Made by a program: the position numbers and the translations under genes. A stretch of DNA of 42,114 bases, from the IMG/VR virus record IMGVR_UViG_2585427728_000007; one strand, given 5' to 3'. This document shows positions 1 through 42,114 of this stretch, one piece after another (within the stretch, counting starts at the first letter, position 1; each line of letters begins with the position of its first letter). The notes under the pieces are model-generated. The model searched no databases. It was not told the DNA's origin and saw only the letters and a list, made by a program, of their open reading frames with translations. Source of the DNA: a virus (Duplodnaviria; Heunggongvirae; Uroviricota; Caudoviricetes).

Positions 1-1158
1 ATGCTCACCGTTAAGCAGATTGAAGCAGCAAAGCCGAAAGAAAAACCATACCGCCTTCTCGATGGTAATGGCCTGTACCTTTATGTCCCTGTATCCGGGA
101 AAAAGGTATGGCAGCTTCGCTACAAGATTGACGGTAAGGAGAAAATCCTGACCGTAGGAAAATATCCGCTTATGACTTTGCAGGAAGCAAGGGATAAAGC
201 ATGGACCGCGAGGAAAGACATCTCGGTTGGCATCGATCCGGTAAAGGCGAAAAAGGCTTCGTCTAACAACAATTCATTTAGTGCGATTTACAAGGAATGG
301 TACGAGCACAAGAAGCAAGTCTGGTCAGTAGGCTATGCAACTGAACTTGCCAAAATGTTTGATGACGACATTTTACCCATCATCGGCGGCCTTGAGATTC
401 AGGATATTGAGCCGATGCAACTGCTGGAAGTAATCCGCAGATTTGAAGATCGCGGTGCAATGGAGCGAGCCAACAAAGCCCGCAGAAGATGCGGCGAGGT
501 TTTCCGTTACGCTATTGTCACCGGCAGGGCTAAATATAACCCAGCACCTGACCTTGCTGACGCCATGAAGGGATACCGCAAGAAGAACTTCCCGTTTCTT
601 CCTGCAGACCAGATCCCGGCATTTAACAAAGCACTGGCAACATTTTCAGGAAGTATCGTATCGCTCATTGCGACCAAAGTTTTACGCTACACAGCCCTCA
701 GAACAAAAGAGCTTCGTTCCATGCTATGGAAGAACGTCGATTTTGAAAACAGGATTATCACCATCGACGCCAATGTGATGAAGGGACGCAAGATTCATGT
801 GGTTCCGATGTCGGACCAGGTGGTTGAACTTCTCACTACGCTAAGCTCCATCACTAAACCAGTATCAGAGTTTGTTTTTGCCGGACGCAACGATAAGAAA
901 AAGCCAATCTGCGAGAACGCGGTGCTACTTGTGATCAAACAAATCGGCTATGAAGGTCTGGAAAGCGGTCACGGATTCAGGCATGAATTCAGCACGATTA
1001 TGAACGAGCACGAATGGCCTGCCGACGCCATTGAAGTGCAACTGGCACATGCCAACGGCGGTTCTGTGCGTGGAATTTACAACCATGCTCAGTATCTCGA
1101 TAAGCGCAGAGAAATGATGCAGTGGTGGGCGGATTGGCTTGATGGAAAGGTGGAGTAA
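1..1158 (+). CDS. int: Tyrosine recombinase / phage integrase (P4-type N-terminus)
   Basis: 385 aa ORF; N-terminus MLTVKQIEAAKPKEKPYRLLDGNGLYL typical of P4-like integrases; C-terminal catalytic region with GHGFRHEF and terminal Tyr motif (VRGIYNHAQY). ATG at nt 1. Confidence 0.9.
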   Translation: MLTVKQIEAAKPKEKPYRLLDGNGLYLYVPVSGKKVWQLRYKIDGKEKILTVGKYPLMTLQEARDKAWTARKDISVGIDPVKAKKASSNNNSFSAIYKEWYEHKKQVWSVGYATELAKMFDDDILPIIGGLEIQDIEPMQLLEVIRRFEDRGAMERANKARRRCGEVFRYAIVTGRAKYNPAPDLADAMKGYRKKNFPFLPADQIPAFNKALATFSGSIVSLIATKVLRYTALRTKELRSMLWKNVDFENRIITIDANVMKGRKIHVVPMSDQVVELLTTLSSITKPVSEFVFAGRNDKKKPICENAVLLVIKQIGYEGLESGHGFRHEFSTIMNEHEWPADAIEVQLAHANGGSVRGIYNHAQYLDKRREMMQWWADWLDGKVE

Positions 1159-1341
1159 TACTCCTTAACCACTATCGAAGAGCACAAAGCCTTGCAATCC
1201 AGTGCAAAGATTTGTGTGCCTCAGTTTTGTCTAAGTGTTCTACTGAAAACATAGTAAAATCGGCAACAGTTGGAAATCATTCAATACTCGCACTATCGAA
1301 AGTTCGCCAGCCAGCCGCAGCACGTTCTTGCATACGACGTG

Positions 1342-1724
<383 letters not shown>

Positions 1725-2159
1725 CTACGCATCCGGAGGATCAGGCCAGTTAATGTTTGGCGCGCTGGAGGTGTCTACTACTTCCAGCGCATCCAGGTAA
1801 TCCAGCCAAAGGTTATATCGTTCCAGTTCATCCGCCTTTAAACGGCCTATCGCTGCTTTTCCCGGCCACTGACGTTTGTTTATATAAACATTTGCCTCAT
1901 CAATGAGCTGCTGTCTCATATTCTCTGCATTCGATGCCATTTCCTCTGCGGTGGGTGGAGGAATTTCAAGCCAGCAGGGCATACCTGCATCATCCACTCC
2001 ACGATACTTACCTGCTGGCGGCTCATCGATAAACTCAAGATAAAGACTTTCGTCAACCTCCAAGGCATCAGAAGGCCATGAGTCTGCAGCAATATAGCTT
2101 TCCTTAAGCTCCCCGGCATAAAACGCATTTTCTGATGGAGAAAAATATTTCAGATTCAT
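1725..2159 (-). CDS. Tail fiber assembly protein (chaperone)
   Basis: 144 aa; C-terminal region ...MRQQLIDEANVYINKRQWPGKAAIGRLKADELERYNLWLDYLDALEVVD... is the conserved caudoviral tail-fiber assembly (Tfa) domain; sits immediately downstream of the tail fiber gene (stop TGA, one base, then ATG). Confidence 0.8.
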   Translation of the reverse strand: MNLKYFSPSENAFYAGELKESYIAADSWPSDALEVDESLYLEFIDEPPAGKYRGVDDAGMPCWLEIPPPTAEEMASNAENMRQQLIDEANVYINKRQWPGKAAIGRLKADELERYNLWLDYLDALEVVDTSSAPNINWPDPPDA

Positions 2160-2160
2160 T

Positions 2161-2877
2161 TCAGTACCCTATTGCAAGATAACGACCGTAACACAAATCA
2201 CTGTCACTACTGCGCGTCACTGCAGCACCCACTGAGTCAGCACGTAAGCTCATCGCCGTCGCAGTGATAGTGGTTCGGCTTGTTGGGGCAATTGCATATA
2301 CTGTCGGTCGTGCGGTTTGTATCACATTATCATGTGTTGCATATGCCTGCATAACCATAGTAGGAAAAGCAATCGGCAGATTAATATCCACAGTGCCGCC
2401 TGATCTCAGAGATGTCATTACTCCCCATTGCATAATAAGCGTCTTACGCGTACCGCCAATCATCATCGGAAATATGGCATATCCGGTTTCGCCCATACTA
2501 CCTGTCGCAACACCTGTAGCACTGATATCTCCTAAACCAAGGTTTTCGAGAGCCGTTTTCACCGTGCCATCCGATTTGATATCGCCAAACGGATTCTTGC
2601 GGCTCAGGTATTCAACAGCAAACCCCGATCCCAGCAATTCAACAAAACCGGGCAGATCACCATTATCAAGCACATCCCGTTGCGTTTTGTCACTTACAAA
2701 CTGGGCCAGAGCTGCAGCAATAAAGCTGGCCTGCCGAATAACCTTATTGACTTGCGCACTGGATGCTTTCCCTGCTGTAAATCCGGATAAAAGCGCAGGC
2801 AACGCTTCCCATTCCTCCTGCGACATAACATTGGCATTCCGATCAGTTGCAAACGCTTTAAAGTCATTTTTCGCCAT
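2161..2877 (-). CDS. Tail fiber protein
   Basis: Start taken at ATG 2877 (MAKNDFKAFATDRNANVMSQEEWEALPALLSGF...), which overlaps the stop of the upstream baseplate gene as TGATG; conserved tail-fiber N-terminal region followed by a variable C-terminal part; followed by a Tfa gene. Confidence 0.7.
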   Translation of the reverse strand: MAKNDFKAFATDRNANVMSQEEWEALPALLSGFTAGKASSAQVNKVIRQASFIAAALAQFVSDKTQRDVLDNGDLPGFVELLGSGFAVEYLSRKNPFGDIKSDGTVKTALENLGLGDISATGVATGSMGETGYAIFPMMIGGTRKTLIMQWGVMTSLRSGGTVDINLPIAFPTMVMQAYATHDNVIQTARPTVYAIAPTSRTTITATAMSLRADSVGAAVTRSSDSDLCYGRYLAIGY

Positions 2878-3557
2878 CAGAGTAATACTCCCCATGCCCC
2901 TACATCAAAACCACTGATGAATTCGTTATCCATATCAAAACCAAAAAATTTTGAACCTTCCGATGGAGTTTCCACCGAAGGTGTTTCAACGCTGCCAGCC
3001 CATACACCAGCAGCTTTAACGGTGAGATAACCCTGTTTGATAGCGGCTATCAGTTCGAGTGACACATCAGAAATATCAGTCTCAGGGAATACCCAGACCG
3101 ATATCGTCATGTCCTGGTTATCGACGATCTGCATCTTCAGTCCAGAGCCTGCGGTAGCAGCGTCAAGGATGGGAGGCAGAGAGTCGTTCCGACCATCCCA
3201 GTTGTTGATAGCGATTTTCGCTTTCAGAATGATGCGGTACGTCTCATCACTCAGCGTCGTATAGCCAGAATCAGGATCATATGGCCCTTGCCAGATGCCC
3301 TGGTCATATCCGAGCCCGTCAGTGTCCCAGCTGAAATAAACGCCGCTAATTGGCTGGCTGACTATACGACTACGCCCAATCCACAGGCCGAGGATATCGA
3401 GTTGCACGCCAACCGCCGTATCGATATCGAAGGCTGTTACAAGCCCTGACATAGTGCTGGACACATCAATCAGCGGGCGGGTGCTCAGATCTATATGGTC
3501 AAAAAAGAGTGGCTTGGTAGCATGGTAGTTAGTGATCAGTTCGGTGTATTTGCTCAT
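2877..3557 (-). CDS. Baseplate protein (Mu gp48 / P2 gpI-like position)
   Basis: Start taken at internal ATG 3557 (MSKYTELITNYH...), which forms an ATGA overlap with the stop of the J-like gene; position between baseplate J-like gene and tail fiber. Confidence 0.55.
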   Translation of the reverse strand: MSKYTELITNYHATKPLFFDHIDLSTRPLIDVSSTMSGLVTAFDIDTAVGVQLDILGLWIGRSRIVSQPISGVYFSWDTDGLGYDQGIWQGPYDPDSGYTTLSDETYRIILKAKIAINNWDGRNDSLPPILDAATAGSGLKMQIVDNQDMTISVWVFPETDISDVSLELIAAIKQGYLTVKAAGVWAGSVETPSVETPSEGSKFFGFDMDNEFISGFDVGAWGVLL

Positions 3558-4753
3558 GAGGTCACCGTGATAGTGACGTGACTCGCAACGCATGACGCAG
3601 ATTCGTCATAAGCAATATCGATATTTCCGCTTGCGACTGAGTCAGAGGATTTGCCGATGAGCAGCTCCTGAATGTCGTAATAGCGAGCACTGCCTCCGCT
3701 TACCACGCCAAGGTTTGCCGGGGAATAAATACGACTCAGCAGAACGTCATCGCCAATTGCCAGGCCATTTATATAATCGGCAACAGCCTGTTTAATCTGC
3801 TCGCCGATTTGAGAGGTATAGCCGGTAAAAACTTTCAGGGTAATGGCTACGAAAATTGGCACATCGGTAGAGCGCGAAAAACTGATGACGTGTGGATTAC
3901 CGTAAGTATCCGGCACCGTGACAGAAGTTTTACCGTAAGTTGCGGTTCCCTGCCCTTTACTCCCCCGGATTGTTTGGGCTATCTCGGTAACATCCCCTCC
4001 ATCGACGATGGCGGAAATAGAGTGTGGCGGCAGCCCGTTGCTGTCGGTTGCCCCAGTGTCGTTCTCATATAGTTTGTGACGTGTCACGCCAGCAACATTA
4101 GCGATAGCACCGTCGACACCTTCAAACGGTGTGATCGATGGTAGCGCGACGCTTTGCCCCTGCCGAATGCGCAGCTCTGCGTCGGTTTCGGCTGGTGAAC
4201 CGACAGTAGCCGCAACTGGATTGGTTACCGACACCCAACCTCGGGTCGGGGTGTTGATAGTGGTAATAGTCCCGGCCAGCGCCGCAACCGAACCGCTATT
4301 CGCACATGTGGCCGTCACCAGCACAGTACCATCAACGCCGATCGCCACACTCGCTGGAAAATTCCAGATAATGCCGTTTTTATCCCGTGCGGAGCCATTC
4401 GTGATAGTCGTGCCTGCCGTACCGGTTAACAGAAGGTCAGCAGTAGAGTTTGTCGCTACTTTTCGCGTGATCCCGTTAATTTTCACATTGTTGCTAAGCG
4501 CTGCGGCCTGCGCTGTCGTCGGTGAAAAAGAGTTGTAGATCTCGATAGCGGTATTGTTAGCGTCATGCACCGCAAGAGCCACCAGCGCGACCATTTGCCC
4601 ATCTTTGCTGTCTGGTTCGAGGTAGGCATCACTACCGTAAATCTGCCTGAAATAGCTGGTCAGTGTATCAAGGATTGTCTGGTAATCAGGCGCACTAATC
4701 CCCTGGGCGGTTACCGTTGCCGATAGCCCCAGCGTGTCGAGGTTCAAAGCCAT
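3554..4753 (-). CDS. Baseplate J-like protein (Mu gp47 / P2 gpJ family)
   Basis: 399 aa; size, composition and position (after W-like, before I-like and fiber) typical of baseplate J family proteins of contractile-tail phages. Confidence 0.7.
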   Translation of the reverse strand: MALNLDTLGLSATVTAQGISAPDYQTILDTLTSYFRQIYGSDAYLEPDSKDGQMVALVALAVHDANNTAIEIYNSFSPTTAQAAALSNNVKINGITRKVATNSTADLLLTGTAGTTITNGSARDKNGIIWNFPASVAIGVDGTVLVTATCANSGSVAALAGTITTINTPTRGWVSVTNPVAATVGSPAETDAELRIRQGQSVALPSITPFEGVDGAIANVAGVTRHKLYENDTGATDSNGLPPHSISAIVDGGDVTEIAQTIRGSKGQGTATYGKTSVTVPDTYGNPHVISFSRSTDVPIFVAITLKVFTGYTSQIGEQIKQAVADYINGLAIGDDVLLSRIYSPANLGVVSGGSARYYDIQELLIGKSSDSVASGNIDIAYDESASCVASHVTITVTS

Positions 4754-5107
4754 TTATGCCTCGCTTGTTACAGTCGTCTGGCCGTAGATTGTGTCAATGG
4801 AGGAAGTGAAGGTGACGCGACGGCTGGTGCCGTCATAATTGGTATCGAAGGAAAGAATCGACAGAACGCCCGGTGTATCCTGTATGCGTTCGCGTATAGC
4901 CAGGATGTAGACATCTGATCGCTGCTTCCCAAGCACTGACTGAACATACGGCGTGCCTTCCGTCAGATCGAGAAACCACTGACCGCGCCACAGCTCGAAA
5001 CGGGTTTTTACGGCCTGGGCGACACATTCCGGACTGTCGATAAGGAAAGTATCGTCACCCTGGCCGAAAGTGTAATCGCCTTCAGTATCTTCGCGACGGT
5101 ATCGCAT
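4754..5107 (-). CDS. Baseplate wedge protein (gp46 / W-like)
   Basis: 117 aa ORF directly upstream of the J-like gene; size and position as for P2 gpW / Mu gp46 family. Confidence 0.55.
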   Translation of the reverse strand: MRYRREDTEGDYTFGQGDDTFLIDSPECVAQAVKTRFELWRGQWFLDLTEGTPYVQSVLGKQRSDVYILAIRERIQDTPGVLSILSFDTNYDGTSRRVTFTSSIDTIYGQTTVTSEA

Positions 5108-5110
5108 AGA

Positions 5111-5749
5111 TTAACCTCCCAGCGGCTTAGTATTGCTTCCGCCGCTCTCAACGCCGCCATGGGTATGCTTATCCACGATAGAACCGTCCACCAGCTGCAA
5201 GTGACCGTCAGGCAGGATTTTGAGCCCGTTAAGGTTAAATCCGCCCGGTGCAGTGCCATTTATTGCCCCGCTGGATGGGTTAAGGCTTAACTTTGTGCCG
5301 CCGTCATCGCTGCGCAGCTCTACCGAACTGGTACTGATACCGCTGATTTTCCGTGCTTGCGACTGCGGGCCAACGATGGCGAACGCATCAGATAAGTCAT
5401 GCTGTCGAGGGTCGACTGTCTCCTGAACGCCGCCGCTCTGCCACCAGAAATCGATGCAACGGTCGGCAAAGATAAGCAGGCATTCGTCGCCTTCTTTTAC
5501 CGGAAAGGTCAGCGTGCAACCACCGCCGCGAGGAAAGATAACCGGCACATCCACCAGCGGTTTTAATTCGGTGGAGCCGTCGCCAACAATACCGCGAAGC
5601 GCCACCTCTGCTGTGCAGGTAACAGTATCAGGATCGAACGACTGAATGATGCCAGGCATCGCTACGCGCATCTGGGTAGACACCGAATCGGCAATGGCCT
5701 GCGCGGTCTGCTGCTCGCCGCCGATCTGTGATTGAGTTGGAATTGGCAT
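5111..5749 (-). CDS. Baseplate central spike / assembly protein (Mu gp45 / P2 gpV-like)
   Basis: Start taken at ATG 5749 (MPIPTQSQ...) preceded by GGAG; the 16-codon N-terminal extension in the ORF track would have to encode a terminator hairpin plus T-tract. Gly-rich C-terminus typical of spike proteins. Confidence 0.55.
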   Translation of the reverse strand: MPIPTQSQIGGEQQTAQAIADSVSTQMRVAMPGIIQSFDPDTVTCTAEVALRGIVGDGSTELKPLVDVPVIFPRGGGCTLTFPVKEGDECLLIFADRCIDFWWQSGGVQETVDPRQHDLSDAFAIVGPQSQARKISGISTSSVELRSDDGGTKLSLNPSSGAINGTAPGGFNLNGLKILPDGHLQLVDGSIVDKHTHGGVESGGSNTKPLGG

Positions 5750-5758
5750 AAAAACTCC

Positions 5759-5785
5759 ATAAAAAAACCCGCTCGGCGGCGGGTT
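5759..5785 (-). terminator. Rho-independent terminator (minus strand)
   Basis: Minus-strand reading AACCCGC-CGCCGA-GCGGGTT followed by TTTTTTTAT; 7 bp GC-rich stem. Lies at the lower-coordinate edge of the moron, just before the spike gene start. Confidence 0.6.
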
Positions 5786-5964
5786 ACTGTTCAAATGTCA
5801 GGGTTTGAGGGCTGATTTGTCCGTGCTATTTATCTTCTTTGCAGCCCTGAATGTAGGTCTTGCTTAAAACCACGGTAACGTCGTGGTTCGTAGCGAGATA
5901 CAGGCTGCCAAGAAAAAGCCGCAAGGCAATTTTTAGCTTCTCACGATAGGGGCCGGATACCTTT

Positions 5965-6315
5965 ATGCCAAAATCAGAAACAACCATAAAATTTACTCCA
6001 GCAATAGGCAAAGAATTGCTCTCCATAATCCAGGATAACATACCTGAAAGCGACTATAAAATACGCAGACGAATCAGAACTGCTGACTCAATTAATGCGG
6101 TTGGCACGCTCGTCGACATAACTATCATCGTAGCCACGTCGTCACCAGCTTGTATAGCCATTGCATCTATCGCAAGAAAATGGATACAGACCAGATCATC
6201 CAAAAAAATAACAATGACCACAGAGAAAGGTAAAATCGAAGTAGAAAACCTGACGTCAAAAGAACTGATTGAAGTAATGGAGCAGTGCAAGAACATCAGC
6301 TTCAAAGAGGAATAA
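5965..6315 (+). CDS. Hypothetical small membrane protein (moron gene, antisense to the tail operon)
   Basis: 116 aa ORF on the opposite strand to all flanking structural genes, in an AT-rich block; central hydrophobic segment AVGTLVDITIIVATSSPACIAIASIA; followed by a strong terminator. No recognisable family. Confidence 0.5.
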   Translation: MPKSETTIKFTPAIGKELLSIIQDNIPESDYKIRRRIRTADSINAVGTLVDITIIVATSSPACIAIASIARKWIQTRSSKKITMTTEKGKIEVENLTSKELIEVMEQCKNISFKEE

Positions 6316-6320
6316 CTTGG

Positions 6321-6349
6321 CGCGCCGGTCAACCCGGCGCTTTTTCTTT
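6321..6349. terminator. Rho-independent terminator between convergent moron genes
   Basis: CGCGCCGG-TCAAC-CCGGCGC followed by TTTTTCTTT on the plus strand; sits in the 38 bp gap between the plus-strand ORF (stop 6315) and the minus-strand ORF (stop 6354). Confidence 0.65.
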
Positions 6350-6353
6350 ATAC

Positions 6354-6704
6354 CTACTTCACCTTCACGCAGTCGTATGTTGCATACTGACGTGGTGCAT
6401 CCATGCTGGCTTGCAACCACTGTGCGTTGAGAATGGCTTTGCCGTTGCGCTTGATGTACTCAAGCCCAACCCAGCGGCCTGGTTGATTAGTTGCAACCGT
6501 CCATTCCATCTTGAGATTTTGATAATCTTCCTTGGCTTTCAGAAAGGTCATTTTCTGGTTTTCTGGCTTTACACCATTAATATGCATAAAACCGTCATTA
6601 CCTGCGGTGAGGCGATATGGCCCGCATTGGGTATCAGCCGTTGCAGTTGAAACTCCGACCAACGAAAGAACGGCTCCGCAGATAACATTCCTAATTTTTG
6701 TCAT
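6354..6704 (-). CDS. Hypothetical secreted (periplasmic) protein with Sec signal peptide
   Basis: 116 aa; N-terminus MTKIRNVICGAVLSLVGVSTATA/DTQ has the basic n-region, hydrophobic core and A-x-A cleavage site of an SPase I signal peptide; mature part has two Cys; ATG lies 1 nt after the stop of the upstream hub gene and follows a GGTG Shine-Dalgarno. Confidence 0.6.
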   Translation of the reverse strand: MTKIRNVICGAVLSLVGVSTATADTQCGPYRLTAGNDGFMHINGVKPENQKMTFLKAKEDYQNLKMEWTVATNQPGRWVGLEYIKRNGKAILNAQWLQASMDAPRQYATYDCVKVK

Positions 6705-6705
6705 A

Positions 6706-7770
6706 TCACACCTGTACTTTTAGGAGCGTCGACTGACTATATAATTCACGACTGCCACGCGCGAAACACATCAAATCCATGTACCACGCCTGACCTCTGG
6801 TGTCGCCAGTATAGTCGATAGCTTTGACGATATAAACGCCATCCGTCGCAATGCTGGCAGCCTGTGACGTCGTGCCGGTCAGCACACGGTTGCCGTTCTC
6901 TTCTGTTTCGGTGATACGCCCGGGCGACTGTGCGATTTCGCTATTGCCGAGCGCGGCGCGGTACACCGAAGCCTGATCGAGCTGGATAAGACCATTAATA
7001 CGGATGTTTGGGTTTATCAGGCACCGCACGTTTACTCCGCCGCCCATCGTTTGTTGCGGCATACCGATCAGGCCAGTATCGGCATTCAACACAATGGCTT
7101 CGTGAATATATTTATCCTCCGGCACCATCTGGACCTGACCATCCACCAGCTGCCATGTCGCTTTGCACTGCGCAGCAATATTATCCATCACGTTACGGGT
7201 GGATGAATAAATCGCACGGCCACGAGGAAACACGGTATCAGGAAAGTCACCGGTAATGCCCTGCGTCACGCCGAACGCGTTGAAATCCTGCATAGTCGCC
7301 CGGTGCAGGTCCGCAACGGTATAACCAGCGGCAAGCGTGGTGATGGTAGTCGCGTAGAGGAACGCTTCGTGGTTACTGATGGCCTGAATCAGCACCCAGG
7401 AATCGGTGATGTTGTCCTTCCCGGTGACGGTGAAGCGAATATCACCGTCAAATATCAGGCCGTAGTTCTGACCGTTCACCTGCCCTACCTGGTCTGGTGA
7501 AATCTCCCGGGCGACACCAACCTGGCTCGCATCAACATCCGGCGCAATACCGTCATACCCGGCAATGATGCGAATTTTTGCAAACTCCTGCCCCAGTATC
7601 TTGTTCGTGGTATCGGTCGAAAGGTTGTAAATTTTCACGTTCGCCACTCGCGGCCAGCGTGTATCTGCCCACTCGATCTGGAACGTGACCTTAAAGTTAG
7701 ACAGGGAAACGCCCTGCCCGTTCTGGTCCAACAGTTGCAGCTCAAAATGGCGCATCCAGTTAAGAGACAT
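6706..7770 (-). CDS. Baseplate hub protein (Mu gp44 / P2 gpD-like position)
   Basis: 354 aa ORF downstream of tape measure and two small tail genes; size and order as for Mu gp44 / P2 gpD. Confidence 0.55.
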   Translation of the reverse strand: MSLNWMRHFELQLLDQNGQGVSLSNFKVTFQIEWADTRWPRVANVKIYNLSTDTTNKILGQEFAKIRIIAGYDGIAPDVDASQVGVAREISPDQVGQVNGQNYGLIFDGDIRFTVTGKDNITDSWVLIQAISNHEAFLYATTITTLAAGYTVADLHRATMQDFNAFGVTQGITGDFPDTVFPRGRAIYSSTRNVMDNIAAQCKATWQLVDGQVQMVPEDKYIHEAIVLNADTGLIGMPQQTMGGGVNVRCLINPNIRINGLIQLDQASVYRAALGNSEIAQSPGRITETEENGNRVLTGTTSQAASIATDGVYIVKAIDYTGDTRGQAWYMDLMCFARGSRELYSQSTLLKVQV

Positions 7771-7772
7771 TT

Positions 7773-8078
7773 CTACTCCTGTACGAAAATGAGGTGGCTG
7801 TATGTGCCGAGGTTGGTTTTGGTGGGCTCGTCTGGTGCGCCCTTATCGGTCGCCACCACCAGCGCGCCATCAATGCCAAGCTGTGGATATTGTCGTAAAA
7901 GGTTTACGCCGGTCAGTAGAGGTACGCCAGAGAGAAGCGCGGCACCGCCGCTATCCATCACGTCCATAATCCAGCCAGCCGCATCACGCCAGATGATCCT
8001 GAGTGTATACGTGGTATTGCCCAGCAAAACGCGGAACTGCTGATTGTCAGGAGAAAGCGGTATTTCGTTAAACTGCAT
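7773..8078 (-). CDS. Hypothetical tail protein
   Basis: 101 aa ORF tightly packed between tail genes; no recognisable motif. Confidence 0.45.
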   Translation of the reverse strand: MQFNEIPLSPDNQQFRVLLGNTTYTLRIIWRDAAGWIMDVMDSGGAALLSGVPLLTGVNLLRQYPQLGIDGALVVATDKGAPDEPTKTNLGTYSHLIFVQE

Positions 8079-8079
8079 A

Positions 8080-8682
8080 TCATCCCCCGAATGCTGATGT
8101 AACGCTTCCGCCCAGCTGGCTCAGCAAGGATTCGTTTGGCGGTGTAGTGGATTTCATCCCGGAATTCTGCACCGCCGATGTGCTGACGCCATCCTGCATA
8201 TCTGATTTATCTGCAACGCTAACGCTCTGCGTCTGCGACATGATCACTTCACGCAGGGTAAGCGTGCAGTTCAGCACGTTCTCGCTGGTTTTATCCGTTG
8301 TCACCTCGATGGCTCGCACCAGCATATTGCTGTAAACCCGCTTTCCGGTCACTACATCGAACGGCACCCGAGAGGACTGTAGATCCAGTAGTTGCTGATA
8401 GGTCTCTTTCGGGCTAAGTCCGGCGCTGAGGCCGATTGACAATGTATCAATGAAGTCCAGCAACGAACCGCCACCAGCGAAGCCGCATTCCATTGTGACT
8501 TCGCTGGGGCGCTTATACGCATGATCGGCGATGAAGCCCGAAGCGCTATTCGTTGTTGGCTTCTCCACCGGGTGCTCAGTAATTTCGAGCGCATCAGAAT
8601 GCTTTTCGGAGACGACCACGCTGGGGATCAGCAGGCCAATTCGCCGGGATTGCTGGCGAAAAATCGCTGATAAAATATCCAT
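8080..8682 (-). CDS. Hypothetical tail protein (downstream of tape measure)
   Basis: 200 aa ORF whose start is adjacent to the tape measure stop; position comparable to Mu gp43. Confidence 0.45.
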   Translation of the reverse strand: MDILSAIFRQQSRRIGLLIPSVVVSEKHSDALEITEHPVEKPTTNSASGFIADHAYKRPSEVTMECGFAGGGSLLDFIDTLSIGLSAGLSPKETYQQLLDLQSSRVPFDVVTGKRVYSNMLVRAIEVTTDKTSENVLNCTLTLREVIMSQTQSVSVADKSDMQDGVSTSAVQNSGMKSTTPPNESLLSQLGGSVTSAFGG

Positions 8683-10697
8683 TATCTCGGTCCTGCGGGG
8701 AGTTGCTGGGTTAACTGTGAATTCACGCCCTTTTGACGATCAACAGTCAAACGGGCAGCCTCGCGCGGATCGGAAACGCCGTGGATGTTAATATTCGTTT
8801 CCTGCTGAATCACCGGGGCGCTGGTGGGCATGTTGCTCATTACTTTCGGAATGTAGTTACGCGTTTCCTGCGGCATTAACCCCATGCCATAGCGCTTAAC
8901 ATTCCCGATCCCCCAGTTATATGATGCCAGTGCTTTGCTAAGGTCTCCGCCGTTCTGCCGCAACAGCTGGCTGAGGTACTTAGCTGCGGCCTGAGCTGAC
9001 TTTTGCGGGTCGAATACATCGTTTCCGCGAAGGCCCATGTCGCGCGCCGTACCATCCATAAACTGAAACAGACCTTTAGCGCCAGCGCCTGAAACGGCGA
9101 ACTGATTACCGCCAGATTCCGTTATGGCCACACTGCGCAATAACCCCTCCGGAAGCCGGTAGAGCTGTTCCAGGTTGGTAAGCATCGGCTGCATCCATCC
9201 CAGCAGTTCAGAGCCTGCTTTGGTTGGCTGTGGCCGCTTAACTGACTGGCCGAGCTGTTCAGGCTCATCATCACCGAACCAGCCGCGCACCGTTCGGCCC
9301 ACGCTGCGAGGATCGAATCCCCAGTGCTCTTTAATCCAGTCGGCGGTACCGTTGGCGCTGTCTGTTACCATCGGCATCGCTGACGGATTTTCGCTGCCCT
9401 GATTTAGCAGCTGTTTGCCTATACTAGCGGCCTGCGCCCAGTTGCCATCTTTTATGGCATTCAGCAAATCAGCGATCATGTTCAGCATCTTGCCGAACTC
9501 ACCCATTTGCGAAATGAAGTTGCTAAAATCCCACTTTAGGGACCATGACTTGGGGTCAATACCGAGCAACTTAGCCAGCGCTTTTGTCAGGTCCGTAACA
9601 GTCTTTTTCAGGTCACCAATCATTTTGACGGCCTGATCAATTTCAGTCTTCCATTTCCCCCAGTCAATCAGGCTTTTGCCACCTTCTTTCCACGTCTGGT
9701 AATCATCCAAGAGCAGACCAAGTGCAATAATAAGCGTCGTTATCATGCCCAAGGGTGATGACATGAAAGCGGTATTTAGCAGCCGCCATGCAACCAACAG
9801 CCCACTGAACAATGCGATAAGCTGCTGCGTGGCTGGGTTCAGCTTTTTGAACCAGGCGATCACACCCTCAACAGCTTGCCCAGTTCGCCATAACACGCGG
9901 GTAATCGCGTCACCTGCCCAGAGAATTCCTTTGATGATCTTCGTGATGACCGCTTCAATCTTCGGCCAGTTGTCGAGTATCTGCCTGCGGAAGTTATCAA
10001 TACTGCCAGCAAGGCCACCAGCTAGGTTAGAGCCAATCTTGTCTTTCGCCTGTCCAAGCGTCATCGTCAGATTACGCATGGAGGTCATGAAAATATTGGA
10101 CTGTTTAGCCGCTGACTCAGCATTAAAACCAATACGCTTTGCCGTCAACGCGTACTCAGAACTGAGCTGCCCCATCCCTCTGCGCATCGCCATCAGCGTG
10201 TTTTCATCGATGCCAAGCATCTGCGCGTATTGTTTCGCGCGGTAATACGGCATGTTGTTGAGCTTTTGCCCAACGCCAGTAAAGATGGCCGCAGTATCAC
10301 GCATCTTTCCGCTGGCATCGCGGGTCTGTACGCCCAGACGGTTCAGGAACCCTTCCGCCCCCGGATTGCTACGCATGAAACCAGCCAACCCTTCAAGAGA
10401 GGACATGGCCGACTCGGCGCTGGCACCGGTTTGCGATGCGGCATAGCCCAGCGCTTTGATGCCCTGGACGCTGGCCCCCGTCCGCTGGGATGCCCAGTAA
10501 ATTTTATCCAGACCATTCGCGATCTGGGTGGTAAATCCGACAATGCTAAGCGCTGAGCCTTTCACCACCGCGCCGACCTTCAGAACGTTCGCGGTAACGC
10601 CTTTCAGCACGGCTTCAAACTTATTAGCGCCAGCCTGATCGATATCGAATCCCAGCGAAACAAGGAAATCTTTAATCGTATCTGCGTTACCGCTCAT
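8682..10697 (-). CDS. Tail tape measure protein with C-terminal lytic transglycosylase (SLT) domain
   Basis: 671 aa; long helical Ala/Gly-rich N-terminal part with hydrophobic segments; C-terminal ...SVAITESGGNQFAVSGAGAKGLFQFMDGTARDMGL...YNWG... carries the catalytic E-S and GLFQ motifs of soluble lytic transglycosylases; preceded by the chaperone gene with a frameshift window. Confidence 0.8.
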   Translation of the reverse strand: MSGNADTIKDFLVSLGFDIDQAGANKFEAVLKGVTANVLKVGAVVKGSALSIVGFTTQIANGLDKIYWASQRTGASVQGIKALGYAASQTGASAESAMSSLEGLAGFMRSNPGAEGFLNRLGVQTRDASGKMRDTAAIFTGVGQKLNNMPYYRAKQYAQMLGIDENTLMAMRRGMGQLSSEYALTAKRIGFNAESAAKQSNIFMTSMRNLTMTLGQAKDKIGSNLAGGLAGSIDNFRRQILDNWPKIEAVITKIIKGILWAGDAITRVLWRTGQAVEGVIAWFKKLNPATQQLIALFSGLLVAWRLLNTAFMSSPLGMITTLIIALGLLLDDYQTWKEGGKSLIDWGKWKTEIDQAVKMIGDLKKTVTDLTKALAKLLGIDPKSWSLKWDFSNFISQMGEFGKMLNMIADLLNAIKDGNWAQAASIGKQLLNQGSENPSAMPMVTDSANGTADWIKEHWGFDPRSVGRTVRGWFGDDEPEQLGQSVKRPQPTKAGSELLGWMQPMLTNLEQLYRLPEGLLRSVAITESGGNQFAVSGAGAKGLFQFMDGTARDMGLRGNDVFDPQKSAQAAAKYLSQLLRQNGGDLSKALASYNWGIGNVKRYGMGLMPQETRNYIPKVMSNMPTSAPVIQQETNINIHGVSDPREAARLTVDRQKGVNSQLTQQLPAGPR

Positions 10698-10874
10698 TGG
10701 CCGCTCTCCATTTATCTACCCGGGCGTCGTTATCCTCGCGCATGTCGAGGTAGTCATTGAGAAGCGCGATACGGCAGAGGTCTACCGCACCGCTGTTAAG
10801 GTCTTTCTGGTCAATATGGAAGGCAAGCGCCGGACGAAGAATAAAGTCTTCACCGCCCGGCAGGCTGTTGAAGG

Positions 10875-11300
10875 TTATTCCGCTGGCGGGGGGGGCGTCT
10901 CGCTGGTAGGGAGTCCTTGCAAAAAATTTCCCAGAGAGTCGGCGACCACCCGCGCCACCAGTTGCAGCATGGTCAGCAGGTCGATATCGTCAAACGCCAT
11001 TTCGCCATGCTGGCAGACCGGCACCCAGCCTTTCATGTGCTCGCGTGAAACAACGGAAAGGCAGGGGAACAGGATAGCGTCCACGTCGCCATCGCTCAGA
11101 TCGGACACAGCATTGGCAATCTTTGGCAGGATGGTAGCCATCGCGCCTTCGGTGTCTTTGCTGCTGATCTTCTCCTGAACGCTCCGGAAGTCAGAAACCA
11201 TCCCGGCCAGCACCGGCAACAGCTTGCGGGACACCTTCAGCTGTTCGAAAACGCTGAGCTTTGCGGTGCGATATTTCACGCCTTTAATTTCGAATTCCAT
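10875..11300 (-). CDS. Tail assembly chaperone (short form; see frameshift finding)
   Basis: 141 aa ORF between tail tube and tape measure; ends ...ETPPPPAE just after a run of eight C; the -1 frame stays open through the following 177 nt up to the tape measure start. Confidence 0.6.
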   Translation of the reverse strand: MEFEIKGVKYRTAKLSVFEQLKVSRKLLPVLAGMVSDFRSVQEKISSKDTEGAMATILPKIANAVSDLSDGDVDAILFPCLSVVSREHMKGWVPVCQHGEMAFDDIDLLTMLQLVARVVADSLGNFLQGLPTSETPPPPAE

Positions 11301-11303
11301 GCG

Positions 11304-11744
11304 TTAAAACTCCCCGAGAAGCTGGTCAATCTTGCCGCAGTCGAATACCCAGGCGACGGTTCCGCCCTCTTCAGCGTTATTGAAATCAGGCTGTTTCTGG
11401 AATGCACACGAACGCGCAGTAGAAATATCACCCGATGCCGTGTTGCGAATGACGATCACGTTATTGCCCCAGGTGGCAGAGGACTGGCTTTGCGCGTTAT
11501 ACGCCAGAGACAGCTTTTTATTCACCGGGGAGGTTTTGAGTAGCGTCACCGTAATGGTGCCTGACTTATCGGCGTGCAGGCTGTGCATCACCTCGCCATC
11601 GGCACCGATGGTCATGGTGTTTTTGTTGCCGCCCATGGTCTGGGTGATACCTTCCTCAGAGTTCGCAGAACCCTGACCAAGATCGATAACGCCGGTCGGC
11701 CCGGTGAGCGACGCGGTTACATCGAGAAAAGAATAAGTTGCCAT
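11304..11744 (-). CDS. Tail tube protein (contractile tail)
   Basis: 146 aa ORF immediately downstream of the sheath-like gene and upstream of the chaperone; size and order typical for tube proteins. Confidence 0.6.
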   Translation of the reverse strand: MATYSFLDVTASLTGPTGVIDLGQGSANSEEGITQTMGGNKNTMTIGADGEVMHSLHADKSGTITVTLLKTSPVNKKLSLAYNAQSQSSATWGNNVIVIRNTASGDISTARSCAFQKQPDFNNAEEGGTVAWVFDCGKIDQLLGEF

Positions 11745-11754
11745 TTATCGCTCC

Positions 11755-12915
11755 TTAGCGAACCACGTTGATCTGCACATCGGCATAATGAACTGCGCCA
11801 GCCAGCTTACAGGCCACCTGGATTAACGGTGCTTTGCGCGCTTCGCGGTCGGCCTGCGCCTGTTCGGACAGCGGTTGCGCATACACGTAATAGCCTTTGG
11901 TCAGCGTATCGCCGGAATTCAGTTGCCCGATAGGGCCACCATTCCACACGCCAGCCGCTACCAGACCGTTCGTGACGGACTGATCCATAGACTGTTCAAC
12001 GTTGGAAAGCAGACGGGTCACACCGGCATCAGTCTGCGGAATTTTGGTGGTGCTGGTGTAAAGCAGGTTATAGAGGTTGGTCTGAACGTAGTTCTGCAAC
12101 CAGTCGAGCCCGTGGCGCTCGTCGAAGAAGTCACCGTTCGCCATGACACCCTGTTGCAGGATCGCCGTGTCGTTGGCGTAGTACACGAACACGTTCGCAT
12201 TCTTCGTATCCACCGCAGCCGCCTGGCCTACCGTCAACGTTTCGTAGGTTACGCTCGGTTCCTGTTTGAATTTCAGGGTAATGGTGGTATTGCTGCCGTT
12301 GAAATTGACAGTAAACGCGCGACCGAAAGCTGAAACCGCCGCATAAGGGCTGCTGGTGGAATATTGAATAAAGGTACGGGAATACTTACCGGCCTTTAAT
12401 TTAGACGCAACATCGGTCGTCGAAGTCGTGCTGATGATCTCAGCGTCGGCTGACGTTACCCCGAAAATGCGGCTCAGGCTGGACGCTTCGATGAGTTTAG
12501 CAACCTCAATCACGTCGTCAGCATCAAGCACATCATCGCCATCAGCAACATCATCAGCGACAACCAGCCCATACCAGTTGGTATACTGCAGGCAGGCATT
12601 AACAGCTTGCACGATGGTTTCCACGCTTCCACCTTCGGAAGAGGTCAGCGTCTTCGCCCAGCGGCCAACATAAACCTGCGTCGGCTTCGGCGACTGGCTG
12701 AAGAAAACCTGCGCCGCTTCATATTCCGGGCTGTCGACTCCGAAGTCCTCGCCAATGTCCTCAACGGACGCATAAAGGCGGACGCGTTCCTGCACTGGAA
12801 TGACAGTGGAAGAACCGAGGATCAGCAGCGCGCCGAAGTTACGACCAGTAGCCGCTTTCGGCGAGATGATCACATCAACGTTTACAACGTTGGATACAGG
12901 TAAGCCCTGCGTCAT
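11755..12915 (-). CDS. Tail sheath protein (contractile tail)
   Basis: 386 aa ORF at the head of the sheath-tube-chaperone-tape measure block; baseplate V/W/J-like genes downstream support a contractile tail. Confidence 0.65.
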
Positions 12916-12918
12916 AGT

Positions 12919-13482
12919 TTATTCTCCAAAAAAGGTGACTGGCGCTTCCACCAGCGATTTAATACCGTACTCGCGCACAACCTTCCGGCGCAGGCGCACC
13001 GTCATGTCGTAGCGGCGAACCCATTGCTGGTTGATAAGTTCGGGGAAAGGGGTCAGACCGGTATAGTCGCCCAGAGACAAACCAAGCGCGTTCAGCTCAG
13101 CATTGTTTTGCGGGACAGATATGCCATCGCGAAAACGGGACGCATAAGACATACCAGCCGGGCCATAGAACGACGCCATGCACTCGAACGTTTCATGCCG
13201 CCAGAGCTGAGCGCCCTCGTCGGTCTGATTGGTGAATGCAGGGTTGTTATCAATGAGCAACCCGGTAACGCCAAACGCGCACCAGTTCGTTTCAACGGGT
13301 GGCAGTGGCGGCTGATTTTTCTGCCAGCGCGGACGAACCATTCCAGACGGCAAGCCGGAAACATTGCGCATCCACTGGCTTAACAGCCTGTCTAGCGCTT
13401 CGTCATAATCCGGATCGCCGCTGGTGGGTGTCAGCCAGCCGCGCTCTGTGCTGGTGTTATTGCTCAACGGGAGTTCCCCCAT
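12919..13482 (-). CDS. Hypothetical virion protein (head-tail joining region)
   Basis: ORF-track ORF 12919..13545 begins at a non-ATG codon and overlaps the upstream gene; first in-frame ATG is at 13482 (MGELPLSNN...). Start is uncertain. Confidence 0.4.
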   Translation of the reverse strand: MGELPLSNNTSTERGWLTPTSGDPDYDEALDRLLSQWMRNVSGLPSGMVRPRWQKNQPPLPPVETNWCAFGVTGLLIDNNPAFTNQTDEGAQLWRHETFECMASFYGPAGMSYASRFRDGISVPQNNAELNALGLSLGDYTGLTPFPELINQQWVRRYDMTVRLRRKVVREYGIKSLVEAPVTFFGE

Positions 13483-13846
13483 CAAACGGCAGTAATTCGC
13501 AATGTGCCTGGACGAAGCCAGCACCGTAAGCCGTGTACGGGTCAACGAATGTCACACGATAATCACGGTTCTGGTACGTCACGATATCGGCGTCACGGCC
13601 AGTCTGCCCCTGCGTCAGCCGCTCAGTTGTCACGATGAGAATCGCGCCACTGATAACCTGGCCGGACTGCATACGTCGGTTTTCGAGAGAGCGGTCAACG
13701 GTAACAACTCCGGCAAACTGCGTTTTAACTTCGCTGTCGCTGCCGATCCCGTCCTCGTCCACCGTTTGCGCGCGACGCGTTACCCACAGGTTGAAGTCGC
13801 AAAAATCGGGGTCAAAAAGTACGTCCGTCACATCAAGATTCGGCAT
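13457..13846 (-). CDS. Hypothetical virion protein (head-tail joining region)
   Basis: 129 aa ORF in the structural operon; no recognisable motif. Confidence 0.45.
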   Translation of the reverse strand: MPNLDVTDVLFDPDFCDFNLWVTRRAQTVDEDGIGSDSEVKTQFAGVVTVDRSLENRRMQSGQVISGAILIVTTERLTQGQTGRDADIVTYQNRDYRVTFVDPYTAYGAGFVQAHCELLPFDGGTPVEQ

Positions 13847-14420
13847 CTTTATCCCTCACAATATGGGTAATGGCTCTGCGGTACTGTCCGGTATCAATCA
13901 ACGGCCTTACATTCTCATTGCTTATCAATTGACCAGAATCTGGGTTGATAGCATTAAGCTTTCCGTCTGCCGATCTGCGTGCTAACTCAGCTTTCGCCCC
14001 TTTGCGCCCTCGACGCGCGCGGGCTTCAACGGTGCTATCAGCAAGCGGTGTAAAGCCGGTAATGGTCATGTAACGCCTGACGCCATTCGCGGCCAGCGTT
14101 CCGGCGCGGTTAAGCGCTCTTTCCGCCCCCGCCGCATTTCCATCAAGCGCAGCCTGCGCCGCTGCTTTGAGCTGCGGCACCGTCTGTTCCTCTACGGATT
14201 TAACGCCGGGGATCAGGTGCGGGCGTGGGGGGATGTTTTGCGCTGGTGAGCCGTATTCGTTGACGTAACCGATCCCGGCATTACCAAACGGAACATCCTC
14301 ACGCTCGCTGTCTTCTTCCGGGATGCCCACCAGCACATCCTTTTTGGTTAGCGACCGGAGCGCATCCAGAATGGCCTGAGCGTTATCAACCCTCGTTGTT
14401 ACACCACTTTTGAAACTCAT
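13833..14420 (-). CDS. Hypothetical virion protein
   Basis: 195 aa ORF in the structural operon; short overlaps with neighbours consistent with translational coupling. Confidence 0.45.
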
Positions 14421-14860
14421 AGCTGGCGACCGCCCGCACCGAACATCGTGATCAGCTGATAAAATTCAGCGCCATATCGGGTGTTATTCCAGAAGCCTGC
14501 GTCAGGGTTTAGCGTCGCGCTGGTGTCATAGCTGACGCTTACCTTGTCAACGGACTTGGAGGACTGAACACCATTGGTTGAGCCACCCGGGCCGCCGACG
14601 AGCATTGCCCGGCTATCTGCCGCCCAGAGCGTCATGTAGTGAGCCACGAACAACTCGACAAAGTACAGAAACAACTCTTTGCCGGTGACGTTTTCGCTCA
14701 GCAGCACATCAGCCAGATTCAGACGAAACTGGATTTGTGCTTCGGGATATTTGGCAGGGTCAGCAAACTGTGGAAAGTCGCGCCGAAAATCACTTACTGT
14801 TGGCAGGCTTTGATTCTTTGGCATCTTTCGCCCCATTACCGCCAGTCTGGGCGGCAGCAA
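14417..14860 (-). CDS. Hypothetical virion protein (possible head-tail connector component)
   Basis: 147 aa ORF; overlaps the upstream ORF by about 70 nt, so the true start may be an internal Met (MGRKMPKNQ...). Confidence 0.45.
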
Positions 14861-15179
14861 TCTGCGCTTGCAGGCTGTCTTTCTGCTCTTGCAGCTTGAG
14901 CAGCGCTTCTTTCAGATCGGCAATCAGCTGATCTTTATCGACAATCTGCTTATCTTTGTCGGCAATCTGCGCTTGCAGGCTGTCGATAATGGGTTGCAGA
15001 TCATCGGTGTCGCTAATCACGCTTTCGGAAAGCTCAGAGTGCGCCTGGGTGAACCAGTGAGACGCGACCTCTTCCGGTACGTTATGCCGCCCCCGGCCAA
15101 ACTCCTGTTTTGACTGATCGCCGAGCGTCAGCGTAAACGGGGTGTGAACATGGATGGTAACCAGCTTTTCTTTCGCCAT
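14790..15179 (-). CDS. Hypothetical coiled-coil protein downstream of the major capsid gene
   Basis: 129 aa; C-terminal half is heptad-like and repetitive ([43 protein letters not shown]), encoded by a 23 bp perfect direct repeat at 14857 and 14962. Confidence 0.5.
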
Positions 15180-15220
15180 TTTCAGTTTCCTTCTGGCCCC
15201 TTTCGGGGCCGTTCTGGTTA

Positions 15221-16162
15221 TCAGATACCGTCCACGTAGGACAGGGTTTCTTTGTACACTGGCTCAACCGCACCGAGCTTGCCGTAATAGGTCGCAATCT
15301 GGTACAGACCGCGATACTGGACAGGAACGCTTTGCAACGGCACCAGCGGATAGCGCACGTATTTCTTGTCGTTGGTGTAGGCGACCATACGGTCTTTACC
15401 GCCAACTCCGCGCCCTTTCAGCCATTTGACCGCTTTGATTTCCAGCGGAACGCCGTTCTGGTGGAAAGCGATAGTGTTCACGGCCAGATAGGTCAGCAGT
15501 GACTGGTTACCCGCTTCGGAAACCTTACGGCTCGCCAGCAGTGAATACTGCTCTGGCGGAATGCGCAGATCAGAAGGCACGACGGAATAACCGGATGCTG
15601 CCCAGGCATTCGACAGAATGCTGTTCACGCTATCGAGAATCTCGTCGTTGGTGGAGTTCGCCCAGGTCTTCGGCGCATTGTTCAGCGTCACACCGACAAG
15701 GTTTGCCAGCCCTTTCAGGCCGAGCGCATCATCGCCAATGTAAACCTGCTCGTCGTTGTCCATCTGCCATTTGAGCTGCATCCCGTCGTACTTCTGGGTA
15801 TCAATCGGGCGACCTACCTGCTGAGCTGCTGCCAGCTCTACAACGGTCCAGCCCAGTTCCATGCCCCAGAGGTTCAGCGGATTGCCGTCTTTGCCGATAT
15901 CAACATTCACGCCAGCAATAGCAGTGGAGTCTTTGCCTACCCAGTTTTTACCGTTCGGATTTGCGCCAGTACCCGCAGCGCCAAAACTGGTGTTAGTCCA
16001 GCTGGAAATGTCATCTGCGATAGAAACGTCTTCACGCAGCTGAATATCGCGGGTCCAGGTGTAACCCACCAGCGGCAGGTTCAACGTCTGGTCGAGTCGC
16101 TCCAGCTCCCCGATGAGAAAGGCACCAGAGCTATCAACGGTTGCCTGATCAAAAGTAATCAT
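15221..16162 (-). CDS. Major capsid protein
   Basis: 313 aa ORF at the expected position after the scaffold/protease-like and small head genes; size typical of Mu-type major head subunits. Confidence 0.65.
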   Translation of the reverse strand: MITFDQATVDSSGAFLIGELERLDQTLNLPLVGYTWTRDIQLREDVSIADDISSWTNTSFGAAGTGANPNGKNWVGKDSTAIAGVNVDIGKDGNPLNLWGMELGWTVVELAAAQQVGRPIDTQKYDGMQLKWQMDNDEQVYIGDDALGLKGLANLVGVTLNNAPKTWANSTNDEILDSVNSILSNAWAASGYSVVPSDLRIPPEQYSLLASRKVSEAGNQSLLTYLAVNTIAFHQNGVPLEIKAVKWLKGRGVGGKDRMVAYTNDKKYVRYPLVPLQSVPVQYRGLYQIATYYGKLGAVEPVYKETLSYVDGI

Positions 16163-16173
16163 TCGTCTGTTCC

Positions 16174-16677
16174 TTAAATCTTCCAGGAGATTTCTGCATT
16201 GCCGTTAGCGTCACCGGCCCCTGTGAATTCGGCGTTGGTCAGCGCCACGTTTTTGCCACTGACGGACGTGGACATGAAGCCGCCCAGCGGCACTTTGATG
16301 GATTCATCAGTGGAGACGACAACGTATACCGGGTCGCCTTTTTTGATGGTGCTGGCATCAAAATCAGAACCGAGATTAACGGTCATGTAGCCACGCTTCA
16401 TGGCGTCACCCGGGAAGTTCTTATCCGTCCCCACCTGGCGAACCATGTCTGGCTGCGATGTGGTCGGATACGGACGAACGTAGATCCCCTTCACCTTGTC
16501 GGCGGTGTCACCGTCCGCCAGCGGCACGAAAAAGCCGTCAGCGTCATATTTGCCAGCCAGACCATAGGCAGCGAAGGCGTTAGCGGATTTAAGGATCACC
16601 GGTTCGACGGTTAAGTCCTGCGGGCGAGAGATAGCCCCGGCAATGCCAACAGGCATCCGGTACAGATATGCAGTCAT
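16174..16677 (-). CDS. Head protein (decoration or scaffold-like)
   Basis: 167 aa ORF between the protease/scaffold-like gene and the major capsid gene. Confidence 0.45.
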   Translation of the reverse strand: MTAYLYRMPVGIAGAISRPQDLTVEPVILKSANAFAAYGLAGKYDADGFFVPLADGDTADKVKGIYVRPYPTTSQPDMVRQVGTDKNFPGDAMKRGYMTVNLGSDFDASTIKKGDPVYVVVSTDESIKVPLGGFMSTSVSGKNVALTNAEFTGAGDANGNAEISWKI

Positions 16678-16681
16678 TGGA

Positions 16682-17914
16682 TTATCCTTTGCGGTTAGAC
16701 CAGAAGTCGGCGTTTTGTTTGTTCAGGGAAGCGATGCTGGTCATGCCCATATTTGGACGTTGTGCATCGCCCGTGGTGCTGCGGGTGTTTCGCCCTTTGG
16801 CAATCTCAGACACGGCGTTAAACGCCATATCGACCGATTGCTTGGGCAATTTGCGGATATCTGCATCACCGACAACCTGGCGAACCAGTGTTTTGTCAGC
16901 GGCGGACAGCACATCACGTTTGAACGCGGTCGGTTTCACCTTACGGCTCAGATCGATACCCGGAACGATAACTTCGGCACGATAAGCAGCGTCACCGGTA
17001 ATCGTGGTTTCCTCTTCGTCGTCCTCACCGTCGCCGGTAGGGTCTTTGTTATCTTTGCCGTCAGGCTTATCGTCGTTATCGCCCGTTGCAGTACCTTCCA
17101 GCTTAGCCAGCAGGGCTTTGAGCAAGGTTTTGATATCGTCCTCGCCGTCGCCGGTTGGCTCTCCGCCCATTTCCGGCTTTTTGTCCGGCAATGGTTGCTG
17201 CGGTGAAAGGTTAATGTTGAGGTTAACGCCGCTCGGCAGATCCCCTTCGTCACCCGTTACCGCCGCTGGCGCAGAGTCCAGCAGTTCGTTCATGGTGTCA
17301 GCGTCACCCGTTTTGATGGCCGTGCGCATGCGGGTCCACCAGCTTTTCTTTTGATTTGCCATTGTGTCTCTGTCTCCAATTGCACAACGATTTCCGGCTC
17401 TGCCTTTAGGGACAAGAGCCACATGGTTTCCGGTGATATCGACCTGCTCGGCTTTTCCGGGTTCGGTCTGCTCGTACTCAGCGTCATAGCCGCACGACAC
17501 TTCGCGCAGACCATCTTCGATCAGCTGAATGGCGCTTTCGTCTTTGACGATAAGGTCAGCCAGCATCCAATCAGACTGATCACCTGTCCCGCGCCGAACG
17601 TTCTGAAGATGCCCGACCGCAAGCTCTTTCCAGTTCTCGGGGTTGACCAGCCGCACATTCCCGTTTTCATCTTCAGGATGCAGGATCGTGATGCTCATCC
17701 CTTCGAATGAGGCGAGCGTGGCCGGATGGAATACCTGCTCAGGAGAACGCGTGACGACTATTTCACCGAACTTATCGGGTTTCAGTTTTGGCAGGTCATC
17801 AGCACCATAGAGCTGCTTACCTGTTCGTCCTATCGGCACGTCTTTGCACAGCAACGAGCCGTCAGCCAGCTGATAGCGGGTTTCCCCCAGCCGGGTATTG
17901 AAAAAATATTTCAT
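16682..17914 (-). CDS. Prohead protease / scaffolding-like protein
   Basis: 410 aa; highly acidic low-complexity segment (TGDGEDD...DKPDGKDNKDPTGDGEDDEEE) typical of scaffolding proteins; sits between the head morphogenesis and capsid genes. Confidence 0.5.
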   Translation of the reverse strand: MKYFFNTRLGETRYQLADGSLLCKDVPIGRTGKQLYGADDLPKLKPDKFGEIVVTRSPEQVFHPATLASFEGMSITILHPEDENGNVRLVNPENWKELAVGHLQNVRRGTGDQSDWMLADLIVKDESAIQLIEDGLREVSCGYDAEYEQTEPGKAEQVDITGNHVALVPKGRAGNRCAIGDRDTMANQKKSWWTRMRTAIKTGDADTMNELLDSAPAAVTGDEGDLPSGVNLNINLSPQQPLPDKKPEMGGEPTGDGEDDIKTLLKALLAKLEGTATGDNDDKPDGKDNKDPTGDGEDDEEETTITGDAAYRAEVIVPGIDLSRKVKPTAFKRDVLSAADKTLVRQVVGDADIRKLPKQSVDMAFNAVSEIAKGRNTRSTTGDAQRPNMGMTSIASLNKQNADFWSNRKG

Positions 17915-17928
17915 GGTTTACCTGCGAT

Positions 17929-18702
17929 TCAGGCGAGATAAGAATGAGGGTTGGGGAAGACGATTTCTTTGTAACAGCGGCAGTTCGGGAGCTCGCCAGC
18001 GTGACCGGTCATGCCGTCAAGCGTTGGAGGTCGGCCCCATTCGACAAACTTCCCTTCCATCTCTCGATGAGAATGCCGGACGTCGCCATCTTCGGCTGTA
18101 CGCCAGATATAACCATTCGAGCCGATTGACAGCGCACGCGCCTGATCCAGTGCACCGGTTGCGCGCCCAAGCTCAGTCCGGGCGATAAGGTTCGCTCGTG
18201 AGCGTGACACGTCACCGGAAGCAGCTATCTCTTTCGCGAATGGCTCAGCGCGGCCACCAGTTACTACAGCCTCGATGGCCTTGTTCTGAATGTCATACAC
18301 CCGATCGGCGGCCTCAAGAGGCAGAGATTTGATGTACTTAATTTGCTCGGCGACGATGGATTTCATCACCTGGCCTACCGGGGCGCGGTCGACCATGTTG
18401 CGTAGTTCTGCGCTGATGTTCCGACTGTGCTGACGCCACTGCTTTTCATTCTGGCGCGCAATGTCGGCGGTGAAGCTCTCAGCAACCTTAGTCGCCCAGG
18501 GAGTGATGATTTCGCTGTAGCGCTCCAGCGCATCCATTATTTCGGTGACGCTATCGTTTGAACCATCGTAGCGACCATTTACGATATCCCCGACCGCCCG
18601 CGCTATCTGCCGTAGGCTCGTTCGATATCGGATCTCCGCCTGGCGGCTCTGGCGGTTTGTCGCCAAGTTCGCCGATGCCTGGCGGCGCTTCGTCTTCGGC
18701 AT
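17929..18702 (-). CDS. Head morphogenesis protein (Mu F / SPP1 gp7-like)
   Basis: 257 aa; C-terminal ...NGYIWRTAEDGDVRHSHREMEGKFVEWG...CRCY... matches the conserved core of the Mu gpF-like family; ATG at 18702 has a GAGGA Shine-Dalgarno and lies 152 nt inside the portal gene 3' end. Confidence 0.7.
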   Translation of the reverse strand: MPKTKRRQASANLATNRQSRQAEIRYRTSLRQIARAVGDIVNGRYDGSNDSVTEIMDALERYSEIITPWATKVAESFTADIARQNEKQWRQHSRNISAELRNMVDRAPVGQVMKSIVAEQIKYIKSLPLEAADRVYDIQNKAIEAVVTGGRAEPFAKEIAASGDVSRSRANLIARTELGRATGALDQARALSIGSNGYIWRTAEDGDVRHSHREMEGKFVEWGRPPTLDGMTGHAGELPNCRCYKEIVFPNPHSYLA

Positions 18703-20020
18703 TCTCGATATCCTCGTCGGTAATGGATGCCCCGATGCCGGTGACGTCAGAGTTTTCGCGCAGGTCGGTCATCGCCGCCTTACGCGTCATCAATCCGTCG
18801 CCCAGCGCGGTACTGATCGCGTTGGTGGTGTTTACGGCCACCGTTGATCGGTCAACGTCTGACATTTGCCATAGCGGGTTAAACTCAAACGTGAAATCGT
18901 CCGGCAGCGGCTTTCCGAGTTCCGAGCGGTGCATAATGTCCAGTATCCGGCGCATCGGCAGTCGTAAGCGGCGCTCCTGCAATGAGCTCACCCGGTCGTA
19001 ATAGTTGGCGAGGTCTGCATCACCAGTAGAGAAGCCTTTCGGGGATTGACCGAACAGGCGTACCAGCGGGATACCAACGGCACCGCTGATCTGCTCAGCA
19101 AACTGCGAAAGAATGTCATCCAGACCACTAAAGCTGTACTGGTGGGTTTCGAACTTATCCCGCGAGTCCATGAGCGTCATACCTTCATTGCTCTGGAACT
19201 GGCGGATCAGGTCGATGTTCTTCAGCAACGCTTCGAACGCCGGGCCTCCAAGCGCGATAAGCTCGCGCAACTTCTCCACGCTATAGGTACGCAGATGCGC
19301 TTTATAGACCAGCTGCGCCGCGCCGACAGTAGCGCTATCGAACGCAGTAAGCCGATCCCAGATACGCTCTACAACCGACATTCCCCATTCGTTTTCGGTC
19401 ATCTTCTGCTGGAATGGCAGCGTGACGCCATCAAAGCGGATCAGGCGGCTGTGATGGATGCGCCAGGCCGGAATGCCCGTTGCGGTGGTCACCACGTCGT
19501 AAAACTCAGGCTTGCCGAGGTCCGGCCCCATCTCTTTAATGCGGCGTGTCAGCACCGGGTTAATCATCCAGCGGTCGAGCGGGAGAATGCCCTTAAACTT
19601 GCCCTCGCCAATGGTTTCGAGTCGCAGCGGGGTCATTGGTGCTTGCCCCTCGATCATGATGAAGCCGACCGCGCCGCCGTAGAGGCGCGACCATTTCAGC
19701 ACGTCGTTCAGCGCATCCCAGATCTGCAACTCATCCAGTTGCGCTTCGAGGGTGCCACGGTCTTTGGCGTCAATCTCCGAAGTGATGCGAATGCCCTTTC
19801 GGGTCATATCGTCCGGGATAGCGTCGACCGCTTCACCGATAACCCACGAACCGCGATATGACCATTCCACCAGCATGCGGTTGCGGCTGGGGAAGTTCGC
19901 CCGGTAGGTCGATGCTGAATGCTGGTTAGGCGTCTGCATCCCAACGCGGGCGACGAAGTTCTCGTAGCCGTCAGCGGTGGCCTGTGCCGTTCGCTGAGAG
20001 GATTGCTTGTTTCGTGCCAT
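18551..20020 (-). CDS. Portal protein
   Basis: 489 aa ORF immediately after the terminase large subunit (start overlaps its stop) and before the head morphogenesis gene; size and order as for portal proteins. Confidence 0.7.
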   Translation of the reverse strand: MARNKQSSQRTAQATADGYENFVARVGMQTPNQHSASTYRANFPSRNRMLVEWSYRGSWVIGEAVDAIPDDMTRKGIRITSEIDAKDRGTLEAQLDELQIWDALNDVLKWSRLYGGAVGFIMIEGQAPMTPLRLETIGEGKFKGILPLDRWMINPVLTRRIKEMGPDLGKPEFYDVVTTATGIPAWRIHHSRLIRFDGVTLPFQQKMTENEWGMSVVERIWDRLTAFDSATVGAAQLVYKAHLRTYSVEKLRELIALGGPAFEALLKNIDLIRQFQSNEGMTLMDSRDKFETHQYSFSGLDDILSQFAEQISGAVGIPLVRLFGQSPKGFSTGDADLANYYDRVSSLQERRLRLPMRRILDIMHRSELGKPLPDDFTFEFNPLWQMSDVDRSTVAVNTTNAISTALGDGLMTRKAAMTDLRENSDVTGIGASITDEDIENAEDEAPPGIGELGDKPPEPPGGDPISNEPTADSAGGRGYRKWSLRWFKR

Positions 20021-21642
20021 CAGGCCTGTCTCCCTAGCAGCTCCCAGATGTTCAGGGCTGAATTCATTGGCGCGTAGCTGATCATCACCGAGTCGGCGAG
20101 GTTCGGCGACTTGGTGCCATCAGGCTGTTTATCAACAACGATTTTCCCCACGCCATTAATGGAGTAGGTCGGCTGCGACAGCTCAATGATGAGTTTGTCT
20201 TTGCTCGCCATGGCGCTGCTGATTGAGATGATTTCGTCCGGGTTGTAGGCCATGCCCTCAACCACGGCGCGATAGGTGTTCTGGAAAAGCTTGCGTAGCC
20301 ACCACCAGCTCTGGGCTTTGGCGTTGGCGAAGAAGTCCTTGTTCAGGCGTGCGGCCTGTCCGTTGTCCCCGCGCACCGCTTCATCGTCCGGATCAAATAC
20401 CGCGCCGCTACCACGAAACGGTGTGGCGAGTATTGACGGTCGGCGCGCTGCGTAACGCAGTTCGTTGATGGCGCGCGCATCGCCGCGAACGCCAGCACCC
20501 AGGCCGTCCTCGTCGAAGCGAAACTCTTCGAGGTTGTCCTGTTCGCAAAAGCCGAAGACCTTCTCAACAGACTGGTAAATGTCGCTGCCAACGCCGGACC
20601 ATTCACGCACGTTCTCCAGGAGGAAGCCGTGACGGGTCGAAAAGGCGTTTTTGTCCCGGCCTTCGTCGGCGACGTCCATCGCGCCCAGGCGTTTGCCCGT
20701 TGGCTGGATGCCCAGCTTAATATGAGCGTCGACGGCAGCCTGTACCCAGTCGGACGGGATCAGGACGCCTTCCGCAGATGCGCTGTAGTTCAGGTCAAGT
20801 TCCTGCGCTACCACCACCGGATTGTCGATTTTCTCGCATTCCCTGCGATACCACTCTTCATCCTTGCGCGGGTCATTTCGCCAGTGGAATGTGAATACCG
20901 GTATCTTCCCGCCGTGACGCTTCTGCGCGAACGGGTTCGCCATGCCGTTAACCGAACTCAGGTCGATACGGCAGCGAGTGGTTTGCGACAGCGCCGCATC
21001 AATCAGCAGAGGGCGCTGGAGGAATGCGGCCTCATCCACCAGGTAGAGCGTGGTACGGTCACCACGACCAATATTATCGCCAGCCTCGCCTTTGATAACG
21101 GCACCAGTTTCAGGAAACTCAACACGCATATATGGCGCGTGCTTCTTCTCGCTCCACGAACCGCGAAACTCTACAGGTAGTGTTTCCACGAACTTGCGCG
21201 CCTTCCAGAACAATGCTTTCGGGTCACCAGTGCTGTCGACGTATTCCTCTTTACGGGAGCCGAAACCGATAACCATTTCTTTGTTGAAGAGACAAAGCGA
21301 GCAGGCCAGTCCGATCGCGGTCCAACTGAGCCCCATTTCACGGGATTTTTCGGTAATACCATTCTCCCGATTACCCCAGCGTTCCATAATCCAGTGGATC
21401 CACTCCTCCTGCTTAGGGAATAGTAAAAACGGAATGGTCACCGGCAGGCCATAATCAATATTACGCGGGTCCGTTGTCATGCCCCAGTCGATGATGAACT
21501 GAGCCGGATTGGTTCGGTAAAACTGTTTTAGTGCAGGCAATATTTCAGGATTCTGGCGAATGCGCTGTAAGCGTTCCATCCGCCATTCAAAAACCATCTG
21601 GTAATCAGGATGTTTAAAATCGAAGGGGAATGGTAACGGCAT
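20020..21642 (-). CDS. Terminase large subunit
   Basis: 540 aa; N-terminal ATPase region followed by a nuclease region with acidic motifs ([14 protein letters not shown]); directly downstream of the small subunit gene. Confidence 0.85.
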
Positions 21643-21644
21643 AC

Positions 21645-22199
21645 TTAGCCCATCATTTTTCTATACGCCTCTGCAGCCTGCTCCGGCGTTAAGTTGGTAA
21701 TTTCTGTTCTGACTGGTCCTCCATCAGCGCCAGTCACTTCATTTTTGACGTTGTCTTTAAACGCCTGAACAGAAACATGACGCCCAAGCAACTCAAGGTT
21801 TTTAACCTTATCAGGCCATTTGATTTTCTTCAGAAGTGCGGCGCTATCTGCGGATACCATCTCGACGACATCCATACCCGATAGAGTCGTTCTCCATACT
21901 TTGGGCCAGTCTTTAATCGGCTTCAGTTCGCCATTGGCAAGCAGGATATCCAGCACGTCCATCTGGTCTATTTCAGTCAGCCGTCGCAATACATAGGCAG
22001 CGTCTATACCTACCTCTTCATTGCGTTCAGCCTTTAGCTCAGCAATGCGATCTGCTATGTCAGGTTTTGACAGGTTCTCGCTACCAGTGGCGCGAGCAGT
22101 TTTTTCGCTGTAACCCGCCCTGATAGCTGCCTGAGTGGCGTTTAAATCTTTCAGGTACTCACGGGCAAACAGCTCTTGTTTGTCTGTGAGCTTTGCCAT
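21645..22199 (-). CDS. Terminase small subunit
   Basis: 184 aa; N-terminus [35 protein letters not shown] is the characteristic helix-turn-helix of phage small terminase subunits; preceded by GGAG. Confidence 0.8.
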
Positions 22200-22493
22200 T
22201 GTTGGCTCCGTTTATCCGTTAAAAGGGATATCAGTTAAGTTATCCCGTGCAGGGTATAAGCCATTGTCGAGACCACTCATTGAATGGTCTCTGCAATAAC
22301 CGATGTCTTTCCATCAGTCCGCCACCACAAAGAATCTTTTTTGCCATAAGGCTGGAGGTTCATCTTTCAGTGGCTGCCAGTGTTATTTCCCCACTTACTG
22401 GCTTGGGGTGTTTCGCTGTACTGCCGTAACTGGTTGCCCAGAATAAATTCCGGTTTCATTATCAAGCCCACCCGTAGATAGGCTTTGTAATGG

Positions 22494-22781
22494 CTACTTC
22501 TTCAGAAATGATTCGATGAATTCACGTCGGGGATGACGATAGTTCAGAATATCTTCTGGCATCCTCATAAAGCGGTTGTTGCCGTCTTTGGCAGTAACAA
22601 AACAGCTGTGAACTCCGCAGACATCCGTTTTTATTGTGTCGCTATACTCAAAAAGCAACTGAGCCATCTTCTCTTGCCATTCTGGCGGCATAGCCTCCAT
22701 GAATACTCGCGGCATCACGCAGAACGGCGCATGCGTAAGACCAAACCACAGTTGCAGGTCTTTACGATATTCTTCATCCAT
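22494..22781 (-). CDS. Hypothetical protein downstream of the lysis cassette
   Basis: Start taken at internal ATG 22781 (MDEEYRKDLQLWFG...); the longer ORF-track version has an implausible N-terminus. No recognisable family. Confidence 0.4.
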   Translation of the reverse strand: MDEEYRKDLQLWFGLTHAPFCVMPRVFMEAMPPEWQEKMAQLLFEYSDTIKTDVCGVHSCFVTAKDGNNRFMRMPEDILNYRHPRREFIESFLKK

Positions 22782-23000
22782 CGTCTTTACCTTTGTTGCA
22801 ATAAAAAGCCCCGCAAATGCGAGGCTAAATCCTGGTATTTGTAATGAACTGACTCTTATCTCAACGCAGCCCCTTACTGCGCGCCAGATGCTCAATATCA
22901 AGCATCAGCAATGAGATGTTTAATCTGGATTTACTCCAGAAGTGATCACCACCCTGTCTACAGAGCCAGATGTGAAGGATGATGAGTAAAATTATCGCTA

Positions 23001-23438
23001 TCATCGAAGGCATTGCGTCCTGATGTACTCCTGCAGGTAGTTAACCTGCGCGGTTATCCTGTCTATTCCACTTCGGAGACGGTAATAATTGAGTTCAGCA
23101 TCTGCTGTAAGTCTTGGGCTTTCTCCATCGCCCATGCTGCTGGCTCCGGTCGTTGACTTTGCACAGGTGGCGGCGACTTGCAGGCGCTTACGCCCAGCAG
23201 AAACATCAGCACGGAGACTTTCGATAGTCGCGTTAGCATCAGCAAGCTCCTTTGTGTATCTGGCGTCTAGTTCTGCTACATCACGTTGACGCTTCTGCAT
23301 GTCAGCGATGATGGATGCGGCTTTGTCGCGCTGCTCTTTGTAGGCGATGGCGTTATCACGGTAATGATTAACAGCCCATAACAGGCAAACGATGATGCAG
23401 ATAACCAGAGCGGAAATAATCGCGGTGACTCTGCTCAT
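23001..23438 (-). CDS. Rz: i-spanin Rz
   Basis: 145 aa; N-terminal transmembrane segment [23 protein letters not shown] as in lambda Rz, followed by a coiled-coil periplasmic domain; immediately downstream of the endolysin gene. Confidence 0.8.
23063..23245 (-). CDS. Rz1: o-spanin Rz1 (embedded in Rz in the +1 frame)
   Basis: 60 aa ORF wholly inside Rz; lipoprotein signal with lipobox LGVSAC followed by a Pro-rich region ([13 protein letters not shown]), as in lambda Rz1. Confidence 0.75.
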
Positions 23439-23911
23439 ACCTCAATCTCTCTGACCGTTCCGCCCGCTTCTTTGAATTTTGCAATCAGGCTGTCAGCCTT
23501 ATGCTCGAACTGACCATAACCAGCGCCCGGAAGTGAAGCCCAGATATTGCTGCAACGGTCAATTGCCTGACGAATATCACCGCGATCAATCATCGGTAAA
23601 GCGCCACGTTCTTTAATCTGTTGCAGTGCCACAGCGTCCTGGCTTTTCGGAGAGAAGTCTTTCAGGCCAAGCTGCTTACGATAGGCATCCCACCAACGGG
23701 AAAGAAGCTGGTAACGCCCGGCGGCTGTTGATTTGAGTTTTGGGTTTAGCGTGACAAGTTTGCGAGGGTGATCGGAGTAATCAGTGAATAGCTCTCCGCC
23801 TACAATGACGTCATAACCATGATTTCTGGTTTTTTGACGTCCGTTATCAGTTCCCTCCGACCACGCCAGCATATCGAGGAACGCCTTACGTTGATTATTG
23901 ATTTCCACCAT
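23435..23911 (-). CDS. R: Endolysin (lambda R-type lytic transglycosylase)
   Basis: 158 aa; [53 protein letters not shown]... is near-identical to the lambda R protein as recalled. Confidence 0.9.
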
Positions 23912-24218
23912 CTTCTACTCCGGCTTTTTTAGCAGCGAAGCGTTTGATAAGCGAACCAATCGAGTCAGTACCGATGTAGCCGATAAACACGCTCGTTATA
24001 TAAGCGAGATTGCTACTTAGTCCGGCGAAGTCGAGAAGGTCACGAATGAACCAGGCGATAATGGCGCACATCGTTGCGTCGATTACTGTTTTTGTAAACG
24101 CACCGCCATTATATCTGCCGCGAAGGTACGCCATTGCAAACGCAAGGATTGCCCCGATGCCTTGTTCCTTTGCCGCGAGAATGGCGGCCAACAGGTCATG
24201 TTTTTCTGGCATCTTCAT
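23895..24218 (-). CDS. S: Holin / antiholin (lambda S-type, dual start)
   Basis: 107 aa; [39 protein letters not shown]... is near-identical to lambda S, including the Met1-Lys-Met3 dual-start motif. Confidence 0.9.
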
Positions 24219-24343
24219 GTCTTACCCCCAATAAGGGGATTTGCTCTATTTAATTAGGAATAAGGTCGATTACTGATAGAACAAATCCAGGCTACTGTGT
24301 TTAGTAATCAGATTTGTTCGTGACCGATATGCACGGGCAAAAC

Positions 24344-24373
24344 GGCAGGAGGTTGTTAGCGCGACCTCCTGCC
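24344..24373 (-). terminator. Stem-loop with perfect 10 bp stem (possible terminator or processing site) between the tRNAs and S
   Basis: GGCAGGAGGT / ACCTCCTGCC with a 10 nt loop; on the minus strand followed by GTTTTGCC (short U-run). Confidence 0.4.
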
Positions 24374-24460
24374 ACCCGCTTTCACGAAGGTCATGTGTAA
24401 AAGGCCGCAGCATAACTATCACTGATGAATTCAGGATAGCCAGTGGCTACGGCTCAGTTA

Positions 24461-24536
24461 TGGTGCTGGTTAACGGACTTGAACCGCTACCCATTCGCTT
24501 ACAAGGCGACCGCTCTACCATTGGAGCTAAACCAGC
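24461..24536 (-). tRNA. tRNA, anticodon TGT (Thr) by manual fold
   Basis: Minus-strand 76 nt GCTGGTT-TA-GCTC-CAATGGTA-GAGC-G-GTCGC-CTTGTAA-GCGAA-TGGGT-AGCGG-TTCAAGT-CCGTT-AACCAGC-A-CCA; perfect 7 bp acceptor stem, GTTCAAGTC T-loop, U33 and A37 flanking TGT, encoded CCA. Confidence 0.65.
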
Positions 24537-24541
24537 ATGTT

Positions 24542-24616
24542 TGGCGGGACAGCGTGGACTCGAACCACGATAAGAAGGTTAACAGCCTTCCGTAATGACC
24601 TTTATACGACTGACCC
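24542..24616 (-). tRNA. tRNA, anticodon GTT (Asn) by manual fold; atypical D-arm
   Basis: Minus-strand 75 nt GGGTCAG-...-GAAGG-CTGTTAA-CCTTC-TTAT-CGTGG-TTCGAGT-CCACG-CTGTCCC-G-CCA; perfect anticodon and T stems, GGTTCGAGTCC T-arm, one T-T mismatch in the acceptor stem, D-loop lacks the usual GG. Confidence 0.55.
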
Positions 24617-24671
24617 AAATAAAAAAAAGCCACCGTTGCAACTTAAGAGTCACTAACGGCAGCTTACATCT

Positions 24672-25184
24672 TTAAACGGTATGATATTTCATTCTGGCTG
24701 CCTCAAAAGCCGCAGCGGCAAGTTCGGCAGTGTCATGGTATCCAAGGTTAATACACTTTCCAGACGCATTAATTCTTGCTCTCCATTTCCCGTACTTAGC
24801 ATCCCAAGACACGCCACGGTATCCAGATTTATTATTCTTCTGAATTTTCCTGTTTTGCATATTTTCGGAATGAGTGACAAGACGAAGATTTGATATCCGG
24901 TTATCTGTTCTTACCCTGTTGATGTGATCAATAAAACCATCGGGCATGGTGCCATAAACAATCAACCATGCCAGTCTGTGAGCAGGGTATGCTTTACCAT
25001 TAATCATAATCATTAAATACCCATCAGAATTTATTGATGAGCATTTCTTGAAAGCAAAACGAGAGTTCCATGTCAAAGTGGTCCTCTCTCTCCCCTGCCT
25101 CCATCTCCAGTGAAAGTCGCCTGATGATGGATTGTAATCAACAACAGAAAGCACCATTTCTGGCGTTAATTTTATTTCTTTCAT
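24672..25184 (-). CDS. HNH homing endonuclease with AP2-type DNA-binding domain
   Basis: 170 aa; HNH motif ...DGFIDHINRVRTDNRISNLRLVTHSENMQN... plus AP2-like ...GYRGVSWDAKYGKWRARI...; AT-rich gene sitting between Q/pR' and the tRNAs. Confidence 0.75.
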   Translation of the reverse strand: MKEIKLTPEMVLSVVDYNPSSGDFHWRWRQGRERTTLTWNSRFAFKKCSSINSDGYLMIMINGKAYPAHRLAWLIVYGTMPDGFIDHINRVRTDNRISNLRLVTHSENMQNRKIQKNNKSGYRGVSWDAKYGKWRARINASGKCINLGYHDTAELAAAAFEAARMKYHTV

Positions 25185-25302
25185 CGCTTTACCTTAGGGA
25201 TAGAGCCTGTTCGCGTAGATATGACAGCCAAGAGCGGAGCGATGTTTCCACCACCATATCTCAGGCCCATATCACTAAGACTCTTGTTTTGATTGCACGC
25301 GA

Positions 25303-25331
25303 ATGCAAAAAAGCCCACAGGAGGTGGGCTT
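25303..25331 (-). terminator. Rho-independent terminator (tR' candidate) downstream of pR'
   Basis: Minus-strand AAGCCCAC-CTCCT-GTGGGCTT followed by TTTTGC (six U including the stem end); about 45-60 nt downstream of the predicted pR' start. Confidence 0.6.
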
Positions 25332-25371
25332 GTGATGGTTGCTGAATGCAAAAGCAGCAGCATATGTGAAT

Positions 25372-25401
25372 ATTATGGCTAAATGGATAATTGCATGTCA
25401 A
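25372..25401 (-). promoter_or_regulatory. Late promoter pR' candidate (-35 TTGACA, 18 bp spacer, -10 CATAAT)
   Basis: Minus-strand TTGACA at 25401..25396 (inside the last codons of Q), CATAAT at 25377..25372; immediately followed by a terminator, as expected for a Q-antiterminated late promoter. Confidence 0.5.
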
Positions 25402-25897
25402 GGCCTTTAACAGCAACATGCTTAACTTTCTCAACACGTTTACGCATTTTGAAAGCATTTTGCATTGGCTGGTACAAAACAAATAACGACGCTTTCAGGA
25501 TGTCGTCAATTTCGTTTCTACAGGTTGCCAGTGAAGGTTTTCTCCATCCCTCGCCACCACGTCCACACATCTTGCGTGGCTTTGCAGTCGCGTGATAGTA
25601 GGATGCAATTGCTCGCTTAGATGAACCATGAGCGTAGTAGCTGAGGAGGATGCCAAAGGCTTTCTTGTCAATGTACATGACGGAATCGACGACCTGAGAA
25701 ATCAACATTCCATCATCATCATTGCACATTGGCCTTGTCATAACTCTTCCCGGCTCTACGCTCTCCATGAACTTAGCTATTACGCTGCTCATGCGCTTTT
25801 CCAGACGACCTGAATAAACCCATGCGCCCCACAGTTCAAGCCAGCCATTCAGCCACTCATGCTGTTCTTTGGTGAGGTTTAGTTCTCTTATGCCCAC
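25379..25897 (-). CDS. Late gene antiterminator Q-like protein
   Basis: 172 aa ORF at the canonical Q position (after the nin genes, before pR'/tR' and lysis genes); Cys/His-containing. Call rests on synteny rather than strong sequence recognition. Confidence 0.55.
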
Positions 25898-26559
25898 GCG
25901 CCTTCTCCCTGTACCTGAATCAATGTGAGGTTTCCGCAGAACACTGCGCCGGTATCGATATACATCTGGTTGGCAAATTTGAGTGGTTTCACTGCTGGCG
26001 TATGACCAAAGATGAACGTGTCCGCTCCTTTGATTTCTTTTACGATCCCGTCTTGTGAGTTGCTGATTCGTTCGCGGTTCCAGATTACCTGCTGATGATC
26101 AACTGGCTTTCCAAACTCGTATTCGTCACAAGGATAATCGGCGTGGCAGATGACATATTTTTTATCTTTGCTCACCAGTTCGATGATTAACGGAAGTTCA
26201 TCTGCTTTATGGGCAAGAGCTTTAGCCAGAATTTCTTTGTCGTAATCGAGATTAAAGAACCAGCCACCGCCATTAAGCATCCAGTGATTGACGTTTCCGC
26301 GCTCTGATAAGCCATCAATCATCATTTGCTCATGGTTTCCACGTACAGCTCTGAACCAGGGGAATGTGATTAATTCCAGGCATTCGACGTTCTCTGTACC
26401 GCGATCGACCAAATCGCCAACCGAGATAAGCAGGTCTTTTTTGGTGTCGAATCCTATCGTCTCCAGTTTTTTCATCAGGTTCGTGTAGCATCCGTGCAGA
26501 TCGCCAACTACCCAAATATTTCGGTATTTGCTGCCATCAATTCTTTCGTAGATATTCAT
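25888..26559 (-). CDS. Serine/threonine protein phosphatase (lambda NinI-type)
   Basis: 223 aa; metallophosphatase motifs GDLHGC, GDLVDRG, GNHE; closely resembles the lambda phosphatase as recalled. Confidence 0.9.
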
Positions 26560-27167
26560 GCTGCCTCACTTCTGCTGTTTCGCAGTTTTTTAAGTTTCTG
26601 TTGATACTCCGCCTTGATGGTCTTGCACTCTTCGACAGTCCAGCGATGGCGGTTATGGTTTGATTCGATTTCGTCTACTGCTTCCTGCCCGATGCGGTTA
26701 ATCAGTTCGACGCGATACGGAACGAGATTTCCGCTTTTGTGCTGGTTGCACACCACGCATTGCTTGTGAATATTGCGTTCATTAAATCGGAGTTGAGGTG
26801 CCGCAGCAGTTGTCCGGTAATGCCCGGCATCCCACTGAGCAGACGTGAGCGTTCCGCACGAGATACATGGTAAGTCGCGGTCTCTTTCTCTGATGAAGGC
26901 GTTTACGGCTTTTTGGGGTTGTTTAATCCAGTAACTGCGGGGCTTTAAGGCGAGTTTTCGAATCTTAAGTTTATCTTTCTGTTTCTGCTCGTCTCGTCGT
27001 CGTTTCTTCTCTGCTGCTTTTTCCACTTTTTCGCGTTCTTTGCTTCGTCGTTCGAGTGCTATCTTTGTTCCACACTCTGGAGAGCACCACCACTGATTAG
27101 CGAATGCAGGGTGAAACCATTCCCGACATTCATCGTTTTTACATCGTCTTCGCGCTGGTTTAGCCAT
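26556..27167 (-). CDS. ninG: NinG (Rap) recombination-associated protein
   Basis: 203 aa; [41 protein letters not shown]... with the Cys-rich N-terminus and basic stretch of lambda NinG. Confidence 0.8.
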
Positions 27168-27330
27168 CGTCTTCTTCCTCGTACATTGAGCTATTCGGAT
27201 CGCTCATCAGTTCTGCGCAGCAGTGCTCACACACGTGAACTTCCAGCACATGCAGCTTCTGACCGCAGTTAGCGCACGTTAAAGCTCGCTCGACACTTCC
27301 TTGTTCGTAACTTCGATTTTGGTCAATCAC
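27160..27330 (-). CDS. ninF: NinF-like small Cys-rich protein (GTG start; below ORF-track size cutoff)
   Basis: Manual translation gives [56 protein letters not shown] (56 aa), resembling lambda NinF as recalled; GTG overlaps the NinE stop and the stop overlaps the NinG start. Confidence 0.6.
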
Positions 27331-27509
27331 CTTGTTTTCCTCGCACGTTCTCTAAGCCACCGGATATCCCACAGGTGAGCCGTGTAGTTGAAGGTTTTTA
27401 CGTCAGATTCTTTTGGGATTGGCTTGCATTTATTTCTGGAGCGCTTCGTTGGAAGGTATTTGCAGTTTTCGCAGATGATGTCGGTGATACTTCGTCGCTG
27501 TCGTCTCAT
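27327..27509 (-). CDS. ninE: NinE-like protein
   Basis: Start taken at internal ATG 27509 ([60 protein letters not shown], 60 aa), which forms an ATGA overlap with the methyltransferase stop. Confidence 0.6.
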
Positions 27510-28069
27510 GCTGCCCTCCTGACGCCCTGCCCGATCGCCATCAATGCCGCTTTGGATACGGTAGTAAACATCCGTCGAGGACTGATGAACGGTCGCCAAA
27601 TCAGTAGCATTGAGCCTTTGCTGTTTCCCTTCTTCTCCAGCCCTGTCGATGGTTCGATAAAATTAATCCGTCCATCAGTGATGATGCGAACTTCGTCAAC
27701 ACTCTCCAGAGCCTTGCTGAACCATCCGACAGACATATCCTCTGGCACAAGCATAACTACCGTCTGTCGCTGTTGTATGCACTGCTCAGCGGCTTTTTCC
27801 ACCCACGGCCTGATATTGCTGTACGGTGGGTTATTCCAGATTGCACCGTGGCTTACCCACTCAGAATTGAGCGCGTCGTCGGCCTCAGTTAGCCAGTGAG
27901 CACACAGAGCATTTTTGTCGCTCGCTGCCGAATCCAGCCAGAATCCAAACTCAATATCCAGTGCATCAAAAAGCCAAAGCGGCGTTTGCCAGCAGTCCTT
28001 GTCGTGTGCTGGCGTATTTGATTTAATTGTCACTCTACTTGCCTCTCCTTTAGATCCCGGTACTCGCAA
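27506..28069 (-). CDS. DNA N6-adenine methyltransferase (phage orphan MTase)
   Basis: 187 aa; catalytic NPPY motif ([13 protein letters not shown]) and conserved [15 protein letters not shown]-terminal region; no adjacent restriction gene. Confidence 0.8.
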
Positions 28070-28455
28070 TTATCAGGAATAGTTAGTCGTAATCCCTTCT
28101 GATGCGCCCACTGGTCAATATCGGTCAGATACTTGTGCATATCTCCAATATCAAGCTGCCGTGTTGATTTAACGCATCGTGTAATATTAAAAATCGTCAC
28201 CCTTTTTGCCGGACAATATATATCTTTCAGCCACTCATGAACCTCTTCCGGTGTAAAACTTTCACCAGAAACAGCGGATAATTGCGCGGCTATTTCTGCA
28301 TTCCACACCCACATCAGATTGTTTTGTGACAATGTACGCTTCTCACGGTACTCAGATATTTTGATTCGCCAGCGCTTGCCGGTAGAAAGGATTTGTTTCA
28401 GAACTAACCAGAATTGTGATTTATTGGTTTCGTGCAGAATGAAATCATTCATCAT
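28030..28455 (-). CDS. ninB: NinB recombination protein
   Basis: 141 aa; MMNDFILHETNKSQFWLVLKQILSTGKRWRIKISEYREKRTLSQNNLMWVWNAEIAAQL... matches lambda NinB as recalled. Confidence 0.8.
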   Translation of the reverse strand: MMNDFILHETNKSQFWLVLKQILSTGKRWRIKISEYREKRTLSQNNLMWVWNAEIAAQLSAVSGESFTPEEVHEWLKDIYCPAKRVTIFNITRCVKSTRQLDIGDMHKYLTDIDQWAHQKGLRLTIPDNCEYRDLKERQVE

Positions 28456-28672
28456 CAGTCATCAAATCTAATTGCTGGATAATTCTGTCACACTGAAAAT
28501 CATTATCGATTTTAACCAACCGACGAAGAACACGGTCACGCGGATAGCTCCGTGGCTTAGGGGCGCTTTTCTGTCTCTCGTCAGTAGGAAGTCTGGAAGC
28601 AGACCAGTACCGCTTTGCACGGCCAATGTTCTCCTGAAAGTCGGCGCGGACAAGCTCAGCTATCGTACTCAT
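28445..28672 (-). CDS. Hypothetical protein (nin region)
   Basis: 75 aa ORF between the tR2-like terminator and ninB; basic. Confidence 0.45.
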   Translation of the reverse strand: MSTIAELVRADFQENIGRAKRYWSASRLPTDERQKSAPKPRSYPRDRVLRRLVKIDNDFQCDRIIQQLDLMTDDE

Positions 28673-28700
28673 TTCTTAAAGCCTCCAATTACTCTCCCCC

Positions 28701-28731
28701 AAATAAAAAGGCCTGCGATTACCAGCAGGCC
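28701..28731 (-). terminator. Rho-independent terminator (tR2-like) after the helicase gene
   Basis: Minus-strand GGCCTGC-(8 nt loop)-GCAGGCC followed by TTTTTATTT; located just downstream of the DnaB-like gene, the position of lambda tR2. Confidence 0.55.
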
Positions 28732-28760
28732 TGTTATTAGCTCAGTGATGTAGATGGTCA

Positions 28761-30212
28761 TCAGAATCCTCCTTTCTTCTTGGATTGCGGTTCCTCGCGT
28801 TCACGGCGGCGCATTTCAGCAGACTGTTGGTCTGTGTCATAAATAGCGCCATTTGCCTGAATGCAATACACCGTGCCGGTATTGCCATGACGATTGAGAC
28901 GAAGGATTAGTTCGGTTTCACCAGGCGGAACACTGTCATCAAAAGCACCTTCACGATGGATCCCCACCCAATAATCGCAATCCTGTTCAATCTGCCCTGT
29001 ATCGCGCGAGTCACTTGGTAATGGGCGTTTATTGGTTCGGCTTTCCAGTGCGCGGTTAAGCTGCGTCAGAAGCACAACAACGCAATCAAGCTCTTTGGCA
29101 AGGTTCTTCAGTCCTTTGGTGATCATGCCGTAAGCAAGGTCGTTACGATCGGCTTTCTCAGCGGTCATTAGTGTCAGGTAATCGACCAGAATCATGCCAA
29201 CACATCCTTTTTCTCGCTTGATTCGACGGCTTTCGCTGACGATTTGAGCCAGAGATAATCCCGGCGTGTCGTCGATGTAAAGCAGGTCGATTTCACTCAA
29301 GCGATTGGCTGTTTCGATCGCCCTGTTGAAGTCACCATCGTAATCACCCTGATAGCCGTCATCGGCGTCATTTGTCGCCGGAAGGTAAAAAATATTCGGG
29401 TTAACACCAGACTTCTGCCCTACCAGTTTTTCCAGTATCTGATCACCTGGCATTTCAAGGCTGAACATCAGAGCGGGCTTTTTCTCATGCACTGCGCAGT
29501 TGATTGCCATCTGGCTGTATAGCGTCGTTTTCCCCATCTTAGGGCGAGCGCCAATGACAAACAGAGAGCCTTTCACCAGACCTTTCGGTGACAGCATCCT
29601 GTCCAGCGATGGGATCCCTGTGCTCATTCCCCGTTGTTCGCCTGATGGGTCAAATCGCTTCTCAAGGTCGCTAACCCAGTCTTCCATGACCTCACCAAAT
29701 GAACGAAGGCCGCGACGCGATCCGGTTTTTGCATGGTCTGTCAGTTGCGTGAAAATCGACTGAATAGCTTCGTACTTCTGCGTTGCAGTCATTCCGTTGC
29801 GGGAATAGAGCAATTCCGTCGCTTCAGTCATGCGGTTGATGGCGTAGCGTTCCATTGCGGTTTCACGAACCTGCATTGCATAGGCAACGATGTTTGCTGC
29901 GCTTGGCGTGTTCTTTGCGATCTCAGCGATATAAGCAAAACCGCCAACAGACACCGTTAACGATTTACGCTCCAGTTCATCGAAAAGCGTCAGGCCATCT
30001 ACTGGCTTTTGCTCACGGTGCATTCTGGTTATTTCTTCGAAAAGGATTTTGTGTGGTCGGCTGTAAAATGAATCAGGCTTCAGCATCGCCAGAACTTTCT
30101 GGACGCGCTCACTGCTGTCATCATCCAGAAGCAATCCACCAATCACCGCCTGCTCTGCCTCGATGCTATGGGGCGGCGCATAAAAATTATCGGTCATCGT
30201 GTTCACCCTCAC
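28761..30212 (-). CDS. Replicative DNA helicase (DnaB family)
   Basis: 483 aa; N-terminal DnaB-like region and Walker A GARPKMGKTTL in a RecA-like C-terminal domain; follows the O-like initiator gene. Confidence 0.9.
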   Translation of the reverse strand: MRVNTMTDNFYAPPHSIEAEQAVIGGLLLDDDSSERVQKVLAMLKPDSFYSRPHKILFEEITRMHREQKPVDGLTLFDELERKSLTVSVGGFAYIAEIAKNTPSAANIVAYAMQVRETAMERYAINRMTEATELLYSRNGMTATQKYEAIQSIFTQLTDHAKTGSRRGLRSFGEVMEDWVSDLEKRFDPSGEQRGMSTGIPSLDRMLSPKGLVKGSLFVIGARPKMGKTTLYSQMAINCAVHEKKPALMFSLEMPGDQILEKLVGQKSGVNPNIFYLPATNDADDGYQGDYDGDFNRAIETANRLSEIDLLYIDDTPGLSLAQIVSESRRIKREKGCVGMILVDYLTLMTAEKADRNDLAYGMITKGLKNLAKELDCVVVLLTQLNRALESRTNKRPLPSDSRDTGQIEQDCDYWVGIHREGAFDDSVPPGETELILRLNRHGNTGTVYCIQANGAIYDTDQQSAEMRRREREEPQSKKKGGF

Positions 30213-31077
30213 GAACTTTCAGGTAGGTATTATCGTTAAGCAGGAAATCAAATCCCTTTTTGTGCCAGACGGTTCCGCGTTGATGGTTTGGGCGCTCTTC
30301 GAACATCCATCGGCAATTTTCGCCTACGTAGCTCAAATAATTTCTCCAGTCCTGCATCGTGAAACCATGCCCATCAAGCTGGCGGGTTATCACTCCGGCT
30401 TTGCGCCAGAACGTTCGGATCTGGTTTTTACGCTTGTCATTCAGTGCGCGGATTCTTGGCGCTTCAGGAAGGATTTCGTGGTAAGCATCGACAACATCCT
30501 GACAGCTAACGGAAGGTTTTTTCTTGTCAGACTTTTTGTCTGCTGTGGCACTCTCTAATACGTCAGTATTAGAGATATTATTTATATTATTGTTTATGGA
30601 CAACCGTTGGACAACCGTTGGACAATCTCCGCTGAGAGCCGCGCCATTACTGGTGTTTGCGTTGGACAACCGTTGGACAACCGTTGGACAATTTTTTGCC
30701 TGAAAATCGTCATATTTAACGATTGTAAACAGGCTAAATTTCTTCCCCATCGAGCAAATATTAAGCATCCCTTTCGACTCAAAAGTCCGTAATAAGCTCC
30801 GAACTTTGTTGTCGGGGATGAATGTTTCTCTGACCAGCGACGGGCGTCCAGTTATCATCTGACCGCGATCAACAGTTATCGGCCCGATATCCGTATTGAC
30901 GACAGTAGATTCGTGATTAGCCTTGAGGATTAAGTGAAGCCAAAGATGTACTGCCTGAGAGTCCTTATAGAGCCTGCTGTCCATAAACTGGCGGTGTATA
31001 GAGACATACCCCATACTGGATGCCTCCTGATGTTGTACAGGGTTATGCCTGTAATCAGCTAACTTAACGACGCCCAT
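30187..31077 (-). CDS. Replication initiator (lambda O-like), with ori iterons inside the gene
   Basis: 296 aa; position after cII and before the helicase; coding sequence contains six 11 bp iterons that encode the repeated peptide CPTVVQRLSN; the true start may be the internal Met (MGYVSIHRQF...). Confidence 0.7.
   Translation of the reverse strand: MGVVKLADYRHNPVQHQEASSMGYVSIHRQFMDSRLYKDSQAVHLWLHLILKANHESTVVNTDIGPITVDRGQMITGRPSLVRETFIPDNKVRSLLRTFESKGMLNICSMGKKFSLFTIVKYDDFQAKNCPTVVQRLSNANTSNGAALSGDCPTVVQRLSINNNINNISNTDVLESATADKKSDKKKPSVSCQDVVDAYHEILPEAPRIRALNDKRKNQIRTFWRKAGVITRQLDGHGFTMQDWRNYLSYVGENCRWMFEERPNHQRGTVWHKKGFDFLLNDNTYLKVREGEHDDR
30597..30695. repeat. Replication origin iterons: 6 copies of TGGACAACCGT-like 11 bp unit in two clusters
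   Basis: Copies begin at 30597, 30608, 30619 and 30663, 30674, 30685; the clusters are 44 bp (4 x 11) apart, so all copies are in phase; flanked on the low-coordinate side by an AT-rich stretch (30560-30596). Confidence 0.8.
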
Positions 31078-31225
31078 GTTTCACTCCTGCTTTGGCTAGT
31101 CTGTAAACACCAACAAGGCGCTCTGCGAACGCCCTGTTATTTGCTGCGGCTACCACTAATCCCTCAGGTGAATCAGGGTGTCGAATCTCTTCTTTTTCCT
31201 GGTATTTCTTACGACGTTTTGTCAT
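31064..31225 (-). CDS. Hypothetical small basic protein between cII and O (not in ORF track)
   Basis: Manual translation MTKRRKKYQEKEEIRHPDSPEGLVVAAANNRAFAERLVGVYRLAKAGVKHGRR (53 aa); AGGAG six nt upstream of the ATG; stop overlaps the O start. Confidence 0.35.
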   Translation of the reverse strand: MTKRRKKYQEKEEIRHPDSPEGLVVAAANNRAFAERLVGVYRLAKAGVKHGRR

Positions 31226-31257
31226 AATTACTCCTGTGGATTGATCCAGTAATTACC

Positions 31258-31554
31258 TCAGAATTGCATATCAATTTGCTCAGAATCCTCGGTGGCAGCC
31301 GGGGATTTTTTCTTTGCGATTCCATCCAATGCATACTTAAAAGCCCTGCTAATCGGACTGATGTCTGATGCCATTCCGAAAGCACACAAGACCGAAGCAA
31401 TAAATCTCCAGTCCGTTCTGCTTATCTTCGATTCATGACAGCCAATCATCTTTGCCAGACCGCGCTGGGTAAGCGTTGACAGGTTGATGAGTAAATCTGT
31501 TTCTGCGCGATCAACGTCGCGCTGTGATAGTTTGCTGTAACTTGTTTGTTCCAT
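31258..31554 (-). CDS. cII: CII-like transcriptional activator
   Basis: 98 aa; HTH region LTQRGLAKMIGCHESKISR and C-terminus KKKSPAATEDSEQIDMQF resemble lambda CII (C-terminus ...KKRPAATERSEQIQMEF as recalled). Confidence 0.8.
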   Translation of the reverse strand: MEQTSYSKLSQRDVDRAETDLLINLSTLTQRGLAKMIGCHESKISRTDWRFIASVLCAFGMASDISPISRAFKYALDGIAKKKSPAATEDSEQIDMQF

Positions 31555-31638
31555 TTCTTATGATTCCAATAGTGAATATTTAGCTGAAAGGTATGCGTGG
31601 AAACGCATATGACCTTAGTTGGTCAGATATCTTGGGGC

Positions 31639-31684
31639 TCGCTTTGTCAGCGACGTAGGACGAATGTCCATTGTGAAAAGAGCG
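31639..31684 (-). promoter_or_regulatory. nutR candidate: boxA (CGCTCTTTT) and boxB hairpin (UCGCU-GACAA-AGCGA)
   Basis: Minus-strand boxA-like CGCTCTTTT at 31684..31676, eight nt after the cro stop; boxB-like hairpin at 31653..31639 with a 5 bp stem and GACAA loop. The 22 nt boxA-boxB spacer is longer than in lambda. Confidence 0.55.
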
Positions 31685-31691
31685 GTGTTAC

Positions 31692-31925
31692 TTATGCTGC
31701 TGATGCTCTACGCGATACGAACACCAGGTTTTCCTTTTTCACGGGTTTATAGGCCGTGAAATTACGAGTAGCTTCTTCGATTGCATTCGCTTTATCAGGG
31801 GAAGCTCTTCGAAATCCATATGCAATCTGGTCAAGATAGCCAACTGAAGTTTTCGCTAATGCGGCGAGTCGCTTCCATTCCTCACTAGAAGCCTCTTTTC
31901 GCCAGCGTAGTAGTTCATTACTCAT
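31692..31925 (-). CDS. cro: Cro-like repressor (HTH protein divergent from cI)
   Basis: 77 aa; HTH segment KTSVGYLDQIAYGFRRASPDKANAIEEA; divergently transcribed from cI across the operator region; GGAGG Shine-Dalgarno. Confidence 0.65.
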   Translation of the reverse strand: MSNELLRWRKEASSEEWKRLAALAKTSVGYLDQIAYGFRRASPDKANAIEEATRNFTAYKPVKKENLVFVSRRASAA

Positions 31926-31936
31926 TAGTGCCTCCG

Positions 31937-32020
31937 TTTATCATACAGAATAACTTTACCATTTTGATAAATCAACCGCAATGTAAATTTATCATATTGC
32001 GTATTTATCCATTTGCTAAA
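31937..32020. promoter_or_regulatory. Right operator region (oR) with pR / pRM; repeated TTTATC-N5-GATAAA sites
   Basis: 17 bp sites TTTACCATTTTGATAAA (31955-31971) and TTTATCCATTTGCTAAA (32004-32020), plus half-sites at 31937 and 31988; candidate pR on the minus strand has -35 TTGATT (31975..31970) and -10 TATTCT (31952..31947) bracketing the first site. Confidence 0.55.
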
Positions 32021-32038
32021 TAGAGGGAAAATTGTGAG

Positions 32039-32743
32039 ATGGAAAACAAAGATATTCGCAAATCGAATCTGGCGTTTTTGCTAGATGAGCATAAAAAAAT
32101 CGCGGGTAACACTAATGCAAGCTTTGCCGATAAGCTTGGGGTTAGCCCTTCTCAACTCACGCAAGTCTCCGGTGAAAAAAGCACTCGAAACATAGGGGAT
32201 AAACTAGCAAGAAAATTTGAAGCCGCACTTGGGTTACCTAATGGGTGGCTTGATTTGGTACATGATGTAACACCAATTGCATCATGCTCAGATTCTTTAA
32301 CTTTTGTCGGTCAGGTAAGAAAAGGGTTAGTGCGCGTGGTTGGTGAGGCAATTCTTGGTGTTGATGGTGCCATCGAGATGACCGAAGAGCGCGATGGGTG
32401 GCTCAAAATTTATAGCGATGATCCAGATGCCTTTGGCCTTCGTGTGAAAGGAGACAGCATGTGGCCTAGAATAAAATCAGGAGAATATGTACTCATTGAG
32501 CCTAACACCAAAGTATTCCCGGGTGATGAGGTGTTTGTCAGAACCGTTGAAGGACACAACATGATTAAGGTTCTTGGCTATGACAGAGATGGAGAATACC
32601 AATTTACAAGCATCAACCAAGACCACAGGCCAATAACGTTGCCTTATCATCAAGTAGCAAAGGTGGAGTATGTGGCTGGTATTCTGAAGCAATCTCGCCA
32701 TCTGGATGACATCGAGGCAAGGGAGTGGCTGAAAAGTTCGTGA
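32039..32743 (+). CDS. cI: CI-type repressor (N-terminal HTH, C-terminal S24 LexA-like peptidase domain)
   Basis: 234 aa; HTH around FADKLGVSPSQLTQV; C-terminal domain with the Ser (GDSMWP) and Lys (MIKVLG) of the autocleavage dyad; divergent from cro. Confidence 0.9.
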   Translation: MENKDIRKSNLAFLLDEHKKIAGNTNASFADKLGVSPSQLTQVSGEKSTRNIGDKLARKFEAALGLPNGWLDLVHDVTPIASCSDSLTFVGQVRKGLVRVVGEAILGVDGAIEMTEERDGWLKIYSDDPDAFGLRVKGDSMWPRIKSGEYVLIEPNTKVFPGDEVFVRTVEGHNMIKVLGYDRDGEYQFTSINQDHRPITLPYHQVAKVEYVAGILKQSRHLDDIEAREWLKSS

Positions 32744-32812
32744 CTTCATCGTCCCATAGCTGATAGCCAGTGGCCTGAAGAGACGTTTGGATGATTTTAA
32801 GGAAATATCTTC

Positions 32813-33253
32813 ATGAGAGAAGAAAAAATAATAACAATCTACACAACGGCGGTAAAACCCGGGCTGGCAATCACTCCTTTTATGACACCAGATCCTATAA
32901 TAGTGTCGGAAGAATACCCTTGTTCCGGCTCATTTTACCTAACTGCAATAATGTACTTCGAGCACGAAAAAAAATACACTACCGAACTTGATGTCGTATT
33001 CAATGGAGAATCGGTTTTACCTGATATCTCTAGCAATCAAGAGCAACTGCAAACATTTATGTTTTCTCCTGTCAATGAAAAATATGTTGTGGTTGGCACA
33101 TATCTTTTCGTTAAAAACATCAAACTTATAGAAACAGGAACATATGACATAATTTATCGCATCTTTGAAGACATTGATGGTAATCTTAGCGAAGTTATTG
33201 ATGAAAAAAAATGCGCTCTTATTTCAACCACCCCGAACAGAGATAAGGAATGA
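32813..33253 (+). CDS. Hypothetical protein, first gene of the cI-adjacent accessory cassette
   Basis: 146 aa; AT-rich coding sequence; ATG preceded by AAGGA; no terminator between the cI stop and this gene; no recognisable domain. Confidence 0.6.
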   Translation: MREEKIITIYTTAVKPGLAITPFMTPDPIIVSEEYPCSGSFYLTAIMYFEHEKKYTTELDVVFNGESVLPDISSNQEQLQTFMFSPVNEKYVVVGTYLFVKNIKLIETGTYDIIYRIFEDIDGNLSEVIDEKKCALISTTPNRDKE

Positions 33254-33606
33254 AACGACATCTGTACGCTGTGCCTCTTGACAGGAGTAAAGTTGATAAT
33301 TTTCCACATAACCACCATAATGATGAGACATATGGTGGTGGTAACGGTGGAGGTGGTGACATGTTACAGCGCATAAAAATTCTTGAAGATAAAGTCGCAA
33401 CCATGGCGACCGACATCGCTGTAATTAAGTCTAACTATGCAACATCTGCCAATGTAGAATCTGTTAAAACAGACATAGCTAATGCAAAAGCAGAACTTCA
33501 CAGCGCAATGAGACTCCAAGCCATGGCTATTATTGGTTCAGTTCTTGCAGCCGTTGGAACTGGTGTTGGGTTAATAATAAAAATGATGCCATCACTACCT
33601 CACTAA
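33250..33606 (+). CDS. Hypothetical membrane-anchored coiled-coil protein, second gene of the cassette
   Basis: 118 aa; ATGA overlap with the upstream gene; Gly-rich stretch YGGGNGGGGD, predicted coiled coil (LQRIKILEDKVATMATDIAVIKSN...VKTDIANAKAELHSAMRLQ) and a single C-terminal hydrophobic helix AMAIIGSVLAAVGTGVGLIIKMM. Confidence 0.6.
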   Translation: MKRHLYAVPLDRSKVDNFPHNHHNDETYGGGNGGGGDMLQRIKILEDKVATMATDIAVIKSNYATSANVESVKTDIANAKAELHSAMRLQAMAIIGSVLAAVGTGVGLIIKMMPSLPH

Positions 33607-33616
33607 GAATCTACAC

Positions 33617-33644
33617 AACCCGGCCTCAGCGCCGGGTTTTCTTT
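33617..33644 (+). terminator. Rho-independent terminator ending the cI-cassette operon
   Basis: AACCCGGC-CTCAGC-GCCGGGTT followed by TTCTTT, beginning 11 nt after the stop of the 118 aa gene. Confidence 0.65.
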
Positions 33645-33822
33645 GCCTCTCGATCCCCCACCTAAAAAACATAACTCATTGTATTTATTGAAAAACTGAT
33701 TGATACAACTTGCTAAACCACGCAATCCAGATCTCCCTCAAATCTCTTTATTTATCCTGTCGAATTCCTACAACAAAATAAAACACCATAAGAATCAATA
33801 CGATATTTGAAAATCAAAAGAA

Positions 33823-33866
33823 TTTATCATTTTGCTATTGCCATTAATTTATCATTCCGATAAAGT
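33823..33866 (+). promoter_or_regulatory. Left operator region (oL) with pL candidate
   Basis: 17 bp site TTTATCATTCCGATAAA (33848-33864) with perfectly inverted outer hexamers, plus a weaker site at 33823-33839, same motif as at oR; candidate pL -35 TTGCCA (33838-33843), 17 bp spacer, -10 TAAAGT (33861-33866), overlapped by the operator. Confidence 0.5.
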
Positions 33867-33934
33867 TTGCCCATCAGCAGGACGCACTACTCACCAGGGC
33901 GGTGAATATACAACGATTCGAATATGAATCTACG

Positions 33935-33949
33935 GCGCTGACAAAGCGC
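33935..33949 (+). promoter_or_regulatory. nutL boxB hairpin (GCGCU-GACAA-AGCGC)
   Basis: GCGCTGACAAAGCGC: 5 bp stem with GACAA pentaloop, the P22-type boxB as recalled; lies between pL and the N-like gene. No clear boxA identified. Confidence 0.6.
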
Positions 33950-34210
33950 AATAACCAAAGTGAACTTTGGGGTGTGGTGAAGCCAGCTAGTCACTGGCAA
34001 GTGCTTACCTACTGTTGAGCGGTGAAGCGCTCCCAACGCTAGCAATAGCGTGGACGAGATGGGGAGCCGCGGGCGATAAGGCCGCCATAACGCGCACGTT
34101 GTCGCATGGAAAAATCACTGGGGTGCCGGTTATACCCCTCCGAATGAGACTCAACAAGCTGGAGCTAGACTACCAGCCACCACACCACCAAAGTTCATCA
34201 GGAGGTCTAT

Positions 34211-34594
34211 ATGACACGCAGAACTCAGTTCAAAGGCAATTCACGTTCTCGTCGTCGTGAGCGTTTAAAGGCAAAGGCATTAGCTAACGGCGTACTGGCC
34301 CGCGAAGAAGCAATAAGTTCAGAAGTATTACACCGCCCTACTCTAAGCAGAGCGCAGATTCAGGCTAAAGGTACTCACGAAACGCCTGAGCGCATAGAAG
34401 ACGCTAAGCCAATTAAGTTCATGGCACAGGACGTGATCTGGCAACAGAAAGAATACAGACGCAATCTGGAGCGAGTGGCCATTGTGTACGCGAATGAGTT
34501 TGGACATAAGCAACCAGAAACTGGTGTATGTCTTCCAAACGTAGCCATTTACGCGGCAGGCTACCGGAAATCAAAACAACTGACAGCAAGATGA
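34211..34594 (+). CDS. N: N-like transcription antiterminator (P22 gp24-type)
   Basis: 127 aa; N-terminal arginine-rich motif GNSRSRRRERLKAKALA; C-terminus LPNVAIYAAGYRKSKQLTAR resembles P22 N as recalled; first gene downstream of pL/nutL; GGAGG Shine-Dalgarno. Confidence 0.65.
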   Translation: MTRRTQFKGNSRSRRRERLKAKALANGVLAREEAISSEVLHRPTLSRAQIQAKGTHETPERIEDAKPIKFMAQDVIWQQKEYRRNLERVAIVYANEFGHKQPETGVCLPNVAIYAAGYRKSKQLTAR

Positions 34595-34653
34595 CTTGTG
34601 TTGGTCGCCAGAAAATGAAATTAGGCAGTAAGCTACTGTATGAGGGGTGAGAT

Positions 34654-34842
34654 ATGCATAAATGTCAGTTCTGTGGATACATGTTTGAATCAAATGAAAT
34701 GCAACGTATTTCGTTAAACCTTATCGGTAGGCCATACAACATTTGCCTAGGATGTAGCGAGAAATACAAAAACAAAGACATGTGGGACGACAATAAAAAC
34801 GATATCGACTGGAATAAAGTGCCATGTATTGATGATAGTTAA
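34654..34842 (+). CDS. Hypothetical small zinc-ribbon protein (early-left accessory gene)
   Basis: 62 aa with two CxxC pairs (C5/C8 and C31/C34); AT-rich; GAGGGGTGAG before the ATG. Confidence 0.5.
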   Translation: MHKCQFCGYMFESNEMQRISLNLIGRPYNICLGCSEKYKNKDMWDDNKNDIDWNKVPCIDDS

Positions 34843-34922
34843 AAATAATTATGCCGCATAGTCGGCCTTCTTTTGGCATAAACAACAGAATAAACACTGC
34901 ACTGAATTATTTGAGGTGAGAT

Positions 34923-35393
34923 ATGACAAAATCATGGAGCGTACCTTTTCCTGAATCAGAAACTGAACATGATGGAATGCCTGTTTTCTGGAGATTCCAA
35001 GCGACAGTTGAAGAAGATGGAATCAAAATATTCGCACTTCAATATATAGCTTTTCATCAGACAGAGCATTATGCATGGTTGGTTCCTGCGCATTGGATTG
35101 TTAATTTTAAACCAGCACCAAATCAGTGGTTACAGGAATGGAAACAAAGGAGAAATAGATATGCAATTAAGAAAGTAGCAAAAAATGCAGAAAGATCTTT
35201 TGCGTTCCCGACGAAGAAACTTGCCATTGAAAGTTTATTGCGCCGGAAGAAATACCATTTGATGAGAATCAAACAAGATTTGGCTGTTGTATCAACTCTT
35301 GTTGATGGGATGAAGAATATTGATACATCAACACCAGATATTGAATATAACTTTGGACACAACCAAGAAACAGAAAATTGGGTGTTTTATTAG
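34923..35393 (+). CDS. Hypothetical protein (early-left accessory gene)
   Basis: 156 aa ORF in an AT-rich block; translation-initiation region (TGAGGTGAGATATG) nearly identical to that of the preceding small gene; no recognisable domain. Confidence 0.5.
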   Translation: MTKSWSVPFPESETEHDGMPVFWRFQATVEEDGIKIFALQYIAFHQTEHYAWLVPAHWIVNFKPAPNQWLQEWKQRRNRYAIKKVAKNAERSFAFPTKKLAIESLLRRKKYHLMRIKQDLAVVSTLVDGMKNIDTSTPDIEYNFGHNQETENWVFY

Positions 35394-35497
35394 TATGAAT
35401 AAGCACTGTGTATTCATTCCAACGAGTGAATACACGGAGCAATGTCGCTCGTAACTAAACAGGAGCCGACTTGTTCTGATTATTGGAAATCTTCTTT

Positions 35498-35524
35498 GCC
35501 CTCCGATGTGAGGGCGATTTTTTT
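35498..35524 (+). terminator. Rho-independent terminator in the pL operon
   Basis: GCCCTC-CGATGT-GAGGGC followed by GATTTTTTT, ending 13 nt before the ATG of the coiled-coil gene. Confidence 0.55.
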
Positions 35525-35536
35525 GATGGAGGATAT

Positions 35537-36505
35537 ATGAGTGAAGTAACAGATTTAGTTGTTATTGAAAAAGCAAATGCAATGACTGTATTTCAGTCTG
35601 CCGACCAGATTGAAGAAATCCTTCAAAAGGTTGAACGTGAAGTTATGTCCTTTGTGCCTGATATCACAACGGCAAAGGGCAGAAAGGAGATCGCTTCTCT
35701 GGCGTATAAAGTTGCGCAGACGAAAACATATCTCGATGGTCTTGGAAAAGACCTTGTTGCTGAACTGAAGGAAATTCCAAAGCTAATTGATGCCAACCGC
35801 AAGACAGTGCGTGATCGCCTTGATGAGCTGAAATCCAAGGCACGCCAGCCTCTTACTGATTATGAGGAGGAACAGGCACGGATTAAAGCCGAAGAAGAAG
35901 CTAAGGCAGCAGCTGAAGCTCTCGCAAAGCAAATTGAGTCTGACCATGAAATAGCTATTTTGATGGATTGCGAATTTGACCGCCAAAGAGAAGAGGCAAG
36001 ACTCAAAGCGGAGCAGGAAAAGCGAGAGCATGAAGAACGCTTAAAAAGAGAAGCTGAAGAGAAAGCCAGAGCAGAAGCCGAAGCAAAGGCAAAAGCCGAA
36101 ATTGAAGCAGCAGCAAGGCGAGAAGCAGAAGCTAAGGCCGCAGCGGAACGTGCAGAGCGTGAACGTATTGAAGCCGAGCAACGAGCACAGCGCGAAGCAA
36201 AAGAGGCAGCAGAACGAGCTGAAAGAGAAAAGCAGGCGGCAATTGAAGCAGAACGCCGAAAAGCACAGGAGGAGGCTGAACGAATCCGGCGCGAGGCTGA
36301 AGCAAAAGAGCAAGCCAGAATAGCAGAAGAAAAAAGAATCAAGGAAGAAGAAGAGTGTAGAGCAAAGGATAAAGCTCACCGGAAAGAAGTAAATAACAAA
36401 ATACTTGCTGACCTTATCAAGGTTGGCGCATCAGAAGATGTTGCTAAAAATATCATAACAGCCATCGTAAAAGGCGAAGTATTCGCAACAAAAATAACCT
36501 ACTAA
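35537..36505 (+). CDS. Hypothetical charged coiled-coil protein (TolA-like Ala/Glu/Lys/Arg-rich repeat region)
   Basis: Start taken at ATG 35537 (MSEVTDLVVIEK...) with GGAGG; the longer ORF-track start would translate through the terminator; about 200 aa of AEAKAKAEIEAAARREAEAKAAAERAERE-type low-complexity helix. Confidence 0.55.
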   Translation: MSEVTDLVVIEKANAMTVFQSADQIEEILQKVEREVMSFVPDITTAKGRKEIASLAYKVAQTKTYLDGLGKDLVAELKEIPKLIDANRKTVRDRLDELKSKARQPLTDYEEEQARIKAEEEAKAAAEALAKQIESDHEIAILMDCEFDRQREEARLKAEQEKREHEERLKREAEEKARAEAEAKAKAEIEAAARREAEAKAAAERAERERIEAEQRAQREAKEAAERAEREKQAAIEAERRKAQEEAERIRREAEAKEQARIAEEKRIKEEEECRAKDKAHRKEVNNKILADLIKVGASEDVAKNIITAIVKGEVFATKITY

Positions 36506-37052
36506 TAAAACCAACATAAGGAACCACCCATGATTTACGCAATCGCGGGAGGCGCTCGCATGGGTGCCTTCCAATTAAATGAATCTTTACTTGAACGAAT
36601 CACCCGTAAATTACGTGACGGATGGAAAAGAGTTGAGGTCTTATTATGCGCAATGAAATAGCCATCAATCACCAGATGCTTCGTGCTGCACAGAACAAAG
36701 CAGTAATAGCCAGATTTATTGGTGATTCAAAAATGTGGCTTGAAGCAAATAAAGCGATGAAATCAGCTATCAACCTTCCGTGGTATCGCAGGAAATGAGT
36801 TTTACAGATAACTGGTCAGACGAAGAATTCATTCGTCAGATGAAAGAATTAATCGGTAACGAAGGAGATATTCATGTCACTTGCAACCACAGTGAAGGAG
36901 AGCAAGTTACAGAGACGCATGTACACGCAGAAAGCTCTCTGGTATCGCCATAATGGCGACCGCGAAGGAATGCGGGTATGCCTTAATTTGTCCCGAGTCG
37001 AAGTATTAAATCAGCGTTATTTCCTTGGGCCGTGTCCATTCTGAGGTGAATT

Positions 37053-37760
37053 ATGGATTTGAACAAATTCGATGATCCATTCAGCCCTGAAGATATCGAA
37101 TGGCGAATACAGCAAAGCGGTAAAACACGCGATGGCAAGGTGTGGGCTATGGTGCTGGCTTATGTCACGAACCGGGCAATCATGAAACGCCTGGACGATG
37201 TTTGCGGCAAAGCAGGATGGCGCAATGAATACCGCGATATTCCCAACAACGGCGGCGTTGAATGCGGCATATCAATAAAGATTGATTCCGAATGGGTAAC
37301 CAAATGGGATGCTGCTGAAAACACGCAGGTAGAAGCCGTCAAAGGTGGTCGTTCCGGTGCAATGAAGCGCGCTGCCGTTCAGTGGGGAATCGGTCGGTAT
37401 CTGTATAACCTTGAGGAAGGTTTCGCACAAACATCTCTCGATAAAAAGCAGGGGTGGCACAGGGCAAAACTGAAGGATGGAACAGGATTTTACTGGCTCC
37501 CTCCATCGCTGCCAGGATGGGCAATCCCAGCATCAGATAACAAACCATCACCAGAAAATACCAACCAGAAATCTCCATCGGTTGACTGCGAACAAATCCT
37601 GAAAGACTTCAGCGATTATGCATCAACAGAAACTGACAAGAAAAAACTCATCGAGCGTTATCAGCGTGACTGGCAATTAATGGCTGGCAACGAGGAGGCG
37701 CAGGCTAAATGCGTTCAGGTAATGAACATCAGAGTTAACGAACTAAAACAGGCGGCATAA
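37053..37760 (+). CDS. Single-strand annealing protein, Rad52/Sak-like
   Basis: 235 aa; ...KGGRSGAMKRAAVQWGIGRYLYNL... resembles the conserved hairpin-helix region of Rad52-family annealases; immediately followed by ssb. Confidence 0.6.
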   Translation: MDLNKFDDPFSPEDIEWRIQQSGKTRDGKVWAMVLAYVTNRAIMKRLDDVCGKAGWRNEYRDIPNNGGVECGISIKIDSEWVTKWDAAENTQVEAVKGGRSGAMKRAAVQWGIGRYLYNLEEGFAQTSLDKKQGWHRAKLKDGTGFYWLPPSLPGWAIPASDNKPSPENTNQKSPSVDCEQILKDFSDYASTETDKKKLIERYQRDWQLMAGNEEAQAKCVQVMNIRVNELKQAA

Positions 37761-38234
37761 ATGGGAAGTAGAGGCGTAAATAAGGTGATCATTATTGGTC
37801 GCCTTGGGCATGATCCAGAAATCAGATATTCACCATCAGGAACGGCATTTGCAAACCTTACAGTTGCTACGTCAGAACAATGGCGTGATAAGCAAACTGG
37901 AGAGCAAAAGGAGCAGACGGAGTGGCACCGTGTGGTAATGAGCGGGAAACTGGCAGAAATTGCCAGCGAATATCTGCGAAAAGGCTCTGAGGTTTATCTT
38001 GAAGGAAAATTGCGGACAAGAAAATGGCAGGATCAAAGCGGGCAGGATCGGTTCACTACCGAAGTCATCGTGGGCGTTGGTGGAACCATGCAAATGCTTG
38101 GTGGCAAGCAAGGAGGCAATGAACAGTCTTCACCTCAGCGAAATGACGGTCAGCAACAAAGACAGCAACCTCAGCAGCAAGGGAATCACAGCGAACCACC
38201 TATGAACTTCGACGATTCGGATATTCCGTTCTAG
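37761..38234 (+). CDS. ssb: Single-stranded DNA-binding protein
   Basis: 157 aa; OB-fold N-terminus ([18 protein letters not shown]...), Gly/Gln-rich linker and acidic tail ending DDSDIPF. Confidence 0.9.
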
Positions 38235-38243
38235 GAGCTGAAT

Positions 38244-38723
38244 ATGAAAATCTGCTCAAGATGCCATCAACAGAAGGAAGAAAGGGACTTTCAAATCAGA
38301 AGAGCATCCAGAGATGGATTAACTGCCGCTTGCCGGGCTTGCCTGGCTGAATACGACAAAGAGCGCGCGGGATTGCCACATCGAGTATCAGCAAGGAGAG
38401 AATATCAATCATCGGAACTCGGCAGAGAACGGTGTAACGCAGCCAAAAAGCGGTTCATTCAGAGCAACCCATGGAAAAGAAAAGCCCACATCATCGTGGG
38501 TAATTTTTTGCGCGACGGTAAGCTAATCCGACCACCACAATGTGAGTGCTGCGGATCAGAATGTAAACCACAGGCGCACCACTGCGACTACAGCAAACCA
38601 ACCGATGTGATGTGGCTCTGCAAGTCATGTCATGTCGAGTGGCACAAACATAACAAACCTATCTACCCAGACGAGGAGCCAGTAACTCTCCCCTTCCCTC
38701 GTCACGCTATTCACGCAATTTAA
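38244..38723 (+). CDS. Zinc-finger protein, possible HNH-type nuclease
   Basis: 159 aa; N-terminal CxxC...CxxC and C-terminal CECCGSEC...HHCDY...CKSCHVEWH arrangement; sits between ssb and the exonuclease. Confidence 0.45.
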   Translation: MKICSRCHQQKEERDFQIRRASRDGLTAACRACLAEYDKERAGLPHRVSARREYQSSELGRERCNAAKKRFIQSNPWKRKAHIIVGNFLRDGKLIRPPQCECCGSECKPQAHHCDYSKPTDVMWLCKSCHVEWHKHNKPIYPDEEPVTLPFPRHAIHAI

Positions 38724-38731
38724 GGACTTAC

Positions 38732-39280
38732 ATGAATCACTTAATGGTTGACCTTGAAACAATGGGCAACGGGCCATATGCGCCAGTTATTTCTATTGGG
38801 GCGGTATTCTTTGACCCGAATACCGGAGAAACAGGAGAAGAGTTCTCGGTAAATATCTCGCTTGAGTCATCAATGCGATATCGGGCGCGTCCTGACGCTT
38901 CAACGATTTTATGGTGGATGGAACAGAGTGAAGAAGCCAGAAAATCGCTAACCAGCAACACTCAAGAGCTTTCAACGGCTCTTTCATGGTTATCTGAATT
39001 CATCATAAAGAACGCCAACCACAAACTCGTTCAGGTTTGGGGGAATGGAGCATCATTTGACTGCGTTATTCTCCGCAACAGTTATTCGCTGACAGGGCAG
39101 CCAGTTCCGTGGCAGTGGTGGAATGACCGCGACGTAAGAACAATCGTCGAACTTGGGAAGGCAATAGGATTCGACCCTAAGCGAGATATGCCATTCAAAG
39201 GAACTCGCCACAACGCGCTTGATGATGCCATCCACCAAGCCAAATACGTTTCAGCGATCTGGAAAAAGTTAGCTAAATAA
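38732..39280 (+). CDS. 3'-5' exonuclease (DEDDh / DnaQ-like fold)
   Basis: 182 aa; Exo I motif MVDLETMG (Asp, Glu) and Exo III motif HNALDDA (His, Asp). Confidence 0.7.
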   Translation: MNHLMVDLETMGNGPYAPVISIGAVFFDPNTGETGEEFSVNISLESSMRYRARPDASTILWWMEQSEEARKSLTSNTQELSTALSWLSEFIIKNANHKLVQVWGNGASFDCVILRNSYSLTGQPVPWQWWNDRDVRTIVELGKAIGFDPKRDMPFKGTRHNALDDAIHQAKYVSAIWKKLAK

Positions 39281-39296
39281 TCAACAGGAGAAAACC

Positions 39297-39593
39297 ATGC
39301 CAGCGCCTCTATATGGTGCGGACGACGCGCGCCGCTGTTCCGGCAATTCCGTATCGGAGGTGCTGGATAAATTCAGGAAAAACTACGACCGGATAATGTC
39401 GCTACCGCAGGAAACGAAAGAGGAAAAGGAATTTCGCCATTGTATATGGCTTGCAGAGAAAGAAGAACGCGAGCGAATTTACCAGACATCAATCCGACCA
39501 TTCCGCAAAGCCACATATACCCACTTCCCTGAATATATCGACCCGCGCCTGCGTAATTACCGCTCACGCTATGGCGCTATCAGTAATGACTGA
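39297..39593 (+). CDS. Hypothetical protein
   Basis: 98 aa ORF with AGGAG Shine-Dalgarno. Confidence 0.45.
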
Positions 39594-39603
39594 GGAATTT
39601 ACC

Positions 39604-39771
39604 ATGAGAGGACTTGCATACAATCCCGGCATTCTTCCGGTAGAAATGATTATTCGCCAACGCGTAAAGCCAATGCCATCGAGAGAGGAATTGCTTAAGA
39701 GAAATTCTTTTCCATCAGTAAATCAAAACAAATATCTGAATGCGATGTGGCGCAAAGGAGGCAACCAGTGA
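39604..39771 (+). CDS. Hypothetical small protein
   Basis: 55 aa ([15 protein letters not shown]...), GAGGAA before the ATG; stop overlaps the GTG start of the next gene. Confidence 0.35.
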
Positions 39772-40112
39772 GCAAGATTGACTATCAGGCACTGCGTGAG
39801 TTAGCAAAACAGGCAACACAAGGCGAATGGGTCGCATTTATTTCGCCGGGTACTGGTACGTATGCGGTGCATACGCCCGGTGATAAACGATGTGAAGACG
39901 TTATCAAATGGACCGGCTTTGATGGACAGAAAAACGCAGAGAACAACGCTCGTTATATCGCAGCTTTCAACCCTGAAGTAGTGCAGGCGTTGCTGGACGA
40001 GCTGGAAGCCAAAGACAAGCGGATTGCTGACATGGAGGCGCGGGAGGTTGTACTGCCGCGTGCGCACGATGTTCACCCATTAGGGCCGCAGTCGGCGAAA
40101 ATTTTTTGTTAG
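39768..40112 (+). CDS. Ead/Ea22-like protein
   Basis: Start taken at GTG 39768 after AGGAGG; ...[33 protein letters not shown]...[31 protein letters not shown]... resembles the Ead/Ea22 family of lambdoid early-left proteins. Confidence 0.55.
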
Positions 40113-40194
40113 CTTCACCGGAGTATCGTGAACAGATGCGCCGATGAGATTCGCAAGGTTGGCGTCAAAGTCAGCATCAAGGGGAATTAGGGAT

Positions 40195-41079
40195 ATGGCT
40201 GAACTAACCAAAGAATGGCTGAAGCAAACTATCGCTGAATACGAAGCCAATCGTGATGAATTACCGTTTGGACTGGATACCAACAGTGCCATTGAGCTTC
40301 AGACGTTCAAGTTGGCGCTGGCATCGCTGGAAGCAGAACCGGTTGCAGTAAACGACGACATGGCTTACGCATTCCATCACGCATTGTCAGATTCATCGCT
40401 AGGCGCTGATGAAGTAGAGGAAATTAAGGCCGGTTTGCGTGCTGCCTTTGCCAACGTCACTACCCAACCAGAGCCGGTAGTGCCGGATGAAATCGAGCCA
40501 GACGATAGCAATACGTTTGATTATGTTGATGGCTGGAACGCCTGCCGCGCCGCCATGCTTCAGTCAGGAAACTTTCGGGAAAACAAGAATTCGTCAACCA
40601 ATAATTTTCGGGAAATCGCGGAAACGTCAACCAACTATCCGGTAATTCCTAGTGAGGTATTGTCCGCAATCCTGAAGGTTGCCAAGATTCGTGCCGATTT
40701 CGATGATTTTGACGGTGACAGGCGAGGTATCGGTGATTGTCTGGATGAGGCTGAGCAAGAGCTTATCGTTACCATTAACAAATATGCCAGTCAGTTGGCA
40801 GCAGAACCGATAGCGACTAATGACGTTCGAGAGCAAACAGCCGTTCCGCCAGTGCCGGTAACTCCGGATGGTTGGATAAACTGTAGTGATCGAATGCCGG
40901 AAGACACCAAAATGTTACTGGCATTTAGTCAAGGTCAAATAGTGGCAGCATATTGGAACTGGGTAATGAGTCCAATTGATTACAAAAAATATAGAGCTTT
41001 CACATATTTATCAGGAAATATCTTGGATGACGTAACCCACTGGATGCCACTACCTGAACCGCCGCAGGAGGCAAAATGA
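40195..41079 (+). CDS. Hypothetical protein with C-terminal DUF551-like domain
   Basis: Start taken at ATG 40195 (MAELTKEWLKQ...); C-terminal ...GWINCSDRMPEDTKMLLAFSQGQIVAAYWNW... resembles the DUF551 domain common in lambdoid prophages. Confidence 0.55.
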   Translation: MAELTKEWLKQTIAEYEANRDELPFGLDTNSAIELQTFKLALASLEAEPVAVNDDMAYAFHHALSDSSLGADEVEEIKAGLRAAFANVTTQPEPVVPDEIEPDDSNTFDYVDGWNACRAAMLQSGNFRENKNSSTNNFREIAETSTNYPVIPSEVLSAILKVAKIRADFDDFDGDRRGIGDCLDEAEQELIVTINKYASQLAAEPIATNDVREQTAVPPVPVTPDGWINCSDRMPEDTKMLLAFSQGQIVAAYWNWVMSPIDYKKYRAFTYLSGNILDDVTHWMPLPEPPQEAK

Positions 41080-41336
41080 TGGATGTAAAAGAGAAGGTTT
41101 TGCAGGTGATGCGTTCCCGTTCTGCCCTGCAAGAGAAAGCTCTCGGCGGGGAATATCCATTCACGATAGCAACCTGGAATCTGCGGTTGGCAATGGAGAA
41201 GGAATTTCCTGATGAAGAATGGCGTTCGGCAGATTTGCGCAAAATTCTTATGGAGCTGGCTAAAGACGGAGCAGTATCCAAAGATACCTATGCCAGCCGG
41301 ATTGGTCAGGCGGTATGGAGACTGGAGGTGCGGTAA
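41076..41336 (+). CDS. Hypothetical protein
   Basis: 86 aa ORF; ATGA overlap with the upstream gene. Confidence 0.45.
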   Translation: MMDVKEKVLQVMRSRSALQEKALGGEYPFTIATWNLRLAMEKEFPDEEWRSADLRKILMELAKDGAVSKDTYASRIGQAVWRLEVR

Positions 41337-41405
41337 TGGCTAACCTGCAACTTGCCGTCAAAGGTGAATAACAATCCTCGCATTCGCGGGGATTTCTTTT
41401 ATCTG

Positions 41406-41429
41406 AACTCGCTACGGCGAGTTTTATTT
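41406..41429 (+). terminator. Rho-independent terminator
   Basis: ACTCGC-TACG-GCGAGT followed by TTTTATTTT. Confidence 0.5.
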
Positions 41430-41443
41430 TATGGAGACAAGAA

Positions 41444-41788
41444 ATGTCAGATTTGGCTATGAAGGTTTTGAAATGGCAATCGACTGGCGATGTTGGCATC
41501 AGTAGCGCAACTCTTGCCTCAATCGCATGTGGACTGAAAAAGAATATCTATGGTCATCACTTCGGCGCTCCCCATGACGCAGCCGATTTCAGACGATGCG
41601 TTGCACTTGTTGAGCAGATCCCAGAAATCAGAGATTCATTCGACAAGGTTGCAAAGCGCGTTCCGGCATTCAAAGGCATCCTCAACGAATGGGATTCCCT
41701 CGTTGATCTGTTGAAGTCTGAAATGAAGATACACGGAAACAAAGCACCAGAGACTTACAGAAGAATTAGCGAGTTACGCAAGGACTAA
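41444..41788 (+). CDS. Hypothetical protein
   Basis: 114 aa ORF with GGAGACAAGAA before the ATG. Confidence 0.45.
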   Translation: MSDLAMKVLKWQSTGDVGISSATLASIACGLKKNIYGHHFGAPHDAADFRRCVALVEQIPEIRDSFDKVAKRVPAFKGILNEWDSLVDLLKSEMKIHGNKAPETYRRISELRKD

Positions 41789-41793
41789 CCACA

Positions 41794-41822
41794 GCCTCAC
41801 ACTCGATGAGGCATTTTCATTT
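41794..41822 (+). terminator. Rho-independent terminator (first of a tandem pair before the xis-like gene)
   Basis: GCCTCA-(7 nt loop)-TGAGGC followed by ATTTTCATTT. Confidence 0.5.
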
Positions 41823-41847
41823 ATCAAGATATCCAGACCTACCATCG

Positions 41848-41868
41848 CCGCATCAATGCGGTTTTTTT
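41848..41868 (+). terminator. Rho-independent terminator (second of the pair)
   Basis: CCGCA-TCAA-TGCGG followed by TTTTTTT. Confidence 0.55.
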
Positions 41869-41913
41869 ATTGCCTGATTTGCAGGTTCGATTCCCTATTC
41901 GGAGATAGCACTC

Positions 41914-42114
41914 ATGCAACACGAACTACAGCCTGATTCACTGGTTGATTTGAAATTCATCATGGCCGATACTGGCTTCGGTAAAACCTTCATCTATGAC
42001 CGGATTAAGTCCGGCGACCTGCCTAAAGCCAAAGTTATCCACGGTCGAGCAAGATGGTTATATCGTGACCATTGTGAATTCAAAAATAAGCTCTTAAGCC
42101 GCGCCAATGGGTAA
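41914..42114 (+). CDS. AlpA/Xis-like DNA-binding protein (excisionase-type regulator)
   Basis: 66 aa; ...LKFIMADTGFGKTFIYDRIKSGDLPKAKVIHGRARWLYRD... matches the AlpA-family helix-turn-helix found with P4-type integrases; stop codon is the last three bases of the window. Confidence 0.7.
   Translation: MQHELQPDSLVDLKFIMADTGFGKTFIYDRIKSGDLPKAKVIHGRARWLYRDHCEFKNKLLSRANG

What the first reader, a model, noticed from the sequence alone, without database searches (positions are those of the whole stretch)
31592..31684. nutR region downstream of cro: boxA, boxB with GACAA loop, and a possible tR1 hairpin
Eight nt after the cro stop the minus strand reads CGCTCTTTT (boxA-like), followed 22 nt later by a UCGCU-GACAA-AGCGA hairpin matching the nutL boxB loop, then a 7 bp-stem hairpin (31592-31609) before cII that could be tR1. 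The match of boxB loops at both nut sites supports a single N specificity. The boxA-boxB spacer is longer than in lambda.
Basis: partly seen in the sequence, partly recalled or inferred. Interest (0 to 1): 0.4.

Follow-up and report, generated by a model that had tools for sequence, protein, structure and literature searches.

The report
Known H-19B-type nutR antitermination site
This is the ordinary rightward N-utilisation site (nutR) and the start of the Rho-dependent terminator tR1 of a lambdoid phage, nearly identical to the experimentally studied site of Shiga-toxin phage H-19B, so it is real but already known.

Summary
These are boxA-like CGCUCUUUU (31684-31676), a 22-nt spacer, boxB UCGCU-GACAA-AGCGA (31653-31639), and a 7-bp hairpin (31609-31592) upstream of cII.

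The exact boxB core occurs only twice in the window. The second copy lies downstream of PL and upstream of N, which is nutL. The N protein is 97% identical to phage H-19B N.

The cro-cII intergenic region is about 93% identical to H-19B nutR/tR1, a published Rho-dependent terminator and N site. Published H-19B probes for boxA, spacer, boxB and the post-boxB region map here with 1, 0, 1 and 2 mismatches. Identical boxA and boxB are annotated in HK106. The same hairpin is annotated as a putative Rho-dependent terminator in VT2-Sakai.

The downstream hairpin is not an intrinsic terminator because it has no U-tract. It is the positional counterpart of the lambda tR1 hairpin and keeps its pairing through compensatory changes.

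Verdict: confirmed, interpretation supported, already known, low interest.

The parts
31676..31684 (-). boxA-like element CGCUCUUUU. It matches 8 of 9 positions of the P22 boxA CGCUCUUUA read. H-19B has CGCUAUUUU at this place.
   Evidence: The identical 9-mer is annotated as 'nutR, boxA' in HK106, EF120461.
31654..31675 (-). The 22-nt boxA-boxB spacer. It consists of CACAAU, the hairpin GGAC-AUUC-GUCC (31669-31658), and the linker UACG (31657-31654).
   Evidence: Folding. The published H-19B 'nutR spacer' probe RS663 matches with 0 mismatches. Within the nutR family the hairpin is invariant across the IMG/VR contigs examined, except for one variant in which an A-U pair becomes G.U.
31639..31653 (-). 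boxB: a 5-bp stem UCGCU/AGCGA closing a GACAA pentaloop. This is the binding site for the arginine-rich motif of N.
   Evidence: It is annotated as 'nutR, boxB' in HK106.
31610..31638 (-). A stretch downstream of boxB with C in excess over G (GCCCCAAGAUAUCUGACCAACUAAGGUCA). It sits where lambda has rutB.
   Evidence: One search shows C exceeding G across the untranslated intergenic region (37 C against 22 G). Lambda's rutA and rutB flank boxB.
31592..31609 (-). A 7-bp hairpin UAUGCGU-UUCC-ACGCAUA at the tR1 position. It is probably a pause or boundary element at the start of the Rho release zone. It is not an intrinsic terminator.
   Evidence: z = -5.5. One search finds no T-run. VT2-Sakai annotates it as 'putative rho dependent terminator for pR transcript'. 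A compensatory U-A to C-G change occurs in 9 of 49 distinct sequences. Lambda and P22 have counterparts.
31555..31591 (-). The inferred remainder of the tR1 release zone, running up to the cII start. On the opposite strand it also carries the likely PRE -10 hexamer TATGAT (31559-31564, plus strand).
   Evidence: By analogy with lambda, where the terminator zone is marked from the hairpin loop to the cII ATG (PMC8940904). The PRE position follows the HK106 annotation. This part is inferred.
31692..31925 (-). cro-like gene of 77 aa, transcribed from PR upstream of nutR.
   Evidence: phrog_35, transcriptional repressor. The homologous ORF is annotated as cro in H-19B.
31258..31554 (-). cII gene. 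It is the first gene whose full expression requires read-through of tR1.
   Evidence: PF05269 Phage_CII, E = 5.6e-32.
31991..32019 (-). PR-like promoter: TTAGCA, 17-nt spacing, TATGAT.
   Evidence: The operator annotations of homologous phages agree.
33915..33949 (+). nutL. It consists of the spacer hairpin GAUUC-GAAUAU-GAAUC (33915-33930), the UACG linker (33931-33934), and boxB GCGCU-GACAA-AGCGC (33935-33949). No consensus boxA lies upstream.
   Evidence: z = -4.0. It is identical to H-19B nutL. The boxB is identical to P22 nutL boxB.
33838..33866 (+). PL-like promoter: TTGCCA, 17-nt spacing, TAAAGT.
34211..34594 (+). N antiterminator of 127 aa. Its arginine-rich motif is GNSRSRRRERLKAK.
   Evidence: 97% identical to H-19B N. 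(PF25694, E = 3e-15). The H-19B motif 12-RSRRRER-18 is described in PMC3526286.

Best explanation
This is the nutR site of an H-19B/HK97-type lambdoid early-right operon, overlapping the Rho loading site of tR1 and followed by the tR1 release zone.

Proposed mechanism:
1. Transcripts from PR run through cro into an untranslated intergenic RNA in which C exceeds G.
2. Without N, Rho loads on the spacer and flanking segments around boxB. It then releases RNA polymerase in a zone that begins at the 31609-31592 hairpin and runs to the cII start.
3. With N, the arginine-rich motif of N binds the GACAA pentaloop of boxB. That loop folds like a GNRA tetraloop with the C looped out, as in the P22 N-boxB structure.
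4. NusA binds the spacer. The N-NusA(-NusG) complex stays tethered to the polymerase, blocks Rho at the site, and makes the polymerase termination-resistant further downstream.
5. The boxA-like element can recruit NusB-NusE but is probably of secondary importance in this nut class.

Steps shown experimentally, for the about 93%-identical H-19B site, are Rho-dependent termination, N-dependent read-through, and footprints of N/NusA and Rho on the spacer and boxB. Applying these to this phage is an inference from homology.
For: Position and context: the site lies between cro and cII, downstream of a PR-like promoter.

Cognate partners: the N protein is 97% identical to H-19B N. The nutL boxB carries the same GACAA loop.

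Homology to the characterised site:
- The intergenic region aligns with H-19B with few differences and scores 93.2% identity by blastn.
[quoted passage not shown] They carry 1, 0, 1 and 2 mismatches.

Literature on H-19B:
- nutR/tR1 is a Rho-dependent terminator whose rut and nut sites overlap.
- The nutR site contains two hairpins.
- Rho and NusA both bind the spacer, and N protects boxB.

Public annotations of the same sequence: nutR boxA and boxB in HK106, nutR plus a putative Rho-dependent terminator in VT2-Sakai, nutR in 24B, and NutR plus tR in g341c.

Cross-phage covariation, in loci where both sites were in the fetched DNA:
- About 34 loci had GACAA at nutR, GACAA at nutL and an H-19B-type N.
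- 42 loci had GAAA at both nutR and nutL. In VT2-Sakai this type goes with a different N protein.
- No mixed cases were found.

Other support:
- C exceeds G in the intergenic RNA, 37 against 22.
- The hairpin is conserved with compensatory change.
- Lambda has a counterpart at the start of its marked terminator zone.
Against: Nothing here tests function in this particular phage.

boxA alone is not statistically distinctive. It also varies widely or is degenerate in relatives, for example CCACTTCC in Salmonella phages, so its contribution is uncertain.

The spacer hairpin and boxB are so conserved that they give almost no covariation evidence. Helix 1 never varies.

The exact release points of tR1 in H-19B-type phages were not found in the texts I could read. 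The link between the hairpin and the termination zone therefore rests on the lambda analogy and on database annotation.
Confidence: 0.92

Rival explanations
1. The 31609-31592 hairpin is a self-sufficient intrinsic (Rho-independent) terminator, which would be tR1 itself.
For: It is a stable, statistically unusual hairpin (z = -5.5) at the right place. Some records label it a 'terminator'.
Against: The hairpin is followed by CCUUUCAGCUAAAU, not a U-run. The terminator scan lists no terminator-like site at 31592-31609. VT2-Sakai labels it Rho-dependent. H-19B tR1 is experimentally Rho-dependent. The stem has only 3 G-C pairs.
Confidence: 0.03
2. The conserved hairpin serves mainly another purpose. 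It could be a 5' stem-loop of the leftward PRE transcript, whose likely start at about 31571 puts the complementary hairpin at roughly +20 to +40. Alternatively it could be an element that affects cII translation or mRNA stability. In either case its coincidence with tR1 would be secondary.
For: The PRE -10 and the CII-binding site map just downstream, according to the HK106 annotation. An inverted repeat forms a hairpin on both strands. Conservation with compensatory change shows that the structure is selected but does not show on which strand or for what purpose.
Against: The texts I read give no evidence for such a role. In lambda the homologous hairpin lies at the start of the mapped Rho termination zone, where NusA-enhanced pausing occurs. 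The two roles are not mutually exclusive.
Confidence: 0.12
3. The boxA-like motif is a dispensable vestige. Antitermination here would run on the spacer hairpin, boxB, N and NusA, without NusB or NusE.
For: [quoted passage not shown] I recall from that paper, without having read it here, that BOXA, NusB and S10 were dispensable. Published footprinting found no N or Rho protection over boxA. The nutL of this window and of H-19B lacks a consensus boxA. boxA is degenerate in Salmonella relatives, while the spacer hairpin and boxB are invariant.
Against: This window's boxA, CGCUCUUUU, is closer to consensus than H-19B's CGCUAUUUU. Both alleles are common among relatives. The Sakai-type relatives keep a good boxA at both nutR and nutL.
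Confidence: 0.4
4. The motifs are chance resemblances in an ordinary intergenic region.
For: The boxA 9-mer pattern is not enriched.
Against: There are two perfect 13-mer boxB cores, at exactly the two expected places. The region is near-identical to a characterised site. The block is conserved in more than 120 viral contigs.
Confidence: 0.01

Closest known systems
Phage H-19B nutR/tR1 (Neely and Friedman 1998 and 2000; used by the Sen laboratory, PMC3526286 and PMC1950744)
   Same: The architecture and almost all of the sequence are the same: boxA, a 22-nt spacer with the GGAC-AUUC-GUCC hairpin, UACG, boxB UCGCU-GACAA-AGCGA, and the downstream hairpin. The cI/cro immunity region is of the same type, the N protein is 97% identical, and nutL is identical.
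   Different: There is one base difference in boxA (C here, A in H-19B), which makes this boxA closer to consensus. A few substitutions lie downstream of boxB. The N leader between nutL and N carries a different, longer insert. The rest of the genome is Sf6/IME10-like, not an Stx phage.
HK97 / HK106 / mEp234 nutR (the GenBank record EF120461 annotates boxA and boxB)
   Same: boxA CGCTCTTTT and boxB TCGCTGACAAAGCGA are identical, with the same 22-nt spacer. The N protein is 97.6% identical.
   Different: The cro and cI alleles (immunity) differ. A few substitutions lie downstream of boxB.
Phage P22 nutL and nutR with gp24 (N peptide-boxB NMR structure, PDB 1A4T)
   Same: The boxB pentaloop is GACAA. 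The window's nutL boxB, GCGCUGACAAAGCGC, is identical to P22 nutL boxB. The arginine-rich motifs are related (GNAKTRRHERRRK in P22, GNSRSRRRERLKAK here). The C-terminal 30 aa are 67% identical. A hairpin lies at the tR1 position upstream of c1.
   Different: P22 spacers are short (9-11 nt) and unstructured, and a consensus boxA is present at both sites. The N proteins are otherwise not alignable by BLAST.
Phage lambda nutR-tR1 (rutA-boxB-rutB)
   Same: The order is the same: cro, boxA, boxB, a hairpin, then cII. The Rho loading site overlaps nut, and a hairpin sits at the start of the termination zone.
   Different: Lambda boxB is GCCCU-GAAAA-AGGGC, which has a different N specificity. Its spacer is 9 nt and has no hairpin. 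Its boxA is CGCUCUUA.
VT2-Sakai / 933W-type nut sites
   Same: The spacer hairpin, the UACG linker, the boxB stem and the tR1 hairpin at nutR are the same.
   Different: The boxB loop is a GAAA tetraloop at both nutR and nutL. The N protein is a different 90-aa protein with the motif GTAASRRRARRA, about 39% identical. boxA is CGCTCTTTG.

Membership tests
Lambdoid N-utilisation (nut) site | Located in the early PR transcript, just after cro and before cII | tested here: met
   The cro stop is at 31692, the elements span 31684-31639, and the cII ATG is at 31554. A PR-like promoter lies at 32019-31991.
Lambdoid N-utilisation (nut) site | A boxB hairpin with a 5-bp stem and a GNRA-like pentaloop | tested here: met
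   UCGCU-GACAA-AGCGA is predicted to fold as such. The GACAA pentaloop is the P22-type GNRA-like loop with a looped-out C (PMC12550061).
Lambdoid N-utilisation (nut) site | A second site (nutL) with the same boxB loop, downstream of PL and upstream of N | tested here: met
   GCGCU-GACAA-AGCGC lies at 33935-49, about 60 nt after the predicted PL and 260 nt before the N ATG.
Lambdoid N-utilisation (nut) site | A cognate N protein with an N-terminal arginine-rich motif encoded in the same genome | tested here: met
   PF25694 with E = 3e-15. The protein is 97% identical to H-19B N.
Lambdoid N-utilisation (nut) site | A boxA element (consensus about CGCUCUUUA) 5' of boxB | tested here: met
   CGCUCUUUU matches 8 of 9 positions. 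The motif is not significant on its own.
Lambdoid N-utilisation (nut) site | N-dependent antitermination in cis | not testable with these tools
   It has been shown for the near-identical H-19B site (PMC3526286).
H-19B/HK97-type nut (extended, structured spacer) | A boxA-boxB spacer of about 22 nt containing a dyad-symmetry hairpin | tested here: met
   GGAC-AUUC-GUCC lies at 31669-31658. [quoted passage not shown]
H-19B/HK97-type nut (extended, structured spacer) | Sequence identity to the characterised H-19B nutR | tested here: met
   Identity is 93.2% over 146 nt. The published probes match with 0-2 mismatches.
H-19B/HK97-type nut (extended, structured spacer) | Reduced requirement for host factors (independence from NusB and S10) | not testable with these tools
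   I could read only the title of Neely and Friedman 2000. The details are from my memory.
Lambda tR1-type Rho-dependent terminator | An untranslated RNA with C in excess over G (rut) flanking boxB | tested here: met
   The intergenic 137 nt contain 37 C and 22 G, with C exceeding G in all 30-nt windows from 31710 to 31561.
Lambda tR1-type Rho-dependent terminator | A hairpin at the start of the release zone, upstream of cII, with no U-tract | tested here: met
.
Lambda tR1-type Rho-dependent terminator | Dependence of termination on Rho | not testable with these tools
   It has been shown for H-19B nutR/tR1 (PMC1950744 and PMC3526286).
Intrinsic (Rho-independent) terminator | A G+C-rich stem followed by a U-run | tested here: not met
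   The scan does not report it, and the tail is CCUUUCAG.
Rfam RNA families | A match to a curated covariance model | tested here: not met
   There was no hit over 31000-34700 except a sub-threshold, unrelated sRNA. No nut or boxB match was returned.

The most novel reading that the evidence does not exclude
The nearly invariant module of spacer hairpin, UACG linker and boxB could be a specific composite recognition element for NusA and/or Rho. Such an element would explain boxA- and NusB-independent antitermination in this class. This phage, whose boxA is consensus-like rather than H-19B's CGCUAUUUU, could then be a natural hybrid that regains NusB/NusE input. The module is seen with three different hairpin sequences: at nutR, at the window's and H-19B's nutL, and at Sakai nutL. 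Neither the structure nor the role of the spacer hairpin appears settled in the literature I could read.
Probability: 0.12. Interest if true: 0.35.

Novelty: already known. Interest (0 to 1): 0.1.

Why it matters
The finding matters little beyond correct annotation. It places this mosaic P22/Sf6-like phage in the H-19B/HK97 N-specificity group, defined by GACAA boxB loops at both nut sites. It also predicts that cII, replication-gene and late-gene expression depend on an H-19B-type N acting at this site against Rho.

The comparative data assembled here give a tidy illustration of known principles rather than a discovery. They show perfect co-variation of nutR loop, nutL loop and N type. They also show an invariant block of spacer hairpin, UACG and boxB next to a variable boxA.

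Tried and rejected
- **Rfam scan.** The scan of 31000-34700 at a permissive threshold gave only a sub-threshold, unrelated sRNA hit, and no nut-related match was returned.
- **Intrinsic terminator reading.** I rejected this for the downstream hairpin, which has no T-run.
- **PDB search with N.** It gave only insignificant L25 hits, with E of about 0.4-0.6. No N-peptide entry was returned.
- **BLASTP of N against P22 gp24.** It aligned only the C-terminal 30 aa. The similarity of the arginine-rich motifs is therefore a by-eye observation.
- **Neely and Friedman 2000.** The paper is not held in the library. Statements about boxA, NusB and S10 dispensability rest on its title and on my memory.
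- **IMG/VR scans for variants.** I searched for nutR variants with a different base before UACG. The result was 0 hits for the two nutR patterns and 1 hit for the nutL pattern. This shows conservation but yields no covariation for the spacer hairpin.
- **Third predicted hairpin.** A hairpin at 31620-31611 and its flanks (UGACC...GGUCA) is not conserved. Most relatives have GGCCA, which gives an A.C mismatch, and the Salmonella relatives lack it. I did not count it as part of the element.
- **Linkage of two substitutions.** I considered whether the boxA C/A allele and the downstream GAGC/GAGU difference covary as an alternative helix. All four combinations occur, so I rejected this.

Full report
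**Observation**

On the minus strand the cro-like ORF (31925-31692) ends in TAA at 31694-31692. The features that follow are:

- Seven nucleotides, then CGCTCTTTT at 31684-31676.
- A 22-nt spacer at 31675-31654.
- TCGCT-GACAA-AGCGA at 31653-31639.
- Further on, TATGCGT-TTCC-ACGCATA at 31609-31592.
- The ATG of a Phage_CII gene at 31554 (PF05269, E = 5.6e-32).

The boxB core CGCTGACAAAGCG has exactly two perfect matches in the 42-kb window. One is here. The other is at 33936-33948 on the plus strand. The second copy lies about 60 nt downstream of a PL-like promoter and about 260 nt upstream of an N gene.

The boxA 9-mer pattern alone is not enriched, with 3 matches found against 1.8 expected.

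Folding predicts three things:
- the boxB hairpin;
- a further hairpin inside the spacer, GGAC-AUUC-GUCC at 31669-31658;
- the downstream 7-bp hairpin, at -7.1 kcal/mol with z = -5.5.

**Context**

The window is a lambdoid immunity region in reverse orientation.

- cI is at 32039-32743 on the plus strand (Peptidase_S24).
- cro and cII are on the minus strand.
- N is at 34211-34594 on the plus strand. It matches PF25694 'N_peptide' with E = 3e-15.

The N protein is 97% identical to N of Shiga-toxin phage H-19B. It carries the arginine-rich motif RSRRRER at residues 12-18, as described for H-19B N (PMC3526286). It is 97.6% identical to HK97 and mEp234 N.

H-19B has the same cI, cro and cII gene sizes. 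The rest of the window resembles Sf6, IME10 and mEp234, which are P22-like mosaics.

**Identity of the element**

The cro-cII intergenic region aligns with H-19B (AF034975) with only a handful of differences and scores 93.2% identity by blastn.

The supplement of PMC3526286 lists four oligonucleotides as antisense to parts of H-19B nutR. They map in the window as follows:

| Probe target | Window coordinates | Mismatches |
|---|---|---|
| boxA | 31673-31696 | 1 |
| spacer | 31654-31675 | 0 |
| boxB | 31634-31657 | 1 |
| region immediately after boxB | 31613-31638 | 2 |

That paper and PMC1950744 establish several points for H-19B nutR/tR1:
- It is a Rho-dependent terminator whose rut site overlaps nut.
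- The nutR RNA has two hairpins.
- Rho (with a footprint of about 22 nt) and NusA both bind the spacer.
- N plus NusA/NusG protect the spacer and boxB, but not boxA.
- Mutations in the arginine-rich motif of N abolish read-through.

Public records already annotate the same sequence:
- HK106 annotates 'nutR, boxA' (CGCTCTTTT) and 'nutR, boxB' (TCGCTGACAAAGCGA), both identical to the window.
- VT2-Sakai annotates nutR. It also annotates the TATGCGTTTCCACGCATACCTTTCAA segment as 'putative rho dependent terminator for pR transcript'.
- Phages 24B and g341c annotate nutR and tR.

The 22-nt spacer compares with 9 nt in lambda and in P22 nutR, and 11 nt in P22 nutL. It is not merely longer. It has the structure CACAAU, then a hairpin, then UACG.

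nutL of this window has the same layout with a different hairpin: GAUUC-GAAUAU-GAAUC, then UACG, then boxB. Sakai-type nutL has yet another hairpin, GUCGA-CUC-UCGAC, again followed by UACG and boxB.

The evidence for conservation of the nutR spacer hairpin is:
- More than 120 IMG/VR contigs matched a pattern that fixes the spacer hairpin and the first five bases of boxB. In all 49 distinct sequences aligned from them, the UACGUC segment left free in that pattern was also invariant.
- Scans for any other base before UACG found none at nutR.
- A scan anchored only on boxB found a single hairpin variant, GGGC..GUCC, which turns an A-U pair into G.U and keeps the pairing.

By contrast, boxA varies among relatives:
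- CGCTCTTTT, as here;
- CGCTATTTT, as in H-19B;
- CGCTCTTTG, as in the Sakai type;
- the degenerate CCACTTCC in Salmonella phages.

The nutL of this window and of H-19B has no consensus boxA at all.

[quoted passage not shown] I could not read the paper. My recollection that BOXA, NusB and S10 are dispensable for H-19B N is therefore memory, not a tool result.

**N specificity**

In related contigs where both sites fell within the fetched DNA, the loop types always agreed.

- About 34 loci had GACAA at nutR, GCGCU-GACAA-AGCGC at nutL, and an H-19B-type N.
- 42 loci had GAAA at both nutR and nutL. In VT2-Sakai this type goes with a different, 90-aa N whose motif is GTAASRRRARRA.
- No mixed cases were seen.

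The GACAA loop is the P22 type. In the P22 N-peptide-boxB structure (PDB 1A4T), the C is looped out of a GNRA-like fold and contacts the peptide (PMC12550061). The window's nutL boxB is identical to P22 nutL boxB. The arginine-rich motifs resemble each other by eye: GNAKTRRHERRRK in P22 and GNSRSRRRERLKAK here. BLAST, however, aligns only the C-terminal 30 residues, at 67% identity. Phage 21 boxB is a different CUAACC hexaloop.

**The tR1 hairpin**

It is not an intrinsic terminator. The tail is CCUUUCAG, and the scan does not list it.

The structure is conserved in several forms:
- Among 49 distinct relatives, the innermost pair is U-A in 39 and C-G in 9, a compensatory change.
- Loop sequences differ between relatives, and one variant gives a G.U pair.
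- A third clade has a different hairpin at the same place, CGCAUC-AACC-GAUGCG.
- P22 has GCGCAU-CAACGA-AUGCGC.
- Lambda has GUGUAUGCA-UUUAUU-UGCAUACA.

In a lambda tR1 template, the 'rho_terminator' sequence is marked from the hairpin loop to the cII ATG. NusA is reported to increase pausing in the terminator regions (PMC8940904).

The intergenic RNA has 37 C against 22 G, whereas G is generally at least as frequent as C within cro. This is consistent with a rut region flanking boxB, as annotated in lambda.

The best reading is that the hairpin marks, and probably promotes pausing at, the start of the Rho release zone. An added or alternative role cannot be excluded. The hairpin would also lie near the 5' end of the leftward PRE transcript, given the likely PRE -10 TATGAT at 31559-31564 on the plus strand (by the HK106 annotation).

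**Verdict**

The element is the already characterised H-19B/HK97-type nutR followed by tR1.

The only local peculiarity is a single-base boxA allele, C instead of H-19B's A. It is closer to consensus and is common among relatives.

Novelty: already known. Interest: low.

Noticed in passing
window 33959-33980 pairing with 34175-34197 (plus strand), bracketing about 190 nt between nutL and the N ribosome-binding site: The N leader is predicted to form a long-range helix (GUGAACUUUGGGGUGUGGUG with CACCACACCACCAAAGUUCAU) just upstream of the N Shine-Dalgarno sequence. The fold is -103 kcal/mol with z = -4.3. H-19B keeps the outer arms (AACUUUGG with CCAAAGUU) but has a shorter, unrelated insert. 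The arrangement recalls the RNase III-sensitive N-leader structure of lambda; that comparison is from my memory.
   Followed up: partly
window 31676-31684 (minus strand): boxA is CGCUCUUUU here and CGCUAUUUU in H-19B. Both alleles are common in IMG/VR relatives, at roughly 26 and 31 contigs. They occur in all combinations with the nearby GAGC/GAGU polymorphism.
   Followed up: partly
IMG/VR loci such as L034 and L085 (Salmonella-type relatives): A third boxB variant, TCGCTGACAAGGCGA, has a GACAA loop with an A-to-G change in the 3' stem. The loop-closing pair therefore becomes U.G. The N type that goes with it was not determined.
   Followed up: no
window 31282-31309 (plus strand): A terminator-like hairpin with a T-run lies antisense to the 3' end of cII. 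This is the position of the oop RNA terminator in lambda and P22; P22 annotates one.
   Followed up: no
window 32813-33253 and 33250-33606 (plus strand), with a terminator at 33617-33638: Two overlapping ORFs of 146 and 118 aa lie between cI and PL, where lambda has rexAB. They are followed by an intrinsic terminator. The region is AT-rich, at 35-41% GC. There are no Pfam or PADLOC hits. The second ORF hits only PHROGs of unknown function (phrog_6324, E = 1e-11). They may be lysogen-expressed accessory genes.
   Followed up: partly
window 31532-31545 (inside the 5' end of cII) and 31559-31564 (plus strand): A likely CII-binding repeat, TTGC-N6-TTGT, and a PRE -10 hexamer TATGAT lie here. The hexamer is closer to consensus than the TAAGAT of HK106 and H-19B.
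   Followed up: no
L057 (IMGVR_UViG_2545824717_000011): One relative has the nutR block intact, but its sequence diverges completely 17 nt after boxB. The tR1 hairpin and cII leader are lost, which suggests a deletion or recombination junction right after nutR.
   Followed up: no

Follow-up and report, generated by a model that had tools for sequence, protein, structure and literature searches.

The stretch of DNA analysed here (the window, 42,114 bases) contains at about 31.2-34.6 kb a lambdoid immunity region, oriented opposite to the lambda map. Its genes and the terminator-like element are the following.

31258-31554, minus strand: cII, by a Pfam family match
31692-31925, minus strand: cro, 77 aa, first gene of the pR operon (ORF; PHROG 35, transcriptional repressor)
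32039-32743, plus strand: cI repressor, 234 aa, with a divergent, putative HTH N-domain and an S24 C-domain (PHROG 4)
32813-33253 and 33250-33606, plus strand: two unclassified ORFs that fill a rexAB-like slot, after cI and before the terminator
33617-33638, plus strand: terminator-like hairpin, an 8-bp stem followed by a T run, at the end of the cI operon and upstream of oL
34211-34594, plus strand: N antiterminator, first gene of the pL operon (Pfam N_peptide, E = 3e-15)

The arrangement is that of a lambdoid switch, with cI and cro diverging around oR in an intergenic region of 113 bp and a second operator region upstream of N, where the interval from the hairpin to N forms a second A+T-rich regulatory region. 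The C-domain of cI, of the LexA-like, self-cleaving type, matched Peptidase_S24 (E = 3.8e-16, 59.3 bits against a cut-off of 23.3 bits). Its N-domain matched HTH_3 weakly (17.1 bits, E = 0.006, under the curated 23-bit cut-off of Pfam), and a PDB sequence search returned spurious pseudoazurin matches and one marginal CI fragment only. The Cro protein is identical to H-19B Cro at 75 of 77 residues and shows 77% identity to a Pantoea prophage Cro. The immunity region had no match in Rfam.

Neither of the two ORFs between cI and the hairpin had a match in Pfam or NCBIfam, and the ORF at 33250-33606 matches PHROGs of unknown function only. The same slot is occupied by HicA/HicB/HicC in phage mEp506 and by other genes in ST2-8624 and H-19B; its contents thus differ from phage to phage, so that it looks like a swappable cargo site, presumably expressed in the lysogen. 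The hairpin itself is kept in H-19B, mEp506 and ST2-8624, and H-19B and ST2-8624 have an annotated N at the corresponding place. A short ORF in another frame (34528-34650, plus strand) overlaps N at its end and encodes MTCVGRQKMKLGSK..., which we take to be similar to the C-terminal part of N proteins of the lambda/21 type, so that a recombination junction between two types of N may have left it behind as a relic.

Phage mEp506 and many Stx1- and Stx2-converting phages are 97-99% identical to the window in this region, and the cI protein is identical to that of H-19B (AF034975) at 234 of 234 residues. The window has the gene order cII-cro-oR-cI ... oL-N in common with H-19B; it differs from it in two residues of Cro, in the genes between cI and oL, in a different insert in the N leader, in lacking the stx context in this region and in having structural genes of the SEN34/Omnitron type. 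The structural half (2500-23900) has its matches in Citrobacter phage Omnitron (95%) and in SEN34-type phages with baseplate proteins rather than in Stx phages, and the H-19B immunity module therefore rides here on a different type of virion. Two adjacent tRNA genes lie at 24464-24536 and 24545-24616 on the minus strand (Rfam, 61 and 55 bits).

Operator sites and their natural variation

The original prediction had proposed that the repressor operators of this phage share a 17-bp palindrome, TTTATC-N5-GATAAA, with two sites at oR and one perfect site at oL. The three 17-mers were found exactly at the predicted positions (31955-31971, 32004-32020 and 33848-33864), the one at 33848 being perfect, and the palindrome search that had been proposed as a check gave only these three matches with at most one mismatch on either strand of the 42,114-base window. 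All three fall in the cro-cI and cI-N intergenic regions; 0.05 such matches are expected, and none of 100 dinucleotide-preserving shuffles attained three. The other matches in the window, those with two mismatches (at 3015, 20380, 22630, 25188 and 37993), do not exceed chance level (10 seen, 5.8 expected).

Half-sites reading TTTATC were found in addition at 31937, 31988, 33823 and 33751. By a weight matrix for half-sites, for which OR1, OR3, OL1 and OL2 served as training set, the 17-mers that begin at the first three of these positions rank 11th, 6th and 4th of 42,098 positions, respectively, the last being itself a training site. The further half-sites that had been predicted thus hold up at these three positions. 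The half-site at 33751 ranks 107th, is not conserved in the homoimmune relatives and was rejected as an operator.

Public records already contain most of these sites. GQ499358 (phage ST2-8624, 'immunity region; similar to bacteriophage H19-B') labels seven 'repressor binding sites', which are placed on the window below together with the register of OR2 that we favour; the sites have no strand.

31937-31953: OR0, fourth site of oR, over the putative pR start; TTTATCATACAGAATAA; annotated in GQ499358; rank 11th of 42,098
31955-31971: OR1, main pR operator; TTTACCATTTTGATAAA; one mismatch to the motif; same as the GenBank OR1
31980-31996: OR2 as annotated in GQ499358
31988-32004: OR2 in the register supported by sequence; TTTATCATATTGCGTAT; shares 1 bp with OR3
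32004-32020: OR3, adjoining the cI start, over the putative pRM -35 and spacer; TTTATCCATTTGCTAAA; one mismatch; same as the GenBank OR3
33791-33807: OL3, a weak site; AGAATCAATACGATATT; OL3 of GQ499358; rank 41st by weight matrix
33823-33839: OL2, overlapping the pL -35 by 2 nt; TTTATCATTTTGCTATT; OL2 of GQ499358
33848-33864: OL1, with perfect hexamers, in the pL spacer and -10; TTTATCATTCCGATAAA; no mismatch; same as the GenBank OL1

The complete genome of ST2-8624 (KU238070) carries annotations for oR1-oR3 that are shifted by +2 or +3 nt, its oR2 lying at about 31983-31999; neither record states a basis for its operator annotations. Four operator sites in the OR of H-19B are given in a review (PMC8065619), with reference to Shi and Friedman, 2001. 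Full-text literature searches with the operator 17-mers or for further descriptions of H-19B operators gave no relevant match, and the operators of BAA2326 (PMC5977221) have unrelated sequences. Since the predicted sites correspond to the GenBank OR1, OR3 and OL1, and the half-site at 31937 to OR0, they had already been annotated; the prediction is correct, yet what it describes is known. It was incomplete in number, as the two sites at oR and the one at oL belong to a full set of about four and three, respectively. We consider it very probable that these sites are the operators of an H-19B-type lambdoid immunity switch.

Compared with H-19B, three bases differ at oR, two of them in OR0 (31944 and 31951) and one in the OR1-OR2 spacer (31975); OR1, OR2 in either register, OR3 and OL1-3 are identical. 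The differences in OR0 affect 2 of 17 positions, both of which are polymorphic within the H-19B group. When IMG/VR was scanned with the N-domain of cI, 51 loci were obtained in which this domain is 99-100% identical, and together with H-19B, mEp506, ST2-8624 and the window they make up 55 homoimmune loci, with 20 distinct oR and 17 distinct oL sequences and no indels. Substitutions concentrate between the sites and, within them, in the central N5. Hexamer positions are polymorphic in 8 of 83 cases and other positions in 37 of 122 (Fisher p = 5e-4, indicative, the loci being related by descent); the N5 is likewise more variable than the hexamers (9/35 against 8/83, p = 0.04, with the same restriction). 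No change other than singletons is seen in either hexamer of OR1, OR3, OL1 and OL2, or in the left hexamer of OR0 and of the site at 31988-32004.

The sites differ in how strictly they are kept. Both hexamers of OR1 are invariant across the 20 oR variants, OR3 is invariant but for one singleton, and OL2 does not vary at any of its 17 positions in the 17 oL variants. The hexamers of OL1 are invariant as well, around an N5 that reads ATTCC, ATTTC, ACTCC or ATTCA. Two sites fit the consensus poorly: OR0, in its right half, where a near-invariant left hexamer is followed by GAATAA, GAACAA, GAGCAA or GAGCGA on the right; and OL3, where the pattern A-N-AATC-N5-GATATT is kept in the homoimmune loci and the N5 varies.

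The hexamers had been predicted as a fixed TTTATC and GATAAA. The motif is real, its fixed form is not: TTTAGC halves occur in the Pantoea relatives described below, and H-19B, too, has them on the right side of OR3 and OL2; the refined consensus derived from these alignments is therefore TTTAKC-N5-GMTAAA, in which position 5 of the half-site is degenerate (K = G/T).

Promoters around the operators

The following promoter elements have been assigned, those of pR and pRM as putative ones.

33838-33866, plus strand: pL, with -35 TTGCCA (33838-33843), a 17-nt spacer and -10 TAAAGT (33861-33866); 9/12 in the consensus scan
31976-31981, minus strand: putative pR -35 TTGCGG, 17-nt spacer to TAAAGT
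31953-31958, minus strand: putative pR -10 TAAAGT, a pL-like hexamer with a 4-nt operator overlap, as in the geometry of lambda pR
32027-32032, plus strand: weak candidate pRM -10 GAAAAT, 6 nt before the cI ATG

The start of pL would lie at about 33873. The sequence ATCAGCAGGACGCACT begins 6 nt after the pL -10, with 16 nt identical to the sequence that follows the pL -10 of lambda at the same offset, and we take it to be the pL transcription start. OL1 is separated from the pL -35 by 4 nt and has 4 nt in common with the -10, an arrangement identical to that of OL1 in lambda.

The leader downstream of pL has features of its own. A hairpin, GCGCTGACAAAGCGC, at 33935-33949 downstream of the putative pL start is present in all aligned relatives and appears to be a boxB-like nutL element; its GACAA loop is presumably that of a P22-type boxB. 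Further on, 33955-33980 can pair with 34176-34206 in a long-range stem that takes in the ribosome-binding site of N (fold of 343 nt, z = -4.5). The flanks of this stem are kept in H-19B, mEp506 and ST2-8624, around about 190 nt that differ in each; we assume that it resembles the RNase III-sensitive structure in the N leader of lambda.

At pR, the -10 TAAAGT is invariant among the homoimmune loci and reads TAAACT in Pantoea, and the TTGC of the -35 is likewise invariant, with TTGCTT in Pantoea. These hexamers are weak (7/12) and were not picked up by the consensus promoter scan. The start is expected near 31946, 21 nt before the cro ATG (the lambda leader has 18 nt), so placed that OR0 would span about -8 to +10 of pR. 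OR1 had been predicted to sit exactly between the -35 and -10 of pR; it does fill the spacer, starting 4 nt after the -35, and it runs 4 nt into the -10. An alternative pR with a higher score (8/12; -35 TTGATT at 31975-31970, -10 TATTCT at 31952-31947) was rejected, because both of its hexamers are polymorphic among the homoimmune loci, TTGATT varying at 31975 and 31973, and are degraded to ATGATT and TGTTCT in H-19B itself.

The candidate pRM -10 was not picked up by the consensus scan either. Its spacing to the cI ATG equals that in lambda, where TAGATT and 6 nt precede the ATG of a leaderless transcript, and GAGAAT is found at this distance in variant homoimmune loci as well as in those of Pantoea, in which the flanks have diverged. 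We infer the promoter hexamers, the transcription starts, the activation of pRM and the binding of Cro by analogy with lambda.

The likeness to lambda (NC_001416) concerns architecture. Both phages have 17-bp pseudo-palindromic operators and a cI with an S24 C-domain; in both, the succession of -35, 4 nt and an O1 that overlaps the -10 by 4 nt is found at pL and pR alike, and O2 overlaps the -35. The operator sequence is, however, unrelated (TATCACCGCCAGTGGTA in lambda), and lambda has three sites at oR where the window has four. The centres of the oR sites are 24 and 23 bp apart in lambda and 18, 33 and 16 bp apart in the window (18, 25 and 24 bp with the GenBank OR2), whereas those at oL are spaced by 25 and 32 bp in the window and by 24 and 20 bp in lambda.

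As the sites overlap promoter hexamers, and pL and pR have TTGC-- and TAAAGT in common, the repeats might be promoter-associated A+T-rich elements (UP elements or look-alikes of -10 and -35 hexamers) whose recurrence reflects the paralogy of pL and pR. One promoter-like match (9/12), TTAGCA-17-TATGAT at 32019-31991 on the minus strand, directed at cro, is even made wholly of halves of OR3 and OR2; this match is probably a by-product of the operator sequence, because its -10 reads AATGCT in the Pantoea loci. Several observations make such an origin of the repeats very improbable. OL3 and OR3 lie away from the core promoter elements; the sites are dyad-symmetric around a variable centre, with conserved hexamers and varying N5 and spacers; the motif co-varies with the N-domain of the repressor, being TTTAGC in Pantoea and absent in 933W; and the public records and the review treat the sites as repressor binding sites. 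We therefore retain the reading as operators.

Diverged relatives and repressor specificity

A set of diverged relatives consists of prophages in three Pantoea genomes (L005-L007) and four IMG/VR contigs (L058-L061), in which the N-domain of cI is 60-65% identical (about 62% in Pantoea) and Cro 77% identical, the C-domain being unrelated beyond the S24 core. Like the H-19B type they have three sites at oL, with near-equal spacings, and their oR has three. At oR, TTTAGCGTTATGCTAAA, which is the homologue of OR1 at the same relative position, is followed after 16 nt by TTTAGCATTTTGCATAT, sharing one base with TTTATCGTATTGCTAAA, the counterpart of OR3. At oL, TAAATCATTCTGCTAAA, TTTAGCATTTTGCTATT and TTTAGCATAACGCTAAA are spaced by 33 and 25 bp; the first two are the counterparts of OL3 and OL2, 33 bp apart compared with 32 bp in the window. 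In the first of the Pantoea genomes (L005) the two operator regions are located at 2917-2982 and 5610-5684. The promoter hexamers are equally placed, with an identical pL -35 (TTGCCA), TTGCTT as the pR -35, and TAAATT and TAAACT as -10 hexamers in place of TAAAGT. Unlike the H-19B type, the Pantoea relatives have mostly TTTAGC rather than TTTATC as half-site, no equivalent of OR0 in oR, and SASQFSQL instead of SPSQLTQV in the putative recognition-helix region. The two repressors might thus be a natural pair for studying a one-base shift in operator specificity.

Phage 933W provides the reverse case. It has the same overall layout, which also occurs in Stx phages, and residues 81-234 of its cI are 95% identical to those of the window cI (32279-32743), a mosaic at the level of domains; its N-domain is unrelated, and its annotated sites are 15 bp long and have other sequences. 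Its 7.4-kb immunity region has no match to TTTAKC-N5-GMTAAA, even when two mismatches are allowed. For 933W, the review (PMC8065619) gives three OR and only two OL sites. Since 933W, which is related in the C-domain only, lacks the motif, the motif goes with the DNA-binding domain, which is what one expects of an immunity determinant. By their sequences, the H-19B and 933W types share the oligomerisation and cleavage module and not the specificity module.

The main protein bound at these sites might be one other than cI, namely Cro by itself or a host protein, for instance DnaA. Since conservation of the sites goes along with that of Cro (77% identical in Pantoea), the comparative data do not discriminate between cI and Cro, and neither does the 933W control, because the cro of 933W also differs (it is annotated as HK022-like). 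By eye, TTATCCATT in OR3 resembles what we take to be a DnaA box; this string occurs in one site only, which speaks against DnaA as the common binder. GenBank labels each site as a 'repressor binding site'. In every characterised lambdoid switch that we know of (lambda, 434, P22), cI and Cro share their operators, and this counts against a binder other than cI, for which we see hardly any room.

With cI as the main binder, the switch would work as follows. Dimers of cI would bind the 17-bp pseudo-palindromes TTTAKC-N5-GMTAAA, the binding to four OR sites being taken from the literature and the annotation, and Cro, if the lambda paradigm holds, would use the same sites. At oR, OR1 would occupy the spacer and -10 of pR and OR0 its start; OR2 would lie upstream of the pR -35 and adjoin the cI promoter, and OR3 would cover the putative -35 and spacer of pRM. 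At oL, OL1 would occupy the spacer and -10 of pL, OL2 would abut the -35 and OL3 would lie upstream. In the lysogen, repressor at OR1/OR0 and OL1/OL2 would block RNA polymerase at pR and pL, while repressor at OR2 would probably activate pRM and at OR3 would turn it down. RecA-stimulated self-cleavage through the S24 domain would remove the repressor and lead to induction of the phage.

The proposal that these operators define the immunity specificity of the phage is supported in so far as the motif follows the N-domain of the repressor; the specificity itself is not new and is that of H-19B. The motif can also be used to find homoimmune relatives, as had been suggested, and such relatives were retrieved. 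The segment of oR and the cI N-domain is present in 216 of 5,426 complete E. coli genomes, at 243 places that are always chromosomal, with two copies in at least one genome, and the H-19B immunity type is found in many Stx1 and Stx2 phages. Membership in this type would predict superinfection immunity relationships with Shiga-toxin prophages. The analysis adds nothing new on how such switches work; its by-products are the refined consensus, a map of natural variation that shows where the operators are constrained and a reasoned doubt about the annotated register of OR2.

The register of OR2

The position of OR2 is the point at which our analysis departs from the public annotation. In the weight-matrix ranking of 42,098 positions, the 17-mer at 31988-32004 is 6th and the GenBank OR2 (31980-31996) 1838th, with scores of +11.0 and -6.9, respectively, and the register of KU238070 (31983-31999) scores -28.4. 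In its left part, the GenBank OR2 varies at 31983, 31984 and 31986 and lacks conservation in Pantoea. At 31988-32004, TTTAKCATWTTGCRTAT is conserved, including the 1-base overlap with OR3; in the homoimmune loci its left hexamer is invariant and changes are confined to the N5 and to 32000/32001, and the Pantoea loci have TTTAGCATTTTGCATAT at this position with the same 1-bp overlap with the next site. The centre of 31988-32004 is 43 bp from the cI ATG, and OR2 of lambda is 42 bp from its cI ATG and pRM start.

Two considerations point in the other direction. Two dimers centred 16 bp apart may interfere with each other, and the GenBank register would give an OR1-OR2 spacing of 25 bp, equal to that of OL1-OL2; we therefore do not reject 31980-31996 outright, and regard both this register and 31983-31999 as disfavoured by their low scores, the polymorphic left part and the missing conservation in Pantoea. 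By sequence and conservation, 31988-32004 is thus favoured as OR2 over the public position, and since the registers at 31988 and 31980 share 9 bp, the practical difference is small.

More tentatively, and with some doubt, we put forward the picture that OR2 at 31988-32004 shares 1 bp with OR3 and has its centre 43 bp before the cI ATG, at which a leaderless pRM transcript would start. If it is true, oR would consist of two tightly packed pairs with 16 bp between them, OR0/OR1 over pR and OR2/OR3 over pRM, and OR2 and OR3 would either face opposite sides of the helix or exclude each other. Such packing would extend to the Pantoea prophages and would be unlike the evenly spaced triplet of lambda.

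Follow-up and report, generated by a model that had tools for sequence, protein, structure and literature searches.

A mosaic two-gene cassette in the cI–N slot of a temperate phage is a candidate membrane-tethered defence system

Two small overlapping genes, ORF1 and ORF2, form an exchangeable cassette between the cI repressor and the N antiterminator of an E. coli prophage, the 42,114-nucleotide viral sequence analysed here (the window). We suggest that they encode a membrane-tethered two-part complex that most likely protects the lysogen against heterologous phages, a tentative reading to which we give somewhat less than an even chance. Among the roles weighed below, defence appears to be the best supported, and we regard the cassette as a credible candidate.

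Results and Discussion

The cassette in the cI operon

The locus has the following features.

32039–32743, + strand: cI repressor, H-19B-type immunity (Peptidase_S24, 3.8e-16; phrog_4, 6e-38)
32744–32795, + strand: conserved post-cI backbone spacer (blastn matches to mEp506, WGPS9 and AU5Stx1 end at 32790/32795)
32796–33615, + strand: cargo ('moron') of ORF1 and ORF2 only, missing from phages sharing the cI/N backbone
32799–32803, + strand: Shine-Dalgarno-like AAGGA, 9 nt 5' of the ORF1 ATG (read from the sequence)
32813–33253, + strand: ORF1, 146 aa (ORF list and sequence)
33250–33606, + strand: ORF2, long form, 118 aa, its start overlapping the ORF1 stop (ORF list and sequence)
33617–33644, + strand: intrinsic terminator closing the cI operon, an 8-bp stem (6 GC) followed by a T-run
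33838–33866, + strand: pL-like hexamers TTGCCA-17-TAAAGT amid operator-like repeats (sequence scan)
34211–34594, + strand: N antiterminator, the right landmark of the slot (Pfam N_peptide, 3.1e-15; phrog_271, 1e-38)

An earlier note on this DNA had described two ATGA-overlapping genes behind cI, with no terminator between, at the position equivalent to rexAB and in an operon layout with the repressor. The ORF list and a sequence scan bear this out. ORF1 and ORF2 are on the cI strand and overlap at 33250–33253, the scan found no terminator-like site in the 69-nt gap between cI and ORF1, and the first terminator downstream is reached only at 33617, ahead of pL. This hairpin (33617–33638), followed by TTCTTTG, is the sole terminator-like site on the + strand. 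The pL-like site lies 5' of N, the position annotated in phage epsilon34, and an Rfam search returned two tRNAs only. We presume that the cassette is transcribed from pRM of cI. The cassette rides in the repressor operon as a horizontally exchanged accessory unit, and this layout suggests that its products are probably made in lysogens.

The window cI is 98–99% identical in DNA sequence to the cI genes of mEp506, Stx phages and H-19B; mEp506 and the Stx phages with 98–99% identical cI hold cargo other than ORF1/ORF2. Homology to these other-cargo phages breaks off at 32790–32795 and restarts at 33616, leaving a cargo of 820 bp (about 32796–33615) in the cI–N slot. The unit had been said to end in a strong terminator, and the hairpin and T-run are indeed present, but the terminator is part of the backbone rather than of the cassette because homology resumes at 33616; the block 33616–33982, terminator included, is 96–98% identical in phages with different cargo.

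The description of the block as AT-rich and horizontally acquired also holds. The GC content of the cassette is 38.7%, that of cI 44.7% and that of the window 50.0%, which places the cassette at the 1.8th percentile among windows of equal length. Only 4 of 5,426 complete E. coli genomes contain the cassette, it is found beside two different cI alleles, and phages with the same backbone have HicA-HicB-HicC, HigB-type genes or almost nothing in the slot. The position as mosaic-slot cargo, the AT-rich composition, the patchy distribution and the two cI alleles support the view that the cassette was acquired horizontally.

The cI–N slot is a mosaic hotspot that also houses RexAB and BstA (PMC8585504). 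BstA, HicA-HicB-HicC (TAC) and HigBA share this hotspot with ORF1/ORF2, and expression in the lysogen is presumed for all of them. The pair is a recurrent occupant of a slot that has already been the source of RexAB, BstA and TA-type defences. Stk of phage 933W is another occupant. The proteins of BstA, HicA-HicB-HicC, HigBA and 933W Stk are unrelated to ORF1/ORF2, and the nuclease, kinase and DNA-binding Abi mechanisms of other slot cargo have no parallel in the pair.

ORF1 is a predicted β-sandwich

Neither ORF1 nor ORF2 gave a meaningful match in Pfam, NCBIfam, PADLOC or PDB sequences, and a PHROGs search placed them in families of unknown function only, in line with the earlier statement that ORF1 has no recognisable domain. 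The dN/dS values are low, 0.13–0.18 for ORF1 and 0.05–0.17 for the ORF2 core, and the two proteins have 27 and 67 homologue clusters, respectively, so these are real genes and not chance ORFs. Both genes are under purifying selection.

The predicted structure of ORF1 is a confident stand-alone Ig-like β-sandwich, and its fold match is generic, without a specific structural relative. Eight members of the ORF1 family have weak matches to EMP24/GOLD (best 4.4e-4), which merely repeat the assignment as a β-sandwich. We propose that ORF1 is a detachable 'head' or specificity subunit.

ORF2 is a predicted tail-anchored coiled coil

The following features lie within ORF2.

33250–33333, + strand: residues 1–28, disordered N-terminal peptide (KRHLYAVPL...PHN; pLDDT 51–57)
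33293–33321, + strand: promoter-like TTGATA-17-CATAAT inside ORF2, 5' of the internal start (10/12 consensus, the best in the region)
33334–33357, + strand: residues 29–36, Gly-rich linker GGGNGGGG, a joint for recombination between modules
33349–33353, + strand: internal Shine-Dalgarno GGAGG, 7 nt 5' of the Met38 codon
33361–33606, + strand: ORF2, short form, 81 aa, from the nearly invariant Met38, comprising coiled coil and membrane anchor
33436–33453, + strand: β-layer-type motif Y63-A-T-S-A-N68 interrupting the coiled coil (family consensus YATKxD)
33520–33579, + strand: residues 91–110, C-terminal transmembrane helix AMAIIGSVLAAVGTGVGLII (Kyte-Doolittle; helical in AF2)

The Gly-rich tract, the coiled coil and the single C-terminal transmembrane helix noticed earlier in ORF2 agree with the present predictions; the tract covers residues 29–36 and a hydrophobic segment covers 91–110. 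Helices are predicted at residues 36–64 and 66–112, with a break in the AF2 helix at residue 65. The Kyte-Doolittle profile has a 19-residue maximum of 2.23 at residue 92 and a single hydrophobic segment, and all ORF2 relatives have a hydrophobic segment at the C-terminus. The membrane helix is followed by only about 8 residues, and we infer from the model that ORF2 is tail-anchored and lies almost entirely in the cytoplasm. The proposed layout of a soluble protein with a single-pass membrane protein is thus in agreement with the structure prediction and the hydropathy profile. The AF2 model is of the monomer; the coiled coil is probably parallel and trimeric.

The β-layer motif of trimeric alpha/beta coiled coils is defined as [aliphatic]-A-T-K-[polar]-[DE], an interruption of the heptads (PMC4786415). 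[quoted passage not shown] The window copy, YATSAN, is degenerate, with A-T kept and K and D/E lost. Coiled coils with this β-layer include Tcar0761 and the DUF1640/CCDC90-MCUR1 membrane proteins; in the ORF2 family a stalk and a C-terminal membrane anchor come after the motif, the order also seen in DUF1640. However, the ORF2 family has a single motif rather than repeats, its first residue is the aromatic Tyr, and ORF2 itself carries no head domain, whose place appears to be taken by a separate protein. The likeness of ORF2 to such coiled coils is that of a local motif and does not imply homology.

The same features could be read as those of a lysogenic-conversion factor unrelated to phage, in which an anchored trimeric stalk with its head scaffolds or regulates a host inner-membrane protein, for example in transport or envelope stress, much as DUF1640/MCUR1-type proteins scaffold membrane complexes. 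The combination of β-layer and C-terminal anchor is common to DUF1640/CCDC90-like proteins, and DUF1640/MCUR1-type proteins have been described as scaffolds, not pores (PMC4786415). Three family members have weak matches to Pfam CCDC90-like, and a domesticated, partner-less 78-aa copy of the ORF2 core lies in a core chromosomal locus, beside TerC and a DUF903 lipoprotein. On the other hand, the fast swapping of heads and peptides and the patchiness in E. coli (the 4 of 5,426 genomes) appear more like an arms race, and the known cargos of the slot are defence or TA systems. We consider this function quite unlikely.

A probable internal start within ORF2

The GGAGG that precedes Met38 is present at the exact 7-nt spacing in 39 of 55 unique ORF2 relatives, and at the Met38 position these 55 have 52 ATG and 3 GTG start codons. 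At codon −4, 42 of 49 Gly codons are GGA, versus 5/43, 12/48 and 4/34 at the other Gly positions (Fisher p = 1e-6). Homologues of 78–81 aa, one of them a chromosomal solo gene, start at the equivalent of Met38, and the frame 5' of Met38 is open for at least 26 codons in all 59 of the 59 unique ORF2 relatives. This pattern indicates that the Gly tract of ORF2 also serves as a conserved internal ribosome-binding site, and the conserved GGAGG before Met38 therefore points to a second, shorter ORF2 product. This codon-level evidence is strong; the two starts are separated by 37 codons, compared with 2–3 in the holin dual-start motif. Promoter-like sites in the region are as numerous in total as shuffling of the sequence would predict, which leaves the one inside ORF2 as no more than a lead.

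The internal ribosome-binding site, the β-layer motif and the two unrelated partner families described below go beyond the earlier note.

A family with exchangeable partners

The window ORF2 has the Gly tract, the Met, LE...D-AVI-SNYAT and the C-terminal transmembrane helix that define its family (alignment, HMM), and the window ORF1 is a coupled upstream partner of the ORF1 family (ATGA overlap, iterated HMM, alignment). The pair is found in at least 62 distinct versions in prophages of E. coli, Salmonella, Enterobacter, Citrobacter, Serratia, Pantoea and other Enterobacterales. A coupled small ORF lies upstream of the ORF2 relative in 82 of 85 viral loci, and 54 of these partners belong to the ORF1 family by iterated HMM. 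In about 22 of 62 unique pairs, the partner is an unrelated CxxC...CxxC (zinc-ribbon) protein; hhalign detected no kinship between the ORF1 family and the zinc-ribbon partners (probability 0.2%). The gene preceding the pair is Peptidase_S24 in 27 and HTH_3 in 24 of 54 loci. The pair is usually directly behind a phage repressor, and the order cro / cI - partner - ORF2 is kept in Pantoea, Serratia and Enterobacter prophages. A minority of the family lies in a P22 immI-like 'ant moron' region, which in P22 houses sieA (PMC2629481).

The N-terminal peptide of ORF2 (residues 1–28) evolves fast (dN/dS 0.34–0.9), and its motif varies with the partner family. Eighteen pairs of loci combine an ORF2 core of at least 85% identity with partners of less than 35%, and 5 pairs show the reverse; in both discordant sets, the N-terminal peptide tracks the partner. 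The overall correlation of partner with N-terminal-peptide identity, in a mirror-tree style comparison, is weak (Spearman 0.16 vs 0.08). We propose that residues 1–28 are a docking peptide for ORF1. The stalk-anchor is conserved across prophages, and the head, from the Ig-like or the zinc-ribbon family, is exchanged along with the proposed docking peptide that matches it.

The mirror-tree comparison is informative only in the discordant recombinant pairs. Physical adjacency alone could account for the co-segregation of the peptide with the partner.

Comparison with RexAB and with epsilon34

The position of ORF1/ORF2 is identical to that of lambda RexA-RexB, after cI and before the terminator and pL, and co-oriented with cI. 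In both pairs the soluble protein comes first and the membrane protein second, and expression from the repressor promoter in lysogens is presumed. RexB has four transmembrane helices and is activated by a DNA-binding sensor. ORF2 differs from the polytopic RexB in having one C-terminal transmembrane helix and a long coiled coil, and ORF1 is an Ig-like sandwich whereas RexA is DNA-binding; neither the Pfam search nor the predicted structure revealed a DNA-binding signature in ORF1. The absence of likeness to RexA and RexB that was claimed earlier agrees with the PADLOC results, in which 5,027 models, including RexA/RexB, gave no match to either window protein at E ≤ 1. A PADLOC search with 124 pair members returned coiled-coil noise only (DruC, LmuB, JetC) and no Rex match. 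The pair is thus without a counterpart in defence-system databases. A further likeness is a possible internal route to the membrane component alone, by pLIT in lambda and by the internal Shine-Dalgarno and start in ORF2; RexAB-type pairs also include PP_5643-5644 of P. putida (PMC12894663).

Salmonella phage epsilon34 has the same order as the window, repressor gp46 - gp45 - gp44 - OL/PL - N. Its gp45 matches the broad ORF1 HMM (8.8e-29) and gp44 the ORF2 HMM (1.6e-25), so that gp45-gp44, like the pair of phage g341c, are true family members. They are distant ones, with about 15% identity of gp45 to ORF1 and a different variant of the C-terminal anchor in gp44. In 2008, the authors of the epsilon34 study remarked that gp45-gp44 follow the repressor 'like rexA and rexB' and that databases offered no match to them (PMC2629481). 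The cassette had been called novel; this is correct in that it belongs to no known family, but gp45-gp44 are the same pair, and their rexAB-like position had already been remarked upon. The window proteins had no tblastn match in 50,697 cultured-phage records, from which another family member as query retrieved epsilon34, g341c and S107. Literature searches (XhlA with defence, protein accessions, phage mEp506) found no functional study of the family, and literature and accession searches found no phenotype, expression or interaction data for its members.

ORF2 and XhlA

ORF2 had also been likened to XhlA. Both ORF2 and Pfam XhlA (PF10779) are small proteins of phage origin with a coiled coil followed by a single C-terminal membrane helix, and several ORF2 homologues are named hemolysin XhlA in NCBI/UniRef. 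The comparison is weakly backed by some relatives, 5 of 62 having sub-threshold matches to Pfam XhlA at E ≤ 0.01 (best 5.2e-5; one relative scores 19.8 bits against a gathering threshold of 34.7). The window ORF2 has no match at E ≤ 1.

Could ORF2 be a lysis accessory in the lytic cycle of its own phage? The sub-threshold similarity of these relatives and a dual start that recalls holin/antiholin genes would fit an XhlA-like holin helper of the kind known from B. subtilis PBSX, whose lysis function requires xhlA, xhlB and xlyA together (PMC5589764). However, xhlA shares a lysis cassette with the genes for the holin XhlB and an endolysin (PMC5589764), whereas ORF2 belongs to a repressor operon, lies upstream of the pL transcript and outside it, and has a different partner. 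The phage has its own lysis genes, Phage_holin_3_1 (23895–24218) and Rz (23001–23438), on the other strand and 9 kb away, with a presumed endolysin inside this holin-(endolysin)-Rz cassette; ORF2 is thus not the lysis gene of the phage. ORF2 also has no holin match in Pfam, and the family is linked throughout to repressors and not to lysis genes. A lysis role is therefore very improbable.

That ORF2 is a haemolysin or virulence factor, secreted or on the cell surface, as implied by the name 'hemolysin XhlA', is to us scarcely credible. Beyond the names of the homologues, a virulence role has been proposed for an XhlA-domain gene by cI in Mannheimia lambda-like phages, a proposal that cites no experimental support (PMC4553209). 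The name derives from the Pfam label, and ORF2 is a 118-aa tail-anchored, mainly cytoplasmic protein with no signal peptide or secretion partner. A defence function, if borne out, would also correct the misleading annotation behind this virulence speculation.

Proposed mode of action

In the defence reading that we favour, the ORF1 head would dock on the N-terminal peptide of ORF2 as an exchangeable recognition unit. The internal ribosome-binding site would give a head-less ORF2 isoform, which could join the stalk assembly and set an activation threshold. Once the head had recognised a component of a phage, the stalk-anchor would perturb the inner membrane, and depolarisation or premature lysis would result in abortive infection. 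Against this reading stand the absence of PADLOC matches beyond coiled-coil noise, the degenerate β-layer motif of the window protein, the generic nature of the Ig-like match, the scaffold rather than pore role described for proteins of similar architecture, and the partner-less chromosomal copy of the ORF2 core. The more ambitious proposal, that the pair represents a new, widespread prophage defence family of the Enterobacterales, a 'plug-in' receptor with a trimeric tail-anchored stalk, swappable heads, an isoform-set threshold and membrane disruption, is in our view rather doubtful as a whole.

If defence is the true function, the architecture is distinct, with an exchangeable soluble head on a conserved anchored coiled-coil stalk of two isoforms, and the cassette would be a small 0.8 kb model for the coupling of recognition to the membrane, a question that is 60 years old for RexAB. 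If it is not, the cassette is still a clean modular moron with a tract of Gly codons that doubles as a ribosome-binding site.

The lysogen could also be protected without its death, by superinfection exclusion in which the complex, on the cytoplasmic side of the inner membrane, blocks DNA entry or an early membrane-associated step of the incoming phage, as with P22 SieA or T4 Imm. The repressor-linked synteny and the evidence for a lysogen operon fit this equally well as they do abortive infection, the stalk is closer to scaffold proteins than to pore formers, and the family members in the P22 immI-like region are in the home of sieA (PMC2629481). However, the prediction places nearly the whole protein in the cytoplasm, with about 8 residues past the helix. 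The partners are devoid of signal peptides and one family of them consists of zinc ribbons, so contact with a periplasmic injection machinery is unlikely. Homology to known Sie proteins is also not demonstrable. We regard exclusion as unlikely.

Compared with defence through the membrane, an addiction or toxin-antitoxin-like pair, in which ORF1 neutralises the membrane toxin ORF2 and the prophage is thereby stabilised, is improbable. Two small coupled genes, the second for a small membrane protein, would suit such a system, and HicAB and HigB-type TA genes occupy the slot in sister phages. However, neither ORF1 nor ORF2 matches a toxin or antitoxin family in Pfam, NCBIfam or PADLOC, nor do ORF1 and the zinc-ribbon partners bear the signature of a DNA-binding or antitoxin family. 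The ORF2 core also exists without a partner on the chromosome, from which it follows that the stalk-anchor alone is not obviously toxic. In E. coli C 236-04A, an IS2 breaks the 5' end of ORF1 and leaves ORF2 intact, which also speaks against a toxin, but the same IS parts the pair from pRM.

Gene organization and cargo of the cI–N interval

In the window, which represents a lambdoid prophage, ORF1 and ORF2 overlap directly after the cI repressor gene, as the following features show:

31258–31554, minus strand, cII
31692–31925, minus strand, cro
32039–32743, plus strand, cI (Peptidase_S24)
about 32796–33615, cargo
32813–33253, plus strand, ORF1 (146 aa)
33250–33606, plus strand, ORF2 (118 aa; ATGA overlap with ORF1)
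33617–33638, terminator hairpin, then a T-run
33838–33866, pL-like hexamers
34211–34594, N (127 aa; Pfam N_peptide, 3e-15)

The 69-nt gap between cI and ORF1 contains no terminator-like or plus-strand promoter-like site. The GC content of the cassette is 38.7%, below the 44.7% of cI and the 50.0% of the window, and falls at the 1.8th percentile among stretches of equal length. Thus, the layout, signals and composition described in the earlier note, an overlapping pair following cI with no intervening terminator and AT-rich relative to it, are confirmed in every element. Comparison with relatives gives dN/dS values of 0.13–0.18 for ORF1 and, for ORF2, 0.05–0.17 (residues 38–118) and 0.34–0.9 (residues 1–37), showing that both are genuine genes. 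Over 32744–33700, the cassette region, the sequence matches E. coli ECONIH5 at 100% identity.

Phages whose cI and N are 98–99% identical carry in this interval HicA-HicB-HicC (mEp506) or a HigB-type set (Stx2a_WGPS9), or nearly nothing (AU5Stx1). That ORF1 and ORF2 are themselves a TA-like addiction pair is improbable. Homology with the phages carrying other cargo ends at 32790–32795 and restarts at 33616, which defines the cargo as ORF1, with an AAGGA ribosome-binding site, and ORF2, and nothing else. The cassette had been thought to end in a strong terminator; a terminator does follow, but it belongs to the conserved backbone. Among 5,426 complete E. coli genomes this cargo is rare, present in 4, and is accompanied by two different cI alleles. 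The cI–N interval is a known mosaic hotspot in which rexAB and bstA occur, behind a promoter that ranks among the most active in prophages (PMC8585504).

In E. coli C 236-04A (locus L003, 2681–3909), an IS2 copy separates cI from the cassette; it truncates the 5′ end of ORF1, cuts the pair off from the repressor promoter and leaves ORF2 intact. In RefSeq, the identical prophage has no gene annotation for the N ORF, only a 69-nt 'regulator, incomplete' pseudogene at its 3′ end. The pL-to-N leader holds a second short nonhomologous patch (33983–34169), flanked by backbones that are 94–98% identical; the patch may represent a small site for cargo or a variable part of the nutL region. A 340-aa ORF in the early-left operon (35483–36505, plus strand) has a long repetitive helical region rich in Glu, Ala, Lys and Arg (AEAKAKAE...ERAEREK...) and no Pfam match.

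Relatives of the pair

Relatives of ORF2 are encoded at 85 IMG/VR loci, and at 82 of them the end of a small co-oriented ORF overlaps the start of ORF2 or lies only a few bases from it. By iterated HMM, 54 of these 82 partners belong to the ORF1 family. Most others (about 22 of 62 unique pairs) are 90–131-aa CxxC...CxxC zinc-ribbon proteins, unrelated to the ORF1 family (hhalign probability 0.2%). The preceding gene is usually a co-oriented repressor (Peptidase_S24 in 27 and HTH_3 in 24 of 54 upstream neighbours), and the order cro/cI–partner–ORF2 recurs in prophages of Pantoea, Serratia marcescens and the Enterobacter cloacae complex. Salmonella phage epsilon34 has the order repressor gp46–gp45–gp44–OL/PL–N, with gp45 in the ORF1 family (8.8e-29) and gp44 in the ORF2 family (1.6e-25).

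The cassette was described as novel in the earlier note. However, the 2008 epsilon34 genome paper had already remarked that genes 44 and 45 are placed 'like rexA and rexB' behind the repressor and lacked database matches (PMC2629481), and cargo of two genes at the rex position, expressed in lysogens and encoding a soluble and a membrane protein, is of a well-known kind. As far as our searches show, what has not been described is the conservation of the pair as a family behind diverse repressors, its two interchangeable partner families, the predicted β-layer coiled-coil stalk and the predicted dual start of ORF2.

Some pairs, a minority, are instead found in 'ant moron' regions of the P22 immI-like type, beside antirepressor and tail-spike genes. 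At L024, L028, L034, L056 and L059 the pairs adjoin antirepressor and tail-spike or Dit genes. Similarly, in Salmonella phage S107 (L101, 2224–3375), the zinc-ribbon partner and ORF2-type gene (orf25-orf26) are outside an immunity region, 3′ of two Rha-family genes and 5′ of tail genes. The ORF2 relative at L037 (3458–4354) has 298 residues, including a long additional N-terminal region. The protein encoded before it has a signal peptide and probably accounts for the single Rap1a (T6SS immunity) match (6e-17) when the family was scanned against Pfam; it may be an unrelated neighbour, or the head may be arranged differently here.

In Pseudescherichia/Escherichia sp., a locus of the core chromosome carries a 78-aa homologue of the ORF2 core (residues 38–118) without a partner. 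It begins at the Met38 equivalent, is flanked by a DUF903 lipoprotein gene on one side and TerC/MutH on the other (L089, 5001–5237; also L090–L092), and appears to be a domesticated stalk-anchor, that is, coiled coil and membrane helix. A host-directed scaffold or conversion function for the phage pair is unlikely.

Predicted structures of ORF1 and ORF2

Neither protein has a match in Pfam, NCBIfam, PADLOC or PDB sequences, and no defence-database model matches the pair. The ORF1 family comprises only 59 clusters among 1.84 billion representative proteins, essentially all stand-alone proteins of 143–153 aa. Foldseek matches of the ORF1 model in the PDB include the self-complemented chaperone-usher pilins MyfA and PsaA (15–16% identity, query-normalised TM 0.31–0.37). 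These matches raised the idea that the N-terminal 'HLYAVPL' peptide of ORF2 may dock onto modelled ORF1 as a donor strand. The features of ORF2 are:

residues 1–35, predicted disordered
residues 29–36, Gly tract
residues 36–64 and 66–112, predicted helices
residues 91–110, hydrophobic segment

With a profile of 51 ORF2 relatives, the sole PDB match above noise was the α/β coiled coil of Tcar0761 (5apz_A, E = 1.4e-5), with the nearly invariant 'SNYATKxDV' of the family aligned onto its 'MATKDD' β-layer motif. The β-layer consensus is [aliphatic]-A-T-K-[polar]-[DE] and such structures are trimers; DUF1640 membrane proteins have the same motif at the start of a stalk ending in a membrane anchor (PMC4786415). 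In ORF2 the helix is predicted to break at residue 65, within the β-layer-type motif, which is degenerate in the window protein (YATSAN). The XhlA-like architecture suggested earlier is reflected in weak similarity, below threshold, of 5 of 62 relatives to Pfam XhlA (E ≤ 0.01), but the window ORF2 itself has no XhlA match. An XhlA-domain, one-TM gene adjoining cI in Mannheimia lambda-like phages was read as a haemolysin, without experiment (PMC4553209); for ORF2 this role is extremely unlikely.

Modularity and a probable internal start in ORF2

The N-terminal peptide of ORF2 differs with the partner: '...hLYxVP...G.lvE....PHN..yGGGNGGGDDM' with ORF1-type and '...dNVxxxxFPxHGGGG..DDM' with zinc-ribbon partners. 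Among loci with ORF1-type partners, 18 pairs of loci have ORF2 cores at least 85% identical, partners below 35% identity and equally dissimilar N-terminal peptides; 5 show the reverse pattern, again with the peptide tracking the partner. These discordances indicate recombination joints at the Gly linker. Such joints split the pair into two modules, partner plus N-terminal peptide and coiled coil plus anchor. This agrees with a docking-peptide model in which ORF1 would bind ORF2, although physical adjacency alone predicts an identical pattern of exchange.

Met38 is nearly invariant, and homologues of 78–81 aa start exactly at its position. GGAGG lies exactly 7 nt 5′ of the Met38 ATG in 39 of 55 unique DNA sequences, and the Gly codon at −4 is GGA in 42/49, compared with 5/43, 12/48 and 4/34 at other Gly positions (Fisher p = 1e-6). 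A conserved internal Shine-Dalgarno sequence best accounts for this constraint at synonymous sites. The upstream region is also coding, since its frame is open for at least 26 codons in 59/59 relatives, keeps Gly despite synonymous changes and contains conserved peptide motifs. Thus, ORF2 probably has two products, one of 118 aa that is coupled to ORF1 and a shorter one of 81 aa (33361–33606) that lacks the head. A promoter-like site just 5′ of the internal start (33293–33321) is the best match in the region, statistically no different from chance.

Proposed function

The complex is predicted to face the cytoplasm, given that signal peptides are absent from the partners, that zinc ribbons make up one partner type and that the anchor lies at the very C terminus. 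We tentatively favour a lysogen-expressed, membrane-tethered head–stalk complex that guards against other phages: the exchangeable head (the partner) would recognise, a signal would be relayed to the membrane and an abortive-infection-type response would follow there. Exclusion that is not lethal is a less probable reading. We found no experiments on any member of the pair family in the literature; the pair is a candidate well suited to experiments rather than a demonstrated system.

ORF2 was rejected as the lysis gene of this phage because a separate holin and Rz, flanking a presumed endolysin, are encoded 9 kb away on the opposite strand, which also makes a lysis accessory role very unlikely:

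23001–23438, minus strand, Rz
23435–23911, minus strand, ORF between holin and Rz
23895–24218, minus strand, holin

Just upstream of this lysis cassette (24461–25184, minus strand), tRNA-Thr(TGT) and tRNA-Asn(GTT) lie beside an HNH_3 plus AP2-domain endonuclease ORF (24672–25184).

What the first reader, a model, noticed from the sequence alone, without database searches (positions are those of the whole stretch)
33823..34594. pL / oL / nutL with P22-type boxB and an N-like antiterminator carrying an arginine-rich motif
Upstream of the N-like gene there is an operator with perfectly inverted hexamers (TTTATCATTCCGATAAA) overlapping a candidate pL, and 70 nt further a GCGCUGACAAAGCGC hairpin with the GACAA pentaloop of P22-type boxB. 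The encoded protein has an N-terminal arginine-rich motif (RSRRRERLKAKA) as expected for boxB binding. No convincing boxA was found near nutL, which is unusual.
Basis: partly seen in the sequence, partly recalled or inferred. Interest (0 to 1): 0.45.

Follow-up and report, generated by a model that had tools for sequence, protein, structure and literature searches.

The report
H-19B-type pL/nutL/N antitermination module
This is the ordinary early-left control region of a lambda-like prophage with phage H-19B immunity: a repressible promoter, an RNA hairpin site and the small N protein that binds it to let RNA polymerase ignore terminators. The missing "boxA" is real, but it is a described trait of this phage group.

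Summary
Window 33823-34594 holds oL2/oL1, pL, nutL and an N gene.

- **Match to H-19B.** The repressor is 100% identical to H-19B cI. The oL/pL/nutL DNA is about 99% identical to H-19B, and N is 97% identical to H-19B N, which has been studied experimentally.
- **boxB.** GCGCUGACAAAGCGC is identical to P22 nutL boxB. Its 13-nt core occurs exactly twice in the window, once after pL and once after cro (nutR), with 0 expected by chance.
- **boxA.** nutR has boxA CGCTCTTTT. nutL has none. Of seven N/nutL classes sampled from viral contigs, only the H-19B class lacks it. [quoted passage not shown]
- **Spacer hairpin.** Both nut sites carry a spacer hairpin between conserved ACAA(C/U) and UACG motifs.

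The 260-nt leader between nutL and N is closed by a long-range helix (33961-33979 with 34178-34197). This helix is homologous to the structured, RNase III-modulated N leader of lambda and is strongly supported by covariation. Its 198-nt interior is a cassette shared with phage Sf6, not H-19B.

Novelty: already known. Interest: low.

The parts
32039..32743 (+). cI repressor (234 aa, S24 peptidase C-terminal domain). It is predicted to bind oL and oR.
   Evidence: Pfam Peptidase_S24 E 3.8e-16. 234/234 identical to H-19B cI.
33617..33646 (+). Intrinsic terminator that ends the cI-moron (pRM) transcript, just upstream of oL.
   Evidence: 8-bp stem with 6 GC pairs followed by TTCTTTG. Conserved in H-19B. 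The equivalent element is annotated tM in 933W.
33823..33839 (.). oL2, the weaker operator copy TTTATCATTTTGCTATT. It overlaps the first two bases (33838-33839) of the -35 hexamer of pL.
   Evidence: 3 mismatches to the operator consensus. Identical in H-19B.
33848..33864 (.). oL1, TTTATCATTCCGATAAA. It lies between the -35 and -10 hexamers and overlaps the -10.
   Evidence: 1 mismatch. Identical in H-19B.
33838..33866 (+). pL promoter: -35 TTGCCA (33838-33843), 17-nt spacer, -10 TAAAGT (33861-33866). The predicted +1 is A33873.
   Evidence: It is the only promoter-like site in 33400-36000. It aligns with lambda pL TTGACA/GATACT and with the lambda transcript start ATCAGCAGG.
33883..33891 (+). 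CGCACTACT, a weak boxA-like nonamer (5/9 to CGCTCTTTA). The 933W record starts its nutL feature here. It is not a convincing boxA.
   Evidence: Lambda has the same motif (CGCACTGAC) upstream of its real boxA.
33892..33904 (+). Small 5' hairpin CACC-AGGGC-GGUG, shared with lambda (CACC-AUGAA-GGUG).
33915..33930 (+). nutL spacer hairpin GAUUC-GAAUAU-GAAUC, flanked by ACAAC and UACG. This is the H-19B-type 'alternative NUT structure'.
   Evidence: Fold (z -3.65 for 33908-33952). Variants change the loop but not the stem. A different stem sits at the same place in nutR (GGAC/GUCC) and in Sakai-type nutL (GUCGA/UCGAC).
33935..33949 (+). nutL boxB, GCGCUGACAAAGCGC, with a GACAA pentaloop.
33955..33970 (+). 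Local hairpin CCAAAG-UGAA-CUUUGG. It competes with the long-range helix for CUUUGG.
   Evidence: Equivalent hairpins occur in P22 (CCAAAC/GUUUGG) and lambda (CAAAGC/GCUUUG).
33961..33979 (+). 5' arm of the N-leader basal helix. It contains the boxC-like GGGGUGUGGUG.
   Evidence: MFE fold. Covariation.
33980..34177 (+). Variable interior of the leader hairpin, of the Sf6/HK544/mEp213 type and not the H-19B type.
   Evidence: 99.6% identical to Sf6 and relatives. Unrelated to the H-19B interior. No Rfam match, and its ORFs have no PHROG match.
34178..34197 (+). 3' arm of the basal helix, CACCACACC-A-CCAAAGUUCA, with bulged A34187. It ends 2 nt before the Shine-Dalgarno sequence.
34200..34205 (+). 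Shine-Dalgarno AGGAGG of N.
   Evidence: Sequence.
34211..34594 (+). N antiterminator, 127 aa. The ARM is about residues 9-23 (GNSRSRRRERLKAKA). The C-terminal module is LPNVAIYAAGYRKSKQLTAR.
34591..34650 (+). Remnant of a lambda/21-type N C-terminal tail, read in the -1 frame: MTCVGRQKMKLGSKLLYEG*. Its ATG overlaps the N stop codon.
31639..31684 (-). nutR: boxA CGCTCTTTT (31684-31676), spacer hairpin GGAC-AUUC-GUCC (31669-31658), UACG, and boxB UCGCUGACAAAGCGA (31653-31639).
35496..35525 (+). First strong intrinsic terminator downstream of N in the pL operon, and a likely target of N.
   Evidence: 8-bp stem followed by TTTTTTT. HK97 annotates a terminator at the equivalent position.

Best explanation
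This is the early-left regulatory module of a lambdoid prophage that carries phage H-19B immunity.

**In the lysogen.** cI (32039-32743) binds oL1 and oL2, which overlap pL, and so keeps pL off.

**After induction.**
1. RNA polymerase starts at about 33873 and transcribes nutL.
2. N is translated from 34211.
3. The arginine-rich N-terminus of N binds the GACAA-loop boxB hairpin on the nascent RNA.
4. Together with NusA on the hairpin-containing spacer, N is held at the polymerase through its C-terminal module.
5. This makes elongation resistant to the terminators downstream, at 35496 and at 41373-41868. The same happens on the rightward operon from nutR.

**Role of boxA.** As in H-19B, the reaction at nutL does not use a boxA/NusB/S10 contact.

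**Role of the leader.** The long leader helix brings nutL next to the N ribosome-binding site. By homology with lambda it is the RNase III-sensitive structure that modulates N translation.

**Shown here:** the sequence elements, the homologies, the folds and the covariation.
**Inferred from the literature on H-19B, P22 and lambda:** binding, Nus factor requirements, RNase III cleavage and read-through.
For: - **Identity with H-19B.** cI is 100% identical. oL/pL/nutL is about 99% identical. N is 97% identical.
- **The protein family.** Pfam N_peptide and PHROG 271.
- **The promoter.** pL is the only promoter-like site and aligns with lambda pL and its +1.
- **The operators.** The operator family is confined to oR and oL.
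- **boxB.** It is identical to P22 nutL boxB. A second copy at nutR has a compensatory closing pair, G-C changed to U-A.
- **ARM and boxB co-vary across N classes**.
- **Spacer hairpin.** It is present at nutL and nutR with unrelated stems, between conserved ACAA(C/U) and UACG.
- **Missing boxA.** All 16 H-19B-class nutL copies in IMG/VR lack boxA. The other six classes have it.
- **Experiments in the literature.** H-19B N antitermination was reconstituted with N, NusA and NusG only, and boxA was not protected in footprints (PMC3526286). The title of Neely & Friedman 2000 (PMID 11123680) is cited.
- **Leader helix.** 96% of cells are paired, 9 of 15 pairs show compensatory changes, and 0 of 500 shuffles reach this.
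- **Lambda precedent.** N translational repression from nutL through a highly structured leader, with RNase III modulation, is described in PMC5725501.
Against: - No experiment was done on this sequence.
- The leader interior differs from that of H-19B, so N expression levels could differ.
- The claims that BOXA is dispensable and that NusB/S10 are not needed rest on my recollection of the abstract of a paper I could not open. They are supported by indirect evidence from PMC3526286.
- A sequence search of the PDB gave no significant hit, so the ARM-boxB fit rests on alignment only.
Confidence: 0.93

Rival explanations
1. nutL works in the classical lambda/P22 way. The weak nonamer CGCACTACT (33883-33891), or another degenerate boxA, recruits NusB/S10, and the 43-nt gap to boxB is shortened by the two intervening hairpins.
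For: The 933W record starts its nutL feature at this motif. Two hairpins between it and boxB could bring the two elements together. nutR of the same phage has a good boxA.
Against: The motif matches only 5 of 9 positions. Lambda and Sf6 have the same conserved leader motif upstream of their true boxA, so it is inherited pL-leader sequence and not a boxA. H-19B N works in vitro without NusB/S10, and boxA is not protected in footprints (PMC3526286).
Confidence: 0.05
2. The module is a decayed prophage remnant. The swapped leader or other changes have inactivated N expression, so the elements are present but non-functional.
For: The leader interior is a foreign, Sf6-type cassette. PGAP did not annotate N in one E. 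coli genome with the identical segment.
Against: The N ORF is intact and 99.2% identical to N of sequenced Stx1/Stx2-converting phages. The promoter, operators, Shine-Dalgarno sequence, boxB and both helix arms are intact. The same Sf6-type cassette serves lambda-type N genes in sequenced phages such as Sf6 and HK544.
Confidence: 0.04
3. The GCGCUGACAAAGCGC hairpin is a chance hairpin or a terminator stem and is unrelated to N.
For: The relaxed pattern search (up to 3 mismatches) is not enriched as a whole: 4 hits against 2.0 expected.
Against: The exact 13-nt core occurs twice with 0 expected, precisely at the nutL and nutR positions. It is identical to P22 boxB. No T-run follows it. The boxB type co-varies with the ARM type across phages.
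Confidence: 0.01

Closest known systems
Phage H-19B early-left region (AF034975: cI, oL/pL, nutL, N)
   Same: cI is 100% identical. The region from the terminator through oL, pL and nutL (33617-33975) is about 99% identical. N is 97% identical. The spacer hairpin, the boxB and the absence of boxA at nutL are the same.
   Different: The interior of the N-leader hairpin is replaced: about 65 nt in H-19B against 198 nt of unrelated, Sf6-type sequence here. The genes between cI and the terminator differ, and so does the gene after N.
Phage P22 gene 24 / nutL
   Same: boxB is identical, GCGCUGACAAAGCGC. The ARM cores are similar, GN(S/A)(R/K)(S/T)RR(R/H)ER. The C-terminal module is shared, with 20/30 residues identical. 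The leader basal helix has the same geometry.
   Different: P22 has a canonical boxA, CGCTCTTTAAC, 9 nt upstream of boxB and no spacer hairpin. gp24 is 100 aa and its central part is unrelated.
Phage lambda pL-nutL-N with its RNase III-modulated leader
   Same: The gene order, the position of pL, the start of the transcript, the small 5' hairpin, the boxC-like 5' arm, the long-range helix ending next to the N ribosome-binding site, and the bulged purine in that helix are all shared.
   Different: Lambda boxB has a GAAGA loop. Lambda has boxA CGCTCTTAA. Lambda N is only about 25% identical and keeps the C-terminal tail ITCSGRQKIKGKSIPLI in frame.
Phage Sf6 / HK544 / mEp213 N leader
   Same: The leader interior and both helix arms (33965-34193) are 99.6% identical.
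   Different: Those phages carry a lambda-type nutL (boxA plus a GAAGA boxB), a lambda-type N and 434-type operators.

Membership tests
Lambdoid N / nut antitermination system | Small basic protein with an N-terminal arginine-rich motif that belongs to the N family. | tested here: met
   Pfam PF25694 E 3.1e-15 (56.9 bits against a cut-off of 27.9). PHROG 271 E 1e-38. ARM at residues 9-23.
Lambdoid N / nut antitermination system | First gene of the leftward early operon, downstream of a repressor-controlled pL and next to cI. | tested here: met
   The order is cI, terminator, oL/pL, nutL, N. pL and its +1 align with lambda.
Lambdoid N / nut antitermination system | boxB hairpin in both early transcripts (nutL upstream of N, nutR after cro). 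| tested here: met
   Copies at 33935-33949 (+) and 31653-31639 (-). The core occurs twice with 0 expected, and the closing pair differs by a compensatory change.
Lambdoid N / nut antitermination system | boxA (CGCTCTT(T)A) a few nucleotides 5' of boxB. | tested here: not met
   nutR has CGCTCTTTT. nutL has nothing better than 3-4 mismatches out of 9. This holds for all 16 H-19B-class nutL copies, whereas the six other classes have it.
Lambdoid N / nut antitermination system | N- and boxB-dependent read-through of downstream terminators. | not testable with these tools
   Candidate terminators lie at 35496 and at 41373-41868. The function has been shown experimentally for the 97%-identical H-19B N (PMC3526286, PMC4499122).
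P22-type boxB / ARM pair | 5-bp stem with a GACAA pentaloop. | tested here: met
   15/15 identical to P22 nutL boxB. Fold.
P22-type boxB / ARM pair | ARM similar to the P22 N peptide (GNAKTRRHERRRKLAIER). | tested here: met
   GNSRSRRRERLKAKALAN aligns with it. Six of the first 10 residues are identical and the other four are conservative changes. Binding itself was not tested. A PDB sequence search gave no hit.
H-19B-type NUT site (alternative NUT RNA structure, reduced host-factor need) | Dyad symmetry (a stem-loop) in the spacer 5' of boxB. | tested here: met
   nutL has GAUUC/GAAUC and nutR has GGAC/GUCC, both between ACAA(C/U) and UACG. The sequence is identical to H-19B.
H-19B-type NUT site (alternative NUT RNA structure, reduced host-factor need) | Independence from NusB/S10 and from boxA. 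| not testable with these tools
   Inferred from the absence of boxA and from the literature on H-19B. The primary paper is not held.
Lambda-type N leader (RNase III-modulated translational control) | Long-range helix between the boxC region just 3' of nutL and the sequence just 5' of the N Shine-Dalgarno sequence. | tested here: met
   MFE folds of 10 leaders. Covariation on 17 distinct arm pairs: 96.1% paired, 9 of 15 pairs compensatory, 0 of 500 shuffles, and slid controls 50% paired or less.
Lambda-type N leader (RNase III-modulated translational control) | Cleavage by RNase III and N-dependent translational repression. | not testable with these tools
   Known for lambda (PMC5725501, citing Wilson 1997 and 2002). 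Not tested for this class.

The most novel reading that the evidence does not exclude
The hairpin in the N leader may be a modular regulatory cassette. Its arms are invariant (boxC-like CUUUGGGGUG... pairing with ...CCAAAG next to the Shine-Dalgarno sequence) and serve both as the RNase III/translation-control helix and as recombination linkers. Its interior is freely exchanged among phages: 33 to about 200 nt in at least eight unrelated types. Each interior type might set a different level or condition of N synthesis. In the boxA-less H-19B class, any N autorepression from nutL would also have to work without the boxA/Nus contacts that lambda uses. None of this is excluded by the data. It is an extension of known lambda biology rather than a new kind of system.
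Probability: 0.15. Interest if true: 0.35.

Novelty: already known. Interest (0 to 1): 0.12.

Why it matters
This is mainly useful as a clean annotation. It identifies the prophage as immunity-H-19B with an H-19B/HK97/933W-type N, the class that controls early gene expression in many Shiga-toxin phages.

The comparative by-products have modest value:
- The H-19B class is the only one of seven sampled N/nutL classes without a boxA at nutL.
- The N-leader helix is conserved by covariation across all classes, while its interior is swapped like a cassette.

No open question is resolved by this window.

Tried and rejected
- **Rfam.** A gathering-threshold scan of the whole window and a permissive scan of 33600-34700 found no RNA family for nut or the leader. 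Only two tRNAs and one chance hit (E 2.4) on the terminator stem appeared.
- **PDB.** A sequence search with N gave only chance-level hits to ribosomal protein L25 (E 0.4) and no hit to lambda or P22 N entries.
- **Degenerate boxA.** Nothing within 2 mismatches of CGCTCTTTA lies in the leader. The only 2-mismatch hit is to the lambda form CGCTCTTAA (CGCTCCCAA, 34028), inside the exchangeable Sf6-type interior. GCGCAATAACCA (33946-33957) matches the rrn boxA at 8 of 12 positions, but it overlaps the boxB stem. My own binomial estimate expects about one such match by chance in a leader of this length. It is also absent from the g341c and Salmonella SF6 relatives, so I rejected it.
- **ORFs inside the leader.** The ORFs at 34015-34260 (+) and 34005-34157 (-) have no PHROG match. 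I treat them as spurious.
- **Programmed -1 frameshift into the lambda/21-type tail after the N stop.** No X XXY YYZ slippery heptamer occurs in the last 15 codons (inspection output). The tail is better explained as a mosaic remnant.
- **Papers not available.** I could not open Neely & Friedman 2000, Wilson 2002 or Wilson 1997. One literature query failed because a term was too short.

Full report
**Observation.** The region was read directly.
- TTTATCATTCCGATAAA lies at 33848-33864 and a degenerate copy at 33823-33839.
- The operator pattern TTTATCANNNTGATAAA (up to 3 mismatches) hits 7 times in 42 kb against 1.95 expected. None of 100 shuffles reached 7. Five of the seven hits lie in the cI-cro intergenic region or here.
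- The only sigma-70-like site between 33400 and 36000 is TTGCCA-17-TAAAGT at 33838-33866. It overlaps both operators.
- GCGCTGACAAAGCGC lies at 33935-33949 and folds as a 5-bp stem with a GACAA loop.
- The ORF 34211-34594 encodes 127 aa, with RSRRRERLKAKA at residues 12-23 and an AGGAGG 5 nt upstream.

**What it is.**
- The protein matches Pfam N_peptide (E 3e-15) and PHROG 271 'anti-termination protein N-like' (E 1e-38).
- tblastn against 50,697 phage records gives 97-99% identity to N of HK97, BP-4795, 933W-like Stx phages and H-19B (H-19B is 97%). Identity is 85% to 66% with Salmonella P22-like phages and 39-42% with Sakai-type N. Alignment gives 40% with P22 gp24.
- The adjacent repressor is 234/234 identical to H-19B cI. 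oR is 98% identical.
- The stretch from the terminator at 33617 through oL, pL and nutL to 33975 is about 99% identical to H-19B.
- The window as a whole is a mosaic P22/Sf6-like lambdoid genome. No single phage record covers more than 47% of its right-hand 25 kb.

**Anatomy of the pL transcript.** An alignment with lambda, Sf6 and H-19B shows the shared transcript start ATCAGCAGGACGCACT. This puts +1 at about 33873, 7 nt after the -10 hexamer.

Then follow, in order:
1. A small hairpin, CACC-AGGGC-GGUG, shared with lambda.
2. The sequence AAUAUACAAC, at the place where lambda has boxA CGCUCUUAA.
3. A spacer hairpin, GAUUC-GAAUAU-GAAUC (33915-33930).
4. UACG.
5. boxB.

On the other strand, after cro, nutR reads boxA CGCUCUUUU, then CACAAU, then hairpin GGAC-AUUC-GUCC, then UACG, then boxB UCGCUGACAAAGCGA.

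The boxB core CGCTGACAAAGCG occurs exactly twice in the window (0 expected). The closing pair differs by a compensatory change, G-C against U-A.

boxB of nutL is 15/15 identical to P22 nutL boxB, read from NC_002371.

**boxA.**
- In the 341-nt leader the best matches to CGCTCTTTA have 3-4 mismatches.
- The 933W GenBank record starts its nutL feature at CGCATTACT, which corresponds to window 33883. That motif matches 5 of 9 positions. It is also present in lambda and Sf6 upstream of their true boxA. It is therefore inherited leader sequence and not a boxA.
- A degenerate-pattern scan of IMG/VR returned 120 loci with N genes of seven ARM classes.
- Every class has GCTCTT(T)AA a few nucleotides 5' of boxB, except the H-19B class. 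All 16 anchored copies of that class (6 sequence variants) read GGTGA(A)TATACAAC instead.

[quoted passage not shown] I could not open the paper. From memory, its abstract reports three things:
- NusA is required, but NusB and S10 are not.
- BOXA is dispensable.
- There is a dyad symmetry in the spacer.

Consistent with this, H-19B N antitermination was reconstituted with N, NusA and NusG only. Footprints showed protection of the spacer and boxB but not of boxA (PMC3526286).

**Spacer hairpin and ARM/boxB matching.**
- The architecture ACAA(C/U), stem-loop, UACG, boxB recurs with unrelated stems. These are GAUUC/GAAUC (H-19B-class and Salmonella nutL), GGAC/GUCC (this nutR) and GUCGA/UCGAC (Sakai-type nutL, which does keep boxA).
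- Within the H-19B class the loop varies (GAAUAU, AAGCAA, AAAUAU) while the stem is constant.
- Across classes the ARM changes together with the boxB loop:

| ARM motif | boxB loop | Phages |
|---|---|---|
| GN(S/A)(R/K)(S/T)RR(R/H)ER | GACAA | this window, H-19B, P22 |
| TSRARRRER | C-GUCAA-C | SPN9CC |
| (A/S)A(G/S)RRR(E/A)RRA | UGAAAA | g341c, Salmonella SF6, Sakai type |
| MDAQTRRRERR | GAAGA | lambda, Sf6 |

This supports the ARM-boxB recognition model by comparison, though not by experiment.

- There are 261 nt between boxB and the N start codon. This stretch folds with z = -4.1.
- The fold is closed by a long-range helix, 33961-33979 with 34178-34197. A34187 is bulged. The helix ends 2 nt before the Shine-Dalgarno sequence.
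- The same basal helix, with a bulged purine at the same position, appears in the MFE folds of the lambda, Sf6, H-19B, HK97, 933W, SPN9CC, g341c, Salmonella SF6 and P22 leaders. Their interiors are 33-191 nt of unrelated sequence.
- On 17 distinct arm pairs, 96.1% of cells are paired and 9 of 15 pairs show compensatory changes. None of 500 shuffles reaches the observed values, and slid controls are 50% paired or less (a 7-sequence version is).
- One caveat applies. The arms were anchored on CCAAAG and (C/G)T(T/G)TGG, and four mis-anchored or differently shaped leaders were left out.
- The 5' arm is the boxC-like GGGGUGUGGUG.

In lambda, nutL-bound N and Nus factors repress N translation across a 'highly structured' leader, and RNase III modulates this (PMC5725501, citing Wilson 1997 and 2002). 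In rrn operons boxC likewise forms one strand of the RNase III helix (PMC8632103). By homology this helix is the RNase III and translation-control element. Cleavage was not tested.

**Mosaicism.**
- The interior plus arms (33965-34193) is 99.6% identical to the leader of Sf6, HK544, HK446, HK633, mEp213 and mEp043. Those phages have a lambda-type nutL and N. The interior is unrelated to the H-19B interior.
- The switch points fall inside the shared arm sequences CTTTGGGGTG and CCAAAG.
- The exact junctions are present at 100% identity in six complete E. coli records, five of them chromosomes, one of which was checked in detail. No isolated-phage record covers 80% or more of 33600-34650.

**After the stop codon.**
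- The -1 frame reads MTCVGRQKMKLGSKLLYEG, which is homologous to the lambda N tail ITCSGRQKIKGKSIPLI.
- In IMG/VR this tail is the in-frame C-terminus of lambda-, 21-, 'NARN'- and P22-ARM N genes (64 loci). It lies out of frame behind the stop codon in the H-19B and Sakai classes (56 loci).
- It is best read as a remnant and recombination linker left when the P22-type C-terminal module was joined on. No slippery site for frameshifting is seen.

**Downstream.** Terminator-like sites on the + strand lie at 35496-35525 (strong, intergenic), 41373-41424 and 41794-41868.

**Verdict.** The finding is real and correctly interpreted. It is a well-characterised system: H-19B immunity, an H-19B-type nutL and an H-19B/HK97-type N. 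The novelty rating is 'already known'. The only departures from the published H-19B sequence are a swapped leader cassette and different neighbouring genes, which is ordinary lambdoid mosaicism.

Noticed in passing
window 34591-34650 (+): Overlapping the N stop codon (ATGA), the -1 frame encodes MTCVGRQKMKLGSKLLYEG. This is homologous to the C-terminal tail of lambda and phage 21 N. In IMG/VR the same tail is in frame in 64 N genes (lambda, 21, NARN and P22-ARM classes) and out of frame behind the stop in 56 (H-19B and Sakai classes). It is probably a mosaic remnant or recombination linker. Expression as a coupled 19-aa peptide is not excluded.
   Followed up: partly
window 33961-34197 (+): The N leader is a hairpin with covariation-supported arms and an exchangeable interior. 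The interior here is 99.6% identical to that of Sf6, HK544 and mEp213, which have a different nutL and N. At least eight unrelated interior types (33 to about 200 nt) sit between the same arms in other phages.
   Followed up: yes
window 33955-33970 (+): The local hairpin CCAAAG-UGAA-CUUUGG uses the same CUUUGG that forms the base of the long-range helix with CCAAAG at 34188-34193. The two pairings are therefore mutually exclusive. Equivalent local hairpins with compensatory changes exist in P22 (CCAAAC/GUUUGG) and lambda (CAAAGC/GCUUUG).
   Followed up: partly
window 31926-32038: oR appears to hold four TTTATC-type operator copies, at 31937, 31955, 31987 and 32004, whereas oL holds two. From memory, an unusual operator count was reported for H-19B (Shi & Friedman 2001), but I did not check this.
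   Followed up: no
window 32813-33606 (+): Two ORFs (146 and 118 aa) lie between cI and the terminator, in the position of lambda rexAB. They are not shared with H-19B, because homology starts only at about 33615. The first has no Pfam or PHROG match. The second has only weak matches to PHROG families of unknown function and ends in a hydrophobic segment. They are moron or exclusion-gene candidates.
   Followed up: no
window 24461-24616 (-): Two adjacent tRNA genes, tRNA-Thr(TGT) and tRNA-Asn(GTT), lie in the late-regulatory/lysis region on the rightward operon strand.
   Followed up: no
L003 (E. coli ABWA45 chromosome) 4248-4630: In a RefSeq genome that carries the identical leader, PGAP annotates no N gene. 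It annotates only a 69-nt 'regulator, incomplete' pseudogene at the 3' end, which is probably the out-of-frame lambda-type tail. N of this class can therefore be missed by automatic annotation.
   Followed up: no
L007 (Salmonella phage SPN9CC) nutL: SPN9CC N is 85% identical to the window N, with ARM changes N10T and S13A. Its nutL boxB reads GCUCC-GUCAA-CGAGC, with a C-C closing mismatch like P22 nutR. This may be a natural specificity variant of the GACAA class.
   Followed up: no

Follow-up and report, generated by a model that had tools for sequence, protein, structure and literature searches.

Two exchangeable accessory genes between N and a tL2A-type terminator in an Sf6-like lambdoid genome: plausible early counter-defence candidates

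The window, which is the whole stretch of 42,114 nucleotides of viral DNA analysed here (IMGVR_UViG_2585427728_000007), is an Sf6-like mosaic lambdoid genome, matching Sf6 at 98% identity over 53% coverage. The region running from cI through the early-left operon contains the following features:

32039–32743, + strand: cI
32813–33606, + strand: two genes at the rexAB position, function unassigned
33617–33638: terminator closing the cI transcript
33838–33866, + strand: pL-like sigma-70 promoter (TTGCCA-17-TAAAGT) in the operator region
33874–33982, + strand: nutL region, 99% identical to 933W locus L001 2971–3079
34211–34594, + strand: N antitermination protein of the 933W/H-19B type, 127 aa
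34592–34656, + strand: junction linker A, 65 nt, ending with the ribosome-binding site (RBS) TGAGGGGTGAGAT and ATG
34654–34842, + strand: ORF62, 62 aa, predicted CxxC...CxxC treble-clef zinc protein
34843–34922, + strand: intergenic boundary sequence and linker B
34923–35393, + strand: ORF156, 156 aa
35398–35408, + strand: AATAAGCACTG, direct repeat of 34889–34899, bracketing the ORF156 cassette
35407–35525, + strand: structured tL2-type region (RNA fold z = -4.47)
35537–36505, + strand: Sf6 gene 33-like protein
36646–36798, + strand: kil (Pfam Lambda_Kil, 1.7e-20)
37053–39593, + strand: Rad52-type recombinase, SSB, exoribonuclease-like protein and Abc2

Two genes, ORF62 and ORF156, follow N in the pL operon at exactly the coordinates given in a preliminary description of this DNA. 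That description had also named the upstream gene as N, an identification now supported by Pfam N_peptide (3.1e-15), by phrog_271 (1e-38) and by 97% DNA identity to the N gene of 933W. It had further counted kil among the genes of the N-proximal slot in lambda and its relatives; in the window, kil lies elsewhere, downstream of the gene 33-like protein.

The pL-like site is the sole promoter-like site in a scan of 33500–36000, and it lies downstream of the terminator that closes the cI transcript. The stretch matching 933W locus L001 encompasses the nutL annotated there at 2980–3046, and a boxB-like hairpin (GCGCTGACAAAGCGC, 33936–33950) can be read off the sequence of the nutL region. Since the promoter scan found no promoter-like site between pL and the tL2A-type terminator, ORF62 and ORF156 would be transcribed only from pL, under N antitermination, and should be expressed only after infection or induction. 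The segment between the two genes contains a weak hairpin at 34849–34881, whose stability is not unusual (RNA fold z = 0.23), the repeat AATAAACACTG at 34889–34899 and the RBS TGAGGTGAGAT. Beyond ORF156, the tL2-type region comprises, in order, a 13-bp hairpin (35407–35436), a second hairpin, and an intrinsic terminator made up of a stem (35496–35517) and a T-run. A terminator scan called this site, and the Sf6 stretch bearing the annotated tL2A matches the region at 98% identity. A search of 33500–36000 against Rfam returned no RNA elements and no antitoxin-like RNA.

ORF62 (GC 0.354) and ORF156 (GC 0.365) are richer in AT than N (GC 0.482) and the window overall (GC 0.500), and their start regions, TGAGGGGTGAGATATG at 34641–34656 for ORF62 and TGAGGTGAGATATG at 34912–34925 for ORF156, are nearly identical. 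Both traits had been pointed out in the preliminary description, and the second is well beyond chance: the 13-mer GAGGTGAGATATG, allowing at most one mismatch, occurs twice in the window versus 0.02 times expected from shuffled sequences. The Shine-Dalgarno sites of both genes are strong.

Comparison with homologues, which occur in several genera, shows purifying selection on both ORFs, which are therefore real genes. Between ORF156 and 933W L0079, synonymous differences amount to 8.8% and non-synonymous ones to 0%, its Brenneria and Pectobacterium homologues give a dN/dS of 0.07, and ORF62 compared with its HK225 homologue shows a saturated pS of 0.82 against a pN of 0.20. That the two are chance ORFs in AT-rich spacer DNA might be suspected from the PGAP annotation, which leaves ORF62 out in each of its six complete E. 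coli carrier genomes (0/6 annotated). This idea is refuted by the conservation pattern and can be set aside: length and sequence are conserved although synonymous sites are saturated, and the Shine-Dalgarno sites, the spread over several genera and a confident fold model for ORF62 all point the same way.

ORF62 is identical to mEp213 gp50 (AFM76390), the DNA being 100% identical as well. The corresponding gene of phage Louie (CDS0039 protein) is 98.5% identical in DNA, and the HK225_040 protein is ~68% identical. The protein matches phrog_19863 over its full length (5.6e-47, residues 1–62 of 62), a small family of 8 clusters at 90% identity, and the gene is rare, with 6 carriers among 5426 complete E. 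coli genomes. The four-cysteine zinc signature proposed earlier for ORF62 is upheld by its homologues: C4, C7, C31 and C34 are invariant in 8 of them, which are 68–98% identical. Residues 41–62 form an acidic, tryptophan-containing tail with a conserved fifth cysteine. The AF2 model (pLDDT 84) predicts a treble-clef-like fold, and sequence and model together suggest the zinc-ribbon layout of the Lar family, with ~60 aa and two CxxC knuckles. A fold search with this confident model yielded generic zinc-finger matches only, none of them informative. Several candidate relatives were considered and rejected: Rac YdaE gave an hhalign probability of 0.4%, and Ogr/Delta, Com and TraR proteins gave no Pfam match.

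ORF156 belongs to a far larger group. Its product is identical to 933W L0079 (AAD25424), phi24B vb_24B_11c and WP_000167595, and matches phrog_1636 over its full length (2.7e-112, residues 1–156 of 156). The gene is carried by 598 of 5426 complete E. coli genomes, in up to four copies per genome, and by hundreds of Stx phages, including most 933W-type Shiga-toxin phages; in the H-19B record it is present and unannotated. Orthologues 55–85% identical occur in Pectobacterium, Brenneria, Rosenbergiella, Cronobacter and Symbiopectobacterium. An exhaustive profile search (E <= 1e-3) delineated a superfamily of 130–155-aa proteins with at least 88 representative clusters, taken at 50% identity. It unites phrog_1636, phrog_13631 and phrog_25384, for none of which PHROGs give a function; all 54 sequences of the superfamily alignment match phrog_1636 and 44 of the 54 match phrog_13631. 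Members are spread over Enterobacterales, Vibrio and Cellvibrionales-type prophages, and all settings so far are phage or prophage. The distant relatives sampled, in Vibrio phage PvVp04, a Pseudomaricurvus genome region and metagenomic phage-like contigs, have SSB, recombinase, exonuclease, methylase and replication genes as neighbours.

The superfamily consensus reads YYR..E.G(L/I)......ETEC, then K(R)I.K..SRFAF.TKE.A...L..RK..Q..HLKRDL. In ORF156 itself, an acidic N-terminal part is followed by a basic centre (+12.8 over residues 61–125) and an acidic C-terminal tail, within which NFGHNxETExWxF is conserved. The AF2 model built from a 21-sequence alignment is unreliable (pLDDT 54), a long helix at 98–130 being its sole moderately confident part. 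We infer an N-terminal beta-rich module, a very basic middle, a long helix and a conserved C-terminal tail; the protein is probably an oligomeric binder of nucleic acid or of an acidic host protein. Searches of Pfam (up to E <= 10), NCBIfam, PADLOC and PDB sequences returned no match for ORF156, and its superfamily members share no recurrent Pfam family even at E <= 10. An AP2-like domain, suspected from the SRFAFxTKExA motif, was rejected, the superfamily giving no AP2 match even at E <= 10. Likewise, Ea10/DUF2528, P22 gp17, Sf6 gp34 and HK225_039 were discarded as relatives after an hmmsearch with the 54-sequence superfamily alignment over all fetched loci, which found true orthologues only.

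The mosaic structure of the region was resolved by assigning each stretch of the window to its closest relative, given below with the percentage identity:

33874–33982: 933W, 99%
33965–34193: mEp213, Sf6 and ECONIH4, 99.6–100%
34170–34656: 933W (N), 97%
34592–34889: mEp213 (ORF62), 100%
34907–35536: 933W (ORF156), 98%
35403–35600: Sf6 and Louie, 98%

The 933W-type and mEp213-type homologies overlap by exactly the 65-nt linker 34592–34656, which codes for the C-terminus of N in mEp213 and is non-coding in the window. Linker A precedes the first post-N cassette in 933W, ESDR8, 95NR1, ML775 and E2348/69. The linker has the form ta(t)ttgagg(g)tga(g/t)atATG, and it is repeated before ORF156 whenever a cassette is inserted. 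ORF156 is in turn bracketed by AATAAACACTG (34889–34899) and AATAAGCACTG (35398–35408). Louie corresponds to the window minus ORF156: its homology, over 34592–34904 and 35403–35600, abuts inside this repeat. The stretch 34843–34904 matches ~200 phage records and borders the annotated Sf6 'bsq4 boundary sequence'.

ORF62 and ORF156 are thus two independent, exchangeable coding cassettes in the N-to-tL2A slot of the early-left operon, with short conserved linkers at both borders, as is characteristic of mosaic cassettes. Cassette-like acquisition had been proposed earlier from the shared start region; each gene does move independently, and the shared RBS is part of the conserved joining linker. 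Recombination at conserved short linkers brings cassettes in and removes them, the sites being the 65-nt junction behind N, the ribosome-binding linker 'ttatttgaggtgagatATG' and the AATAA(A/G)CACTG repeats; this explains the common start region of the two genes. That lambdoid phages exchange modules by way of short, conserved flanks is a recognised concept (PMC2327257). The linkers described here resemble lambdoid boundary sequences such as Sf6 bsq4 in being common to unrelated modules at their borders, and they differ in nothing essential; here, the RBS itself is part of the linker. The mosaic behaviour of the region is classical, and the two genes are already in databases as hypothetical proteins.

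The relatives reveal the stretch between N and tL2A as a cassette hotspot, for which at least seven genes are alternatives. Some relatives have nothing inserted there; in others the slot contains ORF62, Nmad5, a T4 55.4-like gene of 45 aa, a gene of 74 aa, the phrog_3054 membrane protein (Sf6 gp34-like, with transmembrane segments), or genes of 89, 107 or 121 aa. ORF62, the 45-aa, 74-aa and 89-aa genes, Nmad5 and phrog_3054 were found between N and ORF156 in IMG/VR, and the 107-aa and 121-aa genes were added from complete E. coli genomes. PHROGs assign no function to most of these cassettes. In Sf6, the slot between N and tL2A plus gene 33 contains gene 36, ral (gene 35) and gene 34. This bears out the earlier placement of the window genes in the position of ral, since Sf6 ral lies between N and the same terminator and gene 33.

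Occupancy was tallied over IMG/VR loci, many of which are near-clonal. Among the best 80 loci for ORF156, the gene directly follows a 933W-type or mEp213-type N in 65, stands after one or two further cassettes in 14, while 1 locus is truncated upstream; in phages of the 933W and mEp213 types, N is by default followed first by this gene. For ORF62, the gene starts 3–4 nt after the N gene in 14 of 30 loci, sits 37 nt before an N-like gene in 5, lies one or two genes after N in 2, and occurs without a recognised N in 9. The last group includes HK225, where the homologue is still an early-left gene, with kil and recE as neighbours. ORF156 is also present downstream in 5 of the 30 ORF62 loci, and E. 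coli ECONIH4 shows the same pairing, there preceded by another N allele. Each gene is also found without the other: ORF62 in mEp213, Louie and HK225, and ORF156 in 933W and others. In prophages of Brenneria and Pectobacterium, the ORF156 homologue lies just after a terminator and directly before xis-int, not beside N.

In 933W, L0079 occupies the same place as ORF156, as the first gene after N and before a tL2-type terminator, but it follows N directly, whereas in the window ORF62 is inserted between them. A literature search on L0079 and vb_24B_11c, annotated as a hypothetical protein, found no functional study. The ORF62 counterparts, mEp213 gp50, Louie CDS0039 and HK225_040, lie like ORF62 close to the beginning of the early-left region. 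In mEp213 and Louie only 3–4 nt separate the gene from a different N allele with a linker-encoded C-terminus, whereas in the window the preceding N is of the 933W type and the gap is 59 nt. No paper on mEp213 gp50 was found in a literature search.

Two anti-restriction proteins of lambdoid phages invite comparison with ORF62. Like it, Ral (lambda; gene 35 in Sf6) is a small (66 aa), cysteine-rich protein made early from pL in the N-tL2 slot, but the two have no sequence relationship (no Pfam match; hhalign probability 0.2%) and their cysteine spacing differs. A tblastn search with Ral gave no match in the window. Lar/RalR of the Rac prophage (PF14354) has a similar layout, with 64 aa and two knuckles, CxFCG at the N-terminus and then CxGC, followed by a helix with a tryptophan, and its gene, too, belongs to the early-left-like part of a lambdoid prophage. 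Aligned with RalR, ORF62 gave an hhalign probability of 9.7% (P = 0.0033), a score driven by the CxxC knuckles, over an alignment spanning both of them (KCQFCGY...IS...G..Y.IC.GC in ORF62 against PCPFCGC...IS...GYY.AKCNGC in RalR); the spacing between the knuckles is 23 residues in ORF62 against 18 in RalR. With PF14354, the RalR control scored 2.9e-14 (53.5 bits), whereas ORF62 had no match at E <= 1, so membership of the Lar family is unsupported and the likeness is one of layout. RalR has also been described as the DNase toxin of a type I toxin-antitoxin pair (PMC4041452); at the window locus, in contrast, the Rfam search revealed no RNA of this kind. Within 2.5 kb of ORF62 or ORF156 in 110 IMG/VR loci, and in the window itself, ral and lar are absent. 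For alternative alleles of one slot this absence is expected whatever the function of the two genes; it fits alternative occupancy and is weak evidence of equivalent function.

Searches for a known function were negative for both proteins. Neither matches Pfam, NCBIfam, PADLOC, annotated PHROGs or PDB sequences; matches in PADLOC-DB were at chance level (e.g., Cas1_II, E = 0.018). No anti-restriction, anti-CRISPR or other anti-defence family in Pfam or PHROGs was hit, and no catalytic family or motif was detected. The homology to a known non-defence function that would have spoken against a defence role was likewise not found for either gene. Literature searches, including lambdoid anti-defence, returned nothing on these genes, and in a recent DefenseFinder study of EHEC phages the only anti-defence genes reported were methyltransferases, Ral and Gam (PMC12502783). 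Of the earlier interpretation, the part that describes early-left accessory cassettes in the ral slot stands, while anti-restriction or anti-defence is a candidate function.

It is position that suggests such a function, and by analogy with Ral both genes are plausible candidates. Anti-restriction genes are typically expressed first, as with lambda ral and T7 gene 0.3. The reading that we prefer, and hold tentatively, is that ORF62 and ORF156 are each made very early in infection as stand-alone, non-enzymatic binders, and that at least one of them may neutralise a host barrier to incoming DNA. This estimate takes into account that Ral and a protein predicted to modify nucleotides (Nmad5) occur in the same slot, and that both genes show the accessory-gene traits of dispensability, patchy occurrence, AT-richness and mobility. 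As a functional analogue of Ral/Lar, ORF62 is the more likely of the two, judged by its small, presumably zinc-stabilised scaffold, its acidic Trp tail and its place beside an N-type antiterminator wherever one is recognised. On the other side, the operon also carries cIII, Kil and recombination genes, which makes position weak evidence, and the homologues of ORF156 beside xis-int speak against a counter-defence role. A more specific version, in which the ORF156 superfamily would be a new counter-defence class and ORF62 a second, zinc-based inhibitor directed at a different host barrier, appears doubtful.

The main alternative, a credible one that we nevertheless consider rather unlikely, is that these small early proteins modulate host physiology or the lysis-lysogeny decision, as cIII and Kil do, by binding a host protease, a division or transcription factor, RNA polymerase or Nus factors. 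The operon already contains kil (36646–36798) and an ORF at the cIII position, and N genes of several unrelated types have ORF62 as a close neighbour. Phage proteins that are small zinc fingers frequently act on the transcription machinery, with Ogr/Delta, the TraR-like lambda Orf73 and Mu Com as precedents. However, neither protein has a Pfam match to Ogr_Delta, TraR/DksA, Com, cIII or Kil, and ORF62 accompanies at least four N types and also occurs where no N is recognised, which argues that it is not co-adapted to one antiterminator. A nucleic-acid-binding role in phage recombination, replication or early transcription, for ORF156 and possibly ORF62, would agree with the strongly basic centre of ORF156, with the replication and recombination genes around its distant relatives and with its retention as the default first post-N gene in many phages. 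This role is unlikely: no DNA- or RNA-binding domain is detected in ORF156 even at E <= 10, close relatives such as Louie, Sf6 and Sp5 do without the gene, a patchiness that marks it as dispensable, and it is not tied to one recombinase, occurring with Red in 933W, Erf in H-19B and a Rad52-like protein in the window.

Much less probable still is that the pair are superinfection-exclusion or defence genes expressed from the prophage, like SieB in lambda and P22. The corresponding region does hold sieB in lambda and Rac, and the phrog_3054 slot cassette has transmembrane segments. Yet ORF62 and ORF156 have none of the features of SieB, which is a membrane protein with its own promoter: both are hydrophilic (GRAVY -0.83 and -0.59) and lack membrane segments, no promoter-like site lies between pL and the terminator, and neither PADLOC nor SieB similarity searches (tblastn, Pfam) produced a match. 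Counter-defence by at least one of the two proteins remains our preferred, if tentative, reading.

This analysis contributes a base-level map of the N-tL2A hotspot and its linkers, and a list of at least seven alternative slot cassettes suited to joint screening. It also places ORF156 in a broader superfamily with phage and prophage settings only, documents the rarity of ORF62 and its systematic omission by standard annotation, and provides a clean negative against every family, fold and defence library searched. ORF156 is present in about one in nine complete E. coli genomes, often in several copies, and is the first gene expressed after N. A counter-defence role, if true, would add a family to the anti-defence catalogue, and if ORF62 or ORF156 disarms restriction or another defence, this would help to explain which strains Stx phages infect and convert.

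The slot between the N antiterminator gene and the tL2A-type terminator is filled differently in related genomes. In the early-left region of mEp213 (L004), two different N-type antiterminator genes are found in tandem (2679-3011 and 4164-4436), each followed on its 3' side by its own small cassettes. This double-N layout is resembled by that of L041, where a second N gene begins 88 nt 3' of ORF62, the gene of the 62-aa four-Cys zinc protein. Two other cassettes were located:

L015 (E. coli 95NR1), 1978-2601; also in IMG/VR locus L071: Nmad5-family "nucleotide modification associated" protein (Pfam, 2.7e-71)
L032 (E. coli Sakai prophage Sp5), 4721-4972: 83-aa cassette ECs_1180, in the slot after N

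The Nmad5-family gene lies between N and ORF156, the place held by ORF62 in the window. In Sp5, both the N allele and the slot cassette differ from those of the window. This prophage has no ORF156, indicating that the gene is not carried by all Stx phages.

Additional homologues of the 156-aa ORF156 product were identified:

L002 (H-19B), 2651-3121: ORF156 homologue, unannotated in the GenBank record
L009 (Brenneria alni), 5001-5477: ORF156 orthologue
L010 (Pectobacterium betavasculorum), 5001-5477: ORF156 orthologue

In the B. alni and P. betavasculorum prophages, the orthologue is not beside N; it is found at the distal end of that operon, the early-left one. It directly follows a hairpin that resembles a terminator and carries a T-run, and the genes immediately 3' of it are an excisionase-like gene and the integrase gene.

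ORF62 is missed by standard annotation. Six complete E. coli genomes contain it, and RefSeq/PGAP calls it in none of them:

L029-L031 (E. coli ECONIH4, PSJ-12 and G3/10): ORF62 carriers, gene unannotated

The variant P0037, from a Logan assembly, is an in-frame fusion of ORF62 to the last ~25 residues of an Sf6 gp33-like protein (…ASEDVAKNIITAIVKGEVFATKITY). Such a fusion implies a deletion in which ORF156, the terminator and the greater part of the gp33-like gene were lost.

A structured region was found immediately upstream of the terminator in the window:

35407-35476, +: perfect 13-bp hairpin and a second hairpin, just 5' of the tL2A-type terminator

The 13-bp hairpin reads TGTGTATTCATTC-CAAC-GAGTGAATACACG and is perfectly paired. 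The region folds far more strongly than shuffled sequences (z = -4.47), and both Sf6 and Louie have a conserved counterpart. It may provide extra terminators or a processing site, or may have another role.

The interval between cI and pL was also examined:

32813-33253, +: gene of 146 aa, directly 3' of cI
33250-33606, +: gene of 118 aa, second gene 3' of cI
33617-33638, +: terminator, 3' of both genes

In the 118-aa product, one stretch is Gly-rich and the C-terminus is hydrophobic. Neither protein matched Pfam, NCBIfam or PADLOC, and their PHROG matches were weak and limited to families without annotated function. The two genes occupy the same position as rexAB of lambda and stk of 933W, which makes them candidate exclusion or defence genes expressed from the prophage.

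The genes of the operon downstream of the tL2A-type terminator include the following:

35537-36505, +: 322-aa homologue of Sf6 gene 33 (phrog_1376)
38732-39280, +: Rv2179c-like 3'-5' exoribonuclease (Pfam, 1.3e-73)
39297-39593, +: Abc2, P22-type anti-RecBCD protein (4.1e-61)

The 322-aa protein, named "TolA" or "coiled-coil" in RefSeq, has a long central segment rich in Glu, Ala, Lys and Arg, and its family is widespread 3' of tL2A. The exoribonuclease-like and Abc2 genes adjoin each other in the same operon as ORF62 and ORF156. With Abc2 in this operon, the phage therefore already has at least one recognised counter-defence function.

Follow-up and report, generated by a model that had tools for sequence, protein, structure and literature searches.

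We suggest, with a probability of roughly 55%, that a 322-aa protein encoded in the early-left operon of a Caudoviricetes virus (IMG/VR record IMGVR_UViG_2585427728_000007; the window, i.e., the whole stretch of DNA analysed, has 42,114 nucleotides) is an early rod protein of phage recombination (Rec) modules; by full-length homology it belongs to the phi80 Agt/Mog, Sf6 gp33 and D3 Orf53 family. That the family protein serves as an accessory factor of the Rec module is quite probable; that it specifically modulates the RecBCD/Gam axis is possible, and we propose this part tentatively. The most likely role is that of a host-directed recombination accessory factor, acting perhaps on the RecBCD axis. 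The features discussed are collected in Table 1.

Table 1. Coordinates of the 322-aa gene, its domains and the surrounding early-left operon in the window
Feature	Position	Strand	Basis
pL-like sigma-70 promoter candidate TTGCCA-17-TAAAGT	33838-33866	+	consensus scan only, 9/12 matches
nutL boxB-type hairpin GCGCTGACAAAGCGC	33935-33949	+	read directly from sequence
Antiterminator N gene, 127 aa	34211-34594	+	Pfam PF25694 N_peptide E 3.1e-15; PHROG 271 (anti-termination protein N-like)
Conserved lambdoid boundary segment with terminator	35403-35536	+	95.6% identity to lambda 33911-34045
Intrinsic terminator, lambda tL2a homologue	35496-35524	+	hairpin 35496-35517 (8-pair stem, 6-nt loop, core GCCCTC/GAGGGC); T7 run TTTTTTT at 35518-35524
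Shine-Dalgarno GGAGGA	35528-35533	+	3 nt 5' of ATG; read from sequence
CDS, 322 aa	35537-36505	+	ATG, 322 codons and stop; PHROG 1376 member
Conserved N-terminal helical domain, aa 1-115	35537-35881	+	profile searches, alignments, AlphaFold2, periodicity
Ala/Glu/Arg/Lys helical rod, aa 116-275	35882-36361	+	AlphaFold2; length variable across the family
Indel-prone repeat region, aa 127-240	35915-36256	+	imperfect 33-nt and 6-nt repeats
Conserved C-terminal domain, aa 276-322	36362-36502	+	H281-R282 and terminal I-x-Y; alignments
cIII (FtsH inhibitor), next gene 3'	36530-36661	+	annotated at the homologous position in Sf6, mEp234 and others
Rad52/22-family single-strand annealing protein (SSAP)	37053-37760	+	Pfam PF04098 E 9.3e-26; PHROG 1097
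Phage SSB	37761-38234	+	translation ends DDSDIPF; homologous to Sf6 gene 27
Abc2-type anti-RecBCD gene	39297-39593	+	97% identity to Sf6 gp25

Judged by its homologues, the reading frame is certainly coding, since its N-terminal domain alone matches 4995 clusters (50% identity) at E ≤ 1e-3 and 3500 at E ≤ 1e-10; the family size is about 5000 clusters at 50% identity. A sequence-only reading of this DNA had described a large, charged, helical early-operon protein rich in Ala, Glu, Lys and Arg, which was borne out, while the start it gave, 35498, lies in the terminator and the start codon of the real gene is at 35537. The four residues make up 59% of the protein (E63, A59, K36, R32), with a share of 76% in residues 116-300 versus 37% in residues 1-115, and the net charge is only about -10. 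The protein matched PHROG 1376 over residues 1-322 (E 2.9e-109), is 99% identical to a cluster of 471 sequences and aligns over its full length with phi80 Agt (51% identity, E 1e-63; both 322 aa) and D3 Orf53 (36% identity, E 6e-42), the full-length homology comprising the conserved N-domain, the charged rod and the C-domain with its I-x-Y end. Sf6 gene 33, with an annotated "tL2A", is 98% identical in DNA over the gene and terminator and has the same flanking genes. Sf6 gene 33, D3 Orf53, Ab31 ORF39 and JBD44 gp65 all belong to PHROG 1376 with no function assigned. Occurrences were counted in 327 phage records and in 530 of 5426 complete E. coli genomes (~10%). The gene and the terminator are already in databases and, as a sequence feature, are ordinary; the Sf6 gene and terminator were annotated in 2004 and the phi80 homologue was named in 2012.

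The phi80 homologue carries a GenBank annotation, 'anti-toxin for Gam; Mog (modifier of Gam)', and the gene after agt, gamL, is annotated 'toxic without Mog'. The function of such proteins had been called unknown by the earlier reading, which is only partly true in view of this depositor annotation and of the tight linkage to recombination modules described below; the family is otherwise uncharacterised. Our literature search returned no functional study on agt, Mog, gamL or TolA-like lambdoid proteins; the primary phi80 paper, reportedly Rotman et al. 2012, lay outside this search. phi80 Agt/Mog (NC_021190 gp39) shares with the window protein the three-part architecture, the conserved H-R motif and terminal I-x-Y, and it is encoded in the same pL operon in the same orientation, 5' of the annealing protein. 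It differs in the N-domain, which is only 42% identical, and in the gamL gene directly 3' of agt, where the window has cIII, kil, a Rad52-type SSAP, SSB and Abc2 instead. Pfam gave no match for the whole protein (E ≤ 0.1), the C-terminal 59 aa (E ≤ 10), the separate N- and C-domains or 111 family members, and no NCBIfam or PADLOC model matched the 322-aa protein. The PDB searched by sequence, with the single protein and the N-domain profile, returned chance matches only, and domain, PDB and structure searches gave no sign of a DNA-binding, enzymatic or known protein-binding domain. A resemblance of the N-domain to Pfam DUF1351 was considered and dropped, as no family member matched that model.

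The 322-aa protein is predicted to be elongated and all-helical, with conserved N- and C-domains (~115 and ~45 aa) joined by a charged rod of variable length. AlphaFold2 places N-domain helices at residues 12-20, 22-37 and from 46 onward, and rod helices at 46-193 and 204-295, separated by a stretch of low confidence (194-203); the pTM is 0.36 and the homologue models in BFVD superpose at 69-96 Å rmsd, so that the protein may be either a hairpin or an extended rod. Invariant N-domain residues are R49, K63, G70, K78, D85, R88, P105 and E110, many of them spaced i+7 along one helix. A clear hydrophobic periodicity peak at 3.55-3.6 was detected in residues 46-115, whereas in the rod (116-295) the peak, at 3.65, is weak and appears only when Ala is counted together with the large hydrophobics. 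The rod, at most a candidate for a canonical coiled coil, combines this weak heptad periodicity with a high salt-bridge density of ~0.32 i/i+4 opposite-charge pairs per residue; in this the long, highly charged helix resembles ER/K SAH domains, though it is far richer in Ala. In the AlphaFold2 model a central break parts the two long helices, by which the N- and C-termini would meet as they do in Rad50/SMC proteins, but the ATPase head and the zinc hook are absent: no ATPase or SMC Pfam match was obtained, and the N-domain profile meets PDB Rad50 coiled-coil fragments only at E 1.2-2.

Variation of the repeats in length had been suggested from the sequence, and the comparison among relatives demonstrated that it is real, with a natural range of 245-333 aa. 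Relatives more than 95% identical elsewhere carry indels of +11, -13, -16, -20, -22, -32, -47, -53 and -77 aa, all of them inside residues ~127-240, and the DNA repeats are imperfect, comprising a 33-nt family of six members (67-76% identity) and an array of AGAAGC-like 6-nt units. The in-frame natural deletions, up to 77 aa, take out otherwise conserved rod segments; some family copies may be decaying prophage genes. Among 111 family representatives, the spacer from P105 to H281 ranges from 107 to 263 aa. The best period of the rod lengths is 3.64 residues (R 0.44, family-wise p ~0.001), the significance being lost once equal lengths are collapsed; this is only suggestive of a quantised rod length.

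Most database copies bear the automatic name "TolA", and PGAP and JGI call many of them 'cell envelope biogenesis protein TolA' or 'colicin import membrane protein'. The sequence-only reading likewise called the protein TolA-like, and an envelope protein spanning or perturbing the periplasm would follow that naming, which we consider extremely unlikely. The likeness to E. coli TolA lies in domain II, as both proteins have a long Ala/Glu/Lys-rich alpha-helical segment, and annotation pipelines give the gene this name because of that common composition. Every TolA-defining feature that was tested failed. No transmembrane anchor was detected (the 19-residue Kyte-Doolittle mean reaches no more than 1.03, at residue 293), and the N-terminus, MSEVTDLVVIEKANAM, is polar and not signal peptide-like. 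The TolA C-terminal domain III (PF06519) gave no match, while K-12 TolA scores 2e-38 with the same tool; the NCBIfam TolA model gave none at E ≤ 1, and composition-corrected BLASTP against K-12 TolA yielded E 0.25 over 60 low-complexity residues. The genomic context, compared with the K-12 tol locus, is a cytoplasmic phage one, the pL operon with its recombination module, and not tolQRA-tolB-pal. By these sequence comparisons, membership of the TolA family is refuted, and the common label 'cell envelope biogenesis protein TolA' is an error that is spreading through databases.

The terminator that had been noticed 13 nt before the start codon is present, at a distance of 12 nt. Its 71-nt context has a folding energy of -18.7 kcal/mol (z = -2.07), and the scan found 9 terminator-like sites per 6 kb versus 6.2 expected, so that taken alone the scan is weak evidence; the terminator is credible because of its homology to lambda and the terminator annotation in Sf6 ('homology to phage lambda; tL2A') and mEp234. 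The terminator is not specific to this gene. The 135-bp segment that matches in lambda lies directly 5' of ea10, a gene unrelated to the 322-aa ORF (homology to Ea10 was ruled out, E 3.0), and since it precedes such a gene, the terminator segment is, on this comparison, a conserved mosaic joint of lambdoid pL operons; it also overlaps the 'bsq4 boundary sequence' of the Sf6 annotation. cIII follows in both genomes, a 48-bp stretch being 100% identical to lambda cIII, and the 322-aa gene takes the mosaic position held by ea10 in lambda, as in a cassette swap between conserved joints. The gene belongs to the accessory and mosaic portion of the pL operon, where ral-, sieB-escape- and kil-type genes adjoin.

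The promoter candidate, at the position of the PL annotated in the homologous mEp234 and Sf6 regions, may head the early-left operon. The boxB-type hairpin is, we presume, identical to the P22-type boxB. With the N gene and this hairpin upstream in the same operon, N-dependent read-through of the terminator into the 322-aa gene can reasonably be inferred. The gene would be transcribed from pL by a polymerase, presumably N-modified, that could reach it only by reading through the tL2a-type terminator 12 nt upstream, and it would be co-expressed with cIII, kil, the Rad52-type annealing protein, SSB and Abc2. No Rfam match was found across 33000-37500. The neighbours of the gene are a gp17-like ORF upstream and cIII downstream; the SSAP begins 548 nt 3' of its stop codon, with SSB and the Abc2-type gene (Sf6 gp25 is annotated 'RecBC inhibitor; similar to P22 abc2') on the same strand and in the same operon. 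cIII, kil and small ORFs intervene between the 322-aa gene and the SSAP, as in other enteric lambdoid phages.

Outside the enteric phages, the linkage to recombination genes is tighter. We classed the neighbouring genes of 79 diverse viral loci by position, verified with Pfam. The next gene encodes an SSAP in 67/79, typically after a gap of 7-10 nt; GamL and then an SSAP follow in 2/79, an HNH insert and then ERF in 3/79 and a Sak4-type AAA_24 protein in 2/79, while in 4/79 the SSAP and exonuclease are immediately upstream instead. An exonuclease is encoded within 2.6 kb in 73/79. The annealing proteins after the family member are of the ERF, RecT/Bet or Sak4 type: the order is family member, ERF and exonuclease in D3 and JBD44, with a YqaJ exonuclease in phiLM21; Bet follows in TCUAN1 and Piluca; Bet, Exo and SSB follow ORF39 in Ab31; and cIII, then RecE and RecT follow in Yersinia phage 29.18. 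The family gene abuts the SSAP in the Pseudomonas phages (8-nt gap), and the window gene also heads its recombination module, but with the looser spacing due to cIII, kil and the small ORFs.

The family gene is independent of the recombinase that accompanies it. Ab31 ORF39 and JBD44 gp65 are 100% identical, but the SSAPs after them are unrelated (RecT family versus ERF), the exonucleases are only 32% identical and the nucleotide homology stops 2 nt past the stop codon of the family member. Among member pairs at ≥80% identity, 245/484 have SSAPs of different families. We conclude that the family gene is the lead gene of phage Rec modules, in the position of lambda gam, whichever annealing protein and exonuclease follow. 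It was found in phages of Alpha-, Beta- and Gammaproteobacteria, near-universally adjoining an SSAP gene. Since there is no dependence on the recombinase type, the target is probably common to all these phages, be it a host factor or the DNA ends. Of these, the host dsDNA-end-processing axis, RecBCD together with the phage inhibitors of RecBCD, would be the best candidate, in keeping with the phi80 annotation (a GenBank note only) by which Agt/Mog counters the toxic effect of a Gam-like inhibitor.

Most family members share with lambda Gam, phi80 GamL and P22 Abc2 the gam map position as first Rec-module gene, the early pL expression and the independence of recombinase type expected of a host-directed factor. 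They differ in that the family protein is 2-3 times larger, has no sequence or fold similarity to these inhibitors, often co-occurs with them and has a putative effect on RecBCD at most. The protein could act as a host-nuclease inhibitor or DNA-end protector in its own right, a functional analogue of Gam and not a modifier of inhibitors, and would then be the sole anti-RecBCD function in modules lacking Gam, GamL, Abc2 and MuGam. We regard this as unlikely, although the gam position directly 5' of the SSAP and the identical member found with different annealing-protein/exonuclease pairs in the same host species agree with it. By tblastn, one of these four genes was detected within 5 kb in only 2/80 diverse loci, leaving 78/80 with no known anti-RecBCD gene, a census that is blind to unknown inhibitor families. 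According to the paper on the Ab31 'BAS' recombineering system (PMC6438905), its operon has no RecBCD inhibitor; ORF39 was not tested there, and exogenous lambda Gam boosts BAS recombineering in P. aeruginosa with ORF39 omitted. A stand-alone inhibitor would, however, be redundant beside Abc2, which co-occurs in 73/80 window-like loci, and beside GamL, which does so in 47/80 phi80-like loci. In sequence the protein does not resemble lambda Gam (E 4.1), structure searches matched it neither to Gam nor to Ku, and with so small a net charge it is not an obvious DNA mimic. Neutralisation of GamL cannot be the general function either, because 33/80 loci with the phi80-type N-domain have no GamL and the window type goes with Abc2; a whole-window tblastn search (E ≤ 1e-2) found no GamL homologue.

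A passive role is also improbable in our assessment. As a scaffold or tether, the protein would be a rigid rod, possibly a dimer or hairpin, bridging DNA ends or spacing recombination proteins or host SSB in the manner of Rad50/SbcC coiled coils without their ATPase. The two very long predicted helices with conserved domains at both ends, the widely variable rod between them and the tight coupling to the SSAP gene suit such a role, and the 3.64-residue period, being the alpha-helical repeat, would fit a rotational register of the ends. Against it, the identical member beside unrelated SSAP/exonuclease pairs speaks against specific contacts, the period loses significance as described, the natural indels of recent origin do not, for the most part, amount to full helical turns and the searches detected no nucleotide-binding or DNA-binding domain. 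Counter-defence, with the protein as a decoy that travels with the Rec module and has no recombination role, is highly unlikely; it could, for instance, hide the recombination proteins of the phage, or the inhibition of RecBCD, from abortive-infection sensors of the host. The mosaic setting beside ral-, sieB-escape- and kil-type genes would accommodate it, as would the phi80 note on relief of toxicity. N- and C-domain types occur in free combination, and the N-domain type goes with the type of anti-RecBCD gene nearby, but this correlation was seen in two sets of narrow sampling and could be a matter of linkage alone. No PADLOC or other defence-related match was obtained, and the near-universal SSAP adjacency across phages of three proteobacterial classes exceeds that of the usual anti-defence cargo.

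Several points speak against the Rec-module role that we favour: a 2025 survey of lambdoid Rec modules does not count the family gene among the Rec functions, the window gene and its enteric relatives stand apart from the SSAP and in the ea10 slot, the searches detected no functional domain, and natural deletions reach into conserved parts of the rod. The linkage of the family to recombination modules is not discussed in the recombination-module literature examined. A more far-reaching form of the proposal, which we put forward as rather unlikely, is that the protein is a missing fourth component of phage annealing-protein/exonuclease systems, a host-directed rod protein that would control host dsDNA-end processing directly or via Gam/Abc2-type inhibitors, its end domains held in helical register by a rod that lengthens and shortens by repeat slippage. 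Were this so, it would account for the functioning of the many Gam-less phage recombination modules in RecBCD/AddAB-proficient hosts, and the family protein could be tested at once as an additive to recombineering operons like that of Ab31 BAS, cloned without ORF39. The family gene is thus absent from at least one widely used recombineering operon, and adding it back to BAS could show what it does and might be of benefit to genome engineering in non-model bacteria.

The sequence-only reading had described a large Ala/Glu/Lys/Arg-rich, TolA-like protein encoded behind a terminator; its observation is confirmed and its interpretation partly supported. The 322-aa protein contains 63 Glu, 59 Ala, 36 Lys and 32 Arg, these four residues making up 76% of positions 116-300 versus only 37% of positions 1-115. 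A TTG start at 35483 (340 aa) was rejected; it would begin within the terminator, and relatives do not conserve this longer form. The T run of the terminator ends 12 nt 5' of the ATG. Its hairpin is modest (the 71-nt context folds at -18.7 kcal/mol, z = -2.07) and the consensus scan gave 9 sites versus 6.2 in shuffled sequence, about equal; the terminator is credible because of homology to lambda, Sf6 and mEp234, not because of the scan count. Two Ser/Ala/Cys/Phe-rich ORFs antisense to the repeat region are, on the simplest explanation, artefacts arising from a coding strand of low complexity that is rich in GAA and GCA.

Likeness to TolA is a matter of composition only: the Ala/Glu/Lys/Arg-rich character stands and kinship does not. 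TolA identity was rejected on the lack of any hydrophobic segment (highest 19-residue Kyte-Doolittle mean 1.03), the absence of any Pfam family at E<=0.1 or NCBIfam TolA model at E<=1, the composition-corrected BLASTP against K-12 TolA (E=0.25) and the genomic setting in a phage operon. K-12 TolA itself, for comparison, matches the Pfam TolA C-terminal domain at 2e-38.

Features of the gene and its surroundings, in window coordinates
Feature	Position	Strand	Remarks
N gene			Upstream in the same operon; Pfam N_peptide
Hairpin GCGCTGACAAAGCGC	33935-33949		Upstream in the same operon; we take it to be a P22-type boxB
ORF, 62 aa	34654-34842	+	Just after N; CxxC...CxxC motifs; PHROG 19863 (unknown function); zinc-finger Pfam hits sub-threshold only
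ORF, 156 aa	34923-35393	+	Upstream of terminator; PHROG 1636 (function unknown); no Pfam match; 3' end matches H-19B region annotated '17: protein gp17'
Terminator	35496-35517 (8-pair hairpin), 35518-35524 (seven T)	+	Sequence, consensus scan
Shine-Dalgarno-like GGAGGA	3 nt 5' of ATG 35537	+	Sequence
Family-member CDS, 322 codons	ATG 35537, stop codon 36503-36505	+	ORF reading
Antisense ORF, 160 aa	35860-36342	-	Spans repeat region
Antisense ORF, 112 aa	36041-36379	-	Spans repeat region
ORF, 159 aa, Cys-rich	38244-38723	+	Between SSB and abc2; 99% identical to Sf6 gp26
ORF, 182 aa	38732-39280	+	Between SSB and abc2; absent from Sf6 at the same position
abc2	39297-39593		Window's own Abc2 gene

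The window gene belongs to a very large family of phage genes, uncharacterised and wrongly named TolA, that lead recombination modules (phi80 Agt/Mog, Sf6 gp33, D3 Orf53; any gene of it is called a member here). The protein falls in phrog_1376, function unknown (E 2.9e-109), and exhaustive phmmer with residues 1-119 retrieved 4995 clusters at 50% identity with E<=1e-3 (3500 with E<=1e-10), matched nearly always N-terminally in proteins of 260-430 aa. Thirty-five phage records match the 1.2 kb spanning the gene over its full length at 97-99% identity, among them Sf6, mEp213, mEp234, mEp043, HK544, HK633, CUS-3, IME10 and Stx1a phages, and 327 records contain parts of it. The gene was found in 530 of 5426 complete E. 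coli genomes, where PGAP names it 'cell envelope biogenesis protein TolA', 'coiled-coil domain-containing protein' or 'hypothetical protein'. The first of these names and 'colicin import membrane protein' are misnomers on hundreds of RefSeq, TPA and JGI records. HF4s has 'antitoxin protein', presumably transferred from phi80, and Sf6 'gene 33 protein, similar to phage D3 gene Orf53'. As a sequence the gene is not new, and taken alone it is of modest interest.

The gene lies between conserved joints. Window 35403-35536 shares 95.6% identity with lambda 33911-34045, the stretch that immediately precedes lambda ea10, and downstream cIII carries a 48-bp block 100% identical to lambda; the member is therefore a cassette replacing ea10, and the lambda homology of the upstream segment makes the terminator part of the joint, not of the member gene. 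The Sf6 record annotates 5' of gene 33 'terminator; homology to phage lambda; tL2A' and a mosaic 'boundary sequence', and the mEp234 record likewise annotates the terminator. N-dependent read-through into the member gene would follow soundly from lambda biology, since the N gene and the boxB-type hairpin lie upstream in the same operon.

Three parts emerged when 111 representatives were aligned. The N-domain (aa 1-115) has invariant R49, K63, G70, K78, D85, R88, P105 and E110, with many conserved positions spaced 7 residues along one helix; the C-domain of about 42 residues has a conserved His-Arg and a C-terminal I-x-Y. The spacer between them (P105 to H281, 107-263 aa, median 187) is about 22% Glu, 21% Ala, 11% Arg and 9% Lys. 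AlphaFold2 from this alignment (mean pLDDT 87, pTM 0.36) predicted helices at 12-20, 22-37, 46-193, 204-295 and 300-311 and a break of low confidence at 194-203; a long hairpin with its N and C ends close together would fit this list of helices. A hairpin and an extended rod are both possible, because BFVD models of homologues superpose on the window-protein model at only 69-96 A rmsd and the rod has many i/i+4 salt bridges and no clear heptad stripe.

The suggestion that the repetitive part may vary in length was borne out: relatives >95% identical elsewhere differ by +11, -13, -16, -20, -22, -32, -47, -53 and -77 aa, always within residues ~127-240, giving proteins of 245-333 aa. Across the family, the periodicity of spacer length peaks at 3.64 residues, which is the alpha-helical repeat (R 0.44; family-wise p about 0.001). 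The peak is gone when each length is entered a single time, and it is a hint only that the helical phase between the end domains may matter. One 111-aa E. coli protein (P0139) is an in-frame fusion of residues 1-80 with the last ~30 residues of Abc2, which implies a natural prophage deletion in which cIII, kil, the annealing-protein gene, SSB and the greater part of abc2 were lost.

Searching annotated phages with the N-domain (tblastn) detected phi80 agt, whose product is a full-length homologue (51% identity, E 1e-63) of the same 322-aa length and is labelled 'anti-toxin for Gam', with 'Mog (modifier of Gam)' noted beside it. In phi80, gamL ('gam-like host nuclease inhibitor; toxic without Mog') comes directly after agt, with RecT and Exo beyond it. 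The member adjoins recombination genes on the same strand in all of the distant annotated phages examined: it precedes ERF and exonuclease in D3 and JBD44, ERF and YqaJ exonuclease in phiLM21, Bet in TCUAN1 and Piluca, Bet, Exo and SSB in Ab31, and cIII, two small ORFs, RecE and RecT in Yersinia 29.18, and it follows ERF, exonuclease and a small ORF in Vibrio phiV208. Among 80 further viral contigs, selected as distant from the window (35-45% identity to the Piluca member), 79 of them with a complete member, the next gene is a single-strand annealing protein (SSAP) in 67, GamL then SSAP in 2, an HNH homing endonuclease then ERF in 3 and a Sak4-type AAA_24 protein in 2; SSAP and exonuclease lie immediately upstream in 4 (ERF and RecT calls Pfam-confirmed on representatives). 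Usually 7-10 nt separate the member from the next gene, and an exonuclease lies <=2.6 kb away in 73/79. On contigs L094, L102 and L142 the HNH_3 gene sits exactly between member and ERF.

The member is kept while its partners change. Ab31 ORF39 and JBD44 gp65 share 100% identity across 354 aa, yet a RecT-family Bet and Exo come after the one, ERF and an exonuclease after the other (exonucleases only 32% identical), with DNA homology ending 2 nt after the member's stop codon. The annealing-protein/exonuclease pair was exchanged there as a unit, the recombination breakpoint lying where the homology ends (L172:3501-5929, Ab31, versus L086:3501-5956, JBD44). Of 484 member pairs >=80% identical, 245 have SSAPs of different families. 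Since the member sequence is kept while this pair is swapped, the member more likely acts on the host or DNA than on the pair.

Anti-RecBCD genes (Gam, GamL, Abc2, MuGam) within 4-5 kb were counted in three locus sets. Abc2 is present in 73/80 window-like and GamL in 47/80 phi80-like loci; the diverse set has GamL in 2/80 and no Gam, Abc2 or MuGam. The window-type N-domain is found with Abc2 and never with GamL, the phi80-type with GamL and only once with Abc2 (contigs L004-L083, L174-L253), which could reflect N-domain interaction with the inhibitor or, both sets being narrowly sampled, linkage. C-domain types reassort freely with N-domain types, a phi80-type N-domain being joined to a window-type C-domain in at least 20 loci.

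A pure GamL antitoxin is opposed by the many members without GamL, and a pure Gam analogue by the many found together with Abc2 or GamL. ORF39 was left out when the Ab31 'BAS' recombineering operon was cloned; that operon was described as without a RecBCD inhibitor and was improved by exogenous Gam (PMC6438905). The member would be a host-directed accessory factor of phage recombination; the leading, still tentative candidate role (probability about 0.3) is control of host dsDNA-end processing, meaning RecBCD and the phage proteins that inhibit it. The member may instead be a passive scaffold or serve in counter-defence. Correction of the TolA annotation of this very common phage gene is a useful by-product.
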